In this document: positions 1 to 64,000 of the stretch, in pieces
Layout: the number at the start of each line of letters is the position of its first letter
Position numbering within the stretch: the first letter of the stretch is position 1
NCBI GenBank assembly: GCA_047602405.1
Contig: JASGHJ010000001.1
Span: forward strand, 1,181,228-1,245,227
Reading direction: 5' to 3'
Length of the DNA: 64,000 nt
DNA from: Anaeromyxobacteraceae bacterium
GTDB lineage: Bacteria > Myxococcota > Myxococcia > Myxococcales > Anaeromyxobacteraceae
Notes under the pieces: generated by a model
Databases searched by the model: none
What the model saw: the letters and a program-made list of their open reading frames with translations, nothing else
What the model was told of the DNA's origin: nothing
Program-made: the position numbers and the translations under genes

Positions 1-249
1 GCGCGCGCGAAGGTGGTCGACGCCCCGCCGCGGGGGCTGCCCGCGCTGCGCGCGCTCGCGGCGGCCCTGCCCGCGCCGGTCGTCGCGATCGGCGGCATCG
101 ACCTCTCGAACGTCGGCGAGATCGCCGGGGCGGGTGCCGCCTGCGCAGCGGTCATCTCCGCCGTGCTGGACGACCCCGACCCGCGCGCCGCCGCCGCGCG
201 CCTCGCCGCGGCGTTCGACGCGGCCCGCCCTGGAGCCAAGGCGCCATGA
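1..249 (+). CDS. thiE: Thiamine-phosphate synthase, C-terminal part (5' end outside window)
   Basis: PVVAIGGIDLSNVGEIAGAGAACAAVISAV matches the ThiE C-terminal motif; frame open from base 1; thiD two genes downstream. Confidence 0.85.
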   Translation, partial: ARAKVVDAPPRGLPALRALAAALPAPVVAIGGIDLSNVGEIAGAGAACAAVISAVLDDPDPRAAAARLAAAFDAARPGAKAP

Positions 250-953
250 CCCCTCGCCCCCGCATCGGCCTCACCCTCGACGCCGCGGAGCGCCGCTACG
301 AGCTCCCCCGCGCGTACGCCGACGCCATCCTCGCCGCCGGGGGCCTGCCCATCCTGCTCCCGCACGCGCCCGAGACGGCGGGCGCGTACCTCGCGCTCCT
401 CGACGGCCTCGTCGTCTCCGGCGGCGCGTTCGACGTGCCGCCCGACCTCTACGGCGAGGCCGCGCGCGCGGAGCTGGGCACCACGCGCCCGGAGCGCACC
501 GCCTTCGAGAAGGACCTCCTCGAGGCCGCGCTCGCCGCGAACCTGCCCGTGCTCGGCGTCTGCGGGGGCATGCAGCTCCTCAACGTGGTGCGCGGCGGGA
601 CCCTCTTCCAGGACCTGCCGGCGGACACCGGCATCCGCGGCCACGAGCAGCCGCCGCCGAAGGACGTGCCGTCGCACGAGGTGCAGGTGACGCCCGGCAC
701 CGTGCTCGCCGGCATCGTCGGCGCGGCGCCACTCCAGGTGAACTCGACGCACCACCAGGCCGTGCGGGAGCCGGGCGCAGGCGTGCTGGTCTCGGGCCGC
801 GCCGCCGACGGCGTGGTCGAGGCGATCGAGCTCCCCGACCTGCGCTTCGCGCTCGGCGTGCAGTGGCACCCCGAGGCGACGTCCCGCAACGACCCGCGCC
901 AGGCCGCGATCTACGGGGCGCTGGTGGCCGCCTCGCGGGAGCGAGGCCGGTGA
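246..953 (+). CDS. Gamma-glutamyl-gamma-aminobutyrate hydrolase family (PuuD-like, peptidase C26) glutamine amidotransferase
   Basis: SGGAFDV, nucleophile elbow LGVCGGMQ, VNSTHHQA, GVQWHPE; ATGA overlap with thiE. Confidence 0.9.
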   Translation: MTPRPRIGLTLDAAERRYELPRAYADAILAAGGLPILLPHAPETAGAYLALLDGLVVSGGAFDVPPDLYGEAARAELGTTRPERTAFEKDLLEAALAANLPVLGVCGGMQLLNVVRGGTLFQDLPADTGIRGHEQPPPKDVPSHEVQVTPGTVLAGIVGAAPLQVNSTHHQAVREPGAGVLVSGRAADGVVEAIELPDLRFALGVQWHPEATSRNDPRQAAIYGALVAASRERGR

Positions 954-1705
954 CGCGGCCCCGCGTCCTCGTCGTCGCCGGCCTCGACCCCACCGGCGGC
1001 GCCGGGCTCGTCGCGGACCTCGAGGCCCTCTCCGCCGTCGGGGCGACCGGCTGGGCCGTCGCCTCCGCGCTCACCGCGCAGGGCCCCGGCGCGCTCCGGC
1101 CCGGCCGCGCGCGCGGCATCCGGCCGACCACGCCCGACTTCCTCGAGGACCAGATCGACGCGCTCCTCGGCGGCGCCGAGCGCCCCGCCGCCGTGAAGAC
1201 CGGCATGCTCGGCACCGCCGCGCTCGTCGCCGCCCTCGCCGACCGCCTGCGCGCGCGCCCCTTCACCCGCGTGCCGCTCGTCGTGGATCCGGTCCTGCTC
1301 GCGACCTCCGGGCTGCCGCTCCTCGAGCGCGGCTCGGCCTCCTTCGCCGAGGTCCTCGCGCCGCTCCTCGCGCGCGCCCGCGTCGCGACGCCGAACCTGC
1401 CCGAGCTCGCGCTCCTCACCGGCCTCGACGTCTCGACCGAGGCCGCCGCCGTCCGCGCCGCGCGGCTGCTCCCGTCGAGGGCCGTCGTCGTGAAGGGCGG
1501 CCACGCCGAGGGCGAGCCCGCGGATCTGCTCGTCGAGGGCCGGAGGGTCAGCCGCCTCACCGGCCGCCGCAGGCCCGGCACGGCCCGCGGCACCGGCTGC
1601 CGGTTTGCGTCCGCGCTCGCCGGCCTGCTCGCGCGCGGCGAGCCGCTCGAGGTCGCCGCGCGCGGCGCGAAGAGGGTCGTGGAGCGGTACCTGGACGGTC
1701 GCTAA
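950..1705 (+). CDS. thiD: Hydroxymethylpyrimidine/phosphomethylpyrimidine kinase
   Basis: GTG at 950 overlaps upstream TGA; AGLDPTGGAG, VKTGML, DPV, TPNLPE, KGGH, GTGC motifs. Confidence 0.85.
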   Translation: MTRPRVLVVAGLDPTGGAGLVADLEALSAVGATGWAVASALTAQGPGALRPGRARGIRPTTPDFLEDQIDALLGGAERPAAVKTGMLGTAALVAALADRLRARPFTRVPLVVDPVLLATSGLPLLERGSASFAEVLAPLLARARVATPNLPELALLTGLDVSTEAAAVRAARLLPSRAVVVKGGHAEGEPADLLVEGRRVSRLTGRRRPGTARGTGCRFASALAGLLARGEPLEVAARGAKRVVERYLDGR

Positions 1706-2115
1706 GACGCCGTCGTCCCCGTCGCGACCTTCTTCCCCGCCTTCGTCCAGCCGTCGATGCCGGCCGGCATGATGAAGACCTTCGTGTACCCCGCCTTGAC
1801 GGCCGCACGGGCCGCCTGGTGGCAGGCGTGTCAACGCTCGTTCTTGCAGTAGAAGACGAGCCGCGTCGCCTTGTCGGCGGGGAGCTTCGAGGTCGGGTCG
1901 AGCTCGCTCCAGATCGCGCCGGGCACGTGCCCCTTCGCGTAGACCTCGGGGCCGTTCACGTCGAAGATCCTGGCGTCGGGCTTGCCGACGAGCGCCTCGA
2001 CCTCGTCCACCGAGAGGCTTCCGAACGGGTCGGACTCGGCCCGCGCGGCGCCGGCCACCGCGAGGAGGCCGGCGAGCGACAGCGTGAGGGTGATGCGTTG
2101 CATGAGGAGGTTCAT
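1702..2115 (-). CDS. Exported rhodanese-like protein with in-frame TGA (candidate selenocysteine at 1833-1831)
   Basis: Signal peptide; DVN..EVYAKGHVPGA; VFYCKNER-TGA-HACHQAARAAVKAGYTKVFIMPAGIDGWTKAG continues in frame to TAG at 1704-1702 and completes the rhodanese fold. Confidence 0.8.
1798..1816 (-). promoter_or_regulatory. Candidate bacterial SECIS hairpin
   Basis: GGCGGCC-CGUGC-GGCCGUC stem-loop starting 14 nt after the UGA; loop begins 21 nt downstream and has G in second position. Confidence 0.55.
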
Positions 2116-2206
2116 GCCGCAGACATAACCGCGGCCGGGCGCCGGCGCTCGCGCGGCCGGGCGCAGCCTCGAGAGGAGGTGGAGCGGCACCTCGCCGCCC
2201 CCACCC

Positions 2207-4297
2207 TCAGTGTTCGAGCTTCAGGACGCTCGCGCCCGCGGCGCCCTGCACGAGGACCCAGATGACCCCGTCGTCGGTCGCCGCGATCCCGCTCGGCGTC
2301 CCGAAGGTGCTCACCGGGTAGGTGTCGTTCTCGAAGGTCGCGGTGTCCATCCACCCGACGACGTTCGATCCCGAGTACCAGACGCGCCCCTTCGTGTCGC
2401 GGTTGATGCGGCCGACCACGAGGCCCCCCGGCGTGCCGAGCGCGTCGCGGTCGGTGAGCGTCCCGGTGGGCGTGATCACCCCGAGCTTCCCGTCGTTGAA
2501 CCAGACGTTCCCGTCCGAGCCGGTGACGAGCCAGAGCGGGTTCGAGAACGTGAGCGCCGTGTCGGTGGCGGGCGGCGGCGGCGACGGTTCCGGCAGCTCG
2601 GTGAAGACGCCCGCGGGCGTCGTGCGACGGAGCTTCCGGCGGTTGTACTCGGCCGACCAGAGGTTCCCGTCGGCGCCGAGCGTGATGCCGAAGAGGAGCG
2701 GGAAGGAGCCGGTAACCGGGAACGACTGCTGCGCCGCGACGTTCGCCGTGTCCACGCTGCCCACGTGGTTCTGGCCGCCCGCCGGGCAGTGATCCTCGTT
2801 GAACCAGACCGTGGTCCCGGGTCCGTGGGTGATGCCGAAGGTCGTGCAACCGCTCGCGAGCGGCACCATGGTCACCGCGCCCGCCGGCGTGACGTACCCG
2901 ACCCGCGCCAGCGCCCAGTCGGAGAACCACAGGTTGCCGTCGGCGCCGGCCGCGATGTCCACCGGGTCGCCGGTGACGGCGTTGCCGTTCACGCTCCCGT
3001 CCGGCACCGAGAACTCGGTGACCACGCCCGCCGGCGTGACCCGCCCCACCTTCCCGCGTGCTCGCTCGGTGAACCAGAGGTTCCCGTCGGGCCCGAGGGC
3101 CATGCCGCCCTGCCCGCCGCCGGTGGGCACTGCGTAGGCGGTGAAGTGGTAGCTCCCGATCCGATTGGCGGCGAGGGTCGGGCTCGTGCCGCCCGGCGTG
3201 GTCACCTGGACGTCCACCACGCCGGGCGGGACCGCGGGGGCCTTCACGGTAAGGGTGGTCCTGCCGAGCACGCTCTGCACGACGCCGGCGACGCCGCCGA
3301 AGGTGACCGTCGCGCCGGGCACGAAGTCGGTCCCGGTCACCGTCACGTTCACGCCGGCGACCGTGAGGTCGGCCTTCTTCGGGGAGACGGCCGCGACCGA
3401 CGGCACCGGCGGCACGAAGGCCACCGACACCTGCGGGTTCCCGCCCCCCGCGACCGTCGCGGGCGACCCGTTGACCTGCGGTGTGAACGCGACCGGGAAG
3501 GTCCCGCTCGCCGAGGTGAAGGCGGTGGCGTCCACGGTGTAGGTGCCGGGCGCGAGGCCGGAGAAGGTCTGGGGCGAGGTGGTGAGGGTCGCCGCGTAGC
3601 CGCCGGGCCCGCTGACGGTCACGTGGGCCCGGCTCTCCACGAGGTTGATCCCGCCCGTGACGTTGACGGTGAGCTGCCCGTTCGCGACCACCTCCGCATA
3701 CGCGGCCGTGGCCGCGGCGGTGGACCCCGCGGTCACGTTCGCGGGGGAGCCGCCGATCACGGCGGCGTACGTCTTGCCCGCGCTCGGGACCGTGGCGGCG
3801 GCGACGGCGTAGCTCCCCGGCGCGAGCCCGGTGAGCGTCGTGGTGGCGGTGAGGTGCTGCGAGAAGTCGGCGGGTCCGGTCACCGTGACGTCGCCGGCCG
3901 CGCCGGCGGGGAGCCCACTCACGGTGACGGTCAGCCTCCCGGTCGTGGCCGCGTAGGCGACGGTGACGGCCGCGGTCCCGCCGTCGGTGACCGCCGCGGG
4001 CGAGCCCGTGATCAGCGCGGCGTAGGAAAAGCCCGCGCTCGCGACGTCGCCCGCGGCGACGGTGTAGCTGCCGGGCGCGAGGCCGGTGAGCGTCTCGCTC
4101 GAGCCGATCGTGCGCGAGAACGCGGAAGGACCGCTCACCGACACGTCCGCGGCGGCCCCGCCGGGCAAGCCGGCCACGGCGACCGCGAGCGAGCCGGTGG
4201 GAGCGGCGCCGCCGTCCCCCGCGCCACCGCCCGAGCAGGCGGTGAGGAAGGCAGCCAGCGCCAGCGTGGCGCCGGCTGCGAAGGAGCGACCGGTCAT
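2207..4297 (-). CDS. Lipoprotein with Ig-like repeats, IPT/TIG domain and virginiamycin B lyase (Vgb)-like beta-propeller
   Basis: Lipobox FLTAC; repeated LAVAVAGLPGG..VTVSGP modules; GTDFVPGATVTFGG; repeated GPDGNLWF motifs. Confidence 0.75.
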   Translation of the reverse strand: MTGRSFAAGATLALAAFLTACSGGGAGDGGAAPTGSLAVAVAGLPGGAAADVSVSGPSAFSRTIGSSETLTGLAPGSYTVAAGDVASAGFSYAALITGSPAAVTDGGTAAVTVAYAATTGRLTVTVSGLPAGAAGDVTVTGPADFSQHLTATTTLTGLAPGSYAVAAATVPSAGKTYAAVIGGSPANVTAGSTAAATAAYAEVVANGQLTVNVTGGINLVESRAHVTVSGPGGYAATLTTSPQTFSGLAPGTYTVDATAFTSASGTFPVAFTPQVNGSPATVAGGGNPQVSVAFVPPVPSVAAVSPKKADLTVAGVNVTVTGTDFVPGATVTFGGVAGVVQSVLGRTTLTVKAPAVPPGVVDVQVTTPGGTSPTLAANRIGSYHFTAYAVPTGGGQGGMALGPDGNLWFTERARGKVGRVTPAGVVTEFSVPDGSVNGNAVTGDPVDIAAGADGNLWFSDWALARVGYVTPAGAVTMVPLASGCTTFGITHGPGTTVWFNEDHCPAGGQNHVGSVDTANVAAQQSFPVTGSFPLLFGITLGADGNLWSAEYNRRKLRRTTPAGVFTELPEPSPPPPATDTALTFSNPLWLVTGSDGNVWFNDGKLGVITPTGTLTDRDALGTPGGLVVGRINRDTKGRVWYSGSNVVGWMDTATFENDTYPVSTFGTPSGIAATDDGVIWVLVQGAAGASVLKLEH

Positions 4298-4416
4298 GGG
4301 CTCACCTCACAGGGGATGAGCCTCTCTAAGCCGCTCGCGCCGCGAGGGCCGAGCCCGTGGCCCTCCCGACCCCACAGGGGCGGGGGCGTCGCGACCGTGA
4401 GCCGCGGCCCTCCGCG

Positions 4417-7400
4417 TCACGGCCCCAGCCGGTACCGCACCGTGAGCTCCACGTAGTCGGTGGCCACCTCGCCCATGCCCGTCGCGCGGCCGCTCACGGC
4501 CGCGGGCACGAGCGCGAGGTGGAACAGCCGCTGGTCGCCCACCATGAACCGCTGCCGCTCGGCGACCGGGGTGGACCCGAGCGACGCGTCGCCCGAGAGC
4601 GTCCAGCGCAGGGTCTCGGTGGCGGACGGCGACGCGGTCGCGGAGGACGCGAGCGTGCGCCAGGCGCGGTTGTCCCAGAGCTGCAGCGAGGCGCCCGGCG
4701 TGGTCGTGCCGTTCGGCGCGCCGGTGCCGCCGCCCACCCAGGTCACGTCGAGGTCGAGCACGTCGTGGGCGCGCGTCACCTGCGCAGCGTCGAAGCTGAA
4801 CGAGGCCAGCTGCCCGGGCTTCTCGTCGCCGCCCCCGTGCCACCACCAGCCGGCGAGCGAGCCCGAGGGGCCCGGGTTGATGACGCCGAAGCCGAGCCGC
4901 CGGAGCGTGTCGAAGGCGACGCCGTCGACCTGCGAGGGGACGGGCTGGCCGTCGCCATACAGATTGACCGGGAACACCCGGGTCCACGCGGCGCCGTTCC
5001 ACTCCCAGAAGTCGTGGCAGTTCACGCCGCCGTAGTCGTCGACGCAGTTGATGTTCGACACCACGGCCGCCGGCGCCCCGCCGAACAGGAGCGCGCGGTT
5101 GCGCGCGGTGTCGAAGAACATCCCCGCCCGCGTGCGCGCGGAGGGCTGCGTCGCGCTCGCCGTCCCGCCCGCGGAGAGGCGGGTCCAGGTGGTCCCGTTG
5201 AAGGACCACAGGTCGTTGAAATCGCCGCTGCCGTTGCCCCCGAAGACCAGCACCGGCGCGCCGGTGAGCCCCGTTGCGCGGGTCATGGCCGGGCCGAACC
5301 GCGCCGACGGGCCGGACGCCGGGCACGTCGCGCTCCCGGTCCAGCTGCCCGAGGTGATCTCCCAGACGTCGCAGAACTCGGTGCCGCTGCCGTTCGATTC
5401 CGCCGAAGAGCAGCGCCCCACCCGGTGACGCGCGCGTCGAGGCGGCCATCCCGAGCCAGTAGCGCGCGGCCGGGGCGGTGCCGCCGACGAGGGTCCAGTT
5501 CGAGCCATTCCAGGTGTAGCCCGTGCCGACCGGGCCGCCGGCGCTGGTGCCGCCGAACATCGCGACGACGTTCGACCCCGGGATGTACGTCGCCGCGTAC
5601 TCGGAGCGGGCGCCGGGGATCGTGATCGGCGCGGCCTTCGTCCAGCGCGCGCCGTCCCAGAGCCAGGTGTCGGTGGTCGAGCCCGGGCCGAAGACCACCA
5701 CCCGGTCGCGCGCGGCGTCGTAGGCCGGCGCGACGCCGCTCCCGGCCGGCGGGGCCGCCGTCGGCTCCGGGACCGCCGTCCAGGTGGTGCCGTCCCACTC
5801 CCACTCGGTGTCGCAGAACGGGCCCACGTGGCAGTCGCCCGAGACGCTGAAGGGCACCGCGCCGCCGAAGAGGACCGTCCTCGCCCGCTCCGGATCATAG
5901 TAGACCGACGGGCTCGAGCGCCCCATCGGGCGCGTGGCGGCGCAGGGGTTCGCGGTGCAGCCCTGCGTCCAGGTGGTGCCGTCCCACTCGAAGACGGTGT
6001 CGAGGGTGCCCGCGTTCTGCCCGCCGAAGAGGACGAGGCGCGAGCGGGCCGGGTCGTACGCCGCGCCGGCCTCCTCGCGCTGCGCCGCCGTCGCGCAGGC
6101 GCCCGTGGAGCAGCGCTGCGTCCAGGCCGCGCCGTCCCACGTCCAGGTCGCCGCGTCGTAGGCCGGGACCGCGCCGGTGTTGCCGCCGACGAGCACCACG
6201 ACCTTCCGGGCGGCGTCCCACACGAGCGTGTGGCCGCTGCGGCCGGCGGGCTTCGCGGCCGTCGAGCAGGGCGCCGTCGCGCAGAGCTTCTTCCAGGAGT
6301 GGAAGTCCGTCTCCCAGAGGTCGGCGAGCTTGGTCGTGCCGGACGTGCCGCCGAACAGCAGGAGGCGCTGGCGCGCCTCGTCGTAGGCGATCGCCTGGCC
6401 GGTTCGGGCGGGCGGGTTCCCGTCGCCCTCGGGGTCGGTCATGACGAGCTTGCGCCAGGAGACACCGTCCCACTCCCACAGGTCGGTGCCGTCCGAGAGC
6501 ACCGAGGCGCCTCGGCCGCCCGCGAAGACGAGCGGCAGGTCGGACCCGAGCACCGGGTTGCCGTCGCCCTCCGGATCGGCGGGCACGGGCTTCACCCACG
6601 AGGAGCCGCGGCACGACTCCCACTGGCTGCAGTAGAAGCCGGAGTCGCAGCCGTCCCAGCCCGCGCCGCTGTACGCCACGCGGCAGCCGCGCACCGGGTC
6701 GTGGATCATCCCGGTGCCGCCGCGCGCGCTGAGGGTCTCGAGCTTCCGGGCCGGGATCCAGTACGGCGCGCCGCGCACCGACGCGCCGGCGCCGTCCTTG
6801 CGCGACACCTGGGCCGGCGTCGCGAGCGGCTTCCCGCCGAACTGCCAGAGCGTCGGGGTCCAGGCCTCGCGCCCCTCGAACGCGTGCGGGTTCGGGAAGA
6901 CGCGGCCCGGGACCTTGCCCTGGAGCGTCGCGGTCCAGGCGACGTCGCGCACGAGCGCGGCCTGCTCGCCGTTCGCGGCGCTCGCGTCGGCGTCGCTCAC
7001 GTTGCCGGCGGCGTCCACCGCGGCGACGTAGAGGTCCGGCGCGTCCCCCATGAAGAGTGGAAGGGCGCCGGGTCGCCGACGTCGCCGCCGAAGCTGCCGT
7101 CCGCGGCCGCGGTGGTCCGGCCGATTCCGCGGCCGACGAGCGCGCCCTGCGCGGAGACCACGAGCGGCGCCGAGTAGGCGATGACCGTCGCGTTCGCGGG
7201 GACCGAGCCCGCCGCACCCTTCAGGAAGAACGCCTGCGCGCCGCCGGTCGCCTCGCTGCCCCACGGCACGCGGTGGAACAGGACCGCGTTCGCGGTGCCG
7301 ACCGCGGGCGTGGCGGGCGTCTTCGTCGAGATCGCGACCGTGCCGAGCGACGCGTCGGCGAGGTTGCCGGCGAGGTCGGTGAGGTGCACCGAGAGCGGGG

Positions 7401-8178
7401 CGGCCCCGTCGGGCAGGCCCGCGGCGAGCGTCGCCTCGTAGACGAAGGAGAGGCCGTTGCCGGAGACCTGCGCGAAGGTCACGGCGGCGCCGCCCGAGCC
7501 GAGCGTGACGACCGGCGCGCCCGCGCCGCTCGCCACCACGAACTCGGTCGTGGCGAAGCCGATCCGCACGCCGGTGCCGACGGTGGCGGCGGTCACGTCG
7601 CGCACCGGGCTCGTCGCGGGCGGGGTGAGCGTGACGGAGACGACCGGCTTGTTCGTGGCGTCCTCCAGGATCCCGGGCGGCGTGAAGTCGAAGACCACCG
7701 CGTTGTTGGTGCTCGCCGGGGCGAGGTTGCCGGTCACGTCGGAGAGCGTCGCCACGAAGTCGGCCACGCCCTCGGGGTCGGTCGCCGGCCTCGGGACGTA
7801 GCTCGCCTCGTAGGCGTGGGTGGCGGCGTCCTTCTCGGCGATCGCGAGGGCGAGCGTCTCGCCCGACGCGCCGAAGACGAGCGTCGCGGCCGAGTCGCCG
7901 CCGAGCGCCTCGGTGGTCGTGAAGGCCACCGTGACCTGCGCGGTCGTCGCGCCCACCCGGCCCGGCGTGACGACCGGCGAGCCCACCAGCCCGGGCGCGG
8001 TGACGTCGCCGCCCGCGCGGAAGCAGCGGCCCTGGTTCTGGCGGCACACGTAGCCGTCGGGACAGTCGGCGTCGGACGCGCACGACACCCGCGCGCCGTC
8101 GGGGAGCTTCAGGTCGGCGCTGCAGGCGGCGAGGAGGCCGGCCGCGAGCGCGGCGGCGAGCAGGGCGTTGCGGTGCAT
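4417..8178 (-). CDS. Large kelch-repeat lipoprotein of about 1250 aa, split by two single-base frameshifts (about 7059 and 5398)
   Basis: MHRNALLAAALAAGLLAAC lipobox; Cys-rich segment; Ig-like stalk; many YD.AR.R.VLFGG...DTWEWDG repeats; reading continues across three ORF-track frames. Confidence 0.75.
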
Positions 8179-8270
8179 GCGGCGATGGTCCCCTGGAGTC
8201 GGAGGACGCACAACCTCCGGCGAGGGACGCACCGGGTCGTACGCCCCGTCGGGGGCTGCAGCACGGACCG

Positions 8271-9686
8271 CTACCCGTCGCGCCGCTTCTCCATCTCCGC
8301 GAAGTACGTCGTCGTCTTCATGAAGACGAGCGGGATGGTGCCGACCGGGCCCTGGCGCTGCTTCGCGACGATGAGCTGGACCTCCTGGGTCTCGCTCTGC
8401 TGCTGGGGCTGGCCGTCCTTCGACTCCTCCTCCTGGCGGTGGAGGAACATGACGACGTCGGCGTCCTGCTCGATGGCGCCCGACTCGCGGAGGTCGGAGA
8501 GCATCGGCGGCTCGCCCTTGCGCTTCTCGACGCCTCGGTTGAGCTGCGAGAGCGCGATGATCGGGCACTCGAGCTCCTTCGCGAGCCCCTTCAGGGAGCG
8601 CGAGATGGTCGCGATCTCCTGCTCGCGCGACTGGTTCTGCCGGTCGGAGGGCGCGTGCATGAGCTGGAGGTAGTCGATGCAGACGAGGTCGAGGCCGCCG
8701 TTCTCGCGCTTGAGCTTGCGGCACTTCGAGCGGAGCTCGACCGGGGTGAGCACGAAGTTGTCGTCGAGCCACATGCTCGCCCCGCCGACCTTGTCGGCGT
8801 GGGTCGCGATCTTCTGCCAGTCGTAGGTCGAGAGCTGGCCGGCCGAGAGCCGCCGCCAGTCGAGCTTCGCCTCGGACGCGAGCATGCGGAGCGCGAGCTG
8901 GTCGGACGGCATCTCCAGCGAGAAGAACGCGACCTTCTTCCCGTGCTTCGTGGCCGCGTGGGTCGCGATGTTGAGCGCGAAGGCGGTCTTGCCGACCGAG
9001 GGGCGGGCGGCGAGCACGATGAGCGCGCCGGGCTGCAGCCCGAGCGTGTTCTTGTCGAGCGTCGGGATGCCGGTCGGGACGCCGGTGATCGGCGAGAGGC
9101 CCGACTGCACCCGCTTCTGGACGGCCTCGAGGTTCTCGAGGGCCTTCATCACCGGCTCGGAGATCTTCCGCAGCGTCTCGGACGAGCTGCCCTGGCCGGC
9201 GCTGAAGACCTCCTGCTGGGACGAGTCCAGGTAGTGCTGGACGTTGGTGCCCGACTCGTAGCCCCGCTCCACCACCTGCTGGGCGGTGAGCATCATCTTG
9301 CGGAGCTGCGAGAGCTCGCGCACCGTCCGGGCGTAGTGGCGGATGTTGGCGGTCGTGCCGATGGCGCGGGCGAGCGAGAGCGGCAGCTCGCGCGGGACCG
9401 CCCCGCCGAGGAGCCCCTTCGCGTCGAGCCGCTGCTGCACCAGGATCGGATCGATCGCCTTCGACTCCTTGGCGAGCTCCTCGCACACCGAGTAAACGTG
9501 CTGGTGCGCCATCAGGTAGAAGTCGCCCGAGCGCAGCTCGGCCGCCACCTGGTCGAACGCGGTCTCCTCGGTCAGGATCGCGCCGAGCACGGCCTGCTCG
9601 GCGTCGACGCTGTGGGGGAGATCCCGGCCGGTCCGGAGGGAAACGGGCGCTTCTGGCGCGCGGCGGGCGGGGTCCTGATCGGCCAT
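8271..9686 (-). CDS. dnaB: Replicative DNA helicase
   Basis: PHSVDAEQAVLG, Walker A AARPSVGKT, FSLEM, IDYLQL, SQLNR, SDLRESGAIEQDAD, KQRQGP; no intein. Confidence 0.97.
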   Translation of the reverse strand: MADQDPARRAPEAPVSLRTGRDLPHSVDAEQAVLGAILTEETAFDQVAAELRSGDFYLMAHQHVYSVCEELAKESKAIDPILVQQRLDAKGLLGGAVPRELPLSLARAIGTTANIRHYARTVRELSQLRKMMLTAQQVVERGYESGTNVQHYLDSSQQEVFSAGQGSSSETLRKISEPVMKALENLEAVQKRVQSGLSPITGVPTGIPTLDKNTLGLQPGALIVLAARPSVGKTAFALNIATHAATKHGKKVAFFSLEMPSDQLALRMLASEAKLDWRRLSAGQLSTYDWQKIATHADKVGGASMWLDDNFVLTPVELRSKCRKLKRENGGLDLVCIDYLQLMHAPSDRQNQSREQEIATISRSLKGLAKELECPIIALSQLNRGVEKRKGEPPMLSDLRESGAIEQDADVVMFLHRQEEESKDGQPQQQSETQEVQLIVAKQRQGPVGTIPLVFMKTTTYFAEMEKRRDG

Positions 9687-9726
9687 CGGAGCGCGGCAGA
9701 CTAGCAGCCGGATCCGACGGGGACAC

Positions 9727-9879
9727 CGTGGATGTGCCGTGGACAAGCCGGGGAAAAGCTGGGGAAAACGCGGGGGATTACCGGGTGGATGGGCCGTGGA
9801 GCGGACGTGGAAAGCCTGTGGACGGTTCGGCGGGGCTCACCCGCCGGTGTGAGGGGGTTCTTGCGGTTCGGGTGGAGAA
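9727..9879 (+). promoter_or_regulatory. Array of DnaA-box-like 9-mers phased at 11 bp
   Basis: Starts at 9727, 9738, 9749, 9760, 9771 and 9784, 9795, 9806, 9817, plus 9871; cores GTGGA/GGGGA; CGTGGACAA is one mismatch from TGTGGACAA. Confidence 0.55.
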
Positions 9880-9967
9880 CCCACCGGGAAACGGGCGAAA
9901 CTTGCCCGGCCCGGACGGCTCGCGTGCCCATCACGTCGAAGCCACTTCGAGCCTCCGGAGCCCGCGC

Positions 9968-12799
9968 ATGACCCGCCTCGCCCGCGCCACCGCCGCCCTC
10001 TCCCTCCTCGCCCTCGCCGCGTGTGGGTCGTCCTCGTCCGGCACCGGCCACCGCATCGGCGACGAGACCTTCGTCTCCTCGCCCCCGGGCGGCGGCAGCC
10101 GCGACGGGCCGGTCGGCGCCGGGGACGGCGCGGCCGGATCGCCGAGCGCGTCGCCGGCGCCGCCGACGACCGACGGGAAGGGCACCGCGGCGGCCGACCG
10201 CGCCATCGAGGAGTCGGACCTCTACGCGCGGAGCGGCGCGACGCTGCTCGTCCAGAACATGTGGCGCGGCCTGCAGCTCGTCGACCTCGCGGATCCGTCG
10301 CACCCGAGGCTCACCGGGCGGCTCCCGCTCCGCGGCACGCCCGCGGGCCTCTACCTCCGCGGCACGACCGCCATCGTCCTCGCGCGCGATCACCTCGCCT
10401 GGTCGCTCGTCGACGACGTGGCGGTGCCGGAGGTGACCTCGCTCCTCTGGACCGTCGACGTCTCGAACCCCGCCGCGCCGAAGATCCTCTCCGAGACCCG
10501 GCTCGACGGGCAGGTGCAGGACTCGCGCCTCGTCGGCGACGCGCTCTACCTCTTCACCGGCGGCCTCTCGTGGTGGGGCATCGGCCCGGTCGCGGCCGCC
10601 GCGCGCGCGCCCGGCGGCGCGGGGGCGGCGGACGTCGCGCCGGCGTCGGGTGACTACGGCGTCTCGTCCTACGACCTCTCCGACCTCGCCGCGCCCAGGA
10701 AGGTGGACGCGATCGACTTCCCGACCGCGGCGTGGGGCTGGGACCTGCACGCGCACGTGGCCGACGGGCGGATCACCATCGCCGCGCCCGGCTGGGACAC
10801 GGTCGGGCCGCGCACGAAGCTCGTCGCCGTCGACGCGAGCGATCCCGCCGGCACGCTCGCGCTCGGCGCCGCCGTCACGCTGCGCGGCACCGTGCAGGAC
10901 CGCTGGGCGATGGACCTCGACGCCGCGGGCGGCACGTTCCGGGTGGTCACCGCCGACGGGTGGAACCTCGGCGCGACGCTCACGGTCCTGAAGTGGGCCA
11001 CGCCCGGCACGGTCGCGCCGCTCTCGCACCTCCACGTCGACGTCCCCGAGACGCTCACCGCGGCGGCCTTCGAGGGCGCGCGCGGCTACCTCGTCACCTC
11101 CGTGCGCGTCGACCCGCTCTGGGTGGTCGACCTCTCCGACCCGGCGAAGCCCGCGGTCACCGGCGAGCTCGCGATGCCCGGGCAGCTCGACTTCCTGCGC
11201 CCGCGCGGCGACCGCCTGCTCGCGCTCGGCCACACCGCCGAGGCCGGCAAGGCCTTCCAGCTCCACGTCTCGCTCCTCGACGTCGCCGACCCCGCGAAGC
11301 CCGCGCTCCTCGTGCGCCGCACGTTCGGGCCGGACTGGGGCTGGGTGCCCGCCTCCGCCGACGACCTGCACAAGGCGTTCGTCGTCGCCGGCGACCTCGT
11401 GATCGTGCCGTTCGAGGGCTGGGACCAGGCGGCCGGCGGCTGGGCCGGCGGCACGCAGCTCCTCACGCTCCAGGGCGACGCCCTCACCCTCGGCGGCTTC
11501 GTCGCGCACGCGGGCGACATCCAGCGCGCGTTCCCGTTCGGCGCGCAGGCGCCCGGCGTCCTCGCCGCGTTCTCGAACGCGAAGCTGCAGACGCTCGACG
11601 CGACCGACCGCGCGAAGCCCGTCGAGCTCGCCTCGATCGACCTCGCGCGCGAGGTGACCTCCGTCGCGGTCGTCGGCGGCGCCGCGGCCGAGCTGAGCGG
11701 CGAGGCCTGGCGCGGCACGGGCGAGCTCGTCGTGGCGCCGGCCGCCGACCCCGACGCGCCGGTGCCCACCGCGAGGTTCGCGGTCGACTCCGCGTGGGGG
11801 AGGCTTTTCCGCGACGGCACGGTCGTGTGGACGTTCGGCAACGACTGGCGGACCGGCACCACGGTGCTCGAGGGTTTCGACCTCGCGGACGCGGCGAAGC
11901 CGGTGCGCCGCGGGAAGCTCACGGTGCCCGCGCCGGCCTCGGGCGGCTGGTGGTGGGTCGGCGACGCCGTGAAGGTGGGCCGCGCGCTCGTCGCGACCCA
12001 GTCGACCTGGACCTGCGAGGCCGTCAAGGGCTGCGAGTCGCACACCCAGCTCCTCGTGCTCGGCCTCGCGAACCCGGACGCGCCCGCGGTGGTCGCGACC
12101 GTCGAGCTGCCCTCGAAGGCGTGGACGGGCGCGCTGCGCGCCGTCGGCACCGACCTCTGGTACACGCAGTACGCCTGGGAGGGCGACAGCGCGGTCCGCT
12201 ACTTCGTCGGGAAGATCGGGCTCGCGAACCCGGCGAAGCCGGTGCAGGGCGCGCCGGTGAACGTGCCGGGCGAGTTCTACTCGGCCTCCGACGACGGCGG
12301 CACGATCTACACGACCGAGATCGAGTGGCCCGCGGCGCCGTTCGCGGGCGCGACCCAGCCGCGGACGCGCTTCCACACGCTCGCGCTGACCTCGCGGGGC
12401 ACGGCCCGGCTCGTCGGCACCGTCGAGGCCGGTGGGTACTTCTGGGGCGCGGTGCGGTCCGGGCCGCGCGCGTTCGCGGCGGGGACGGTCTGGTCCGGCT
12501 CCGGCGCTTCCACCACCTCGCGCGGCGCGGTCGTCACGGTGGACCTCGAGCGCCTGCGGGTCGCGAACGTGCTCGGCACCGACGCCTCGTGGCCGCAGGT
12601 CCTCGCGGCCGAGGGCGGGAAGCTCTTCGTCGCGGAGTACTGGCCGCTCGCGGCGATCGAGGTGTACGGCCTCGGCACCGGGAAGCCCGTGTTCGAGCAG
12701 GCGGTGCCCACGTTCGGCTGGATTTGGCAGGTGGTCGTGGAGGGCGGCGTCGCCTACCTCCCGTCGGGACCGTACGGCGTGGTGCGGATCCCGCTGTAG
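9968..12799 (+). CDS. Beta-propeller domain lipoprotein
   Basis: Lipobox LAACG; IEESDLY, RVDPLWVVDLSDP, GELAMPG, VSLLDVADP motifs typical of the secreted beta-propeller family. Confidence 0.8.
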   Translation: MTRLARATAALSLLALAACGSSSSGTGHRIGDETFVSSPPGGGSRDGPVGAGDGAAGSPSASPAPPTTDGKGTAAADRAIEESDLYARSGATLLVQNMWRGLQLVDLADPSHPRLTGRLPLRGTPAGLYLRGTTAIVLARDHLAWSLVDDVAVPEVTSLLWTVDVSNPAAPKILSETRLDGQVQDSRLVGDALYLFTGGLSWWGIGPVAAAARAPGGAGAADVAPASGDYGVSSYDLSDLAAPRKVDAIDFPTAAWGWDLHAHVADGRITIAAPGWDTVGPRTKLVAVDASDPAGTLALGAAVTLRGTVQDRWAMDLDAAGGTFRVVTADGWNLGATLTVLKWATPGTVAPLSHLHVDVPETLTAAAFEGARGYLVTSVRVDPLWVVDLSDPAKPAVTGELAMPGQLDFLRPRGDRLLALGHTAEAGKAFQLHVSLLDVADPAKPALLVRRTFGPDWGWVPASADDLHKAFVVAGDLVIVPFEGWDQAAGGWAGGTQLLTLQGDALTLGGFVAHAGDIQRAFPFGAQAPGVLAAFSNAKLQTLDATDRAKPVELASIDLAREVTSVAVVGGAAAELSGEAWRGTGELVVAPAADPDAPVPTARFAVDSAWGRLFRDGTVVWTFGNDWRTGTTVLEGFDLADAAKPVRRGKLTVPAPASGGWWWVGDAVKVGRALVATQSTWTCEAVKGCESHTQLLVLGLANPDAPAVVATVELPSKAWTGALRAVGTDLWYTQYAWEGDSAVRYFVGKIGLANPAKPVQGAPVNVPGEFYSASDDGGTIYTTEIEWPAAPFAGATQPRTRFHTLALTSRGTARLVGTVEAGGYFWGAVRSGPRAFAAGTVWSGSGASTTSRGAVVTVDLERLRVANVLGTDASWPQVLAAEGGKLFVAEYWPLAAIEVYGLGTGKPVFEQAVPTFGWIWQVVVEGGVAYLPSGPYGVVRIPL

Positions 12800-12850
12800 G
12801 CCGGGCATTCGGCAGTCGCACCGGAGGGCGGACGGGGCTAGAAGGGGGGC

Positions 12851-13699
12851 ATGCGCACCGCCCCCATCCGCCTCGCCGCCGCCGCCCTCGCCCTCGCCGC
12901 CCTGGCCGGGTGCGCGGGCCTGAAGGACCTCGCCGCCGCCGCGTTCACGAAGCCGAAGCTCGACTTCAAGGGCGCCGTCGTCGAGGGGCTCGACCTCGAG
13001 GGCGCGACCATCGGCCTGCAGGTCGACCTCACGAACCCGAACGGCTTCGGCCTCGACGTCGCGCGCGTCGGCTGGTCGCTCGACGCCGAGAACACCCGCG
13101 TCGCGACCGGCGACATGCCCGGCGGGCTCACCATCCCCGCGAAGGGCACCGCGCCGCTCACCATCCCCGTGCGCCTGCGCTGGAAGGACGTGCCGGGCAT
13201 CGTGAACCTCTTCGGCTCCCGGCACGCCGATGGGCTCGGCTACAAGGCCGCGGCGACCGTGGGCGTGAACACGCCGATCGGCGTCGTCGAGCTGCCCGTG
13301 TCGCACGCGGGCACCGTGAAGCTCCCGTCGCTGCCGGCGTTCTCCATCCAGGGCGTCTCCGTGAAGGGCGTCTCGCTCTCCGACGTGACCTTCGACGTGA
13401 AGGTCGGCGTGAAGAACCCGAACATGTTCTCGATCCCGGCCGGGAAGCTCGGCTGGTCGCTCGCGCTCGGCGGCGGCGCCCCGGTCGCGCGCGCCGAGAA
13501 CGCGCCGCTCAAGGGCGTGGCCGCGGGCCAGACGGGGACCATCGACATCCCGCTCAAGCTCGACTTCCGTTCGGCGGGGCGCGCGGCGATGGACGTCGCG
13601 AAGGGCGGCGACGTGCGCGTGCAGATGAAGGGGACGGCCGACGTCGCGGGGCTGCCGATCCCGCTCGACCTCGACACGACGGTGCCCGCGCGGAGGTAG
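12851..13699 (+). CDS. LEA type 2 (WHy) tandem-domain lipoprotein
   Basis: Lipobox LAGC; two NPN motifs (LTNPNGF, VKNPNMF) in beta-rich repeats. Confidence 0.85.
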   Translation: MRTAPIRLAAAALALAALAGCAGLKDLAAAAFTKPKLDFKGAVVEGLDLEGATIGLQVDLTNPNGFGLDVARVGWSLDAENTRVATGDMPGGLTIPAKGTAPLTIPVRLRWKDVPGIVNLFGSRHADGLGYKAAATVGVNTPIGVVELPVSHAGTVKLPSLPAFSIQGVSVKGVSLSDVTFDVKVGVKNPNMFSIPAGKLGWSLALGGGAPVARAENAPLKGVAAGQTGTIDIPLKLDFRSAGRAAMDVAKGGDVRVQMKGTADVAGLPIPLDLDTTVPARR

Positions 13700-13729
13700 G
13701 CGCGGCGCGCGGCGCGCCGGCGAGCGCGC

Positions 13730-13770
13730 AAAAAAAAAGCGCCCGCGCGGGAATGGGAGCCGCGGGGCGC
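13730..13770 (-). terminator. Rho-independent terminator on the minus strand with no minus-strand CDS upstream
   Basis: Minus strand GCGCCC-C-GCGG-loop-CCGC-GC-GGGCGC followed by T9. Confidence 0.6.
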
Positions 13771-13937
13771 CTTGAGGCCGGCGAGGGAGGGGGGGTGCCG
13801 ACCCTGGTTCGAACGTATTCGGCGGGCGGCGCAGCGGCAACTCGGTAGCGGGGTATCCAGTCGGCCCGTTGGGGCCCGCCCATGGTGGGGTAACGAAGCA
13901 ATATCGGGGCAAACCCGAGGACTCGGCAGGCACTTCG

Positions 13938-15257
13938 ATGGCTGACGCGGTGAGCGACGATCTCCTCTCGGCGGACGAGCTCCGCCACGCGTGGCCCGCC
14001 CTGTCGATGGAGGAGCGGCTCGAGGGTTTCCACGGCCTCGTGCGCGGCGACGCGGACGACTTCTTCCTCGACCTCACCGCCGCGGACCAGGCGGAGCTCC
14101 TCGTGGCGCTGCCGCAGGAGGAGCGGCGGCTCTGGATCCGGCTGCTGGCGCCGGACGACGCCGTCGACGTCGTGCAGGGGCTGCCCGAGGTGGAGCGCCC
14201 GCGCTTCATGGAGCAGCTCGATCCGGTCTCGCGCCGCGAGGTGAGCGCGCTGCTCGCGTACGCCGAGGACGCGGCCGGCGGCCTCATGAGCCCGCGCTTC
14301 GCGCGGATGCGGCCGGAGATGACCGCCGACGAGGCGATCCGCTACCTGCGCCGCCAGGCGCGCGAGCAGGCGGAGACCATCTACTACGCCTACGTGCTCG
14401 ACCCCGACCAGCGGCTCATCGGCGTCGTCTCGTTCCGGGACCTCCTCACCGCGACGCCGGAGGCCCGCGTCGACGGCCTCATGAAGCGCGACGTCGTGAG
14501 CGTGCCGGACACGCTCGACCAGGAGGCGGTGGCGCGCCTCATGGCGAGGGAGGACGTGAACGCGCTGCCGGTGGTCGACGGCGAGGGGCGGATGCAGGGC
14601 ATCGTGACCGTCGACGACGTGGTCGACGTCGTCCAGCAGGAGGCCACCGAGGACATCCAGAAGCTGGGCGGCATGGAGGCCCTCGACGCGCCGTACCTCG
14701 CGACCGGCTTCCTCGAGATGGTGAAGAAGCGCGCCGGCTGGCTCGCGGTGCTCTTCGTGTCGGAGATGCTCACCGCGACCGCGATGAGCGGCTTCGAGGA
14801 GGAGATCGCGAAGGCGGTGGTGCTCGCGGTGTTCGTCCCGCTCATCATCTCGTCGGGCGGCAACTCCGGCTCCCAGGCCTCCACGCTCGTCATCCGCGCG
14901 ATGGCGCTCGGCGAGATCACGCTCGGTGACGCGCTGCGGGTGGCGCGCCGGGAGCTCGTCACCGGCCTCTCCCTCGGGGCGATCCTGGCCACCATCGGCG
15001 TGGTGCGGATCTTCATCTGGCAGGGGCTCTTCAACTCCTACGGCCCCATCACGCCGCTCCTCGCCGCGACGGTGGGCCTGTCGGTCGTCGGGTGCGTGAG
15101 CTGGGGCACGTTCGCGGGCGCGCTGATGCCGCTCGCGATCCGCCGGATGGGCTTCGATCCGGCGAGCGCGTCGGCGCCGTTCATCGCGACGCTCGTCGAC
15201 GTATCGGGCGTGGTGATCTACTTCACCACCGCGAGGATGATCCTGGGCATCTCCTAG
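13938..15257 (+). CDS. mgtE: Magnesium transporter MgtE
   Basis: EDAAGGLM, CBS pair, GIVTVDD, EATEDI, SSGGNSGSQ, DPASASAPFIATLVDV. Confidence 0.95.
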   Translation: MADAVSDDLLSADELRHAWPALSMEERLEGFHGLVRGDADDFFLDLTAADQAELLVALPQEERRLWIRLLAPDDAVDVVQGLPEVERPRFMEQLDPVSRREVSALLAYAEDAAGGLMSPRFARMRPEMTADEAIRYLRRQAREQAETIYYAYVLDPDQRLIGVVSFRDLLTATPEARVDGLMKRDVVSVPDTLDQEAVARLMAREDVNALPVVDGEGRMQGIVTVDDVVDVVQQEATEDIQKLGGMEALDAPYLATGFLEMVKKRAGWLAVLFVSEMLTATAMSGFEEEIAKAVVLAVFVPLIISSGGNSGSQASTLVIRAMALGEITLGDALRVARRELVTGLSLGAILATIGVVRIFIWQGLFNSYGPITPLLAATVGLSVVGCVSWGTFAGALMPLAIRRMGFDPASASAPFIATLVDVSGVVIYFTTARMILGIS

Positions 15258-15388
15258 AGCGGATCGTGCGCGGATCGGGGGCTGCCCGGAGTCCGGCTTG
15301 GTACGCACCTGCGTCCCACGGTCACACTGCTCGCGGACCGGCGGTGCGTGCGGCATGTTGGCGCCGTCACCCCCTGGAGAGCGCGTCC

Positions 15389-15868
15389 TTGGATCCGAAG
15401 CCGGGCCACCCGCCGCACGACCTGCAGCAGCTCGAGGTCGAGCACCGCCAGATCGGCCGCCGCGTCGAGCGGCTGCAGGCCGCGCTCGCCGCGGGCAGCG
15501 TCGCCGACGTCCGCGCGGGCCTGCAGTTCCTGGAGCGCTACCTCGTGGAGCACTTCGCTCACGAGGAGGCCTGGATGGAGGAGCGCGGCTACCCCGGCGC
15601 GCTCGAGCACGCCCGCCAGCACGCGTCGCTCCTCGCGACGCTCGGCGACGCGCGCCGCGCCCTCGAGCTCATCGGCTCGGCCGTCCGCGCCGTGCACACC
15701 ATCGCGGCGGCCCTCGACCGGCACCTCGCCGTCGACGACGCGAAGCTCCAGCGCTTCCACCAGGCCCGCGAGAGCCTGCGGAGGCTCGCCGGTCTGGAGC
15801 GCCGCGAGCGCCGCACGCCGCCGCCGGTCCGGCCCGCGCGCGAGCGGATGACGCCCATCCCGCGGTAG
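15389..15868 (+). CDS. Hemerythrin-domain protein
   Basis: EHRQI, HFAHEE, HARQH, HLAVDD iron-ligand pattern; TTG start behind GGAGA. Confidence 0.75.
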   Translation: MDPKPGHPPHDLQQLEVEHRQIGRRVERLQAALAAGSVADVRAGLQFLERYLVEHFAHEEAWMEERGYPGALEHARQHASLLATLGDARRALELIGSAVRAVHTIAAALDRHLAVDDAKLQRFHQARESLRRLAGLERRERRTPPPVRPARERMTPIPR

Positions 15869-15977
15869 CGCGGCGCGATCCGGGGGCGCGACGAAGTCGC
15901 CCCCCGCAGCCCGGCCGGATCGTGTTATCCGGGGATCTCACGCATCGTGCGGGTGCCGTTGCCCCGGGGGGGTCCAC

Positions 15978-17408
15978 GTGAAGCGCCTCCACGCCATCCT
16001 GCTGCCCATCGCCTGCGCGGCGACGCTCGGGTGTGCGCCGCGCTCGCGCGGCGACGCGCCCGCCGCGGAGGAGGCCCCGGCGGCGCCGCCGTCCCGGGCG
16101 AGCAGCCGCCCGCGTCCGGTCGCGAGCTACGACGTGACGATCCTGCCGCCCGAGCGCGGTCCCGGTGGCACGCGCGTGCCGGGGCGCGCGGTGTTCACGA
16201 TCCTCCCCGAGGGTCGCGACGGGCACCCCGGGACCAACCCGCCCCGCACCGTCGAGCTCAAGGGCGGGCCTTTCGTGTGGGGCTACACGGACGCGTGCTT
16301 CACGTCCGGGATCTCGACGCCCGTCACCGTCACCAACTTCCTGCCCGAGCGGCTCGCCGACGTGCACGTCGCCTTCACCATCGACGACTCGGAGCACCCG
16401 CTCTGCGGGGCTCAGGCGCAGCCGACGGGCGGCGAACCGCCGCTGCCGAAGACCACCGTCGTGTTCCAGCCGCCTCCCGCCGGCGCCGGGCCGAGCGGCT
16501 ACCTCCAGTACGTCCTGCCCGACCAGTATCCGAAGCGCGTGCTCGCGGGCTCGCCCGTCGACGACGGCTCGGCCCCCGGCGGCGCTGCGACCGTGGACTG
16601 GGCGTTCGTGTACCTCGTCGAGGAGGCGCCCCCCTTCCACCTCCGGGCGGACCTCTGGGCGGATCCGTACCCGGCGGCGCCCATCGCGCTCCCCTTCCCG
16701 GTCGTCGAGCCGGGTGAGCCGGTCGTCCTCCAGATCCTCGACGTGGCGGACCAGGTCATGGGTCCCCTGCCGGCGCGGGTCACCCAGGTGGACGTCCGCG
16801 TCTGCGACGCGCCCTTCGCCGCCGACGGGACCTGCAGCGGCGCCGAGCTCCAGGTGCCCACCTTCGTCTGGGGGACCTACGAGTACCGGGTCGAGGTGCT
16901 GACCCACATCCCCGACGCCGTCGTCCCGGGCCGCACCTACCACTACCGCGCCGTCGGGATGTGGGACGCCGACGGGAACGCGGCGACGCCGCCGGTGCGC
17001 GGCTCGTTCCCGCTCGCGACCACCTTCGTGGCGATGGGGGTCCCCACGGTGGGGACCTACCCGCTCCCGACGCCGCCCGACGCGTTCGTGTGGACGGTGG
17101 AGGGCGCGCAGGTCACCGCGCCGGATGGCCGGCAGGTGCTCCGGATCTGCACGGCGCAGGACTGCCGGTTCGACCCTCCGCCGGCGACGATCGTCTACGC
17201 GACCTCCACCTTCACGGCGGTCGAGACGCCGCCCGGCTCGGGGACGTGGCGCTACGAGGCGGACGCCGCGGAGATCCAGGCCGCGCTGCAGGCCTCGGTG
17301 TCGAACGGCCCCTTCTACCTCGCGGTGCGGAACCTCCGCCCGCTGAGCGAGGGCGCGTGGCGGCAGGCCGACGCGCCCTTCTACTACTACTGGCCCCTCT
17401 CGCCATGA
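15978..17408 (+). CDS. Hypothetical Pro-rich lipoprotein
   Basis: Lipobox TLGC; GC3-biased frame; no family recognised. Confidence 0.65.
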   Translation: MKRLHAILLPIACAATLGCAPRSRGDAPAAEEAPAAPPSRASSRPRPVASYDVTILPPERGPGGTRVPGRAVFTILPEGRDGHPGTNPPRTVELKGGPFVWGYTDACFTSGISTPVTVTNFLPERLADVHVAFTIDDSEHPLCGAQAQPTGGEPPLPKTTVVFQPPPAGAGPSGYLQYVLPDQYPKRVLAGSPVDDGSAPGGAATVDWAFVYLVEEAPPFHLRADLWADPYPAAPIALPFPVVEPGEPVVLQILDVADQVMGPLPARVTQVDVRVCDAPFAADGTCSGAELQVPTFVWGTYEYRVEVLTHIPDAVVPGRTYHYRAVGMWDADGNAATPPVRGSFPLATTFVAMGVPTVGTYPLPTPPDAFVWTVEGAQVTAPDGRQVLRICTAQDCRFDPPPATIVYATSTFTAVETPPGSGTWRYEADAAEIQAALQASVSNGPFYLAVRNLRPLSEGAWRQADAPFYYYWPLSP

Positions 17409-18328
17409 GGGGCGGCGCGGCGAGCCTGGCGATCGGCCTCCTCCTCTCGTCCTGCGCGGGCGAGGCCACCACCGCCCCCGCGGGTCCGTGCGGCGAGCCC
17501 GGCGCCGGCTGGCTCGCCTACACCACGCGCCGGGCGGGCCAGTTCGACGTCCGGCTCGTGCGGGAGGACGGTGCGTGCGACCGCGCCCTCGCGGAGAGCC
17601 CGGCCGAGGAGCTCGACGGCTCCCTGTCCGCGGCGGGCCGCGTGGCGGTGCACTGGGTGTGGCGGGAGGGACGAGGGCGGCTCGCCGTCACCGACCTCGA
17701 GAAGGGCGCGGTCCGCGAGCTCGACACCGGCGCGCTCGTCGTCGCGAACCCGGCGGTGAGCCCGGACGGGCGAGAGGTCGCGTACGAGGGCGCGCTGCCG
17801 CCCGCCGGGCCCGAGCTCCACGTCCGCTCGCTCGCCGACGGGACGGATCGCGTCGTCGCGCCGGATCCTGCGGCCGACGTCGCGCCCGCCTGGACCGAGG
17901 GCGGTTCGGCCCTCGTGTTCGGCTCCATGCGCGGGGGCAGCTACCAGCTGTGGCGCGTCCGGCTCGACGGCTCCGCGCCGGTGCGGCTCACCGACGACGC
18001 GCGCGCGGCCCTGCGCTGCGGGGACGCCGCCTGCCCGGTCAACGGCCGTCCGGCGCCGCGGCCCGACGGGACCGCCGTCGCCTTCGCGCGGGCCTCCGGG
18101 ACCGGCGCGAGCGTGGTGGTGCTCGAGCTCGGGACCGGGGTGGAGCGCCTCCTCGCCGACGCGCTGGACGCGGAGCCGTCCTTCAGCGCCGACGGGCGGC
18201 GCCTCGCGGTCATGAACCTCGACCTCGGCGACCCCGAGGTGCTGATCCGCGACGCGGCGACGGGCGCCGTGGTGCGCCGGCTCACGGCCTCGCCGGGCGT
18301 GGACGGCGCGCCGGCCTACGCCCGCTGA
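17405..18328 (+). CDS. TolB-like (PD40) beta-propeller lipoprotein
   Basis: ATGA overlap; lipobox LSSC; PAVSPDG, PAWTEGG, PRPDG, PSFSADG repeats. Confidence 0.8.
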   Translation: MRGGAASLAIGLLLSSCAGEATTAPAGPCGEPGAGWLAYTTRRAGQFDVRLVREDGACDRALAESPAEELDGSLSAAGRVAVHWVWREGRGRLAVTDLEKGAVRELDTGALVVANPAVSPDGREVAYEGALPPAGPELHVRSLADGTDRVVAPDPAADVAPAWTEGGSALVFGSMRGGSYQLWRVRLDGSAPVRLTDDARAALRCGDAACPVNGRPAPRPDGTAVAFARASGTGASVVVLELGTGVERLLADALDAEPSFSADGRRLAVMNLDLGDPEVLIRDAATGAVVRRLTASPGVDGAPAYAR

Positions 18329-18374
18329 AGGTTCACCTTCGGGGCCGGCGACCGCGGCGCGGTGGAGGCAGGGC

Positions 18375-18755
18375 CTACTTCACCGTCGCGAGGAAGTCCT
18401 TCGCCTGCTCCACGGTCGCGAACACGTGGAACTCGCGGCCGGTGAGGACCTTCACGGCGGTGAAGATCATCCGGTGGAGCGGGCCGAGCCCGGTCACGCA
18501 GGCCGCCTTCACGTGCGGGCGGTTGGCCTCCACGAACGTGCGGAGCTTGTCGACGAGGCGCCGGTCGAGCGTCGCACCCTCGACGTGGGTGATCGTCATC
18601 ACCGAGGCAGGGGGCTGCGAGCGGATCTCGGGGCCCGCGAGGTCCGCGAGCGCCAGGATCTGCTCGAAGTCCAGGTGGGACGCGTCGATCAGGAACATGC
18701 GCTTACCCTTGTGATCGACGAAGCGCGCGCGTCCGCGGAGGGCTGGATCCGTCAT
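18375..18755 (-). CDS. Small STAS/SEC14 (SpoIIAA-like) domain protein
   Basis: Alpha/beta pattern ending HVFATVEQAKDFL, typical of this family. Confidence 0.6.
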   Translation of the reverse strand: MTDPALRGRARFVDHKGKRMFLIDASHLDFEQILALADLAGPEIRSQPPASVMTITHVEGATLDRRLVDKLRTFVEANRPHVKAACVTGLGPLHRMIFTAVKVLTGREFHVFATVEQAKDFLATVK

Positions 18756-18929
18756 GCGGACGCCAAGCTACACGCGTCGGAGGCCGGGATTGAATCGGCG
18801 GACGTCGCGGGGCCCCCAAAGGTAGCCGACGGGACGACTTCACGAAGAGTGAGATCGTCGGCCCGGACCCTGAGGGGTGGGGAGCGAGACGCAAGGTGCG
18901 CGGGGAGGGTCCGGGGTTACGCCTCCCAC

Positions 18930-20708
18930 ATGCGCCGACTGCCCGCCCTCCTGCTCTCCTGCCTGGCCGCCTGCTCCGGCGGCGGCGCCGAGAGCGGCTC
19001 GAAGCCGACGGACCCGTGCGACCCGAACCCGTGCTTCGCCGGCGTGGCCTGCGTCGCGAGCGGCGCCACCCACGCGTGCGGCGCGTGCCCGGCGGGCTAC
19101 GGGGGCGACGGCGTCACCTGCGCCGAGGCCGACGGCTGCGCGGGCAACCCCTGCCTCGCCACCACGACCTGCACCGACGTGCCCGCCCCGGGCACGGGCT
19201 ACACCTGCTCCGCGTGCACGGCCGCGACGTGCCCCATCTTCCGCGCGCTCGCCGGCCCGGACCGCGACGCCGTGGCCGGCGCGGAGGTGACGCTCACGGC
19301 CGAGGTGCTCGGCCACAACGGCGCGTTCACCTGCGCGTGGACCGCGACCGGCGCGGCGGCGCTCGCCGGGTGCGAGGTGAAGGTCACCCCCGCCGCGACG
19401 ACCGAGTACACGCTCACGGTCACCGACGCCTCGGCCCGGACCGCGTCCGACGCGGTGGTCGTCCGCGTCGCCGGGCTCCTCGCCGACGCAGGGCCGACCC
19501 GCAACGTCCCGGCCGGCGGGAGCACGACGCTCACCGCCACCTGGAGCGGGGCCTCCTGCGCCGACGGCGCCTGCGTCACCTGCGCCTGGAAGGACTCGGC
19601 GGGCGGCCCCGTCGCGAGCACCTGCTCGACCGAGGTCTCCCCGTCGGTCACCACCGCCTACACCCTCACGATCACCGACGGCGGCAACGCGCGGACCGCC
19701 ACCGACACCACCACCGTGTTCGTGCTCGGCGAGCCCGCGCGCCTGTGCGGCTGGGACGTCGTCGTGATGACGAGCAACGAGTACCCGTCCACGCCGAACC
19801 CGAGCTACGTCTGCGACGCGAACCAGGTCGCGCGGCGCCAGACGGTGAACGGCAAGCCCGCCATCGTCCTCTCCGACCTCGTGGTGGGGAACGCGCGGAT
19901 CGTCGGCTACATCTCGGTCGAGACCTCCGCGGACGACGACCTCGTCGGCTTCCTGTGGGGCTGGCAGAACCCGAAGCACGCGTACCTGCTGACCTGGAAG
20001 CAGCTCAACCAGGCGTGGACCGCCGCGTGCGGCAACGCGCCGGCCGGGATCGCGGTCAAGAAGCTCGACGGCGCGAGCGCGGACCCGGCCACCGTCTCGT
20101 TCAACGCGAGCTTCGGCTTCAACGCGACCGACTACGTCTACAGCTGCGCCGACCTCTGGTCGCAGAGCCGCGCCAACGACGCGCTGCTCGGCGACGACAC
20201 CATCTTCCTGCTCGCGCCGCAGGACGCCGGCGGGTACACGGGCGGGTGGGCGGACTTCACCACCCACCGGTTCGAGTTCTACTACACGCCCTCGCGCACG
20301 AAGGTGCTCGTGTACTCGGACGACGCGGCGACCGGCTCCACCGCGAACCTCCTCACCTCGTTCACCGTCGAGGACTCGAGCTACCCGGAGGGCAAGTTCG
20401 CCTTCTTCTCGAACTCGCAGGAGCAGGTCGCGTTCGGCAACTACACGCTCGCGTCGCTCGACGGCTTCGCGGCGAACGCGGGCCCGGACGTGACCGTCGC
20501 GCCGGGCGCCACCGCGCAGCTCACCGGGGCCGCGGAGCTCGCCGTGCCGCCGTACACCTGCGCCTGGAAGGACGGCGCCGGCGCCGCCGCCGGGGCGGCC
20601 TGCGCGCTCGGGGTGACGCCCGCCGCGACCACCACGTACACGCTGACGGTCACCGACGCCTTCGGCAGGACCACCTCCGACGCGGTCACGGTGACCGTGG
20701 GGACCTGA
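18930..20708 (+). CDS. Lipoprotein with EGF-like repeats, PKD/Ig-like repeats and a thrombospondin C-terminal-like domain
   Basis: Lipobox LAAC; CDPNPCFAGVAC..CGACPAGYGGDGVTC; DDDLVGFLWGWQNPKHAYLLTWKQ; GKFAFFSNSQE. Confidence 0.75.
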   Translation: MRRLPALLLSCLAACSGGGAESGSKPTDPCDPNPCFAGVACVASGATHACGACPAGYGGDGVTCAEADGCAGNPCLATTTCTDVPAPGTGYTCSACTAATCPIFRALAGPDRDAVAGAEVTLTAEVLGHNGAFTCAWTATGAAALAGCEVKVTPAATTEYTLTVTDASARTASDAVVVRVAGLLADAGPTRNVPAGGSTTLTATWSGASCADGACVTCAWKDSAGGPVASTCSTEVSPSVTTAYTLTITDGGNARTATDTTTVFVLGEPARLCGWDVVVMTSNEYPSTPNPSYVCDANQVARRQTVNGKPAIVLSDLVVGNARIVGYISVETSADDDLVGFLWGWQNPKHAYLLTWKQLNQAWTAACGNAPAGIAVKKLDGASADPATVSFNASFGFNATDYVYSCADLWSQSRANDALLGDDTIFLLAPQDAGGYTGGWADFTTHRFEFYYTPSRTKVLVYSDDAATGSTANLLTSFTVEDSSYPEGKFAFFSNSQEQVAFGNYTLASLDGFAANAGPDVTVAPGATAQLTGAAELAVPPYTCAWKDGAGAAAGAACALGVTPAATTTYTLTVTDAFGRTTSDAVTVTVGT

Positions 20709-20756
20709 GCGGCGCTCCGGCGGCCGGCCCGGCGCGGCCTGGGCTATCATCGCCCG

Positions 20757-21326
20757 GTGAACGTCGACGACCGCGTCCGCGCGCTCCTCGCCGGCGGCGA
20801 CCTCGCCGGCGCCGCCACCGCGGTGATCCAGGCCTTCACGCCGGTCGCGCTGAGCTACCTCCGTCCGATGCTCCGCGACGAGGAGGACGTGAAGGACGCC
20901 CTCTCGATCTGGGCGGAGAACGCCTGGCGAGGGCTGCCGCGGTTCGAGTGGCGCTCGTCGCTCAAGACGTGGTGCGTGCGCCTCGCGTGCAACGTGGGGC
21001 TCAACTTCAAGGGCCGGGCGCACCACAAGCGGGTCCGCCGCTTCGAGCCGGGCGAGGCCTCCGCGCTCGCCGAGGACTTCCGCACCGCGAGCGCCCTGCG
21101 GGTCGAGCGCCAGCGCCGCGGGATCCTGGCGCTCCGGGAGGAGCTGACGCCCTCCGAGCAGACGCTGCTCTTCCTGCGGGCCGACCAGGAGCTCCCGTGG
21201 GAGGAGGTGGCCTCGATCCTGAGCGAGGTGGGGCCGGCCGTGACCCCCACGACGCTCGCGAAGCGCTTCGAGCGGCTGAAGGAGCGCCTCGGCCAGCTCG
21301 CGCGGGAGCGCGGGCTGATCGACTGA
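20757..21326 (+). CDS. ECF-type RNA polymerase sigma factor
   Basis: Sigma2 region RGLPRFEWRSSLKTW and sigma4 region LFLRADQELPWEEVASIL. Confidence 0.8.
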   Translation: MNVDDRVRALLAGGDLAGAATAVIQAFTPVALSYLRPMLRDEEDVKDALSIWAENAWRGLPRFEWRSSLKTWCVRLACNVGLNFKGRAHHKRVRRFEPGEASALAEDFRTASALRVERQRRGILALREELTPSEQTLLFLRADQELPWEEVASILSEVGPAVTPTTLAKRFERLKERLGQLARERGLID

Positions 21327-21422
21327 GGGTCGGTCCCGGCCGGGTCGTGTCGACTTCGGGCCCGGGCCCTGTCCAAACGTCGAGGGGCGTGCGCCGCGGG
21401 TGGCCGCCTGCCAGGAGCGTTC

Positions 21423-21599
21423 ATGGGCGATCGGCAGGGACAGCTGCACCTCGTGGTGAAGCCGACGCGCCTGGCCGTCGTGCGCGACGTCGTCGTCATC
21501 GTGCTGTGCGCCGTCGTCCTGACGCTCATCGCCGTCGATCTCCTGCGCGGCGCACCGACCGCGAGCCCGGTCCAGGTCCACGCGGGCACGGGGAGGTAG
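21423..21599 (+). CDS. 58-aa single-pass membrane protein (absent from ORF track)
   Basis: AGGAG before ATG; MGDRQGQLHLVVKPTRLAVVRDVVVIVLCAVVLTLIAVDLLRG...; GC3-biased codons. Confidence 0.6.
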   Translation: MGDRQGQLHLVVKPTRLAVVRDVVVIVLCAVVLTLIAVDLLRGAPTASPVQVHAGTGR

Positions 21600-21671
21600 G
21601 GCCGGAGGGGGGGAAGCCGGGCCCGGCGCGTGGCAACTTCCTCGGCCGTTCTGTAGGCTCGCGCCGCGCAG

Positions 21672-24599
21672 GTGCGAACCGAGAACCCGAACGAGGAGGC
21701 CACCGCCGGGCCCGGCGCCGGCGTCGAGCCGGGCACGCTGTCGCGCCTGATCCGCGACATCGCGGCCGACGGCGACGCACGGGGCGAGGACGGTCCGGCG
21801 CCGCTCGGGGAGGGCGCGGTGGTGGGCCGGTTCCGGCTCCTGCGCGAGCTCGGGCGCGGCGGCTTCGGGGTCGTCCACGAGGCGGAGGACACGGTCCTCC
21901 CGCGCCGGGTCGCGCTGAAGCTCGTCCGGACCGGCCCGCGGTCCTCGCTCCGCAGCGAGCGGCTCCTCGAGGAGGCCGAGGCGGCCGCGCGGCTCGCGCA
22001 TCCGAACATCGTCACGCTCCACGACGTCGGTCGCTCCGAGCACGGGCCGTACCTCGTGCTCGAGCTCCTCGATGGCGAGGTGCTGCAGCGCCGGCTCTCG
22101 CGCGGCGCGCTCCCGCCCGCCGAGGCCGTGCGGATCGCCGCTGGCGTGGCGCGCGGGCTCGCGCACGCACACGCCCGCGGCGTCGTGCACCGCGACCTCA
22201 AGCCCGGCAACGTCTTCCTCACCCGCGACGGCCACGTGAAGGTGCTCGACTTCGGCCTCGCCCATGCCTTCGGCCTGAAGCGCGTCGAGGGCGGCACGCC
22301 GGCGTACATGGCCCCGGAGCAGCGGGCGGGTGGCGACGAGGACGAGCGCACCGACGTGTACGCCCTCGGCGTGCTGCTCTTCCGAATGCTGGCGGGGCGC
22401 CTCCCCTTCGCGCCCGAGGACCCCGAGGCGGCGGCCCCCGGCGCGGGCCGGGCCCCGGCGCTCGAGCTCCCGGGGCTCCCGGCGCTGGGCGAGCTCGTCG
22501 CGCTGATGCTCGAGCGGGACCCGGCCGCGCGGCCGCGGGACGGCGGCGAGGTGCTGCGCGCGCTCGAGCCCATCCTGGCGCTGCTCACGGCCGCCGCGCC
22601 GGCGCCGGAGGCCATCGCCGTCCGGCCTGCGCCGCGCGCCCCGCCGTGGTGGAGGACCCGCCGCGCGCAGGCGCTCGGGCTCGCGCTCCTCGTGGCGATC
22701 GCCGCGGGAGGCGCCGCCGCCGCGCGCCTGCTGCGCCCGCCGCCTCCGGCCCCGCGCCCGGTGGTCGCGGTCGCCGACGTCGAGAACCTCACCGGCGATC
22801 CGGAGCTCGACGGCCTCGGCGCCCTGCTCTCGACCTCGCTCGAGCAGTCGCGGCGGCTCGAGGTGCTGACCACCGAGCGGCTCCGCGAGCTCTCCGCGCA
22901 GGCGGGCCACCCCGCCGGCGCCCGGATCGACGAGGCCCGCGGGCTCGAGCTGTGCCGGCGCGCCGCCGCGGACGCGCTCGTCGTCACCGCCGTGCGCCGG
23001 CTCGGCACGAGCTACACGGTGGAGGCGAAGCTCGCGGAGCCGGGCCGCGCGGCCCACCGCGCGACGTTCCGCGAGCAGGTCGCCACGAAGGAGGCGCTCC
23101 TGCCCTCGCTGGACCGGCTCGCCGAGCGGCTGCGCGAGGCGCTCGCCGGGCGTGAGCGCGGGGGCGGCGGCCCGGGCGTGGAGGCGCTCGTCACCGGGAA
23201 CCTCGAGGCCTACCGGCACTACCTGCGCGGGCGCGAGGAGTACCGGAAGGTCGAGTACGCCGAGGCCGCGCGCGCGTACCAGGCCGCCCTCGCCGTCGAT
23301 CCCGACTTCGCGCTCGCCCACCTCGAGCTCGCGCGGATCGGCCGGCTCGGCGAGCTTCCCCGGGACCTCGCCGCGGGCCACCTCTCCGACGCGCTCCGGC
23401 TCGCGGCCCGGCTCCCGGAGAAGGAGCGGCACCTGCTCGAGGCGTGGCGGCTCGCCGACGCGGGCGACGCGGACGGGGCGGACCGCACGTTCGAGGCGCT
23501 CGCCGAGGACTTCCCGAACGAGGCCGACGTCGCCCTCGAGCTGGGCCAGCGGCTCGCCGCGCGGGACCAGGTGGAGGCGGCGGTTCCCCACCTGAAGCGC
23601 GCGAGCGCGCTGCGCCCCGCGGACATCATCGCGGGCTGGGAGCTCGCGAGGGCGCTCGGCTGGCTCGGGCGCGCCGACGAGGCGGTGGAGCAGGCTCGAC
23701 GGCAGCACGCCGCCACCCCGAGCCCGGGTTCGGCGGTGGTCCTCGGCACGGCGCTCGAGGTCGCCGGCCGCTACGCGGAGGCCGTGCCGCTCGGGCGCGC
23801 CGCGCTCGGCGGCGGCGAGCCGCAGGGGCGCTCGCTCGTGATGAGCGCGTCGCACGCCTCCGAGGACTTCGCGACGGTCGAGCGCGAGGTGAGCGAGAAC
23901 CTGCGCGCGCCGCTCGCCACCGATCGCGCCCGGGCGCAGGGCAACCTCGCCGCGACCCTCGTCTGGCAGGGCCGGCGCGCCGAGGCGCTGCGTGCGATCG
24001 CGAGCGCCGAGGACGGCGACTTCCCCGGCTTCATGACGCGCTTCCGGGTCATGCTCCTCGCCGGCCTCGGCGAGCCCGGGCGGCTCCGCGCCGAGGCGCA
24101 ACGCCTCGCCGAGGTGGACCCCGAGAACGCCATCCTCGCGGCGCCCGCGGTGGCGTGGGCCGGCGACCCGGGCTCGGCTGCGCTCCTCGCCCGCCGGCTC
24201 CCGCCGTCGGGGGCGAACGGCAGGCTCCACGCCGCGGTGGTCGGCTGGCGCGCCGGCGACGCGCGCGCGCTCGAGGAGCTCCACCGGCTCGCGGCGACGC
24301 ACGCCTCGGGTGAGCTCCTCGACGGCTTCTTCTTCGGGGAGGCTGCGCTCGAGGCCGGGCGCCCCGAGGAGGCGCGCGCGGCGCTCGAGCGGTTCCTCCG
24401 GCTGCCGGTGAAGACCGGGTGGTCGGCGTGGGCGAAGCCTCGGGCGCGGCTCCGGCTCGCGCAGGCGCTCGAGCGGCTCGGCCGGCTCGACGAGGCCCGG
24501 GCCGTCGCCGAGCGGGTCGCGGTCACCTGGCGGCGCGCGGACGCGGACTACCCGCCGGCCGCGGAGCTGAGGGCGCTGCGGGACCGGCTCGGGCGGTAG
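21672..24599 (+). CDS. Membrane Ser/Thr protein kinase with C-terminal TPR region
   Basis: GRGGFG, VALK, HRDLKPGN, DFG, GTPAYMAPE; one TM helix; TolB-N-like segment; TPRs. Confidence 0.93.
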   Translation: MRTENPNEEATAGPGAGVEPGTLSRLIRDIAADGDARGEDGPAPLGEGAVVGRFRLLRELGRGGFGVVHEAEDTVLPRRVALKLVRTGPRSSLRSERLLEEAEAAARLAHPNIVTLHDVGRSEHGPYLVLELLDGEVLQRRLSRGALPPAEAVRIAAGVARGLAHAHARGVVHRDLKPGNVFLTRDGHVKVLDFGLAHAFGLKRVEGGTPAYMAPEQRAGGDEDERTDVYALGVLLFRMLAGRLPFAPEDPEAAAPGAGRAPALELPGLPALGELVALMLERDPAARPRDGGEVLRALEPILALLTAAAPAPEAIAVRPAPRAPPWWRTRRAQALGLALLVAIAAGGAAAARLLRPPPPAPRPVVAVADVENLTGDPELDGLGALLSTSLEQSRRLEVLTTERLRELSAQAGHPAGARIDEARGLELCRRAAADALVVTAVRRLGTSYTVEAKLAEPGRAAHRATFREQVATKEALLPSLDRLAERLREALAGRERGGGGPGVEALVTGNLEAYRHYLRGREEYRKVEYAEAARAYQAALAVDPDFALAHLELARIGRLGELPRDLAAGHLSDALRLAARLPEKERHLLEAWRLADAGDADGADRTFEALAEDFPNEADVALELGQRLAARDQVEAAVPHLKRASALRPADIIAGWELARALGWLGRADEAVEQARRQHAATPSPGSAVVLGTALEVAGRYAEAVPLGRAALGGGEPQGRSLVMSASHASEDFATVEREVSENLRAPLATDRARAQGNLAATLVWQGRRAEALRAIASAEDGDFPGFMTRFRVMLLAGLGEPGRLRAEAQRLAEVDPENAILAAPAVAWAGDPGSAALLARRLPPSGANGRLHAAVVGWRAGDARALEELHRLAATHASGELLDGFFFGEAALEAGRPEEARAALERFLRLPVKTGWSAWAKPRARLRLAQALERLGRLDEARAVAERVAVTWRRADADYPPAAELRALRDRLGR

Positions 24600-25641
24600 C
24601 GGGGGTGCCGAGGACCACCGCGTGGACGAGCCCGCGCTCCGGGCCTTCGACGCCCGCGGCGGCCTCCGCGAGCACCGCGCTGAAGGCGCAGGTGGGGACC
24701 GCGGCGAGGCCGAGGTCGCAGGCGGCGACGAGCAGGTTCTGCGCGACGTGGCCGGCTTCGAGGAGCACCGCCCTGAGGTGCGCGGGGTGGGCGTACTTCC
24801 ACGCGGTGCGCGCCCAGGTGGCCTCGAGGAACACGATCGCGGCCGCGCCGTCGACCCAGGCCTGCCCGCCGAGCAGCGCTCCGCCCGCGGCCTGCGGGCC
24901 GAGGCGCACCGGGGCGAGCGCGCGGGCGAGGCCGTCGTAGCGGTAGAGCCCGGGCGCGAGGCCGCGGACCCGGCGCACGCTCACGAGCCCCTCCACCGGC
25001 TGCCGCGCGCCGCCGGACGGCGCGAGGCGGAGCGGATGGTCGCCGAGGTCGGGGTGGTGGACCACCTCGCGTACGCCGAGGCCGGCGAAGAGGACGTCGG
25101 CGAGCGCGGCGCGGGAGAGCGGCGCGTCCGAGAACGTGCGCACGCTCCGCCGGCGCAGGAGGTGGCGGAGCACGCCCGAGCGCGTGCGCGGGGCGGGCAG
25201 CGGCACGGCGGCGCGCGGCCGTGCGGAGGGCAAGGTGGGTGGCGGGCGGCGCCGGGCCTTCGCGGCGGCCCACGCGAGCGAGCCCTCGACGCTGGCCCAG
25301 GGCGCGTCGCGGCCGAGGTGCCAGAACCCGCCGGCGATCGGGCCCCAGGGCCAGGCGCCCGCGAGCGCGACGTCCTCCCGATCGCGGCGGCTGCTGCGCT
25401 CGACGAGCACGCCGGCCGAGAGCAGCCGGAGCACCGTGGCGCGGGGCGAGGGGTCGCCGGCGGCGCGGAGGCGGGCCTCCACGGTGCGCGTGCTGGTCCA
25501 GCCGTCGAGCGCGCCGACCAGCGCCGCCGCGGCGCCGAGAGGGACCGGGCGCCCGAGCGCGTAGTTCTCGCCCACGAGTGCGCCGCCCACGGCATGCGCG
25601 AGGAACGCGTGCGCGCGCCGGAGCGGCGGTGGCCGGGTCAC
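24523..25641 (-). CDS. SagB/ThcOx-type FMN dehydrogenase with N-terminal extension
   Basis: RRRSVRTF, APSGGARQP, GLYRYD, WKY, LEAGHVAQN. Confidence 0.85.
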   Translation of the reverse strand: MTRPPPLRRAHAFLAHAVGGALVGENYALGRPVPLGAAAALVGALDGWTSTRTVEARLRAAGDPSPRATVLRLLSAGVLVERSSRRDREDVALAGAWPWGPIAGGFWHLGRDAPWASVEGSLAWAAAKARRRPPPTLPSARPRAAVPLPAPRTRSGVLRHLLRRRSVRTFSDAPLSRAALADVLFAGLGVREVVHHPDLGDHPLRLAPSGGARQPVEGLVSVRRVRGLAPGLYRYDGLARALAPVRLGPQAAGGALLGGQAWVDGAAAIVFLEATWARTAWKYAHPAHLRAVLLEAGHVAQNLLVAACDLGLAAVPTCAFSAVLAEAAAGVEGPERGLVHAVVLGTPATARAGPAAPSAPRPAGSPRPRAAR

Positions 25642-25787
25642 CGGCCGCGCCGGCGGGGCTTCGCCGGGCCGGGCCGCCGTCTCGGGGCGGGCTTCTTCGC
25701 CGGCTTCGTGGCCGGGCGGCGCGCGGGCGCCTTGCGCGTGGGGCTCGCCGGCGCGGGCTCGGTGGGATTGATCGGGAAGCCGATCAT
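25638..25787 (-). CDS. 49-aa Pro/Lys/Arg-rich peptide
   Basis: GAGGAG 8 nt before ATG; ATGA overlap upstream and GTGA overlap downstream. Confidence 0.55.
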   Translation of the reverse strand: MIGFPINPTEPAPASPTRKAPARRPATKPAKKPAPRRRPGPAKPRRRGR

Positions 25788-26062
25788 CGGAGCATCTCCT
25801 CGGCGGGTGCGCACTCCGCGCCCGCGAAGGTCGCCCGCCACAGTGCCTTCGCGAGCTCCATCACGGCCTCCGCCCCGCGATCGGCCGGGAGGCGCGTGGC
25901 GAGTGCGTTCGCCTCCTCGAGCGGGGCGAGGATCCGTTCGTCCACCCAGGCGCGGCGCTCCGCCTCGGCGAGCTCCTCCGCCAGCCAGCCGGCCCGCTCG
26001 CCGAAGAACGCGATCGAGGCCTCGAGCAGCGCTTCCCGGGTCGCCTTCGTCACTCCGTCCAT
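25784..26062 (-). CDS. 92-aa hypothetical helical protein
   Basis: Strong SD (GGAGAGGAGG); GC3-biased codons; stop overlaps next ATG. Confidence 0.7.
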   Translation of the reverse strand: MDGVTKATREALLEASIAFFGERAGWLAEELAEAERRAWVDERILAPLEEANALATRLPADRGAEAVMELAKALWRATFAGAECAPAEEMLR

Positions 26063-26223
26063 GATCACTCCCTCCTCTCCAGCAGATGTCGCACCGGGAC
26101 GGACTTGACGTTCAGGGCGGCTCGCCGCTGCACGTGGAGTGAGCCAGTGGCAGGCGCAGACGTTTGCGCCGAGGCTCGCGCAGGTGGGTGGGAGGAGCCC
26201 CACGACTTCCTCCGCGGAAGTGT

Positions 26224-26240
26224 TTGCGAACGGGTCGCAA
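26224..26240. promoter_or_regulatory. Inverted repeat TTGCGA-N5-TCGCAA, possible operator
   Basis: Perfect 6-bp arms between divergent genes. Confidence 0.3.
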
Positions 26241-26282
26241 CAGCGCGGCCGATGGTCGCGCGGCCAGGCGTATGCTCCACCG

Positions 26283-26895
26283 GTGCGCCTCGTCCTCGCC
26301 CTCGCGCTCCTGCCCGCGCTCGCGGCGGCGCAGACGTCTGCGCAGGACGACCTCGTCCCCGCGCTCGCCGCCGAGGTCCGGGAGCTCACGCCCTGGCGCG
26401 TCGGCGCCTGGGCCCGCGGGGACGAGCGGGTCCGCGCGCTCGACCCGGTGGCCCGCGAGCGGCTCCTCGTCGCCCTCGAGGAGCCCACGCGGTGGTGGGC
26501 GCCGCCGCTCAACCTCTATCCGGGGTTCGCGCTCGGCTCGCTCGCGTCCGGCGATCCGCGCGGCCTCTGGCTCCTCGTGGCCGACGGCGCGGCCATGGCG
26601 GTCATGACCGTGGGCATGGTGATTCTCGTTCGGCGAGGGCGCGGGTCGCCCGCAGGCGGCGGTCGACCGGCAGAAGCGGGTGGGCAACGGGCTCGTCTAC
26701 GGAGGCCTCGGGCTCCTCGCGGTCTCGCGCGCCGCGGGGCTCGTCCTGCCGTTCACGTTCCACGGGCGGGCGCACCTCGAGCTCTCGCGCGCGTTCGCCG
26801 CAGCGCCGGCGGCGCCGAGCGCGGCCGCGTTCGTGCTGTCGGTGCCGTCGGCGCGCGGGACGGGCGTCGTGGGCGGGCTGGCGGTGGTGTTCTGA
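26283..26895 (+). CDS. Secreted/membrane protein with P13-like motif; frameshift at about 26623
   Basis: Signal peptide; PLNLYPGFALGSLASGD; removing one T from GATTC joins it to the frame of 26680..26895. Confidence 0.6.
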
Positions 26896-27010
26896 TGCGA
26901 CGAGCGCCGCCCGCAGACGAGGGGCTGGACGCGGCTCGTCCGGACGCCCCTCGCCCCCCGTTGAGCGCACGGCCTCTCCGGACGAGCGCCGGTCGAGGCT
27001 GCGGGACCCC

Positions 27011-30000
27011 TTACGCCCCGCCCAGCCCCCGCACGATGAAGTAGATCGCCTCCGGGTGGTGCAGCACGATCGCGGAGGTCGACTGCTCCGGCACCATCTG
27101 GTGCGCCTCGGTGAGCGACACGCCGATGGTCCGGTCCGGCTCGAGCAGCCTCCAGACCTGCGTCTGGTCCGAGAGGTCCGGCCAGCTCGGATAGCCCGGC
27201 GAGTACCGCTTGCCGCCACCCTCCGGGATGCCGAGCTCGGCGCGCACCTTCCGGTGCCAGTACTCCGCGAGCGCCTCGGCCGCCTCGACGGCGAGGCCGT
27301 GCAGGAAGAGGCCGCGGGTGTAGTCGCCCCGGGCCTGCGCCTCCTCGGCGAGGTGCGAGGCCTGGTCGCCGACGGTGACGACCTGGAACGTCGCGACGTC
27401 GGAGCCGGGCTCCTCGCGGAACCAGTCGGCGAGGCAGAGGTTCCGGTCGTCGGGCTGGCGCGGGAGCTTCAGCCGCGCGAGCTCGGCCTTCTTGTTCGCG
27501 GGGTCGAGGACGACGAGGTCGTTCCCCTCGGCGTGCACGGGGAAGTGGCCGTACACGACCTTCGGCGTGAGCCAGCCCTTCGCCTTCGCCTCGGCCTGCA
27601 GCTCGGCGAGCTTCGGGCCGAACTCCTCGCGCACGAGCTTCTCGTACTCGGCGCCCTTCGCGCGCACGCCCCACTGCAGCTTGTAGAGCTCGTCGAGGTC
27701 GAGCATCGGCCAGAGCTCGTCGATGGAGATCGCGCCCGAGGGCACGACGCGCTTCCCCCAGAACGGCGGCGTGGGGATGCGGGGGGCGGGGGTCACGTCG
27801 GCGCGGCGGATTGCGGGCGCGGCGGCGATCGCCGGCGCGGCCGGCGCGTCACGGTTCGCGGTGGCCTTCTGGAGCACGGCGCTCTTCACGGCGTCGCGCC
27901 GCTTCGGGTCGACGAGCTGCTCGACCACCTCGAGCCCCTCGAACGCGTCCTTCGCGTAGAAGACGCCGCCGGCGTACGGCGTGCCGCCGTCGACGAAGTG
28001 TGCCTTGTAGCCGAAGCGCCGGTTGATGGCCGCGCCGCCGATGATGACCGGGAAGGCCAGGTTCCGCCGGTGCAGCTCCTCCACGCAGAAGGGCATCTGC
28101 TTCGAGGTCGAGACGAGGAGCGCCGAGAGCCCGATCGCGTCGGCCCCGGTCTCGACCGCCTTCTCGATGATGGTCGCGACGGGGACCTGCTTGCCGAGGT
28201 CGTGCACGGTGAACCCGTTGTTGACGAGGATCGTCTTCACGAGGTTCTTCCCGATGTCGTGCACGTCGCCGTAGACGGTGGCGAGCACCACCGTGCCCTT
28301 CGTGGTGCCCTCCTTCTTCTCGAGGAACTGCTCGAGGTGGGCGACCGCCTTCTTCATCACCTCGGCGGACTGCAGCACGAACGGCAGGATCAGCTCGCCC
28401 GCGCCGAACTTGTCGCCGACGTCCTTCATCGCCGGGAGCAGCACCTCGTTCAGCACCGCGACCGCCGAGCGGCGCTCGAGCGCGTCGTCGATGAGCGCCT
28501 GGATGCCCTCGGGCTTGCGGTGGAGGATCTGCAGGTGGATCCGCTCCTCGGCGGTCTTCCCGGCGAAGACGTCCTCCTGCACGACCTGCTTCTCGGCGCC
28601 CTTCGCGCCGAAGTGCTCGATGAGCCGCGCGAGCGCGTCGGGGCGGCGGTCGAAGACGAGGTCCTCGGCGAGCGCGCGCTCCTCGGCGGGGATCTGCGGG
28701 ATGGCGCGGATGTCCTTGGGGTTCACGATGGCGAGGTCGAGCCCCGCCTGCACCGCGTGGAACAGGAACACCGAGTTCACGACCTCGCGCGCCTGCTTCG
28801 CGAGGCCGAAGGAGACGTTCGAGACGCCGAGCGTGGTGAACACGCCGGGGTTCTCGGCCTTGATCCGCCGGATGCCCTCCAGCGTCTCGACGGCGCTCTT
28901 GCGGTACTCGTCGGAGCCGGTCGCGAGCGTGAAGGTGAGGCAGTCGAACACGAGCGCGTCCGCGGGGACGCCGTACTCCTTCGCGACCGCCACGAGGCGG
29001 CGCGCGATCTCGGCCTTGCGGTCCGCGGTCTGCGCCATGCCCTTCTCGTCGATGGTCATCGCGACCACCGCGGCGCCCCAGCGCCTCACGAGCGGCAGGA
29101 CCTTCTTGACCCGCTCGCCGGACTTCTCGAGGTTGATCGAGTTGACGATGCAGCGGCCCGGGTAGGTCTTGAGCGCCGCCTCGATCACGTCCGCCTCGGT
29201 CGAGTCGACCATCAGCGGGGCGTCCACGCTCTGGGCGAGCAGCTTCACGAGGGTGCGCATCTGCGCGGTCTCGTCGTCCCGCTCGTTGAGCGCCACGCAC
29301 ACGTCGAGCACGTGCGCGCCGGCGTCCACCTGCCCGCGGGCGATCTCGACGAGCCCCGCGTAGTCGTCGGCGAGGAGCAGCTCCTTCACCTTCCTCGAGC
29401 CCTGCGAGTTGACGCGCTCGCCGACCACGAGCGGCCGGGGCTGCAGATCGAGCGGCACGGCCTTCATGGCCGAGCTGAGCTCGGGCAGCGCGCGCGGCCG
29501 GGCGCGCTTCTTCGTCTCCACCGGCCGGATCTTCTCGACCACCGCCCGGAGGTGCGCCGGCGTCGTGCCGCAGCAGCCGCCCACGAGGTCGACGCCGCTC
29601 TCGACCACGAAGTCGCGGAGCGCGATCGCGAGGTCGTCGGGGGAGAGCTTGTAGACGGCCTTCCCGTCCACGTTCTCGGGCATGCCGGCGTTCGGCAGCA
29701 CCGAGATGTAGTGGCTGCACTTCTCGGAGAGCGTGCGGATCGAGGCCCGCATCTCGGCGGGGCCGGTCGAGCAGTTGAGCCCCACGCAGTCGACCGGCAG
29801 CCGCTCGAGCGTCGCGAGCGCGCTCGCGATGTCGGTGCCGAGCAGCATGCGGCCGTTCGCGTCGATGAGCGTCGGCTGCGCGATGAGGAAGACGTCGCGC
29901 ATGAGCTCCTTGCGCACGGCGTCGACCGCGAGCACCGCGGCGCGGAGCTCCAGCATGTCCTGCTGGGTCTCGACGATGATCGCGTCGACGCCGCCCTCGA

Positions 30001-30452
30001 CGAGGCCGCGGGCCTGCTCGAAGAAGATCCGCTCGAGCGCGTCGGAGGTGATGTTGCCGAGCGCCGGGTCGCTCGACGACGGCAGCATGCCGGTCGGGCC
30101 GATGGAGCCGGCGACGAAGCGCGGGCGGTCCGGCGTCGAGAACCGCTCCGCGGCCCGGCGGGCGAGGATGGCCGCCTTGAAGTTCACCTCGTAGGTGCGG
30201 TGGCCGACGCCGTACTCGTCGAGCTTGAGGCGCGAGGAGCCGAAGGTGTTGGTCTCGACGACGTCGCAGCCGACCGCGTAGTAGCGGGCGTGGATGTCCT
30301 CGATGAGGTCGGGGCGGGTCAGCGTGAGGAGGTCGTTCGCGCCCTCCTTGCCGCCGAACTCGGCCGCGGTGAGCTGGTGGCCCTGGATTCTGGGTGCCCA
30401 TGGCGCCGTCGAAGACGAGGACGCGGCGCTCGATGGCTTCTCGGAAGGTCAC
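27011..30452 (-). CDS. metH: Cobalamin-dependent methionine synthase; frameshift at about 30388
   Basis: FDGAMGT, GLNC, GGCCGT, GERVN, GDVHDIG, SALL, YSPGYP; removing one base gives MGTQIQGHQLTAAEF. Confidence 0.95.
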
Positions 30453-30592
30453 GGTGGGGGTCCTGACGCGGGGCCGTCCGCTGGGGCGGAGGTCGGGTAA
30501 GCCCTAGATAACAGGCCCTGGGCCCCGGATCGAGCCCCCGGCGGACGACCTGCCGCTTTGACGGAAGGACCGGGGGCCGGTCCGGGCCTGGC

Positions 30593-31231
30593 TCAGCCCG
30601 CGAGCAGGTTGTTCGCGGCGTGGACGGCGATCGCCGGGAGGATCGATCCGGTCCGCCAGGCGAGGAACCCGAGCGCGGCACCCTGCACGAGGAGGAAGGC
30701 GAGGCTGAACCCGAGCTCCGCCGCCGGCACGCCCTGGGTGAGCCAGCCGGGCGCGTGCATCGCCGCAAAGAGCGCCGCGGTGACGGCCTGGGCGCGCACC
30801 GGGCCGCTCCACCGGAGCTGCTGGCGCAGCACGAAGCCGCGCATCAGGACCTCCTCCAGCGCCGCGCGCAGGAGCGTGAGCGTGACGAACGCGGCGAGCG
30901 CCGGCCACGCGGTCGCCGGCCGCGCGCCGCCGGGGCCGGCGAGCGCGGCCGCGAGCGCGAGGTACGCGGCGGCCACGAGCACCGCGGCGGAGCGCCCGCG
31001 CCGCTCGAGCGCCGTGACGAGCCCGAGCGCCTGGAGCGGCGGCCTCGGATTGCTCGACCTCAGGTAGAGCGCGACGGGGACGAGCCAGACCACCACGCGC
31101 AGGAGCACCTGGAGCGGCGCCTGCGCGGCGGCGGGCCAGTGCGCCTGCTCGAGCGGCAGGATGAAGGCATTGTGCAGCGCCCAGGCGCCGAGCACGGCGG
31201 CGGTGACCCACCAGAAGCGGCGAACCGGCAT
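30593..31231 (-). CDS. CPBP family intramembrane glutamic endopeptidase
   Basis: EEVLMRG, FAAMH, HAANN. Confidence 0.9.
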   Translation of the reverse strand: MPVRRFWWVTAAVLGAWALHNAFILPLEQAHWPAAAQAPLQVLLRVVVWLVPVALYLRSSNPRPPLQALGLVTALERRGRSAAVLVAAAYLALAAALAGPGGARPATAWPALAAFVTLTLLRAALEEVLMRGFVLRQQLRWSGPVRAQAVTAALFAAMHAPGWLTQGVPAAELGFSLAFLLVQGAALGFLAWRTGSILPAIAVHAANNLLAG

Positions 31232-31413
31232 CCGGGCATCGTAACCGGGCATGCCGGCACGCCGGCGCCACCCCGCGATCGGGTGCGACGATTGGCCCGG
31301 GCTCCGCGGCTTTGACGCGGCGGAGCCCACGGGTCACGCTCCCCGTGAACGGCTCGCGCGCGGGGGTGCGCGGCCGGTCCGCCGTACTCGGAGCTCGCAG
31401 CAGGGGAGACCAC

Positions 31414-33546
31414 ATGACCGCCTCGTCCACGCGCCTCACCGTGCGCACGGCACTCGCCGTGCTCGCGCTCGCCTCGGGTTCGCTCGCATGCGGCAGCCGC
31501 GCTCCGGAGAAGGCCGCCGCCGCCACGACCCGCACGCAGGCGAGCGCCGCGGTCGCGACCGCGTGCGGCGGCGCCCAGACCTGCACGCCGACCGACGCGC
31601 ACGCGCGTCACCAGGCGAACGGCCTCGACTGCGTCTCCTGCCACCCGTGCGGCGGTCAGTTCGGCTTCAAGGTGGGCTACACGTTCCCGGGCGGCACGAC
31701 GATCCTCCCGACCGACCACTACACGCCGGCCTCCGGCGGAACGCCGGCCTCCTGCACCGTCGCCTGCCACGCGCCGATGGGCTCCCCGTCCGCGCCGGTG
31801 ACCTGGAACGCGGCCTCGCCGCTCGCGTGCGTCGGCTGCCACGACGTCTCGGCGATGCTCCAGCGCTTCCCGAACCACCCCGCCGTCTCCCCCACCGCCT
31901 CGCGCGCCGACTGCGAGGTGTGCCACAGCATGGACGCGCACACGACCGGCACGGTGAAGCTGCAGGGCCACCCCGCCGCGTGGATGGACCGCGCGAGCGC
32001 CGGCTTCCACGCGCCCGTGGCGAACCGTGGCCTCACGGCCTGCAAGGCCTGCCACCGCGCCGACCTCTCGGGCGGCCTCACGAACGTCGCCTGCACGGGC
32101 TGTCACCGCGCGAACGGCACCGCGAACGACTTCGCGAAGTGCACGGCGTGCCACGGCGGCACCCAGAACGCGACCGGTGCGCCGCCCGCGGCGATCTGGG
32201 GCTTCGCGGGTGACCCGAACCGCGGCGGCGGGACCGCCGACCCGATCCGCGTGGGCGCGCACACCGCGCACGTCACCGCCGGCGCGTACGGCCCGGCCTT
32301 TGGCTGCGAGACCTGCCACGTCACCCCGCCGAGCATCGTCGCGCCCGGCCACATCGACGACACCGCTGGCGCCCCGCTCGCCTCGGTCACCTTCGGTGGC
32401 GTCGCCGTGAACGGCGGCCCGACGCCGGGCTGGACCCGCGGCACCGCGACCTGCTCGAACACCTACTGCCACGGCGCCTCGCTGCCCGGCGGCGGGCTCA
32501 CGAACCCGGTCTGGACCGCCGGCGCGGGCCAGGTCTACTGCGGCAGCTGCCACGGCGTGCCGCCGCCGACCCCGCACGTCCCCGTCGACACGACGAACGG
32601 CTTCGGCGTCTGCAGCCCGTGCCACACCGACACCGTGGACGCCGCGGGCCACATCATCGCGGCGAGCGCGGGCGGCAAGCACCTCGACGGCTTCCTCGAG
32701 GCCTCCGGCCACGACGCGAACTGGATGGACCGCGCGAGCCCCGGCTTCCACGCCTTCGCGGCGAACCGCGGCCTCGACAACTGCAAGCCGTGCCACGGCG
32801 ACCAGCTCGAGGGCGGCTCGGTCCGCACCGCCTGCACGCAGTGCCACAAGCCCGGCGGCCCGGGCAACGACTTCGCCACCTGCACGGCCTGCCACGGCGG
32901 CACGCTCGACGCGACCGGCGCGCCGCCCGCGGCCATCTGGGGCTACGCCGGTGATCCGCTCCGCGGCGGCGGCACCGCCGACCCGCTCCGCGTCGGCGCG
33001 CACCGCAAGCACGTCGCGCAGACCACCGGCAAGGCGATCGACTGCGCCGCGTGCCACGTGAAGCCGGCGACCTGGACGGATCCGACCCACGTCGACGACG
33101 CCACGCCGCGCGCCACCGTCACGTTCGCCGGGGCGGTCGGCACCGTGCCCGCGGGCGCGACGCCGACCTGGAACCGCGACGCGGGCAGCTGCGCGGCCAC
33201 GTACTGCCACGGCAACTACTCGGGCGAGTTCCACTACACGACCTGGGACTGGGGCACCGACAGCGCGGTCGACAACGTCTTCACGTACGTCGGCAAGCAG
33301 GCCACGCCGGGCTGGGCCGACGGCGGGCTCACCTGCGCCTCCTGCCACGGCAACCCCCCGTCGGGCGGCACCTGGCACACCCCGTACCACGGCAACAACG
33401 TGGCCTACACGAAGTGCCAGGTCTGCCACCCCGACGCGTCGACGTCGGCCACGGGCGCGAACGTCATCACGAACGCCGCGCTGCACATCGACGGCAAGGT
33501 GGACGTGCAGCCGGTGTGGGTGAACCGCTGCTTCGGCTGCCACTGA
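31414..33546 (+). CDS. Multiheme c-type cytochrome lipoprotein of the CxxxxCH/CxxCH family
   Basis: 16 CxxCH plus CTVACH, CSNTYCH, CAATYCH; lipobox LACG; GGGGAG SD. Confidence 0.93.
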   Translation: MTASSTRLTVRTALAVLALASGSLACGSRAPEKAAAATTRTQASAAVATACGGAQTCTPTDAHARHQANGLDCVSCHPCGGQFGFKVGYTFPGGTTILPTDHYTPASGGTPASCTVACHAPMGSPSAPVTWNAASPLACVGCHDVSAMLQRFPNHPAVSPTASRADCEVCHSMDAHTTGTVKLQGHPAAWMDRASAGFHAPVANRGLTACKACHRADLSGGLTNVACTGCHRANGTANDFAKCTACHGGTQNATGAPPAAIWGFAGDPNRGGGTADPIRVGAHTAHVTAGAYGPAFGCETCHVTPPSIVAPGHIDDTAGAPLASVTFGGVAVNGGPTPGWTRGTATCSNTYCHGASLPGGGLTNPVWTAGAGQVYCGSCHGVPPPTPHVPVDTTNGFGVCSPCHTDTVDAAGHIIAASAGGKHLDGFLEASGHDANWMDRASPGFHAFAANRGLDNCKPCHGDQLEGGSVRTACTQCHKPGGPGNDFATCTACHGGTLDATGAPPAAIWGYAGDPLRGGGTADPLRVGAHRKHVAQTTGKAIDCAACHVKPATWTDPTHVDDATPRATVTFAGAVGTVPAGATPTWNRDAGSCAATYCHGNYSGEFHYTTWDWGTDSAVDNVFTYVGKQATPGWADGGLTCASCHGNPPSGGTWHTPYHGNNVAYTKCQVCHPDASTSATGANVITNAALHIDGKVDVQPVWVNRCFGCH

Positions 33547-33649
33547 CGCTCGCTCGAGCGGCAGCACGGTGAGCCGGCGGGGCCGCGCCTCCGGGCGCAG
33601 CCCCGCCCGCCCCTGTTCCCGCGCCGCGCCGCGGGCGTAGCATCGTCGC

Positions 33650-34681
33650 GTGGCGACGGCGCTCCACGAGGCCCGCTGGTGGTCGCCCGTGCCCGATCGG
33701 CCGGGCGCGGTCCGCTGCGAGCTCTGCCCGCGCGGTTGCCGGCTCGCCGACGGTCAGGCGGGCTTCTGCGCGGTCCGCGCAAATGCGGGCGGCCGGCTCG
33801 TGCTCTCGACCTGGGGCCGGACGACCGGCTTCGCCCTCGACCCCATCGAGAAGAAGCCGCTCTCGCACTTCCTGCCCGGCGCGCGGGTCCTCTCGTTCGG
33901 CACCGCGGGCTGCAACCTCGGCTGCCGCTTCTGCCAGAACTGGTCGATCTCGAAGGCCGAGCTCGACCTCGTCGCGTCGGAAGCGGAGTGGACCCCCGAC
34001 CGCGTCGTCGCCCTCGCCCGGGCGCGCGGGGCCCCGGGGCTCGCGTTCACCTACAACGACCCGATCATCTGGGCGGAGTACGCGCTCGACGTCGCGGCCG
34101 CCGCGCACGCCGCCGGGCTCTTCACGGTCTTCGTCACGAACGGCTACGTGTCGCCCGCGGTGCGCGCCGAGGTCTTCGGCGGGATGGACGCCGCGAACGT
34201 CGACCTCAAGGCGTTCACCGAAAGCTTCTACGCGCGCCAGACGCTCTCGCACCTCGCGCCGGTGCTCGACACGCTCGAGTGGCTGGCCCGCGACGGCAGG
34301 ACCTGGGTGGAGGTCACGAACCTCGTCATCCCCGGCCTGAACGACGCGCCCGGCGAGACGCGCGACCTCGCGCGCTGGCTCGTCGACCACATGGGGCCGG
34401 ACGTGCCGCTCCACCTCTCGGCGTTCCACCCCTCGTACCGGCTCACCGACCGGCCACGCACGCCGCCCGCCACGCTCGTGCGCGCCCGCGAGGTCGCGAT
34501 GGCCGCAGGGCTCCGGTACGTCTACACGGGGAACGTGCACGACCCGGCCGGCCAGACCACTTACTGCCCGGGCTGCGGCGCGGTGGTGATCGAGCGGGAC
34601 GGCTACGCGGTCGGGGCGGTGCGGCTCGCGGGCGGCGCGTGCGCCGCCTGCGGGGCGCGGATCGCGGGGCGGTTCGGCTGA
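33650..34681 (+). CDS. amrS: AmmeMemoRadiSam system radical SAM enzyme
   Basis: CELCPRGC..GFCAVR, DPIEKKPL, GCNLGCRFCQN, TYNDP, C-terminal CPGCG. Confidence 0.9.
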   Translation: MATALHEARWWSPVPDRPGAVRCELCPRGCRLADGQAGFCAVRANAGGRLVLSTWGRTTGFALDPIEKKPLSHFLPGARVLSFGTAGCNLGCRFCQNWSISKAELDLVASEAEWTPDRVVALARARGAPGLAFTYNDPIIWAEYALDVAAAAHAAGLFTVFVTNGYVSPAVRAEVFGGMDAANVDLKAFTESFYARQTLSHLAPVLDTLEWLARDGRTWVEVTNLVIPGLNDAPGETRDLARWLVDHMGPDVPLHLSAFHPSYRLTDRPRTPPATLVRAREVAMAAGLRYVYTGNVHDPAGQTTYCPGCGAVVIERDGYAVGAVRLAGGACAACGARIAGRFG

Positions 34682-34699
34682 GCTGCGTTCCTGCCCGGG

Positions 34700-35014
34700 C
34701 TACGGGCTGGCGTCGTCCGGCAGGGCGATGCCGCACGCGATCTTGCCCTGCTCGCTCGAGACCCACGTGCAGAAGGCCTCGCCCGAGGGCGCCTTGCAGG
34801 TCTTGAGGTGCGCGTCGCAGAGGTCCTCCTGCGCGCTGGTCGGCTTCGCGCGGGAGAGCTCGTCGTCGACGGCGTTCTCGCAGGACTTCTTGGTCGCGCC
34901 CGAGCCGCGGCACTCGCAGAGCTTGTAGCCGAGCTCCTGGCAGGGCGTGGAGCACGCGCCGGCGCCGGCGACGAGGAGCAGGGCGAAGGCCCAGGTGAGG
35001 AGGTTCCGCGGCAT
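34700..35014 (-). CDS. Small Cys-rich lipoprotein (104 aa)
   Basis: MPRNLLTWAFALLLVAGAGAC; eight further Cys. Confidence 0.75.
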   Translation of the reverse strand: MPRNLLTWAFALLLVAGAGACSTPCQELGYKLCECRGSGATKKSCENAVDDELSRAKPTSAQEDLCDAHLKTCKAPSGEAFCTWVSSEQGKIACGIALPDDASP

Positions 35015-35098
35015 GAGGGGGCGGAGGATCACCGTTTGCCGCCCCAGGGTCAAGGCATGTGAATGGCGCCTGGCCGTGGGCCGTCCTAGGGTGCAGGC

Positions 35099-35767
35099 AT
35101 GGTAACCGCGATCGCCCTCGCCTTGTTCCTCAACGCCCCTGCCCCGTCCCCGGGCACCCCGGCGGAGCCTCCCGCGCCGCCTCCGGGAGCGGCGGTGGAC
35201 CCGGCGGCGGCGGCGCTGGCCGCGAAGGTCCAGGCGTTCTACGACCGAACGAAGGACCTCACCGCCCGGTTCCGCCAGACGTACACGTACGCCGGCTTCG
35301 GCCGCAAGCAGGTCTCCTCCGGGAGACTCTCCGTGAAGAAGCCCGGCATGATGCGCTGGGACTACGAGAAGCCCGAGCCGAAGACCGTCGCCGTGAAGGG
35401 CTCCCGCCTCGTGCAGTTCGAGCCCGAGGCGAACCAGGCCTACGTGGACGAGCGCTTCGACTCGACCGCGCTCTCCGCGGCGGTGACCTTCCTCATCGGC
35501 AAGGGCGACCTCCAGAAAGAGTTCGTCCCGTCGCTCGAGCCCTCGGGGACGCTGCGGCTCACCCCCCGGCAGGCCGACTCCCGGGTGACCACGGTCTTCC
35601 TCTCCGTCGCGGGCGACGGGCAGGTGGAGGCGACGCGGGTCGTGGACGGGTCGGGCAACGTGAACGAGATCCGGTTCGAGGACGTCCGCCGCAACGTCGG
35701 GCTCGGCGACGCGGCGTTCGAGGTGAAGCTCCCGGCGAACGTTCACAGGGTGGCGCCGCCGGGCTAA
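35099..35767 (+). CDS. lolA: Outer-membrane lipoprotein carrier LolA family
   Basis: ARFRQTY, KKPGMMRWDYEKP, N.IRFED motifs. Confidence 0.85.
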   Translation: MVTAIALALFLNAPAPSPGTPAEPPAPPPGAAVDPAAAALAAKVQAFYDRTKDLTARFRQTYTYAGFGRKQVSSGRLSVKKPGMMRWDYEKPEPKTVAVKGSRLVQFEPEANQAYVDERFDSTALSAAVTFLIGKGDLQKEFVPSLEPSGTLRLTPRQADSRVTTVFLSVAGDGQVEATRVVDGSGNVNEIRFEDVRRNVGLGDAAFEVKLPANVHRVAPPG

Positions 35768-35779
35768 GCTCCCCGGACC

Positions 35780-37276
35780 ATGGCAGACCCCATCCTCGTC
35801 GCCCGCGGCACCGGCGCGTCCGGCGCGCCCGTCGATCTCCACCTCCTGCCCGGGCTCGCGAACCGGCACGGCCTCGTCACCGGCGCCACCGGCACCGGCA
35901 AGACGGTGACCCTGCGCGTGCTCGCGGAGGGGCTCTCGCGCCTCGGGGTGCCGGTCCTGCTCGCGGACGTGAAGGGCGACCTCTCCGGCCTCGCCCGGCC
36001 CGGCGGCGACAGCCCGAAGGTGCAGGAGCGCGCGAAGCAGCTCGGCATCACGCTCGAGCCCGCGGCGAGCCCCACCGTCTTCCTCGACGTCTTCGGCGAG
36101 GCCGGCCACCCGCTCCGCACCACGCTCTCGGAGGTCGGGCCGATCCTGCTGGGCCGGATCCTCGAGCTCAACGACGTGCAGGAGGGCGTCTTGCAGGTCG
36201 CGTTCAAGGTGGCCGACGAGAACGGGCTCCTGCTGCTGGACACGAAGGACCTCCGCGCGCTGCTCGAGCACCTCTCGAACAACGCCTCCGAGATCCGGGC
36301 CCGCTACGGCAACGTCTCGCCGACCACCGTGGGCGCGATCCAGCGCCAGCTCCTCGCGCTCGAGTCACAGGGCGCCGACAAGCTCTTCGGCGAGCCGGCC
36401 CTCGACCTCGCCGATCTGCTGCGCACCGACCTCGGCGGGCGCGGGCAGATCACCGTGCTCCACGCCGAGCGGCTCATCCGCACGCCGCGGCTCTACGCGA
36501 CGCTCCTCCTCTGGATGCTCTCCGAGCTCTACGAGAACCTCCCCGAGGTCGGCGACCCGGAGAAGCCGCGCCTCGTCTTCTTCTTCGACGAGGCGCACCT
36601 CCTCTTCACCGACGCGCCGGCCGAGCTCCTGCAGAAGGTCGAGCAGGTCGTGCGGCTCATCCGCTCGAAGGGCGTAGGCGTCTACTTCGTCACCCAGAAC
36701 CCCATCGACGTGCCGGACACGGTGCTCGGGCAGCTCGGCAACCGCTTCCAGCACGCGCTGCGCGCCTTCACGCCGCGGGACCAGAAGGCGGTGAAGGTGG
36801 CGGCGGAGACGTTCCGGCAGAACCCCCCGCTCGACGTCGAGAAGGCCATCTCCGAGCTCGGGGTGGGCGAGGCCCTCGTCTCCTGCCTCAATCCGAAGGG
36901 CACGCCCACGCCGGTCGAGCGCGCCTTCGTCATGCCGCCGCGCTCCCGCCTCGCGCCGCTCACGCCCCAGGAGCGCGCCGAGGTGATGGCGAGCTCGCCC
37001 CTCCGCGGGAAGTACGACAGCGCGGTCGATCGCGAGTCCGCCTACGAGCGGCTCAAGGCCGCGGCCGAGCAGCAGCCCCCGCCGCCCGCCACGGCCCCGC
37101 GCGGCTCCGCCGCCTCGACGGCCGCGACCGCCGGCATGGGCGCCGCCGCGGGCGCGCTCATCGGCAAGATGGCGACCTCGGCGGTGCGCGCGGCCGGCAC
37201 CCGAATCGGCCGCGGAATCATCCGCGGCGTGCTCGGCGGCCTCCTCGGCGGCGGCCGCAGCCGGCGCCGCTGGTAG
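35780..37276 (+). CDS. HerA-like P-loop ATPase (DUF853/YjgR family)
   Basis: [45 protein letters not shown]. Confidence 0.93.
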
Positions 37277-37290
37277 GGGCGCGGCCCGCG

Positions 37291-38551
37291 CTACGCCCGC
37301 CCGCCGCGGGCGGGCGCGGCCGGGCCGTAGGTGAGCCAGCGCCACAGCCACTCGGCCGGGCCGAGCTCGAACCGGGAGACCCAGAGCGCGGCGAGGAGCG
37401 CCTGCGCGAGCCAGGTCGCGATCGCGAGCGCGAGGCAGGCGTCGGGCGCGAGCGCGCCGTAGAGGCCGCCGCCGTAGGCGTAGGCGATCGTCGTGAAAGA
37501 GCGCCGACTGCCCGAGGTACGCCGACAGCGAGACCCGCCCGAGGGGCGCCAGCGCGAGGAGCAGCCGGGCCCGGCCGCGCGACCAGGCGAGCAGGAGCGC
37601 GGCCGCGAGGCCCAGCGCGAGCGCCGGGGCGCTCGCCGCGTGCAGGCCGGTGCCCAGCGTCACGGCGCTCATCCGCGCCACGCCGCCGTGCACGAGCCAC
37701 GCGTACACGAGCTCGCCCACGCCGCCGAGCACGATCCCGAAGCGGGCCACGCGGCCGAGGAGCGCCTCGTGGCCGGCGGGGTGGGAGAGCACGCCTTGCT
37801 CGACGGCCCAGCCGCCCGCGAGGAAGAGCGCGAGGAACTGGGGCAGGAAGGCGAAGGTCGCGAACCAGGTCGTGAGGAACAGGCCGGCGCGGTGCCGGAA
37901 GAGCTCGGCAAGGCTGCCGTGCCCGAAGACCGCGAGGGCCTTCGCGACGGCGGCGTGGGCCTCCTCGACCGCGCCGGCCGAGAGCTTCGAGAGCGCGTCG
38001 GGGCGGACGAGGTCGACGACGGTCATCGCCACGCCCGCGGAGCAGGCGAGGAGCGGCACGAGGGCGAAGAGCCCGAGCGCCCACCGCGCGCGCGCCGCCG
38101 GATCCCGCCCGTGGAAGGCGAGGTACCAGACGAGGCCCACGAGCGCGTAGCCCGCGAGGATGTCCCCGTGCCACAGCAGGAGCCCGTGCGCGGCGCCGAT
38201 GAGCCCGAGCGCCGCGAGCCGGCGCGGCAGCACGGCCGTTGCGCGCGCCCCGAGCCGCCCCGCCTGCAGCGCGAGCCCGGCGCCGAACAGGAAGGACAGG
38301 AGCGTGTACGCCTTCCCGACGAACAGGAGGTGGGTGAGCGCGAGGGCGCGCGGCGCGGCGCTCTCGGCCCAGGGCAGGTTGAAGACGCGCTCGTCCGGCC
38401 CGAGCAGGATCGGCGCGTTGACCGCGACCACGCCGAGCAGCGCGAGCCCGCGCAGGGCGTCGAGCGCCGGCAGGCGCGACGCCGCCGCGAGCGGCGCGGG
38501 CGCGGGGGCCGCTGCCTCCGCGAGGGGCTGTTCGCCGGTGCCGGCGTCCAT
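37291..38551 (-). CDS. DUF418 (YeiB-like) membrane protein; frameshift at about 37497
   Basis: LDALRGLALLG, GKAYTLLSFLFG, GDIL, LSAYLGQS, GPAEWLWRWLTY; one extra T in TTT. Confidence 0.85.
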
Positions 38552-38764
38552 CGCGGCGCAGGTTAACCCAACTTCGCCCACACGCAGGGAGTGCAGGCGG
38601 TCCACGGGTGGCCGCAGCCCTCACCCCGGGGTCCGCGTACCGTCCGACTGAGCGTGGAGGCGGCCGAGGAGATCCGGGCGCTTGGCGGATCCTGAGCTGG
38701 GCCGGGCGCTTGCACGGAAGGTCGAACGCCGGTTGCCGCGCCCGGCATCGGGGGATGTACGACG

Positions 38765-39208
38765 ATGAAGGTCCACTGGACACCCAAGCTCGCGATCGGC
38801 GTCCCCGTGCTCGATGACCAGCACCGGGAGCTCTTCCGGCGGGTCGCCGCGCTGCTCTCGGCCATGGCCGACCGGCACGGCGGCATGCACGTGCGCCAGA
38901 CCTTCCAGTTCCTCGACCGCTACGTCGAGGAGCACTTCCGCGACGAGGCGAAGCTCATGCGGGAGAGCGGGTATCCGCACCTGGCGGCGCACGAGACCTC
39001 GCACGCCCGCTTCGTCGCCGAGCTGCGGCGGCTCGAGACGCTGCTCGAGGAGGACGGCACGGCGGCGCGCTCCACGGTGGCGGTGCACGCCGGGGGCCTG
39101 CTGTGCGACTGGCTGCGCGCGCACATCGCGTCGAGCGACCTCGACTTCGCGCACTACCTCGCGGCGCGGGAGCAGGCCGCGGGCGTGCAGCGCGCCGGCA
39201 CCGCCTGA
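38765..39208 (+). CDS. Bacteriohemerythrin
   Basis: W...LAIGVPVLDDQH, HFRDE, HETSH, WLRAHIASSD. Confidence 0.92.
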   Translation: MKVHWTPKLAIGVPVLDDQHRELFRRVAALLSAMADRHGGMHVRQTFQFLDRYVEEHFRDEAKLMRESGYPHLAAHETSHARFVAELRRLETLLEEDGTAARSTVAVHAGGLLCDWLRAHIASSDLDFAHYLAAREQAAGVQRAGTA

Positions 39209-39242
39209 GCGCGGTACCGGGCAGCGGGCGGAACCCGGGCCC

Positions 39243-40661
<1,419 letters not shown>

Positions 40662-40777
40662 CGTGCTCCGGCCGGGGAGGGGGACGGGCCCCCGGAACGG
40701 GCGGATCTAGCAGCCGGGAGGTCCCCGGGCAAGGCAGCCCCCTCCTGCGCCGGGGACCCCGGGGTAGGTTCCGGTAC

Positions 40778-41270
40778 GTGACCGAGCTCGAGAATCAGGC
40801 CTGCCCGGGTCGAGGACGCGGCGGCGCTGGGACGCATGGGCGCCACGCTCGCCCGCCTGCACCAGCGCATGGACCGGCGCCGCTTCTTCGCGCACGCCGG
40901 CATGGAGGAGGGCTACGCCTCCTGGCTCGCGAAGGAGCTCGCGAGCAGGAAGGCGGTCGTGCTCGCGGCGGTGGCGCGTACGCGAGGACGGGAGCAGCTC
41001 GTGGGCTACGCCTACGGACGCCTCGAGGGGCGGGACTGGAACACGCTCCGCGACGCAGCCGGCGTGGGCGTCGACCTGTACGTCCTCCCGCGCGCCCGCC
41101 GGCACGGCACGGGCCGTCGCCTCCTCGAGGCGCTCGTGAAGGAACTCGCCCGCCGCGGCGCCCCGTGCGTCGTCATCCAGGTGGCCGCGAAGAACCGGCG
41201 CGCGCTCGCGCTCTTCGAGGCGATGGGGTTCAGGCGCACGCTCGTCGAACTCGCCATCGAGCCGGGCTGA
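40778..41270 (+). CDS. GNAT family N-acetyltransferase; frameshift at about 40794
   Basis: Removing one A from GAATC gives MTELEIRPARVEDAAALGRM; RRHGTG motif A; NRRALALFEAMGF. Confidence 0.85.
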
Positions 41271-41395
41271 CCCGGTGCCGGACACGCGGCGTGGCGGACA
41301 CGCCCGGGCGCGGCCGGCCGGACACGCCGGAGCACAACTCCGCGTACGCGCAGGAGATCCGGAGACGGCCCCGGGCTTGCTCTGGGCAGGGGGCC

Positions 41396-42692
41396 ATGAA
41401 ACGGCTCGTCGCCATCGGCTTCGTCTGGCTCGGGTGCGGCCTCGCCTGGGCGATCCTCGGCACCACCCTCGGCGTCCGCAGCGGGGAGGTCTCGGGCAGC
41501 CTGCTCCCCGAGGTCCACGCGCTGTGGGGCCCGCCGCTGCAGCAGGCGCCGCCGGCCGGCAGCGGCACCGAGACGCACCGCGAGGTGCAGGCCGAGACCC
41601 ACTTCGACGAGAAGCAGAAGCGCTACTACGAGGTGAAGCGCGAGGTCGACGTCACGACCGAGGTGCCGCTCGTCCTCGCCTCCTCGCGCGTCGAGGCGAA
41701 GCTCGCGCTCGAGCACCGCCAGAAGGGGCTGCTCTGGTTCCCGACCTACGCGGTCGACCTCCGCGCGGCCTATGTGTTCCGGAACGAGAGCGCCGAGGCC
41801 CGTGAGGCGAAGATCCTCCTCCCCATCCGCCAGGACGGCGTGACCTACGAGGCCTTCGAGGTGCTCGACGGCGAGGGGAAGCCGCTCGACGCGAGCTTCG
41901 AGGAGGGCCACGTCCGGCTCGACCGGCGGCTCGGGCCCGGCGTGGAGTCGGCGTTCACGGTCCGTTACCGCGCGCGCGGCACGGGCAGCTGGAGCTACGG
42001 CGCCCCCGGGCGCGGCCTCGGCGCCGAGCCGGGCCGGGCGCGCGACTTCCGGCTCGAGCTCACCACCGACTTCCCCGACGTCGACTTCCCGGCCGGCTCG
42101 CTCTCGCCCACCCGGCACGGCCCGATGGGCGGCGGCTGGAAAGGGGTGTGGGAGTCGCCGCAGATCGTCGGCACGCAGGTGGTCGGCCTCGAGCTCCCCC
42201 AGCTCCTCAACCCCGGGCCGCTCGCGGCGCGCATCACCTTCTTCGCGCCGGTGTCGCTCCTGTTCTTCTTCTTCGTGGTCTCGATCCTGCTCGCCGCGTC
42301 CGAGCGGGCGCTCCACCCGATGCACTACTTCCTGCTCGGCTGCGCGTTCTTCGCCTTCCACCTGCTCTTCGCGTACCTCATCGACCACGTCGCGGTGGGC
42401 CCCGCGTTCGGGATCGCCTCGGCGGTGGCGGTGCTCCTCGTCGTCTCCTACACGCGGCCTCTTCCTGCCGCTCCGCGCCGCGCTCCTCCGCGTCGCGCTC
42501 CCGCAGGTCGTCTTCCTGGTCCTCTTCTCCTGGACCTTCTTCTGGAAGGGCTTCACCGGCCTCGCGGTGACCGTGGGCGCGGTGGTGACGCTCTTCGTGG
42601 TGATGCAGCTCACCGGCCGCCTCGACTGGGAGGTGGCGCTCGCGCGGGGCGGGCCGAAGGCGCCGCCGAAGCCGGCCTCGACTCCGGGCTAG
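41396..42692 (+). CDS. CreD-like inner membrane protein; frameshift at about 42458
   Basis: LHPMHYFLLGCAFFAFHLLFAYLIDH; second frame continues FLVLFSWTFFWKGFTG..VMQLTGRLDW. Confidence 0.75.
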
Positions 42693-43288
42693 GCGTACTT
42701 CCGGGCGTCGATCGTCTTCCCGGTGAGGTCGCCCTCGACCGACGCCGCGTACGCCTTCGCGCAGGCGGCCGCGGAGATCGCGCCCGGGGCGTTCATCCCG
42801 AGCTTCTGGAGCGTCTCGGAGATCCAGGGCGGGCTCACGACGTTGATCCGGATGCCGCGCGGGGCCTCGACGGCCGCGCCGGTGACGAAGCCCTCGAGCG
42901 CCGCGTTGACCATCGAGATAGCCGCGCCACCCGGCATCGGCTCGTGCGCGAGCACGCCGCCGGTCAGGGTGATCGAGCCCCCGTCCGCGAGGTGCTGCAT
43001 CGCGAGGCGCGCGAGGTTCACCTGGCCCATGAGCTTCGAGCGCAGGCCGACCTCGTAGTCCGGCCCGGCGAGCGCGGCGAGCGGCTTGAACGCGGCGCTG
43101 CCTGCGCAGGAGACGACGGCGTTCACGCCCTTCACCGCCTCGAAGAGCCGCTTCAGCGACGCCTCGTCCTCGAGGTTCGCGGCGGGGTCGCCGCTGCGCG
43201 ACACGCGGATGACCTCGTGGCGCGCGGCGAGCGCGTCCGCGACCGCCTTGCCGATGGTGCCCGTTGCTCCGACGACGATGATCTTCAT
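42689..43288 (-). CDS. Short-chain dehydrogenase
   Basis: VVGATGTIG, SKLMGQVNL, RINVVSP. Confidence 0.92.
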   Translation of the reverse strand: MKIIVVGATGTIGKAVADALAARHEVIRVSRSGDPAANLEDEASLKRLFEAVKGVNAVVSCAGSAAFKPLAALAGPDYEVGLRSKLMGQVNLARLAMQHLADGGSITLTGGVLAHEPMPGGAAISMVNAALEGFVTGAAVEAPRGIRINVVSPPWISETLQKLGMNAPGAISAAACAKAYAASVEGDLTGKTIDARKYA

Positions 43289-43378
43289 GTGGCTCCCGTA
43301 CGTGGGGGCGTACTCATGCGGCGCGGCCTGGAGGGCCGCAACGGAATCGGCCTCCCCTCCTGGCGCCCGCGCGGGCGG

Positions 43379-44464
43379 TCACCCGCGCAGCCGCGCCGCG
43401 AGCACGAGGCAAGCGACGCCCATCCCGAGCCCGAGCACCACGGCGGCGACGCGCGCCCCGCGGCCCCAGGGCGGGTTCGCGACACGGACCCGCACGGCCC
43501 GCGGCATCACGAGGAGCTGCACGAGCGTGAGCGAGATCGCGTAGAGCCCGAAGCTCGCGACGAAGAGCCAGCTCGCGCGGAGGAACCCGGCGAGCACCGG
43601 GATGGCCACGGCGAAGACTGCGAGCGCGGCCTGCGAGAGCCCGCCGGCGCGGCGGACCGCCGCCCGCTCGCTCTCGTCCTCGGCGTGCTCGAGGTGGAGC
43701 CGCGTCTCGTACCGCATCGCGAGCGATCCCGCGGCGCCGGCGGCGCCGACGACGAAAGCCGAGAGCGCGGCCGCGCCCGCCACCCCCTTCGCGAGGACGC
43801 CGGTCGCGGTCGCCGCGCCGGCGGCCGTCGGGAGGCCCGTGCCCAGCGCCGCGAGCACGGCGGCGGTGAAGGCGGCGCCCGGCGTCGTGCGCTCGAGCAC
43901 GTCGCCGGCGCGCGCGAGGAGGTCGGCGCGCAGCGCGGCGCGGGCGCGGGTGAGCCGCTGCCAGACGGCCTCCTCCGAGAGCCCGAGCAGCCGCGCGACC
44001 TGCGCCGCCGAGCGGCCCTCGCGGTAGTAGAGGACCACCGTCTCCCGCGCGTCGTCCGGCAGCGCGGCCATCGCCTCCGCGAGCGCGCGCCGCTCCTCCG
44101 CGGCGAGGAGCCGCTGGGCGGCGTCCGGCCCGGCCTCGACCGCGGCTTCGAGCGCGTTCGCGGCGGCGTCGCCGGTCACGAGCCGGCCCAGCTTCTCCCG
44201 GGCCTCGCGCGCGCGGCGTCGCGCGAGCTCGCGCAGCCAGGGGAGGAAGCTCGACGGGTTGCGGAGCGCCGAGAGGTCCCGCCAGGCGTGCAGGTAGGCC
44301 TCCTGCGCGGCGTCCCGGGAGGTCTCGAGGTCGCGGGTCTCGGCGGCCGTGATGGCGGTGACGAGGCCGCTCGTGGCGGTCACGACGCGGCCGAAGGCCT
44401 CCCGGTCACCGCGCGCGGCGAGGGCGACGTCTTCGTGCAGGGCGGCGAGGGTGGCGGGGCTCAT
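43379..44464 (-). CDS. ECF sigma factor fused to a C-terminal multi-TM extension
   Basis: DAAQEAYLHAW..SFLPWL (sigma2); VVLYYREG.S..QVARLLG (sigma4); several hydrophobic helices after. Confidence 0.85.
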   Translation of the reverse strand: MSPATLAALHEDVALAARGDREAFGRVVTATSGLVTAITAAETRDLETSRDAAQEAYLHAWRDLSALRNPSSFLPWLRELARRRAREAREKLGRLVTGDAAANALEAAVEAGPDAAQRLLAAEERRALAEAMAALPDDARETVVLYYREGRSAAQVARLLGLSEEAVWQRLTRARAALRADLLARAGDVLERTTPGAAFTAAVLAALGTGLPTAAGAATATGVLAKGVAGAAALSAFVVGAAGAAGSLAMRYETRLHLEHAEDESERAAVRRAGGLSQAALAVFAVAIPVLAGFLRASWLFVASFGLYAISLTLVQLLVMPRAVRVRVANPPWGRGARVAAVVLGLGMGVACLVLAARLRG

Positions 44465-44557
44465 GCGGACCTCCGGAGTCTTGCGGGTGTGCGTTCCGCA
44501 GACAAGGGAGGGCGGGGCCGGGAAACCTGACCGGGGGGCCCCGGGGCGCGCGGCGGC

Positions 44558-44647
44558 TCAGCGCCCGACGGCGAGGAGCGCGATGAAGAGCAGCGTCGCG
44601 CCCACCGCGAGGACGACGTGCAGGCGCAGGCCGGGGCCGGAGGGCAT
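44558..44647 (-). CDS. 29-aa hydrophobic small protein
   Basis: MPSGPGLRLHVVLAVGATLLFIALLAVGR; GC3 codons; AGGAG lies only 2 nt before ATG. Confidence 0.4.
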   Translation of the reverse strand: MPSGPGLRLHVVLAVGATLLFIALLAVGR

Positions 44648-44684
44648 GACTCCTGGGACGGAGGACCCCCGCGCCGGGTTCCCA

Positions 44685-44707
44685 ATCCATCGGGTTTGAC
44701 GATGGAT
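44685..44707. promoter_or_regulatory. Inverted repeat ATCCATCG-N7-CGATGGAT, probable MarR operator
   Basis: Perfect 8-bp arms overlapping TTGACG, 23 nt before the marR start. Confidence 0.55.
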
Positions 44708-44730
44708 CCGGCCGGCGGTACTCCGGGCGC

Positions 44731-45234
44731 ATGAGACCGAAGGTGCGGTCCGAGACCCGGCACGACGACGTCGGGGAGGCGGTCGAGGCGGTGGCCCGGC
44801 TGTTCCCGGCGCTCTACCTGCGCCTTCACCGCCGCCGGCCGAAGGGCGGACACCGGGCCGACGGCCAGATGATGGCGACGCTCACCCACCTCGCGCACGC
44901 GGGCCCGCTCACGGTCGGCGAGGCGGCGGCGCACCTCGACCGCGCGCAGTCGGTGGTGAGCGAGCTCGTGGACCGGCTCTGCGCGCACGGCTGGGCGGAG
45001 CGGATGCCCGACGCTCGCGACCGCCGCCGTACGCTCGTGTGGCTCACGCCCGCGGGCGAGGCGGCGATCCGCGAGGAGCAGGAGGTGCTTTCGCGCGAGC
45101 TGCTCCTCGCGGCGCTCGCGCGGACCGCGCCGGCGGACCGGCGCGCGCTCGTGCGCGGCATGGCGGCGCTGGTCGAGGCCGCCGGGACCCTGAAGCCGGC
45201 GCGCGAGTCGCGCGCCGCGGAGGACGGACGATGA
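44731..45234 (+). CDS. MarR family transcriptional regulator
   Basis: LTVGEAA, DARDRRRTLVWLTPAG. Confidence 0.9.
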   Translation: MRPKVRSETRHDDVGEAVEAVARLFPALYLRLHRRRPKGGHRADGQMMATLTHLAHAGPLTVGEAAAHLDRAQSVVSELVDRLCAHGWAERMPDARDRRRTLVWLTPAGEAAIREEQEVLSRELLLAALARTAPADRRALVRGMAALVEAAGTLKPARESRAAEDGR

Positions 45235-45473
45235 CCGGGAAGCAGAAGGTGAGCTGCCAGAGCTGCGGGATGCCGATCGAGATGGGCCCCTACTGCCCGC
45301 ACTGCGTGGACGACCACGGCAACCTGCAGCGCTTCGAGGACCGGTTCGAGCGCATGGTGCAGTGGGCGCTCCGCAAGGACCCCTCGGCGGACCGGAAGGC
45401 CGCCGAGCGAAAGACGCTCGAGTACCTGCGGAGCATGCCCGCCTGGAAGGACCACCCGCGTGTCAAGGCGTGA
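45231..45473 (+). CDS. Zinc-ribbon domain protein
   Basis: CQSCGMP..YCPHC; ATGA overlap with marR. Confidence 0.8.
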   Translation: MTGKQKVSCQSCGMPIEMGPYCPHCVDDHGNLQRFEDRFERMVQWALRKDPSADRKAAERKTLEYLRSMPAWKDHPRVKA

Positions 45474-45535
45474 GGTGGGGCGCGCGGGCGAGGATTGCGT
45501 CTGACGCACCCGGGCCGGGTCACCGGTCCACCGAC

Positions 45536-46453
45536 TCACGGGGCCGCGAGCGCCGCCCAGTCCGGGCGCGCGAAGTGGGCGCCGAGCGCGTCGAGGAACG
45601 CGCGCACGCGGGCGGGGACGAGCCGGCGGTCGGCGTGCAGCGCGTGCAGGCCGGCGGGCTCCATCGGGTGGTCCTCGAGCACGCGCACGAGCCGGCCGGC
45701 GGCGAGCGCGGGCGCGGCCATGAAGTCGGGCATGACGGCGAGGCCGAGGCCCGCGGCGGCGGCCTCGCGGAGCACGGTGCCGTCGGTCGAGGCGAGGCGG
45801 CCGCGCGCCGGGTAGGGGCGGGCCGCGGCGCCACGGCCGAAGCGCCACTCGGCCTCGCGCGGGACGACGGCGTAGTGCAGGCACTCGTGGTGGACGAGGT
45901 CGGCGGGCGTCCGCGGGGTGCCGGCGCGCGCGAGGTAGGACGGCGCGCCGACCACGACGAGCTCCACCGGCGCGAGCTTCCGCGCGACGAGCGACGACGG
46001 CTGCAGTCGGGCGACGCGCAGCACGACGTCGAGCCCGCCCGCGACGAGGTCCACCTGGCGGTTCTCGGTGGTGAGCTCGACCTCGACGTCCGGGTGCGCG
46101 GCGAGGAACGCCGCGACCGGACGCGCGAGGTAGGTCTGCGCGAAGGTGATGGGGGCGTCCACGCGGACCTTCCCGGCCGGGCGCTGGCGCACGCCGGCGA
46201 CGCCGCGCTCCGCGGCCTCCGCCGCGGCGACGAGCGCGGCGCACTGCTCGTAGAAGCGCAGCCCCTCCTCGGTCGGCGAGAGGCGGCGGGTGGTGCGCGC
46301 GAGGAGCCGCACCCCGTGGCGGCGCTCGAGCGCGGCGACCCGCTTCGAGACCGCGGACTTCGCGAGGCGCGCCTCGTTCGCGGCGGCGGTGAAGGACCCG
46401 AGGCGGACCACCCGGGCGAAGAGGGCCATCGAGGCGAGCTCGTCGAGGCGCAT
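45536..46453 (-). CDS. LysR family transcriptional regulator
   Basis: GSFTAAA, VSKRVAALE, RTTRRLSPTEEG. Confidence 0.95.
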   Translation of the reverse strand: MRLDELASMALFARVVRLGSFTAAANEARLAKSAVSKRVAALERRHGVRLLARTTRRLSPTEEGLRFYEQCAALVAAAEAAERGVAGVRQRPAGKVRVDAPITFAQTYLARPVAAFLAAHPDVEVELTTENRQVDLVAGGLDVVLRVARLQPSSLVARKLAPVELVVVGAPSYLARAGTPRTPADLVHHECLHYAVVPREAEWRFGRGAAARPYPARGRLASTDGTVLREAAAAGLGLAVMPDFMAAPALAAGRLVRVLEDHPMEPAGLHALHADRRLVPARVRAFLDALGAHFARPDWAALAAP

Positions 46454-46568
46454 CGGATCGTTCTCCCCAGGGAAACAGTGATGTTCCCCGGCCGATCTAC
46501 CGGGCCCGCGCGGCGGGCGCTACCTCTCCGTGCGTCGCAACGACGCGACCTCGAGCAGGAGCACCGCC

Positions 46569-47060
46569 ATGACCCGCTTCCTCCGCACCGATGCCTCCCT
46601 GACCCTCGCCGCGCAGCGCGCGGTGCTGGGCCTCGTCCTCCTCCCCCACGGCCTCCAGAAGACCGCCGGCTGGTTCGGCGGCTACGGCTTCGACGGCACC
46701 ATGGGCTACTTCACCGGCGCGCTCGGGATCCCGGCGCCGCTCGCGCTCCTCGTGATCGCCGCCGAGACCGCGGGCGCGGTCGCCCTCGTGCTCGGCCTCG
46801 GCACGCGCCTCGCCGCGGTGGGCGCCGCGCTCGTGATGACCGGGGCCGCGGTGATGGTCCACGCGCCGCACGGCTTCTTCATGAACTGGGGCGGCAAGGC
46901 GGGCGGCGAGGGTTTCGAGTACCACCTGCTCGCGCTCGCCCTGGCGCTGCCGCTCGTGATCCGCGGCGCCGGGCGGTTCTCGGTCGACGCCTGGCTCGCC
47001 GCGCGGCTCGGACGCGAGAGCGCCGCCGCCCCTCACGGTGCGACGGCGCGGGCGGCGTAG
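46569..47060 (+). CDS. DoxX family membrane protein
   Basis: HGLQKTAGWFGGYG, HGFFMNW, GFEYHLL; AGGAG SD. Confidence 0.9.
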   Translation: MTRFLRTDASLTLAAQRAVLGLVLLPHGLQKTAGWFGGYGFDGTMGYFTGALGIPAPLALLVIAAETAGAVALVLGLGTRLAAVGAALVMTGAAVMVHAPHGFFMNWGGKAGGEGFEYHLLALALALPLVIRGAGRFSVDAWLAARLGRESAAAPHGATARAA

Positions 47061-47064
47061 GAGG

Positions 47065-48228
47065 TCAGGGCACCGCGATGCAGGCGCCCGTCGGGCAGGA
47101 GACGATGGGCTGCGGGGACCACGGCCCGCCTCCGGTCCGCACGGCGGCGGAGACGCCAGCCGTGAGCCAGAACGTGCCGAGCGGGCCCGTCTCCCAGTAC
47201 GGCAGGCCGTCGAGCGTCGGCTCGAAGCTCACCGCGTCGCCCGGGTGGACGAGGCCCGCCGGCCCGGCGACCTCGGAGAACACGAGCGTGTAGACCCCGT
47301 CGCTCGCCACGTCGTCGCCGTGCAGCCCGTCGTCGCGCAGGTCGACCCACCCGACGTTCAGGGCGGTGCTCCCGAGCCGGACGCTCGAGTACGAGCGGCC
47401 CCGGAACGGGCCCTGGAGCCGCGCACCCGAGTCCGAGACGTCGATGGAGACCCGCACGTCGACCGTCCCGAACGCCGGGAGCACGTACGTGAGCTTCACC
47501 GGGGCCGTCGCGCCCAGCTGCGCGAAGAAGTCTCCGTCCGAGTGCGGGAGGGGGAGCTCGGTGCCGCTCACGGCGTTCGTCATCAGGAGCACGTACTCGT
47601 AGTTCCGCCCGGACGTGTTGGGAATCCAGACGGCGAGGCCCCACCGGTGGTCGCCCGCCGCGGCGCCCTCCGGCTCGTGACCACCGTCCATCCAGCTGCC
47701 GTCGTCGTGGAGGAGCGGAGGGGGATCGGGCCACGTCGGATCCAGGGTCAACACCCGGAGCGTGGCGTCGAAGGAGAAGGAGCCCTTCAGGGCGAGGTGG
47801 TTGGCGGCGCTGACCGCCTGGTTGGCCGTGTCGTCCACCTCGAGGTAGACGCCCACGTGACCCGGCGGCGGCCCGTAGCCGATCGTGAGGCGCACCTCGT
47901 CGTCGGTGGCGAGCTCGCCGTCCCGGACCGTCACCCGCGCCCTGTACTCGCCCTCGCGATCGGGCACGAGCGTGGCCCTCGGGGTGGCCGCGTCCGTGAG
48001 CACGGCCGTGCTGCCCTGCGGAGCGGAGAGGAGCTTCCACGCGAAGGTCAGCGCATCGCCGTCGGGGTCACGGCTGCCCGACGCATCGAGCACCTGCGGC
48101 TGCCACATCCGGCCCCTGCGATCGCCGCCCCCCGCCGCGAGCGGCGCGCGGTTCGGCCCGTCGTATCGATCCCCGCCGCACGCGGTCGCGGCCACCGCGG
48201 CGAGCGCGAGCCACTTGAGCTTCGCCAT
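47065..48228 (-). CDS. Lipoprotein with PKD-like domain and choice-of-anchor-X-like motif
   Basis: Lipobox ATAC; LDASGSRDPDGDALTFAW; DDGLHGDDVASDGVYT. Confidence 0.7.
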   Translation of the reverse strand: MAKLKWLALAAVAATACGGDRYDGPNRAPLAAGGGDRRGRMWQPQVLDASGSRDPDGDALTFAWKLLSAPQGSTAVLTDAATPRATLVPDREGEYRARVTVRDGELATDDEVRLTIGYGPPPGHVGVYLEVDDTANQAVSAANHLALKGSFSFDATLRVLTLDPTWPDPPPLLHDDGSWMDGGHEPEGAAAGDHRWGLAVWIPNTSGRNYEYVLLMTNAVSGTELPLPHSDGDFFAQLGATAPVKLTYVLPAFGTVDVRVSIDVSDSGARLQGPFRGRSYSSVRLGSTALNVGWVDLRDDGLHGDDVASDGVYTLVFSEVAGPAGLVHPGDAVSFEPTLDGLPYWETGPLGTFWLTAGVSAAVRTGGGPWSPQPIVSCPTGACIAVP

Positions 48229-48332
48229 GCACTCCCCCAGACTCCGGGGAGGATACAGGGCCCTACGTGAAACGGTGCCGCGGCGGAAGCGCGCGGCGCC
48301 GGCCCGGGTCGTGGCGTGGCGCTCCGGTCGCG

Positions 48333-48779
48333 CTACTTCGACGGCGCCGGCGCGGGCGGCTGCTGCGCGGCCGCGCCCGCGGCCTCGTTCCGCTCGCCAC
48401 GGCGCTCGACGCGCTCGCCCCGGCGCTCGCGGCGCTCACCCTGCCGCTCCATGCGGTCGCCGCGCCGCTCCATCCGCTCGCCCTGGCGCTCCATCCGCTC
48501 CCCGCGCCGCTCGGCGCGCTCGGCCGCGATCGGGTGGCCGTTCGCGTCGAGCTTCTCGGCGCGCTCGTGCAGCCGCTCCCCGCGCTCCTCGCGACGCTCG
48601 CCCCGCGCCTCCTTGCGCTCGCCGCGGTGCTCGCGGCGCTCGCCCTGACGCTCCATCCGCTCCCCGCGGCGCTCCTGGCGCTCGCCCCGGCGCTCGACGC
48701 GGGTCGCCTCGTCGGCGCGGCCGGCGGCGGGGAGGGACAGCAGGGCGGCGGCGAGGACGGTCGTGACGATGCGGTTCAT
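48333..48779 (-). CDS. Secreted protein made of 7-aa xERxGER repeats
   Basis: Signal peptide; about 13 heptads encoded by 21-nt repeats. Confidence 0.8.
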   Translation of the reverse strand: MNRIVTTVLAAALLSLPAAGRADEATRVERRGERQERRGERMERQGERREHRGERKEARGERREERGERLHERAEKLDANGHPIAAERAERRGERMERQGERMERRGDRMERQGERRERRGERVERRGERNEAAGAAAQQPPAPAPSK

Positions 48780-48866
48780 GTCGAGTCTCCGTGGCGGTCC
48801 GGTCAGGGGATGGTGCCGCCGTACGTGAGCTTCAACCCGGGACCCCGGCCGCGGTTGCGGTCGCCC

Positions 48867-48938
48867 GGAACCGGGGGTGCCGGACGCCCGGGAACCGCGG
48901 GTGTCGGACACCAGGAAATCGCGGGTACCGGACACAAG
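48867..48938. repeat. Three degenerate 24-bp tandem repeats
   Basis: GGAACCGGGGGTGCCGGACGCCCG / GGAACCGCGGGTGTCGGACACCAG / GAAATCGCGGGTACCGGACACAAG. Confidence 0.8.
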
Positions 48939-48966
48939 AAGTTCCTGGAAATCCGGACTGTTGGCC

Positions 48967-49008
48967 AAAAACGAAGCCCCCGGGGCCGCGAGGGCACCCG
49001 GGGGCTCC
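48967..49008 (-). terminator. Rho-independent terminator after the OmpA gene
   Basis: AGCCCCCGGG/CCCGGGGGCT stem followed by TTCGTTTTT on the minus strand. Confidence 0.75.
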
Positions 49009-49020
49009 AGCCTTCAACAT

Positions 49021-49071
49021 CCGTTCATCCCGAGCGTAGGGCCCGCGAAGCGGGCCCGGAGACGGGGGACG
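49021..49071 (+). repeat. REP-like GTAG palindromic repeat, copy A (intergenic)
   Basis: CCGTTCATCCCGAGCGTAG-GGCCCGC-GAA-GCGGGCC-CGGAGACGGGGGAC. Confidence 0.75.
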
Positions 49072-49072
49072 G

Positions 49073-49693
49073 CTACGTGGGGTTCGGCACGTCGATGTGC
49101 AGCTCGACGCGGCGGTTCTTCGCCTTGCCGTCGGCGGTGTCGTTCGAGGCGACCGGCTTCGTCTCGCCGTAGCCGACGACCGAGATCTGCTCCGCCTTCA
49201 CGCCGCGGGCGACGAGCACGGTCTTCACCGCGTCGGCGCGCTTCTCGGAGAGCTTCTGGTTGAACTCGGTCCCGCCGGCCGAGTCGGTGTGGCCCTCGAT
49301 CTTCACGCGGTCGTCGCCGTACTTCGCGACGATGTCGCCGACCTGGACGAGCTGGTCGACGGCCTCCTTCTTCAGCTCGGCGGAGCCGGTGTCGAAGAGG
49401 ATGTCGTTCTTCATGTTGACGAGGATGCCCTTCTCGGTGCGCTTCGCCTCGGCGACCTTCTCGAGCTCCTTGTGCTGCTTGTCGAGGTAGAGGCCGACGG
49501 AGCCGCCGGCGAGCGCGCCGACGCCGAGGCCGATGAGCGCGCCCTTCTTGCCGCCGATGAGCGCGCCCACGCCGGCGCCCGCGGCGCCGCCCGCGCCCGC
49601 GCCGATGGCGGTGCCCTTGCCGGCGGTGGCGCAGCCGGCCGCGAAGGTGATGGCCGTGACGGCCGCGAGAGAGAGGAGGAGGTTGCGGTTCAC
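49073..49693 (-). CDS. OmpA family lipoprotein with glycine zipper (YiaD-like)
   Basis: Lipobox AAGC; glycine zipper; EGHTDS..N.KLS.KRA; NRRVE. Confidence 0.95.
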   Translation of the reverse strand: MNRNLLLSLAAVTAITFAAGCATAGKGTAIGAGAGGAAGAGVGALIGGKKGALIGLGVGALAGGSVGLYLDKQHKELEKVAEAKRTEKGILVNMKNDILFDTGSAELKKEAVDQLVQVGDIVAKYGDDRVKIEGHTDSAGGTEFNQKLSEKRADAVKTVLVARGVKAEQISVVGYGETKPVASNDTADGKAKNRRVELHIDVPNPT

Positions 49694-49877
49694 GGTGGCT
49701 TCTCCTTGAAAAGGTGGACGATCGAGCGTGATAGCGGATGCGCTTCACGCGGCCCACCGGAAACATCCCGACCCCCCATCGCGATTCCGGCTTGCGAGGC
49801 GCACCTCTCGGTACACCTCCGCACCCGAGCCGATGAGGCCGTGGGGACGTCCCGGATGTGAGACGACACGGCGCCGG

Positions 49878-50306
49878 CTACTGCCGGCCGCGTGATCTGA
49901 GCACGGCGCGGATCTCGACGAGATCGTGCAAATCGCCGCGCCCCATTCCTTCACACTGCTGCGCCTCCCGGTCCCAGGCCTTCGCGGACCGCAGGTGCTC
50001 TGGCCAGAACGGATAAGTCCGGCACTGCCGCGGCCGCTCCGGGTAGACCGTGCAGCCGTCCTTCCAGAGCGCGCAGTCGCCGTCGTCGGTGAGCCGGATC
50101 GTCTCCTGGCCGTCCACCCGGCGGACGTACTTGCGGTCAAACGCGGCCGCGGTCATGCCGAGGTGCTCGGCCATCCGGCCGAGCTCGTACTCGGTCGCGT
50201 AGACCACGCCCTCGTGCCCGCCGCGGCAACAGCCGTGACAGCCGGTGCACTCGAAGCGCAGGCCCCCGGCGTACCACGGCTGCTTCGGATCACGCGAAGG
50301 GGCCAT
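49878..50306 (-). CDS. YkgJ family cysteine-cluster protein
   Basis: FECTGCHGCC, CTVYPERPRQCRTYPFW. Confidence 0.9.
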   Translation of the reverse strand: MAPSRDPKQPWYAGGLRFECTGCHGCCRGGHEGVVYATEYELGRMAEHLGMTAAAFDRKYVRRVDGQETIRLTDDGDCALWKDGCTVYPERPRQCRTYPFWPEHLRSAKAWDREAQQCEGMGRGDLHDLVEIRAVLRSRGRQ

Positions 50307-50307
50307 G

Positions 50308-50796
50308 TCAGTCCCGGAAGTTCTGGAACTGCAGCGGCAGGCCCAGCGCGGCGCCGCGGATGCGCTGCATGGCTGCCTGCAGGTCGTCCTTCTTCTTGCC
50401 GCTGATCCGCACCGCCTCGCCCTGGATCGCCGCCTGCACCTTGAGGCCCGACTCCTTCATGAGGAGCACGAGCTTCTTCGCCTCCGGCTGCGGGATCCCC
50501 TTCTTCAGCTTCACGAGCTGCTTCACCGCACCGCCGGCGGCGGGCTCGACCTTCTGCGGGTCGATGCCCTCGAGCGGCACGCTGCGCTTCGCGAGCTTCT
50601 CCATGAGGACGCCCAGGGCCGCCTCGCAGCGCCCGTCGCTCGAGGCCTTCACGAGGATCGAGCCGTCCGCCTCGCGGGAGAGGTCGGTGTTCGTGCCCTT
50701 GAAGTCGAACCGCTGCGCGAGCTCCTTGCGCGCCTGGTTGAAGGCGTTCTCGACCTCCTGCAGGTTCAGCTCGCTCACCACGTCGAAGCTCGGCAA
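50308..50796 (-). CDS. yajQ: YajQ family cyclic di-GMP-binding protein
   Basis: PSFDVVSE, QRFDFKG, IQGEAVRISGKKKDDLQ, LQFQNFRD; TTG start behind GGAGG. Confidence 0.95.
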   Translation of the reverse strand: MPSFDVVSELNLQEVENAFNQARKELAQRFDFKGTNTDLSREADGSILVKASSDGRCEAALGVLMEKLAKRSVPLEGIDPQKVEPAAGGAVKQLVKLKKGIPQPEAKKLVLLMKESGLKVQAAIQGEAVRISGKKKDDLQAAMQRIRGAALGLPLQFQNFRD

Positions 50797-50810
50797 GGTT
50801 CCTCCAGGGA

Positions 50811-52461
50811 TCACAGCTCCAGGACCACCGGCAGCACCGCCGGCCGCCGCGCGCCGGAGCGCCGGAAGAACCGGCGCACCGACGTCCGCAGCACCTCCTG
50901 CACCTCGTTCACGTCCATCCGCGCCGCGGGCGAGAGCTCCTCGAGCGCGCGCACCACGTCGCCGCGCACCTCCGCCTCGGCGAGGTCGAACCCCGCCACG
51001 CCCCGCGCGTACAGCTCCGGCCCTCGCACGACCGCGCCGCTCGCCTTCTCGACCACCAGCACCGCGATGACGAGCCCGGCCTCGGCGAGGAGCCGGCGGT
51101 CCTTGATGACGAGCGGCCCCACCTCGTCGCCGATGAGCGCGTCGCGGTCGACGTAGACGCGCCCGGTCGCCGCGGTCTCCCGCACGCGCGCGCCCAGGTC
51201 GTCGAGCTCGAGCACCTGCCCGTCCACGATGAGGTGCCGCCCGGCCACGCCCTCCGCCGCGGCGTGGGCGGCGTGGCGCGCGAGGTGGCGGTACTCGCCG
51301 TGGATCGGCACGAAGTGCTCGGGCCGGGCGAGCGCGATGAGCCGGCGCTGCTCGTCCTGGTGCGCGTGGCCGGAGACGTGGAGCGGCGTGAGCCCCTCGT
51401 ACGCCACCTCGGCGCCGCGGCGGCAGACCTCGTTCACGACCTGCCCGACCGCGATCTCGTTCCCCGGGATGAACCGCGAGGAGAGGATCACGAGGTCGCC
51501 GGGCTCGATGGAGAGGTCCGGGTGATCGCCACGCGCGAGGCGGGCGAGCGCGGCCCGGGGCTCGCCCTGGGTGCCGGTCGTGAGGACGCAGAGCTCCCGC
51601 GGCGGGAGGTCCCGGGCCTGGTCGGCGCCGATGGGCTGCCAGGGCGCGATCTCGAGGAGCCCGAGCTGCCGCGCGGTCGCGACGTTCGCCTCCATCGCGC
51701 GGCCGAGGAAGCAGAGCCTGCGGCCGGTGGCGCGCGCGGCGCTCGCGATCTGCTGGATGCGGTGCACGTTCGACGCGAAGCAGGCGACGAACACCCGCCC
51801 GCGCACGGTCGCCATGTGCCTCTTCCAGGGTCGGCCCGACGAGCGACTCCGAGAGCGACGAGCCCGGGCGCTCGGCGTTCGTCGAGTCGCTCATGAGGAG
51901 CCGCACGCCCTTCCGGCCGAGCGCCTCGATGCGGGCGAGGTCGGTCTGCGGGCCCGCGACCGGGTGCGCGTCCAGCTTGAAGTCGCCGGAGTGGAGCAGG
52001 GTGCCCTGCGGCGTCTGGAGCGCGAGGCCGCAGGCGTCGGGGATGGAGTGGGTGACCGCGATCCACTCCGCCGAGATGGGCGCGGCGTCGCCCGCCGGCC
52101 GCACGTCGCCGGGCTGCACCTCGCGCAGGTCCGCCTCCACGCCGGACTCGGCGAGCCGGGGCCGGAGCAGCGCGAGCGTGAAGCGGGTGCCGTAGACCGG
52201 CACCTTCACCTCGCGCAGGAGGAGGGGCAGCGCCCCGACGTGGTCCTCGTGGCCGTGCGTGAGGAAGACCGCGCCGATCTGCTCCTTCCGCTCCCGGAGC
52301 CAGGCGAAGTCCGGCGCGATGACGTCGACGCCGATGTTCTCGTTCGGGAACATGACCCCGCAGTCGACGACCGCGATGCGGCCGTCGGCCTCGACGGCCA
52401 TGCAGTTCATGCCGACCTCGCCGAGGCCTCCGAGCGGGACGATGCGGACGGGGGGTGCCAC
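50811..52461 (-). CDS. rnj: Ribonuclease J; frameshift at about 51820
   Basis: PLGGLGEVGMN, THGHEDHVG, HSIPD, DSTNAE, FASNVHR, HVSGHA, PIHGEYRH. Confidence 0.95.
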
Positions 52462-52778
52462 AGGGCGGACAAGATAACCGCTCCCGGGTCCTCGGTGCCG
52501 GACGGAGGCGAGAGCGAGGATCCGGGCTCCCTGGTTCCCGGATCCCCGCTCTCCGCGGCCGTGGCGCCCGGCGGTCGGGCGGCGCACGGCACCTCTTTCG
52601 GAAGGGGCCGGCGTACACGGCCCCCACTGATTGAGAACACGCGAACCGCCGGATGTGACCGGACACCGTGAACCCCGGGCGGGCCGGGCCGAAAAGGGTT
52701 ATCCTTCGCGGCCTTGCATCGTGTCCGGCACCGGCCTCCCCGGCCGCCCCGCCGGCCAGGAACCGACCGCACGCCGCC

Positions 52779-55156
<2,378 letters not shown>

Positions 55157-55160
<4 letters not shown>

Positions 55161-56908
55161 GCTCCGGACCCGTTCGCCCTGAGCCTGTCGAAGGGCGAAC
55201 GCGGAAGGCCGCATCCTGGCTCCCTCCGCTCGTCCTCACCGTGCTCGTCCTCGCCGTCTTCGCGCAGACGTCCGGGTTCGGCTTCGTCAACCTCGACGAC
55301 GACCATTACGTCTACGAGAACCGCCACGTCCTCGCGGGCCTCGGCCGCGCCGGCGCCGCCTGGGCGTTCGGCGGCTTCCACGTCTGGAACTACCACCCGC
55401 TCACCTGGCTCTCGCACATGGCCGACGTCTCGCTGTTCGGCCCCGGGCCCGGGCCGATGCACGCGGTCAACGTCGCGCTCCACCTCGCCGCCGCGCTGCT
55501 CCTCTTCGCGTTCCTCCGCGCCGCCACCGGCTCCACCGTGCGGAGCGCCGCCGTCGCCGCCCTGTTCGCGGTCCACCCGCTCCACGTCGAGTCGGTCGCC
55601 TGGATCTCCGAGCGGAAGGACGTCCTCTCGACCGCGCTCGGCTTCGCGGCGCTCCTCGCCTGGGTCCCCTGGGCGCGCCGGGGCTCGCGGCCGGCCTACG
55701 CCGCGTCGCTCGCGCTCTTCGCGCTCTCGCTCCTCGCGAAGCCGATGCTCGTCACGCTGCCCGCGCTGCTCCTCGTGCTCGATTTCTGGCCGTTCGGGCG
55801 CCTTTCACCACCGCTCGTCCCGAGCGCAAGGGCCGCGGAGCGGCCCTGGAGTCGAGGGACCCTCCTCCTCGAGAAGCTCCCCTTCCTCGCGCTCTCCGCG
55901 GCCTCCTCCGCGGTCACCGTGGCCGCGCAGGCGAGCGGCGGCGGCGCGGACTCCGCGGTCGTGCACCTGCCGTTCGCCCTGCGGCTCGAGAACGCGGTCG
56001 CCTCGGTCGGCGCGTACCTCGGCCAGACCTTCTGGCCCGCGGGGCTCTCCGCGTTCTACCCGCACCCGGCCTCCGCGGGCGGGCCGCCGCTCGCCGCGGT
56101 CTCGGGCGGCGCGGCCGCGCTCCTCGTCGTGAGCGTGCTCGCGTTCAGGGAGCGGTTCCGCCGGCCCTGGATCGCCGCGGGGTGGTGCTGGTTCCTCGGC
56201 GCGCTCGTGCCGGTCATCGGCCTCGTGCAGGTCGGCTCCCAGGCCCGCGCGGACCGCTACACCTACGTGCCGCTCGTCGGCGTCTTCATCGTGGTCGCCT
56301 GGGCGGCCGGCGAGCTCGCCTCCCGCAGCCAGGCCGCCCGGCAGGCCGTGGTGGTCACCGGCATCGCGGCCGTGCTCGCGCTCGCGTGGGTCGCGCACCG
56401 ACAGGCCGGCGTCTGGCAGGACGCGGAGTCCCTGCAGCGGCACGCGCTCGCGGTGGACGGACGGAACTGGAAGGCCTGGCAGGGGCTCTGCTCGGCGGAG
56501 CTCGACGCCGGTGGCCTCGACGAGGCCGCGCGCTCCTGCGAGGAGGCGCTGCGCCTCCTGCCCACGTTCCACGACGCGTGGAACACGCTCGGCGTCGTCC
56601 GCGCGCGGCAGGGCAACCACGCGGGCGCGCTCCGGCACTTCGAGCGCGCGCTCGAGCTCAGGCCGGGGTGGTACCTCGCGCTCCGGAACGCGGGCGCCGC
56701 GCTCGGGAACCTCGGGCGGCCGGGTGAGGCCGCGCTGCGCCTCGCGGAGGCCGTGGCCGAGCGGCCCGACGAGCCGGACGCGTGGGCGATGCTCGCCACC
56801 GCCTGCGCCGACGCCGGCGACCTCGTCAACGCCCGCGCCGCGCTCGCGCGGCTCGAGGCGATCGACCCGGAACGCGCGGCCCGGGTGCGGGCGCGGCGCA
56901 CCTTCTAG
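55157..56908 (+). CDS. TMTC-like multi-TM protein (putative GT-C glycosyltransferase) with C-terminal TPRs
   Basis: LDDDHYVYEN, YHPLTWLSH, HPLHVESVAWISERKD, ADRYTY; TPRs; GTG overlaps helicase stop. Confidence 0.85.
55170..55201 (+). repeat. Short related palindrome, copy E, in the first codons of the TMTC-like gene
   Basis: CCGTTCGCCCTGAGCCTGTCGAAGGGCGAACG, encodes VRPEPVEGR. Confidence 0.65.
55811..55860 (+). repeat. REP-like copy C, in frame inside the TMTC-like gene
   Basis: CCGCTCGTCCCGAGCGCAA-GGGCCGC-GGA-GCGGCCC-TGGAGTCGAGGGAC. Confidence 0.75.
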
Positions 56909-56918
56909 GTTGCCACCC

Positions 56919-56969
56919 CGTCCCTCGACTCCGCCGCCGCTTCGCGGCGGCTACGCTCGGGATGAACGG
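56919..56969 (-). repeat. REP-like copy D, supplies the last codons and stop of the VOC gene
   Basis: CCGTTCATCCCGAGCGTAG-CCGCCGC-GAA-GCGGCGG-CGGAGTCGAGGGACG on the minus strand. Confidence 0.8.
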
Positions 56970-57376
56970 GTCGGTTCAGCCACCTCATCGTATCCAAGCC
57001 CCAGGAACTGCAGCAGGCAGAACCCGTTGCCGAACGGGTCGGCCAGCATCGCGATCCGGCCCCACCGCTTCTCCTTCGGTCCACCCTCGAGCTTCGCGCC
57101 GGCCGCGACGGCGCGGGCGACGGCGCCCTCGAGGTCGTCCACCGCGAGGTCGACGTGCACCGGGGTCCAGTGCCGGCCGTACTCGCGCCGCACGTTCACG
57201 CCGGGCACCGGCGCGGAGCCCTCCTCGTTCGCGAGGAGGTACAGCGGCGCCTCGAGGCCCAGGAGCTCGACCGCGAACGGCCCGAACCGCCGCCCCGGCG
57301 TGAGGCCGAGCGCCGCCACGTAGAACCGCTCCGCCGCCGCGAGGTCCGGCACGTCCACGTTCACGAGGAGCCTCAT
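56951..57376 (-). CDS. VOC (glyoxalase-like) family protein
   Basis: NVDVPDL..AERFY, HVDLAVDDL, DPFGNGFCL. Confidence 0.9.
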   Translation of the reverse strand: MRLLVNVDVPDLAAAERFYVAALGLTPGRRFGPFAVELLGLEAPLYLLANEEGSAPVPGVNVRREYGRHWTPVHVDLAVDDLEGAVARAVAAGAKLEGGPKEKRWGRIAMLADPFGNGFCLLQFLGLGYDEVAEPTRSSRA

Positions 57377-57422
57377 GCACGCCGGTGTACCGGCCGCGCG
57401 GCCCCGGCGCTACAACCCGGGC

Positions 57423-58193
57423 ATGGATCTCGGACTCGCAGGGAAGGTGGCGGTGGTCACGGGCGGGAGCCGCGGCATCGGCCGGGCGATCGCCGAGGAG
57501 CTCGCGCGCGAGGGTGCGAGGGTCGCCATCGGCGCGCGCGGCGAGGGCCCGCTCGCGGACGCGCTCGAGGCGCTCCAGGAGGCGGGGCCCGGCCCGCACC
57601 TCGGCGTCACCGCGGACCTCGAGACCGACGCCGGCGTGGAGGCGCTCGTGTCCGGCGCCGCCGAGGCGCTCGGCGGCGTGGACCTCGTCGTCGCGAACCT
57701 CGGCGGCGCGGGGGCCCGCACCCACGCGGCCGCCGACGAGGCCGACTTCCGCGCCATCGTCGAGCGGAACTTCTTCTCCGCGCTGAAGCTCGTGCGCCGC
57801 AGCCTGCCCGAGCTCCGCCGGCGCGGCGGCGGGGCGGTCGTGCTCGTGACGTCGATCTGGGGGCGGGAGACCGGCGGCGGCCCGTCCTACAACGCCGCGA
57901 AGGCCGCGGAGCTCTCGCTCGCGGCCTCGCTCGGCCGGGAGCTCCTGCCCGAGAACATCCGCGTGAACGCCGTCGCCCCCGGCTCCATCGAGTTCCCCGG
58001 CGGCGGCTGGGCGAGGCGCCGCGCGGCCGACCCGCAGGGCATCGCCGAGTTCGTGAGGCGCGAGCTCCCCGGTGGCCGCATGGGCCGGCCGGAGGAGGTC
58101 GCCGCGGTCGTCGCCTTCCTGCTGTCCGCGCGCGCGAGCTGGGTCAGCGGCGCGTGCTGGACCGTCGACGGCGGGCAGTCGCGGGCGTTCTGA
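57423..58193 (+). CDS. SDR family oxidoreductase
   Basis: TGGSRGIG, YNAAK, RVNAVAPG, VDGG. Confidence 0.95.
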   Translation: MDLGLAGKVAVVTGGSRGIGRAIAEELAREGARVAIGARGEGPLADALEALQEAGPGPHLGVTADLETDAGVEALVSGAAEALGGVDLVVANLGGAGARTHAAADEADFRAIVERNFFSALKLVRRSLPELRRRGGGAVVLVTSIWGRETGGGPSYNAAKAAELSLAASLGRELLPENIRVNAVAPGSIEFPGGGWARRRAADPQGIAEFVRRELPGGRMGRPEEVAAVVAFLLSARASWVSGACWTVDGGQSRAF

Positions 58194-58346
58194 CGCGGAG
58201 GCGGCCCCGGAGAGCGACCCGAGGTGCGAGCGGGCCTCGGTGCGACTGCCGCCTTTTCCGATCCGGACGCCCGTCGCACAACGTGCGAGGTTCACCGCGA
58301 GGAGACACATCGAGGCGGGGCGGCCGGCTCCGCTAGGCTGGCCGCC

Positions 58347-58931
58347 GTGAACGAGTACATCCGCAATCCGAGGCGGTTCCCGCGCCTCCCCGTGCGCTGC
58401 ACGGTCCGGGTCGGGCTGCGCGGCGGGGGCTTCGTGCGAGCGCACACCGACGCGGTCGGCCCTGGCGGCTGCGGCGGCACGACCCCGTGGCGCCTCCCCA
58501 CCGAGGAGCGGGCCTTCGTGGAGCTGCGGCACGAGCGGCTCCTCGAGCCGTGCCTGCTCTCGGGAAAGGTGGTCTGGTCGTCGAACGACGCGCCCAGCCG
58601 CTGGGGCATCGCGTTCGATCCCGAGTCCGAGGCGGTCGCCGCGACGCTGTTCGGCCAGCTCGCCGCCGCGCACCCCGAGCTCCCGGTGCGCTCGCCGACC
58701 CCCGGGATCGACGGCGAGGCGCTGCTCGTACCCACGACGAGGCTGGAGCGGCTCGCGTCGCTGCGGCCCCCCGAGGAGGACCTCGTCGGCATGCTGGGCG
58801 ACGGCAAGCGGGCCGCCGTGCTCCGGGAGGAGCTCGGCGAGCGGTGGGATCACTACGTCAATCCACTCTTCGCCCTCCTCGACCGCCAGGCCGTCGAGCT
58901 GCGCGCGCCCACCCGCTGGCGGCCCGACTGA
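58347..58931 (+). CDS. PilZ-domain protein
   Basis: RRFPR and DAVGPGG motifs; GKVVW..WGIAF. Confidence 0.75.
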   Translation: MNEYIRNPRRFPRLPVRCTVRVGLRGGGFVRAHTDAVGPGGCGGTTPWRLPTEERAFVELRHERLLEPCLLSGKVVWSSNDAPSRWGIAFDPESEAVAATLFGQLAAAHPELPVRSPTPGIDGEALLVPTTRLERLASLRPPEEDLVGMLGDGKRAAVLREELGERWDHYVNPLFALLDRQAVELRAPTRWRPD

Positions 58932-58962
58932 GCGGCCGCGCCCTGCGCCCCGGGGACCACCC

Positions 58963-59700
58963 TCAGCGCACGAGCCGCCCCCACCCCGCCGCGACGTCCA
59001 TCGTCGACGCCACCCCGGCGTGAAGCAGGGCGCCCCACCAGAAGCTCCGGGTGCGGATCGCGAGGTACCCGAGCGCGATCGCCGCGACGACCGCGCCGAG
59101 GGCCTCGGGCTCGGGCTTCGCGTGGTGCTCGAGCGCGAAGGGCAGGGCGAGCACGTAGATCGCGGGCAGGCCCACGCGCCGGTACAGCCCGAAGAGCAGG
59201 AAGCCGCGCCAGAGCGCCTCCCACGCGACGAAGTAGAGCCCGTAGGCCGCCTCGTACACGAGGAAGAGGCCCGCGGACGCGGTGGCGCCGTCCGCGAGGG
59301 GGTACTTCGCGCCGAAGACCGGCGTCCGCGCCGCGACGAGCACGGCGGGCACCATCACGACCCAGAGCGCGCCCGCCACCGCGAGCCCGAGCCGCGCGCG
59401 CCCGGGGCCGTAGCCGTACTCGCGGAGCGGCTCGCGGAGGAGCGCGAGCAGCAGGAGCGGCGCGAGGAGGAAGAGCACGGCGTCGCCTGCGAACCAGCCG
59501 AGGTGCGGCGCGATGGCGCCCCACGCGCCGAGGTCGCGGCCGGCGAGGAGCCGGGACACGTTCGCGGGCCGGACGTGGTGCTGTGAGAAGACGAGGAGCA
59601 CGGCCGCAGCGCAGGGGATCGTGACCGCGGCGGCGTCGAGCCTCCCGAGGTGCGGCACCGGGGGGAGCTCCCGGTGGAGCCAGGCGGAGAGGGCGCGCAT
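58963..59700 (-). CDS. CPBP family intramembrane protease
   Basis: WEALWRGFLLFG, PFALEHHAKPEPE, RTRSFWWGALLH. Confidence 0.85.
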   Translation of the reverse strand: MRALSAWLHRELPPVPHLGRLDAAAVTIPCAAAVLLVFSQHHVRPANVSRLLAGRDLGAWGAIAPHLGWFAGDAVLFLLAPLLLLALLREPLREYGYGPGRARLGLAVAGALWVVMVPAVLVAARTPVFGAKYPLADGATASAGLFLVYEAAYGLYFVAWEALWRGFLLFGLYRRVGLPAIYVLALPFALEHHAKPEPEALGAVVAAIALGYLAIRTRSFWWGALLHAGVASTMDVAAGWGRLVR

Positions 59701-59709
59701 GCAAGGAGC

Positions 59710-61920
59710 TCAGCAGCCGGCCCGCCGGACGTGGACGTGGCCGTCCGCGTCGAGCCAGCCGATGACGCCGAGGTTCACCGAGAAGTCACGGACCTCCCCG
59801 GGCACGCCGGCGTTCACGGGCACGGGCTGCAGCTCCCAGCCGCCGTTCCATCGCCGGCTGAGCAGCAGATCGTTGCCGGAGGTGTCGCGCTCGATCCAGT
59901 ACACCGTGGGCACCGGCGCCCAGGGGTCGAGCACCGCGCCCCGCGCCGCGCGCGACGGATCCACGGCGAGCTCCGACGGCGCCTCGAAGACGAGGCCGTC
60001 ATGCGACACGCTCACGACCGGGCGTCCGCCCTCGGTCCACGCGACGGCTTGCCATCCATCGCGGCCCCACAAGGATGGGGCCACGGCGTCCTGCGCGAGC
60101 GCGGCGATCGACGGGATGGGCTCCCAGAGCGGCGGCGCCCTGTACCGCACGCGGGCCCCGGCCAGGCGCCCGTTCTCGCCCGGCGCGGCCTCCGTCCACA
60201 CCGCGTAGATCCAGTCCAGCGTGTCGAACGTGTCCGGGCCGGTCTGGACGCGCACCGTCCAGGACGCGAGCGCCGGCTCGTCGGCGGAGCGCGGCGCAGC
60301 GGGCGGCGGAGGGTCGAAGGGGAACTGGTACATCCGGATCACCCGGCCACCTCCGTCCACCGATTCCGACCAGGCGACGAGGCCCTTCCCGAGGAGCGTG
60401 AACGGGTGGCGCGCGTCCTGCGCCGGGTCGATGTTGTGGGATGCGCCGTTGACGATGACCTGCCCCGGCCCCCCGCCTGCGGACTCGATCCAGGCACGAT
60501 CGGAGGGCTCACGTGCCACCGCCCCGACGGCTCCGGGCATGTACCGGTGCCACTCCACGGTCGGCGGGTACGTGTTGAGGCGCGCGAGGTACTGGCTGAC
60601 GAGCCGGCCGGCGTCCGCCGTGCCCGGCGCCGCCACCGCGAGCACGGTGTCGGCGTCGTAGAAGTTGGGGAGGGGTGGGTAGCACGCGTTCGGGAGGGCG
60701 ACCGAGAGCTCGGTGTAGGCGCCTTCCATCGGCGGAAACGGCTCGAGCCACGTGGTCTGGCCGCGATCGCACGAGACCGTCGAGCGCAGCCCCACCTCGT
60801 CCTCGACCGTGGCGACGAGGTGCTGCGAGCGCCAGAGCGGCCCGAGGTCGGTGGCCCAGGTCGGGCAGATCTGCTGCGCCGTCGAGCTCGTGCTCCCGTA
60901 CGTCACCGTCGCGGTGTCCGCGCCGAACCTCACGGCGGCCTCCACCACGCGAGCGGGCTCGTCGAGCGAGACCACGAAGCAGCCCGGGGCGGTGTCGATG
61001 CAGCGGACGAGCGCGGGCGGGCTGCGGTCCACCCGGATCCAGGGCGCGTCGCCCTGGAGGGTGAGGTCCGAGTCGCCCTGCGGGGTGGCCTCGACCTTGT
61101 AGAGGCCCTCGGGGACCTGGGTGGTGTCCCAGGCGAGCGTCCAGCCTCCGGCGGCGTCGATCCTGCCGATCCGGAGGGAACCTGCGGTGAGCTCGATGTA
61201 GCTCGGCGGATCGCCGGAGACGGGCTCGAGCCGCAGCGCCACGGTCCCCGGCGTGGCCTGGGACGCCGTCCGCCAGGCGAAGGTGGACGCCTTCCCGGCG
61301 AGGCGCGTCCAGGTGAAGCTCCACCCGCCGGGGGCGGGCGGGTCGACGATGGTCGGCGCCACCTCGAGGGTCGCCTCGCCGACGCGGTCCAGGCTCTGCC
61401 CGAGCGCGACGCGCAGCGTGTGCCCGTCGGGCAGCACCGACGCGATCGACGGCCGCCCGGCGAAGACGGCGTCGTGGGCGGCGAGCTCCGGCACGAGCGG
61501 CCGCGTGAACCGGATCTCGACCACGAGCGGCGTGTCGGTCATCGGGTCGGCCGCCGGGTAGGCGCCGTCCGGCGGCTCCACGGACGTGACGAGCTCGCGC
61601 CCGCGCCTCACGCGCAGGGTCCGCTTCACCGATCGCGCGGACGAACCGTCGAGCGCGCGCGCGACGAGCACGTGGGTCCCCTCGCGCAGCCCGGGATCGA
61701 GGGCGACGCCGAGGGGGACGTTGGCGGGGAAAGCGCCGGGGATCCGCTCGCCGTCGACCTCGAGCGCGATGCGCCGCACCGGCCCGCGCACCTCGAGCGC
61801 GACCCAGGCGCCGCCGGACAGCTCCCCCTCCGGCAGCAGGGTGAGCTCGCCCGAGTCGGAGAGCACGCAGCCCGCGAGGGCGGGGAGGAGCACGGCGAGG
61901 GCGAGGCGTCGCGCGGTCAC
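59710..61920 (-). CDS. Hypothetical lipoprotein with Ig-like N-terminus and propeller-like C-terminus
   Basis: GTGA overlap; lipobox LAGC; Big-like VTSVEPPDG..IRFTRP segment; repeated AWxE motifs. Confidence 0.7.
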   Translation of the reverse strand: MTARRLALAVLLPALAGCVLSDSGELTLLPEGELSGGAWVALEVRGPVRRIALEVDGERIPGAFPANVPLGVALDPGLREGTHVLVARALDGSSARSVKRTLRVRRGRELVTSVEPPDGAYPAADPMTDTPLVVEIRFTRPLVPELAAHDAVFAGRPSIASVLPDGHTLRVALGQSLDRVGEATLEVAPTIVDPPAPGGWSFTWTRLAGKASTFAWRTASQATPGTVALRLEPVSGDPPSYIELTAGSLRIGRIDAAGGWTLAWDTTQVPEGLYKVEATPQGDSDLTLQGDAPWIRVDRSPPALVRCIDTAPGCFVVSLDEPARVVEAAVRFGADTATVTYGSTSSTAQQICPTWATDLGPLWRSQHLVATVEDEVGLRSTVSCDRGQTTWLEPFPPMEGAYTELSVALPNACYPPLPNFYDADTVLAVAAPGTADAGRLVSQYLARLNTYPPTVEWHRYMPGAVGAVAREPSDRAWIESAGGGPGQVIVNGASHNIDPAQDARHPFTLLGKGLVAWSESVDGGGRVIRMYQFPFDPPPPAAPRSADEPALASWTVRVQTGPDTFDTLDWIYAVWTEAAPGENGRLAGARVRYRAPPLWEPIPSIAALAQDAVAPSLWGRDGWQAVAWTEGGRPVVSVSHDGLVFEAPSELAVDPSRAARGAVLDPWAPVPTVYWIERDTSGNDLLLSRRWNGGWELQPVPVNAGVPGEVRDFSVNLGVIGWLDADGHVHVRRAGC

Positions 61921-62972
61921 CAGACCCTCCAGCTGCCATCGAGCGCGACGGCGAACCACGGGACGACCTTCCCGTCCGTCGACGCGAGCGCGCCGGCGTC
62001 GAGCGCGAGGTGTCCGAGCGCCAGCCGCGCGGCGGCCGCCACCGCGCCCGCCGGCGAGGAGCGGCGCGGCGTCCACCAGGTCTCCGCGACGATCGCGACC
62101 CGGCCGGTGAGCCAGGCGGCGCCCGCCGCGCCCACCACGACGGGGTCGAAGCCGCCGAGCCGCGCCGCCGCCGCGACCGGAGGCCCCGCGTACACCGTCG
62201 CGTGGAGGCGTGGGCCGCCGACGCCCGCGGAGCCGTGCAGCGTGGAGGTGCTGGTGCCCTGGGAACGGACCGCGGTGACGCCGGCCGCGAGCCGCACGCC
62301 CGCGACCTCGAGCTGGGCGGTGGCGTCGACGCGGGTGCCGGTGGGCGGGACCGGATCGCCGTAGAGCAGCGGCGCCTCGAGCGCGGCGGAGAGCACGAGC
62401 CAGTCGAAGGCGGCGGTCTCGAGCCCGAGCGGACACTCGAGCGAGCTGCGCAGCGTCCACTCGCCGCGCCGGAGCGCGCCGGGCTGGGGGAGGTGCACGT
62501 AGCGGATGCGGGACGGGTCGGCCCACGTCCGCAGGGGCAGGTCGCGGTCCTGGAACTCGGCGCGGCCGAGGTCCGCCTCGGCCACCTCGAGCTCCGCGCC
62601 GTCGTCGGCACGGATCCGCAGCACGCCGCCGCTGCGCGCGAGGAGGAGGCCCTCCACGGTCCGCGCCTTCGTGACGAGGAGCACGCGCGGCGCGCCGGCC
62701 GGACCGTTCCTCCCCGGCTCGGGGAGGCGCCCCACGATCGCGCCGGGCGCGACGCGGAGCACGGCGTCGCTCGCCAGCGCGATCCCGGGGCTCCCGTCGG
62801 GCTCCACCACGAGCCGCCCCGCGAAGTGGCGGCCGTCGCGGAGCAGGAACAGGCCGCGGTCTCCCGGCCGGGCCGGCAGGGTGAGCGGCGCGTCCACGGG
62901 CTCGACGGCCGGCGCCACGGCCGGATCCGGAGCGAGCGTGAGCGCCAGGAGCGCGAGCGGTGCGAGCAGCAT
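61917..62972 (-). CDS. Hypothetical secreted protein, possible C-terminal beta-barrel
   Basis: Signal peptide; two LL..GR-type small modules; amphipathic strands ending in an aromatic residue. Confidence 0.65.
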   Translation of the reverse strand: MLLAPLALLALTLAPDPAVAPAVEPVDAPLTLPARPGDRGLFLLRDGRHFAGRLVVEPDGSPGIALASDAVLRVAPGAIVGRLPEPGRNGPAGAPRVLLVTKARTVEGLLLARSGGVLRIRADDGAELEVAEADLGRAEFQDRDLPLRTWADPSRIRYVHLPQPGALRRGEWTLRSSLECPLGLETAAFDWLVLSAALEAPLLYGDPVPPTGTRVDATAQLEVAGVRLAAGVTAVRSQGTSTSTLHGSAGVGGPRLHATVYAGPPVAAAARLGGFDPVVVGAAGAAWLTGRVAIVAETWWTPRRSSPAGAVAAAARLALGHLALDAGALASTDGKVVPWFAVALDGSWRVW

Positions 62973-63084
62973 CCGTCCCCCCGGCACCGAGCGTAGCCGA
63001 CGGGGGCGCGGACGCGAAGTGAAGAAGTAGGCCTTCAACCCCGGCGCGAAACGTGTTGTCGTCGGGTGGATGGCGGAGGGGGCT

Positions 63085-64000
63085 GTGCGCATTCGCCGCA
63101 GGGCGTTCGTGGCGCCGTGGGTCCTCGCGGTCGCGCTCTCGGCGTGCTCGCACGAGCCGGACCCCGCGCCGGCGGACGGGGATCCGGGTCCGGACCCGGT
63201 CACCGTCGTGCTCTCGCTGGAGCGGCTCGATCCCGAGCTCACGAACGCGACGACCTACGGGGTCGTGGTCCACGCGTCGCCCGACCTGCCGGTGTCGATC
63301 GAGCTGGATGGGGTCGCCGTCGCCGCGGGACGCGACCTCCAGGTCGTGCGGGCGCCGATCGACGCGGCCGTGAGCGGGACCCACGCGCTCGTCGCGGTCG
63401 CCCGGATCGACGGCGAGCGGTTCGAGAGCGCGCCGCTCGCGTTCCGGGTGGACCGGACCCCGCCCTCGCTCGTGGCGCTGTCCCCGGACATCGGCGTCGC
63501 CCTGCCCCCGGTCGACGTCATCGCCACCTTCGGCGAGCCCGTGACCCTCGTGAAGGCGGAAATGCTGGTCTCCGGGGCGGCGGTGTACGAACCGCCGAGC
63601 TCACTCTCCGCCGATGGCCTCACCGTCCGGGTGACGCTCGGCTGGTTCATGTGGAAGGCCACGAACGTGCGGCTCGTCGTGAAGGACGCGCTCGGGAACG
63701 CCGGCACGTACCTGCTCGGCCCGTGGCTGCCCGGCCCGCTGGAGGTGGAGCTCTCCGGCGTGCCCGCGGGGCCGCTGCGCGGGACGGTCCCGTTCTCGGT
63801 CCGGTGGCGCGGCCCGGCGTTGCTGGACGTCCTGGTGGGCGGCATTGGCTTCGCGACCCTCCAGGCGCCCGCGGGCCAGGACGGCTGGCGCGAGGGGCAG
63901 GCGGAGATCGACACCCGCGGCGTCCCCGACGGTCCCGCCACCGTCAGGCTCTACTACGACGGGTACGAGTCCCACTACCAGCAGTGGACGATCGACAACA
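63085..64000 (+). CDS. Lipoprotein with Ig-like domains (3' end outside window)
   Basis: GGAGG SD; lipobox LSAC; VDRTPP..ATFGEPV Big-like motif; frame open to window end. Confidence 0.7.
   Translation, partial: MRIRRRAFVAPWVLAVALSACSHEPDPAPADGDPGPDPVTVVLSLERLDPELTNATTYGVVVHASPDLPVSIELDGVAVAAGRDLQVVRAPIDAAVSGTHALVAVARIDGERFESAPLAFRVDRTPPSLVALSPDIGVALPPVDVIATFGEPVTLVKAEMLVSGAAVYEPPSSLSADGLTVRVTLGWFMWKATNVRLVVKDALGNAGTYLLGPWLPGPLEVELSGVPAGPLRGTVPFSVRWRGPALLDVLVGGIGFATLQAPAGQDGWREGQAEIDTRGVPDGPATVRLYYDGYESHYQQWTIDN

Follow-up and report, generated by a model that had tools for sequence, protein, structure and literature searches.

Two single-domain rhodaneses, Sud and PspE, are exported periplasmic proteins in which the loop Cys carries sulfane sulfur; Sud serves as a periplasmic polysulfide carrier. 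Selenoproteins with a rhodanese domain have already been catalogued, among them TsoB, whose active-site loop reads U-x4-U (PMC13188914). That catalogue, which draws on Haft & Tolstoy 2025, gives TsoB as 'rhodanese form 5', with the motif UxxxxU and the NCBIfam entry NF045694, and as a rhodanese/DsbD fusion-like selenoprotein (PMC13188914); its rhodanese is joined to a reductant importer resembling DsbD. Four other rhodanese-like forms are catalogued: form 1 with the motif UxxS (WP_010941598.1, Geobacter sulfurreducens), forms 2 and 4 with UxxG, and form 3 with CxU (NF041203) (PMC13188914; PMC9312934). Geobacter sulfurreducens also has the MccSep/ExtKL system together with the rhodanese-like lipoprotein ExtH (PMC13510729; PMC5877670; PMC6148476).

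Here we compare with these systems a small rhodanese gene on the minus strand of the window, by which we mean the whole stretch of Anaeromyxobacteraceae DNA analyzed (64,000 nucleotides). The protein comes from a large soil-bacterial family and falls in the already known class of rhodanese selenoproteins. We consider it very probable that the gene encodes a genuine selenoprotein, in which UGA95 is read as Sec and which would act as a sulfur/selenium relay or reductase.

The reading frame and the TGA column

The preliminary description of this locus reported an exported rhodanese with an in-frame TGA in its active-site loop. The codons can be read directly as FYC90-KNER-U95-HAC98H, and the two spacings proposed at that time, CxxxxU and UxxC, are present as C90-x4-U95 and U95-x2-C98. 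Translated with TGA as U, the frame gives 137 residues, MNLLMQRITLTLSLAGLLAVAGAARA followed by ESDP...LVFYCKNER-U-HACHQAARAAVKAGYTKVFIMPAGIDGWTKAGKKVATGTTAS. The features are collected in Table 1.

Table 1 Features of the predicted rhodanese selenoprotein gene (positions in the window)
Feature	Position	Strand	Remarks
Predicted rhodanese selenoprotein precursor, complete CDS	1702..2115	-	ATG at 2115; 137 codons plus TAG at 1704-1702; translated with TGA=U
Predicted signal peptide, residues 1-26 (MNLLMQRITLTLSLAGLLAVAGAARA)	2038..2115	-	predicted cleavage after ARA, before E; inferred from sequence
Rhodanese homology domain, residues 35-125	1741..2013	-	PF00581, 57.2 bits
Cys90 codon TGC	1846..1848	-	canonical catalytic Cys position of the rhodanese loop
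In-frame TGA, predicted Sec codon 95	1831..1833	-	loop position +5; Cys or TGA in homologues
Cys98-His99 (TGC CAC)	1819..1824	-	first turn of the post-loop helix; [S/C]-H across the family
SECIS-type hairpin	1798..1816	-	7-bp stem, GGCGGCC (1816-1810) with GGCCGUC (1804-1798), one G-U pair; loop CGUGC (1809-1805); 14 nt 3' of the UGA

The TGA lies within the Pfam Rhodanese match (PF00581; E 2.5e-15, gathering cut-off 22.2), which runs across it, in agreement with the claim that the frame past the TGA completes the domain, and the alignments of homologues run to residues 131-137 of the query. At its N-terminus, inspection by eye found a basic n-region, a hydrophobic core and an AxA site, which suggests a signal peptide; the AF2 model has a pLDDT of ~55 over residues 1-20. 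An N-terminal signal or lipobox occurs in 165 of 174 full-length homologues, and the N-terminus begins alike in all 30 translated relatives. A promoter/terminator scan at the rhodanese locus found neither.

To read the TGA position in relatives, we aligned the homologues, as the preliminary description had proposed, and found that it holds either Cys or TGA. All 65 full-length database homologues have Cys, and among 78 GTDB species loci (top matches) the codon is TGA in 58 and TGC or TGT in 20. Because the column alternates only between TGA and Cys codons, it behaves as expected for Sec/Cys pairs, and such a pair at an in-frame UGA is one of the marks of a selenoprotein. The Sec/Cys state changes nine times on a 100-sequence tree, with at least five changes forced. 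The TGA is also retained in an independent MAG, in the gene of a 92%-identical protein. Past the UGA, the frame of each of the 84 Sec forms runs on for at least 31 codons without a stop and has an invariant Trp at a fixed offset from the UGA, and pN/pS in this region is 0.5 among these forms; the coding signal and the purifying selection past the UGA that mark a selenoprotein are thus both found. In the window gene itself, GC3 in the same frame is 0.97 before the TGA.

The earlier expectation that annotation pipelines would shorten this gene was accurate, since the gene calls of 36 homologues end exactly before the TGA column. RefSeq and metagenome gene callers currently cut the protein to ~94 residues, and therefore counts of the selenoproteome and annotations of rhodaneses in these soil bacteria are incomplete.

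A SECIS-type hairpin and the selenocysteine machinery

A hairpin with a 7-bp stem and the loop CGUGC had been proposed to begin 14 nt past the UGA, and it is seen both in the sequence and by folding. When the window hairpin was folded alone, its z-score was -1.44 and 16 of 200 shuffles of this GC-rich DNA folded equally well. Because this single-sequence fold is within chance, the significance of the hairpin comes from the comparative data only. Across 22 sequences, 96.8% of the stem cells are paired, three pairs have changed on both sides, and none of 500 shuffles matches. Each of the 74 distinct Sec forms has a G-loop hairpin of 5-8 bp, which in 72 of them starts 13-15 nt past the UGA, and the loops are GGUC, CGUGA, CGUGC, GGC or CGGGC in all but two of the 74. 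At equal GC content, the 23 Cys forms have no such hairpin (p = 3.5e-14). The SECIS-like element suggested earlier is conserved, covarying and confined to the UGA forms. A lower helix predicted for the window sequence (columns 14-19 with 45-50) is 50.8% paired and not conserved, and by this sequence comparison only the upper hairpin is assigned to the element. An Rfam scan of positions 1600-2000 at E <= 10 returned no SECIS family, the only hit being a chance snoRNA match. The three fdhA genes of the same genome have hairpins 11-14 nt past their UGA with loops GGUCU or GUC. The bSECIS rule, which Zhang and Gladyshev reportedly set out in 2005, is a stem-loop shortly 3' of the UGA with a G in the apical loop, and the rhodanese gene has such a stem-loop.

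The genome also contains the Sec machinery on which the selenoprotein proposal was said to depend. We found selA (SelA match, 412 bits), selB (SelB match, 292 bits, or 315 including the C-terminal piece), selD (SelD match, 400 bits, with one TGA inside) and selC, detected by ARAGORN as tRNA-SeC(tca); the presence of these genes is a further mark expected of a selenoprotein. Together, the Cys/TGA column, the UGA-specific hairpin, the open frame and the Sec machinery strongly support the candidate selenoprotein of the preliminary description, and this comparative evidence makes a strong case for Sec decoding of UGA95. In the proposed mechanism, the hairpin inside the CDS would recruit SelB and Sec-tRNA(Sec), which would decode UGA95 as Sec. 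A well-supported selenoprotein is thereby added to Anaeromyxobacter and to many other Myxococcota; the list published for A. dehalogenans in 2006 has 11 selenoproteins and no rhodanese among them (PMC1794560).

Other explanations of the TGA were weighed against Sec decoding. If the TGA were a true stop, the product would be a 94-residue fragment consisting of the signal peptide and two thirds of the domain, and the 42 later codons would be decaying in a pseudogene. TGA is indeed a normal stop codon of this genome, and public gene callers as well as RefSeq annotate exactly such a shortened product in relatives. However, the TGA stands at the same codon in most of the species loci, and every Sec form is open downstream, with purifying selection and the fixed Trp. 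In addition, GC3 is 0.95 in the frame past the TGA, the hairpin accompanies the UGA forms alone, and the fragment would be without the last strand and the helices of the fold, so we regard a true stop as highly improbable. The full Sec machinery and the alternation of this codon with Cys codons alone also argue against readthrough without Sec, for example by near-cognate insertion of Trp or Cys helped by the hairpin, which would yield a full-length, selenium-free protein. A stable hairpin past a leaky UGA-C context can promote readthrough, but the hairpin here is placed like the fdhA SECIS elements of the genome and likewise has G residues in its loop. Moreover, the ORFs of the genome end normally on TGA, with no sign of UGA reassignment, and selenium-free readthrough is very unlikely. 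As the TGA is one base away from the Cys codon of the homologues, it could also be a sequencing or assembly error, a TGC miscalled in a single genome. This explanation has almost no credibility when the TGA is found in the independent MAG and in dozens of independently assembled species, and always comes with the hairpin.

The active-site loop compared with known rhodaneses

With UGA95 taken as Sec, we examined the fold and the active-site loop. The AF2 model has a pLDDT of 89 overall and ~98 across the rhodanese domain. Its top Foldseek matches are the single-domain rhodaneses BH2092, YgaP, GlpE and Sud, and profile matches also link the protein to single-domain rhodaneses. Score, fold and the catalytic Cys at the start of the loop place it in the rhodanese homology domain family PF00581. 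Cys90 is invariant in the family alignment and falls on the catalytic Cys in alignments with PDB rhodaneses. U95 aligns with loop residue +5 of canonical rhodaneses, where Arg, Ser or Thr is found, and would close the six-residue active-site loop as its last residue; in the AF2 model the following helix comprises residues 97-107. From the alignment and the model, Sec is thus placed at +5 beside the retained catalytic Cys90 and does not replace it.

The U-H-A-C of the window protein allows another assignment of the redox residues in a real selenoprotein, in which U95-x2-C98 forms a thioredoxin-like UxxC pair of a periplasmic thiol-disulfide oxidoreductase, with C90 as an accessory residue and no sulfur transfer. 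Its position at the helix start resembles that of CXXC redox motifs, and a sub-threshold match to the PQQ-associated CXXCW rhodanese-like family TIGR03865 points the same way. However, the 174 Cys-form homologues read C-x4-C-xx-SH in 125 cases and C-x4-C-xx-CH in 41, and in the Sec forms of Anaeromyxobacter, such as FYCKNTR-U-SASH in A. dehalogenans, position 98 is mostly Ser as well; C90 and [C/U]95, by contrast, form the family-wide invariant pair. Since residue 98 is often Ser while these two residues are invariant, the conserved pair is C90/U95, and a functional U95-x2-C98 pair is unlikely. The protein does not belong to TIGR03865 itself, as the match reaches 42.1 bits against a cut-off of 128 and covers the C-terminal third only, and the motif is U-H-A-C-H. 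A c-type haem site (CXXCH) was rejected for U-H-A-C-H, because its second Cys is not conserved, the Cys-form homologues having mostly C-x-x-S-H. In Cdc25/Acr2-type enzymes on the rhodanese fold the loop has seven residues, HC(X)5R, and its Arg at +6 is invariant. The window protein has His at +6, and the family has H, M, S, T, G or R, and hence a phosphatase or arsenate reductase of this type was also rejected.

Like TsoB (for example WP_332113227.1), the window protein carries two chalcogen residues in the active-site loop of its rhodanese domain, spaced five positions apart. Positions 103-159 of the NF045694 model, its rhodanese region, align to residues 77-133 of the protein (E 2.2e-10). 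However, the window protein, exported, single-domain and 137 residues long, has no DsbD-like membrane domain, and it has one Sec, at the second position, while the catalytic position stays Cys. It is not a member of the TsoB family, scoring 39.2 bits against a cut-off of 805, over the rhodanese part only. When 61 related genomes were searched for TsoB, only ordinary DsbD homologues and partial rhodanese matches turned up, none of them over the cut-off. Forms 1-4 share with the window protein the PF00581 domain, small size and Sec in or beside the active-site loop. The family motif, U-x-A-[S/C], would read 'UxxS' and, as a motif, is compatible with form 1; no Geobacter sequence was among the best 80 GTDB loci or among the organism-named database matches listed. 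Forms 2 and 4, which read UxxG with Sec in place of the catalytic Cys, do not fit, as the catalytic codon here is TGC and Sec lies at +5, followed by H-A-C. Form 3 (NF041203, CxU / LYCAU) was likewise rejected, with 34.8 bits against a cut-off of 115 and the motif C-x4-U.

Sud (from Wolinella succinogenes, PDB 1qxn), PspE, GlpE and YgaP are built on the same single-domain fold as the window protein (E 1e-4 to 2e-7 with Foldseek) but have one Cys and no Sec, with Arg, Ser or Thr at +5 where the present family has Sec or Cys followed by a conserved [S/C]-H. The MccSep/ExtKL-ExtH system is similar in combining a Sec enzyme with an exported rhodanese in periplasmic or outer-surface sulfur and selenium chemistry. 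ExtH, however, is a 49-kDa protein in which Sec is not reported, the Sec of that system being in the cytochrome.

Proposed chemistry and gene neighborhood

From the position of the motif, we suggest how the loop might work. The 137-residue precursor would be exported via its N-terminal signal peptide to give a periplasmic single-domain rhodanese of ~111 residues. Thiosulfate, polysulfide or a selenium species could donate sulfane sulfur or selenium to C90, where it would be bound as a persulfide or perselenide. The selenolate of U95 would then attack the C90 persulfide or perselenide, so that the atom is passed on or sulfide is released, leaving a C90-S-Se-U95 selenenylsulfide. Either C98 or an external thiol reductant in the periplasm, of a DsbD-dependent type, might reduce this bond. 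A reducible Se-S or Se-Se bond is in keeping with the association of TsoB with a DsbD-type supply of reductant. By analogy and from the motif position, the protein is likely to act not as a plain transferase but as a fast relay or reductase for sulfur or selenium.

A more specific proposal is that the protein represents a distinct type of periplasmic selenoenzyme, with a persulfide Cys and a resolving Sec in one six-residue loop (C-x4-U, then conserved [S/C]-H) and turnover through an intramolecular selenenylsulfide. It would be a thiosulfate, polysulfide, persulfide or selenium-trafficking reductase fed by the DsbD pathway, a free-standing counterpart of TsoB and the predominant form in Myxococcota. 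We offer this proposal tentatively and hold it to be rather doubtful. Myxococcota are not usually regarded as sulfur respirers. The natural Cys/Sec pair offers a way to study how selenium speeds persulfide and disulfide chemistry on the rhodanese scaffold, and the protein, being simple and soluble, could stand as a model of TsoB's U-x4-U loop.

The preliminary description noted that the gene converges on a thi operon and argued from the signal peptide against a cytoplasmic ThiI-like role. Both points hold: the thi genes are encoded on the other strand, thiD converges on the rhodanese gene with the two stop codons overlapping at 1702-1705, and no thi neighbor recurs near the rhodanese gene in relatives. 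The thi genes are convergent neighbors only. When the neighborhoods of the 78 loci were clustered with 6-kb flanks, no partner was found in more than 12 loci; the recurrent neighbors are an OPT transporter, a GNAT, a Ser/Thr kinase, a metallophosphoesterase and DnaB. These neighborhoods indicate neither a substrate nor a redox partner, and they assign no function through an operon. No cytochrome gene lies beside the window rhodanese gene. The Acidobacteriota Cys forms of the family lie directly after a multihaem cytochrome c gene.

The in-frame UGA codon of the rhodanese gene

The coordinates and spacings that the preliminary description gave for the rhodanese ORF, its TGA and the hairpin behind it were all correct when we re-read the sequence. 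With the TGA translated as U, the ORF encodes 137 residues and opens with a precursor N-terminus that resembles a signal peptide (MNLLMQRITLTLSLAGLLAVAGAARA|ESDP). Residues 35-125 match Pfam Rhodanese (57.2 bits, E 2.5e-15), and the TGA, codon 95, therefore falls inside the match, in the context LVFY-C90-KNER-U95-HA-C98-H99. In-frame third-position GC is 0.97 upstream of the TGA and 0.95 downstream, versus 0.57 and 0.60 at codon positions 1 and 2, so that the 3' part of the ORF still resembles the coding sequence of this genome.

Features of the rhodanese gene and of related loci (G000, genome of the window; L-numbers, loci taken from genomes)
Feature	Location	Strand	Remarks
Rhodanese ORF	ATG 2115, TGA 1833-1831, TAG 1704-1702	minus	frame unbroken for 42 more codons past the TGA
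SECIS-type hairpin, GGCGGCC-CGUGC-GGCCGUC	1816-1798	minus	7-bp stem including one G-U; starts 14 nt past the UGA
U-H-A-C-H segment	1819-1833		
fdhA genes	G000:C2:523288-526332 (L131), 3601007-3602113 (L134), also C2:776312-777280		in-frame UGA-CAC and hairpin
selD	G000:C2:257287-258216 (L010)		
Multihaem cytochrome c locus	L087:3526-5658	same strand as rhodanese	

Searching 5.8 billion proteins through a word index yielded 113 relatives of the rhodanese, and the question raised earlier, whether Cys occupies the UGA position in homologues, has a uniform answer: the column is Cys in all 65 full-length relatives with the catalytic Cys. The expectation that annotation pipelines shorten the product was also borne out, as 36 database gene calls (89-117 residues), one of them a RefSeq protein of Anaeromyxobacter paludicola, terminate exactly four residues past the catalytic Cys, which is the TGA codon. 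When 60 related genomes were searched in all six frames, the homologue contained exactly one in-frame TGA in about 25 of the 30 top matches, and another Anaeromyxobacter assembly holds a 92%-identical copy, likewise with one in-frame TGA. Among the best 80 loci in GTDB representative genomes, 78 contain the motif, with TGA at the Sec column in 58 (Sec forms) and TGC or TGT in 20 (Cys forms); the hosts are Myxococcota (Anaeromyxobacteraceae, Polyangiaceae, Kofleriaceae, Haliangiales, Archangiaceae) and some Acidobacteriota. Past the UGA, the frame stays open for at least 31 codons in 84/84 Sec-form sequences, the Trp of G-I-x-G-W lies at a constant offset, and selection on the protein is visible as a mean pN/pS of 0.50, with pN below pS in 94% of pairs. 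The maximum-likelihood tree of 100 domain sequences contains nine Sec/Cys state changes, at least five of which are forced by well-supported branches; such repeated switching is typical of Sec/Cys families. The family as a whole numbers at least 1262 database proteins at E <= 1e-8.

The downstream hairpin and the selenocysteine machinery

As a single-sequence fold, the hairpin falls short of significance against the GC-rich background, since 16 of 200 dinucleotide shuffles did equally well (z = -1.44), and the hairpin region matched no Rfam family. The case for a putative SECIS element rests on comparison with relatives, where the evidence is strong. When 22 distinct Sec forms were aligned, 96.8% of the cells of the 7-bp stem were paired, and three stem pairs show double-sided changes (for example, the closing pair changes from G-C to C-G in nine sequences); the observed covariation was reached by none of 500 shuffles, and every slid register was far worse. 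All 74 distinct Sec-form sequences have a 5-8 bp hairpin, which starts 13-15 nt past the UGA in 72 and has a GGUC, CGUGA, CGUGC, GGC or CGGGC loop in all but two, whereas a comparable stem is absent from 23 Cys-codon forms. The mean stem length is 6.9 bp in Sec forms vs 3.1 bp in Cys forms (Mann-Whitney p = 3.5e-14), GC content being equal (0.73 vs 0.71). The peptide encoded by the hairpin varies by subfamily (AAR-A/E-A, AAVAAE, GAGRA). Folding of the window sequence also predicted a lower helix, which relatives do not conserve and which was not counted in the element.

The full set of selA, selB, selC and selD, whose presence had been proposed as a check, was found in the 6.16-Mb genome: SelA (412 bits), SelB (292 bits, or 315 bits with a C-terminal piece added), SelD (400 bits, with one in-frame TGA in GAG-U-ACK) and one tRNA-SeC(tca). 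The three formate dehydrogenase alpha genes (fdhA) of the genome have 4-7 bp hairpins with a GGUCU or GUC loop 11-14 nt past their UGA, and given this like position and loop, the rhodanese hairpin matches what the SelB of the organism already reads. The second and third fdhA are probably split by gene callers, because they show up as two adjacent matches. The selD gene, too, encodes a selenoprotein (…SHGAG-U-ACKIR…), and its hairpin, UCCGC-CCU-GCGGA, starts 10 nt past the UGA and is unlike those of fdhA and the rhodanese.

The Cys/TGA column, the open frame, the hairpin and the Sec machinery of the genome all support the candidate selenoprotein reading. At the level of sequence, this comparative evidence shows that the Sec codon UGA95 is conserved and accompanied by a SECIS-type hairpin, and that the genome is equipped to decode it; the gene very probably encodes a genuine exported Sec-rhodanese.

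The active-site loop and known rhodanese selenoproteins

The AlphaFold2 model, built on 46 sequences (mean pLDDT 89, with ~98 in the domain and ~55 in the signal peptide), matched the single-domain rhodaneses BH2092, YgaP, GlpE, TSTD1 and Sud, the last of which is a periplasmic polysulfide carrier. Strand 85-89 of the model runs up to C90; residues 90-96 form the loop, and a helix begins at residue 97. Profile alignments with solved rhodaneses pair C90 with their catalytic Cys and U95 with loop residue +5, the Arg of CxxGxR-type loops. The +5 side chain of rhodaneses caps the cradle around the cysteine sulfur, and a Sec there would therefore be placed to react with C90 or its persulfide. Judged from the family alignment, the essential pair is C90/U95, because C90 and [C/U]95 are invariant; U95/C98 is unlikely to have this role, since among 174 Cys-form homologues residue 98 is mostly Ser (125; Cys in 41). 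His99 is retained in 166 of the 174. In formal terms, the U-H-A-C-H segment of this exported protein is the haem-attachment motif CXXCH, its first Cys replaced by Sec; haem binding is unlikely, as most homologues have CxxSH, and the likeness is incidental. A signal peptide or lipobox stands at the start of 165/174 homologues, and export is therefore a family trait.

The precursor would be exported and cleaved after Ala26, and C90 would carry sulfane sulfur, or selenium, like other rhodaneses. U95 could attack the C90 adduct to form a C90-S-Se-U95 selenenylsulfide, with sulfide released or the atom handed on, and C98 or a periplasmic reductant that depends on DsbD may then reduce the selenenylsulfide; a DsbD homologue is present in the genome. 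Such specific reductase or relay chemistry, drawn by analogy, is conceivable rather than probable; the finding would be more significant if the Cys-Sec loop proved to be a new periplasmic reductase chemistry.

Rhodanese-domain selenoproteins are an established class, of which a 2026 review lists five forms (PMC13188914), and CxU and UxU variants were named in earlier surveys. The window protein scores below the cut-offs of NF041203 (34.8 vs 115) and NF045694 (39.2 vs 805). The latter represents TsoB, the closest catalogued protein, in which a rhodanese with a U-x4-U loop is fused to a DsbD-like membrane protein, as expected if that loop needs cytoplasmic reducing power. The window protein has Cys as its catalytic residue where forms 2 and 4 have Sec; it might or might not belong to form 1 ("UxxS", a Geobacter protein), and no Geobacter sequences were present among the best 80 GTDB loci or among the matches carrying an organism name. 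A 2006 selenoproteome list for A. dehalogenans contains 11 selenoproteins, a rhodanese not among them (PMC1794560), and the Sec form is present in complete Anaeromyxobacter genomes (L020, L022, L078). The predicted protein, in which Sec takes an uncommon position, adds a currently mis-annotated case to the known rhodanese selenoproteins.

Gene neighbourhood in the window and in relatives

The convergence with the thi genes noted in the preliminary description stands, with thiE, a C26 glutamine amidotransferase gene and thiD on the opposite strand, but a functional thiamine link does not: neighbour clustering of 78 homologous loci gave no operon clue, no link to thiamine biosynthesis and no conserved partner gene in more than 12 of them. 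The stop codons of thiD (plus strand, ending at 1705) and the rhodanese gene overlap at 1702-1705, and therefore no intergenic space or terminator lies between the two; a simple terminator scan of 1500-2400 found none. On its own strand, the rhodanese gene comes after a lipoprotein gene (Vgb-lyase-like beta-propeller and TIG domain), then a Kelch-repeat protein gene and dnaB. Kelch-like 'W-x-W-D/N-G-x-x-W' repeats occur in two long ORFs of the minus strand, 4417-5898 and 4307-8083, which lie in different frames and could be two adjacent repeat-protein genes or one frameshifted gene; a domain scan of 4417-5898 gave weak Kelch matches.

A second, more distant exported rhodanese family occurs in the same genus (L042, L043 and L044, from genomes G033, G013 and G008), with an in-frame TGA at loop +5 (FYCRG-x-G-U-[TS]-L-S) and its own downstream hairpin with GGUC or CGUGC loops. 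The genome of the window, with only two weak extra rhodanese matches, does not seem to carry it. A suggestive neighbour association was found in relatives only, not at the window gene: in six Acidobacteriota loci with Cys forms (FYCAERRC-x-ASH; L087, L093, L098, L108, L110, L113), a 711-residue multihaem cytochrome c is encoded ~350 nt upstream of the rhodanese on the same strand. L106, the seventh sequence of this Cys clade, was not recovered in the cytochrome cluster. The cytochrome has weak matches to DmsE-type decahaem, ExtKL and UshA-like selenoprotein models, and together with the Cys-form rhodanese it may constitute a pair of sulfur-compound reductase and carrier.

Follow-up and report, generated by a model that had tools for sequence, protein, structure and literature searches.

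An 11-bp-phased array of DnaA-box-like sites upstream of dnaB in Anaeromyxobacter: a candidate DnaA-oligomerisation region at a helicase promoter

Introduction

The closest described counterparts of the element reported here are the dnaB regions of mycobacteria and Caulobacter. In Mycobacterium tuberculosis, DnaA was found to bind the region upstream of dnaB ('Rv0057, upstream of dnaB') in vitro as one of its five top sites; ChIP-seq in M. smegmatis was aimed at confirming these sites in vivo (Hicks et al. 2020, PMC7738170). The I282T variant of M. tuberculosis DnaA was associated with weaker binding upstream of dnaB and with the under-expression of dnaB (PMC7738170). The dnaB gene of Caulobacter crescentus is DnaA-dependent as well, according to the statement in PMC7738170 that cites Hottes et al. 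2005 and in which the authors state agreement.

At the replication origin of E. coli, DnaA sites are arranged in two rows, R5M-tau2-I1-I2 and C3-C2-I3-C1, each with a better box beside weak ones of the same orientation and with gaps of 2 (or 3) bp. Such arrays of low-affinity DnaA sites at the E. coli oriC were reportedly the subject of work by Rozgaja et al. in 2011. They are also described in PMC4285127, together with the Caulobacter W-box, TCCCCA, which is the reverse complement of TGGGGA. Paired boxes are bound by E. coli DnaA at a spacing of 2 or 3 bp (the 'double DnaA box' rule), and one extra base between them abolishes the binding (PMC11317965).

Clusters of DnaA boxes occur also outside oriC, in the origin-proximal part of the chromosome, as in B. 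subtilis and at the E. coli datA locus, in which the boxes are dispersed. Both datA and DARS2 require IHF. Direct repeats with a period of 10-11 bp are bound by winged-helix regulators, among which those of the OmpR/PhoB type often have them at their own gene, and by ParR; MraZ operators consist of GTGG-type repeats with steps of about 10 bp and are located upstream of mraZ/dcw; in the parC region of plasmid R1, two sets of five 11-bp iterons are located around the parMR promoter, and ParR is the protein that binds them. Here, we describe an array of DnaA-box-like units upstream of dnaB in Anaeromyxobacter and compare it with these systems. A literature search found no study of Anaeromyxobacter DnaA or oriC.

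Results

The array upstream of dnaB

The window, which is the whole analysed stretch of 64,000 nucleotides (G+C content of 75%), contains a 281-bp spacer between dnaB and a divergently transcribed lipoprotein gene with a Beta_propel domain. Nine units of the form N-G(T/G)GGA-NNN, all in one orientation, occupy positions 9727-9825 of this spacer (Table 1). At 41 nt upstream of the start codon of dnaB (ATG at 9686, minus strand), the array begins at C1:1,190,954 of the assembly, and its core-to-core steps, as measured by the G(T/G)GGA core, are 11, 11, 11, 12, 12, 11, 11 and 11 bp. When compared with the 9-mer DnaA box (TGTGGAT/CAA), one unit matches at 8/9 positions, two at 7/9 and six at 5-7/9, and the G(T/G)GGA core is kept by all of them. 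Judged from its sequence, unit 2 is likely to be the anchor site of the array.

The sequence-only reading of the window had listed ten 9-mers with a single orientation, starting about 40 nt from the dnaB start. All ten are present, and all array units do read as TGTGGA-type on the plus strand. Its description of exact 11-bp steps holds for most of the array; the fifth unit, however, is GGGGGATTA at 9772 and not at 9771, which gives two 12-bp steps. The tenth 9-mer, at 9871, which had been taken as a member of the array, lies 54 bp from the ninth unit, a distance that no combination of 11- and 12-bp steps can give. Because this site is out of phase, is placed inside an inverted repeat and is found only in the present genome and its near-identical twin (G010), it was not counted, and it is probably outside the array element. 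The segment in which it lies (9826-9968, plus strand) is rich in hairpins (GGCGGGgctcaCCCGCC, GGGTGGagaaCCCACC, CGGGCgaaacttGCCCG) and, on the plus strand, folds better than shuffled sequences (z -2.6). This segment seems to be confined to the present genome and G010, in which the 2.8-kb lipoprotein gene is inserted.

Table 1. Features of the dnaB upstream region, with positions in the window.
Feature	Position	Strand	Description
dnaB	8271..9686	-	471 aa, ATG at 9686; Pfam DnaB N- and C-terminal domains
Putative extended -10 element of dnaB	9698..9706	-	TGcTAGTCT; genus consensus TGnTAGnnT; about 12 nt from ATG
Unit 1	9727..9735	+	CGTGGATGT, weak; most relatives have GTCGATGT; adjoins the putative -35 zone
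Unit 2	9738..9746	+	CGTGGACAA, 8/9 to TGTGGACAA; best-conserved unit; GTGGATAA or GTGGACAA in relatives
Unit 3	9749..9757	+	CGGGGAAAA, core near the W-box complement TGGGGA; CCGAAAT-type in relatives
Unit 4	9760..9768	+	TGGGGAAAA; the Caulobacter W-box TCCCCA reads TGGGGA on the opposite strand
Unit 5	9772..9780	+	GGGGGATTA, extra 12-bp unit, in G010 and the present genome only; 12-bp steps on both sides
Unit 6	9784..9792	+	GGTGGATGG
Unit 7	9795..9803	+	CGTGGAGCG
Unit 8	9806..9814	+	CGTGGAAAG
Unit 9	9817..9825	+	TGTGGACGG, 7/9 to TGTGGACAA; the unit farthest from dnaB
Isolated site	9871..9879	+	GGTGGAGAA; out of phase; within the inverted repeat GGGTGGagaaCCCACC; only in the present genome and its near twin G010
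Divergent lipoprotein gene	9968..12799	+	Beta_propel domain; inserted in the present genome and G010

The gene dnaB and its putative promoter

The dnaB gene is the sole replicative helicase gene of the genome (a single match), and the start of its product at the ATG in 9686, MADQDPARR, fits the genus-wide MA(E/D)xDPARR. Between the array and this ATG, the most conserved block in the 23 aligned species is TGnTAGnnT, which we regard, from its sequence, as the putative dnaB promoter. A -35 element is not recognisable, and a scan of 9500-10100 for terminators and for the sigma-70 consensus, with both -35 and -10 required, returned no match. Across species, the array keeps a fixed distance to both the ATG and the TGnTAGnnT block, and the opposite flank is variable. 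There, most relatives have a small lipoprotein gene, resembling the LEA_2 gene at 12851, instead of the Beta_propel gene. As the flank distal to dnaB shows no conservation and the neighbour gene differs, the array is tied to dnaB and not to the divergent lipoprotein gene.

The mechanically defined dnaB open reading frame starts further upstream, from a TTG at 9746 (491 aa), which is not conserved. This extension (window 9687-9746, minus strand) takes in the putative promoter and two units of the array. Gene callers may thus mis-start dnaB, with a long TTG-start frame covering the presumed regulatory element, which should be kept in mind in annotation.

Conservation of the array in the genus

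The array was recognisable, with 2-8 units and at the same distance from dnaB, in 30 out of 30 other Anaeromyxobacter genomes inspected (24 genomes compared first and six more). DnaB proteins of the 24 relatives are 75-83% identical to that of the present genome, except for the near-identical twin G010. Most of these 24 have 4-7 exact cores plus weaker units, and two loci (L015 and L016) keep 2-3 only. The pattern typical of the genus consists of 4+4 units at 11-bp steps with a single 12-bp step in the middle of the array. The present genome and G010 have one additional 12-bp unit, which is the sole length change inside the array in comparison with the other genomes. Together with other indels, the gain of this 12-bp unit breaks every reading frame.

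The per-column information content, calculated for 23 species, peaks at the 11-bp period, with the cores kept and the spacers drifting. Clearly, the array is under 11-bp-periodic selection. Conservation upstream of dnaB in relatives, which had been suggested earlier as a check, is thus seen both for the array itself and for its phasing. In one clade (G006, G011, G016 and G019) the dnaB array has decayed. The array is absent from five dnaB upstream regions representing other families of the order (L033-L037), and hence it is specific to the genus or family.

Uniqueness of the array in the genome

When both strands of the 6.16-Mb genome are considered, only the two halves of the array have three or more G(T/G)GGA cores in a row with 11-bp steps, and steps of 9, 10, 12 and 13 bp gave only a few short runs of cores. 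Approximately 4e-4 runs of four would be expected per genome by chance. Moreover, of 37 genomes examined within the genus, 28 contain the strict pattern GTGGA-N6-GTGGA-N6-GTGGA, and none contains the reversed pattern that was used as a control. The uniqueness of the array in the genome, the low number of runs of four expected and the empty reversed control rule out that the array is a product of chance.

With a strict scan for DnaA boxes (at most one mismatch), two boxes within 500 bp were found only in the dnaA-dnaN spacer; the dnaB array was missed because its boxes are weak. Other places dense in GTGGA that emerged from density scans were rejected, as they represent coding sequence or an unrelated palindromic tandem repeat of 75 bp. 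The latter, at C1:1,340,266-1,340,560 of the present genome (G000), has units of about 75 bp, each with the palindrome GTGGAGCGAAGCTCCAC, and looks like a REP-type element.

The replication origin

A chromosomal origin is expected at a switch of gene orientation or strand asymmetry, usually next to dnaA/dnaN. The origin could not be placed by GC skew, which is too weak both in the window, in which it shows no switch, and in the whole genome; cumulative gene orientation was therefore used. The global minimum of the latter, based on 1,086 high-GC3 open reading frames on C1, is at C1:1,059,922, beside dnaA (C1:1,061,7xx-1,063,240). The start of dnaN is at 1,063,634, and this region is about 127 kb away from the array. 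The sequence-only reading had considered oriC less likely at dnaB, and the orientation switch by dnaA, at such a distance, bears this out. The lack of an AT-rich unwinding element, on which that opinion was partly based, was confirmed for 9687-9968, in which neither an AT-rich nor a DnaA-trio-like segment is present.

The dnaA-dnaN spacer (C1:1,063,243-1,063,633) holds the only pair of perfect TGTGGACAA boxes in the genome, and perfect boxes occur in it in both orientations. In 23 out of 23 aligned genomes, this spacer contains the co-oriented cores TGTGGA-N5-GTGGAtc ... TGGGGA-N5-GTGGG at offsets 0, 11, (22), 34 and 45; the steps are of 11 bp except for a single one of 12 bp, a spacing like that of the dnaB array. 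After the cores, the same 23 genomes have a promoter-like pair TTGACA-N18-TACACA and then TTTTCCACA in reverse orientation; a GC cluster comes next, and a stretch rich in A and G closes the spacer at the dnaN ATG. The dnaA-dnaN spacer is probably the oriC of Anaeromyxobacter, and the order of its elements provides a testable map of this origin. In the present genome (L001/L038), it has also GGATCC motifs, a CCCCTGCT cluster, and a AAGAAGAGGATC stretch just before the dnaN ATG. An array of comparable kind was not found in the rpmH-dnaA spacer, which contains the dnaA promoter.

The candidate binding protein

A matrix derived from the dnaB arrays of other species only, summed over four phased sites and applied to both strands of the genome, gave its highest score to the dnaB array (41.3) and the next to oriC (24.7), although the lead of oriC over the third place (24.2) is narrow. 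The flanks of the units differ from the flanks of GTGGA genome-wide: T at position 1 is found in 29% vs. 6%, T or A at position 7 in 63% vs. 24%, and A at position 8 in 42% vs. 7%, with p-values that ignore shared ancestry. The enriched bases are those of the consensus TGTGGAT/AAA, and position 9 prefers G over the consensus A. The spacers of 2-3 bp between the boxes agree with the spacing rule of E. coli DnaA, and TGGGGA occurs in units 3-4 as well as at oriC.

Of the six residues through which E. coli DnaA contacts the bases, R399, D433, H434 and T435 are kept and two are changed (P423Q and H439S), according to the alignment of DnaA domain IV to 1J1V. The changes are encoded at the 3' end of dnaA, at about C1:1,062,950-1,063,240. 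The looser sequence of the arrays at the first and last positions of the boxes may be connected with these two substitutions, and, as far as the sequence can tell, the specificity of DnaA in Anaeromyxobacter may differ from that in E. coli.

From these similarities we infer that DnaA is the protein that binds the array. The proposal of DnaA in the sequence-only reading is strengthened by the same cores and steps at oriC, the bias of the flanks, the 2-3-bp spacers, the mycobacterial precedent and the ranks obtained with the matrix. The last also answer the comparison with the genome background that had been proposed with it, as the dnaB array comes first and oriC second.

Discussion

A proposed DnaA-oligomerisation region at the dnaB promoter

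Taken together, the data are best explained by a role of the array as a DnaA-oligomerisation region within the dnaB promoter, to which we assign a probability of roughly 0.65. DnaA, probably in its ATP form, would nucleate at the best box, unit 2, and, when the level of DnaA-ATP is high, would spread cooperatively over the eight weaker co-oriented boxes, which are 2-3 bp apart. Such a filament would, at its proximal end, border on the -35 zone of an extended -10 promoter that lacks a recognisable -35, and the occupancy of the array would set dnaB transcription by the level of active initiator. By analogy with the described systems, the most likely role of this arrangement would be to link helicase supply to initiator status. 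Being located about 127 kb from oriC, the locus would be copied soon after initiation, and it may also soak up DnaA.

The activation of dnaB through the array seems more likely than repression, in view of the analogy with M. tuberculosis and the activator-dependent look of the promoter. The fixed distance to the conserved -10 element makes us favour promoter control over titration as the presumed function. What counts against the proposed mechanism is that most units match the consensus mainly in the five-base core. The preference for G at position 9, the two substituted base-contacting residues, the narrow lead of oriC in the matrix ranking and the lack of an array of this kind in the rpmH-dnaA spacer speak against it as well. 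Additionally, the boxes are directed with TCCAC toward the gene at dnaB, but with GTGGA toward the gene at dnaN and at the receiver genes described below; thus, one simple activation geometry cannot explain all these sites. Beyond the existence of the array and the selection acting on it, the mechanism is what we infer: that DnaA binds the array, that the conserved block serves as the promoter, and in which direction dnaB is regulated.

Alternative explanations

DnaA could also bind the array mainly for the sake of controlling the initiator itself, with the array serving as a datA-like sink, a site of DnaA-ATP inactivation, or a cluster of the B. subtilis type about 100 kb from oriC, the placement of which would make it double soon after initiation. 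Nine contiguous sites are far above the need of known DnaA-regulated promoters, their architecture mirrors the oligomerisation region of oriC, and the locus is 92-126 kb from dnaN wherever both are in one long contig (51 kb on one draft contig). Despite that, we consider this unlikely as the main role, as in every species the array stays in a fixed position to the start of dnaB and to the -10-like block while its other flank is free, and as its decay in the clade of G006, G011, G016 and G019 would be odd for an essential timing device. Moreover, WATCAANNNNTTR, searched with at most one mismatch, has no match within 20 kb, although this IHF consensus is that of E. coli and may not apply here. 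The density of co-oriented DnaA-box-like sites beside a replication gene would fit an origin as well, either the true oriC or a second one. This is highly improbable given the orientation minimum at C1:1,059,922 beside dnaA-dnaN, the perfect boxes in both directions and the A/G-rich stretch after the GC cluster in the dnaA-dnaN spacer, and, at dnaB, the lack of an AT-rich or trio-like segment and of a GC-skew switch in the window.

The geometry of the repeats would suit also an entirely different protein that recognises 11-bp direct repeats, such as MraZ, a response regulator of the OmpR/PhoB type or a ParR/parC-like protein with a ribbon-helix-helix fold, in which case the likeness to DnaA boxes would be a partial coincidence or a sign of shared use. 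Most units indeed share only GTGGA with DnaA boxes, and similar arrays precede a response-regulator gene in about nine relatives. However, this response regulator is a stand-alone receiver of 120 aa without a DNA-binding domain, which argues against autoregulation, and there is no partition or regulator gene beside dnaB. MraZ, which had been named earlier as an alternative, fits poorly, as the GTGG repeats in the mraZ promoter of this genome, GTGGGAggaaGTGGCA, are at a 10-bp step, in contrast to the 11-12 bp of the array. With the recurrence of the motif and its spacing at oriC, the bias of the flanks toward the DnaA consensus and a perfect TGTGGACAA heading one of the receiver arrays, a binder other than DnaA is quite unlikely. 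The sequence GTGGGAggaaGTGGCA itself, at C2:3,679,261-3,679,276 of the present genome and about 35 bp upstream of mraZ, is likely the MraZ operator, with two GTGG repeats. As for non-functional repetitive DNA, slippage could produce a tandem repeat of 11/12 bp, and one unit was in fact gained here. Yet the cores are conserved while the spacers diverge, at DnaB identities down to 75%, and this leaves hardly any room for such an origin of the array. The same holds for a structured or translated sequence, since the array has no Rfam match and folds no better than shuffled sequences on either strand (z -0.3 and +1.1), and since the 12-bp and other indels break all frames.

Comparison with known systems

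An array for DnaA oligomerisation at dnaB would share with the dnaB regions of mycobacteria and Caulobacter the target gene and the position just upstream of it, and likely also the dependence of helicase supply on the initiator level. It differs from them in belonging to Myxococcota and in consisting of nine contiguous, strictly spaced and mostly weak boxes. Co-orientation, gaps of 2 (or 3) bp and a better box beside a weak row are features in common with the E. coli oriC arrays, and in both cases the arrangement suits a cooperative DnaA-ATP filament. Unlike those, the dnaB array is located off the origin and has no unwinding element, its half-arrays point in the same way and not toward each other, and it is longer, with 8-9 sites per run. 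With E. coli datA and the clusters of B. subtilis it has in common that DnaA-box-like sites are clustered off oriC in the origin-proximal part of the chromosome; in contrast to datA, which needs its IHF site, the array is contiguous, locked to the putative promoter and free of a site resembling the E. coli IHF consensus. The parC region of R1 is similar in having 11-bp direct repeats in two blocks adjoining a promoter, but parM and parR are absent here, and the motif of the array is DnaA-box-like and recurs at oriC.

The array alone leaves the current picture unchanged, as DnaA control of dnaB has already been documented in mycobacteria and Caulobacter. If our interpretation is correct, Myxococcota would join the lineages in which DnaA appears to govern the gene of the helicase that it later loads. 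The case is unusually clean, with nine boxes at origin-type spacing placed against a promoter, and the effect of DnaA-ATP filaments on RNA polymerase could be studied on it as a natural substrate. The points of interest are this clean origin-type geometry and a possible second target.

Arrays at other genes

In about nine species, 3-5 GTGGA units with 11/12-bp steps are located 130-185 bp upstream of a gene for a stand-alone receiver of about 120 aa with Response_reg as its only domain (L062-L067, L070, L077, L171 and L177, in G016, G019, G011, G006, G021, G013 twice, G001, G050 and G009). A perfect TGTGGACAA is the first unit in G013, where TCCACA in inverted orientation lies upstream of the array. 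The longest receiver arrays are found in the same clade in which the dnaB array decayed. The present genome lacks such a locus, and its receiver homologue (C2:344333-344665) has no array.

These loci allow for a bolder and rather doubtful idea, namely that an origin-type DnaA-ATP filament site outside the origin acts as a threshold switch in a small lineage-specific DnaA regulon, comprising the helicase gene and the CheY-like receiver gene of about nine species. If so, replication-initiation status would feed directly into two-component signalling, a tie comparable to that provided by Sda in B. subtilis. On this view, the filament may also help to melt the adjacent -35-less promoter, in a manner resembling its action on the unwinding element of an origin.

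Two further loci are found in the complete 5.28-Mb genome G023 (L069, C1 at about 3,081,880, and L068, C1 at about 1,224,256): a partial second copy of the dnaB promoter and array without dnaB, and a separate array of three units by the 3' end of a tRNA-like sequence, possibly in an integrated element.
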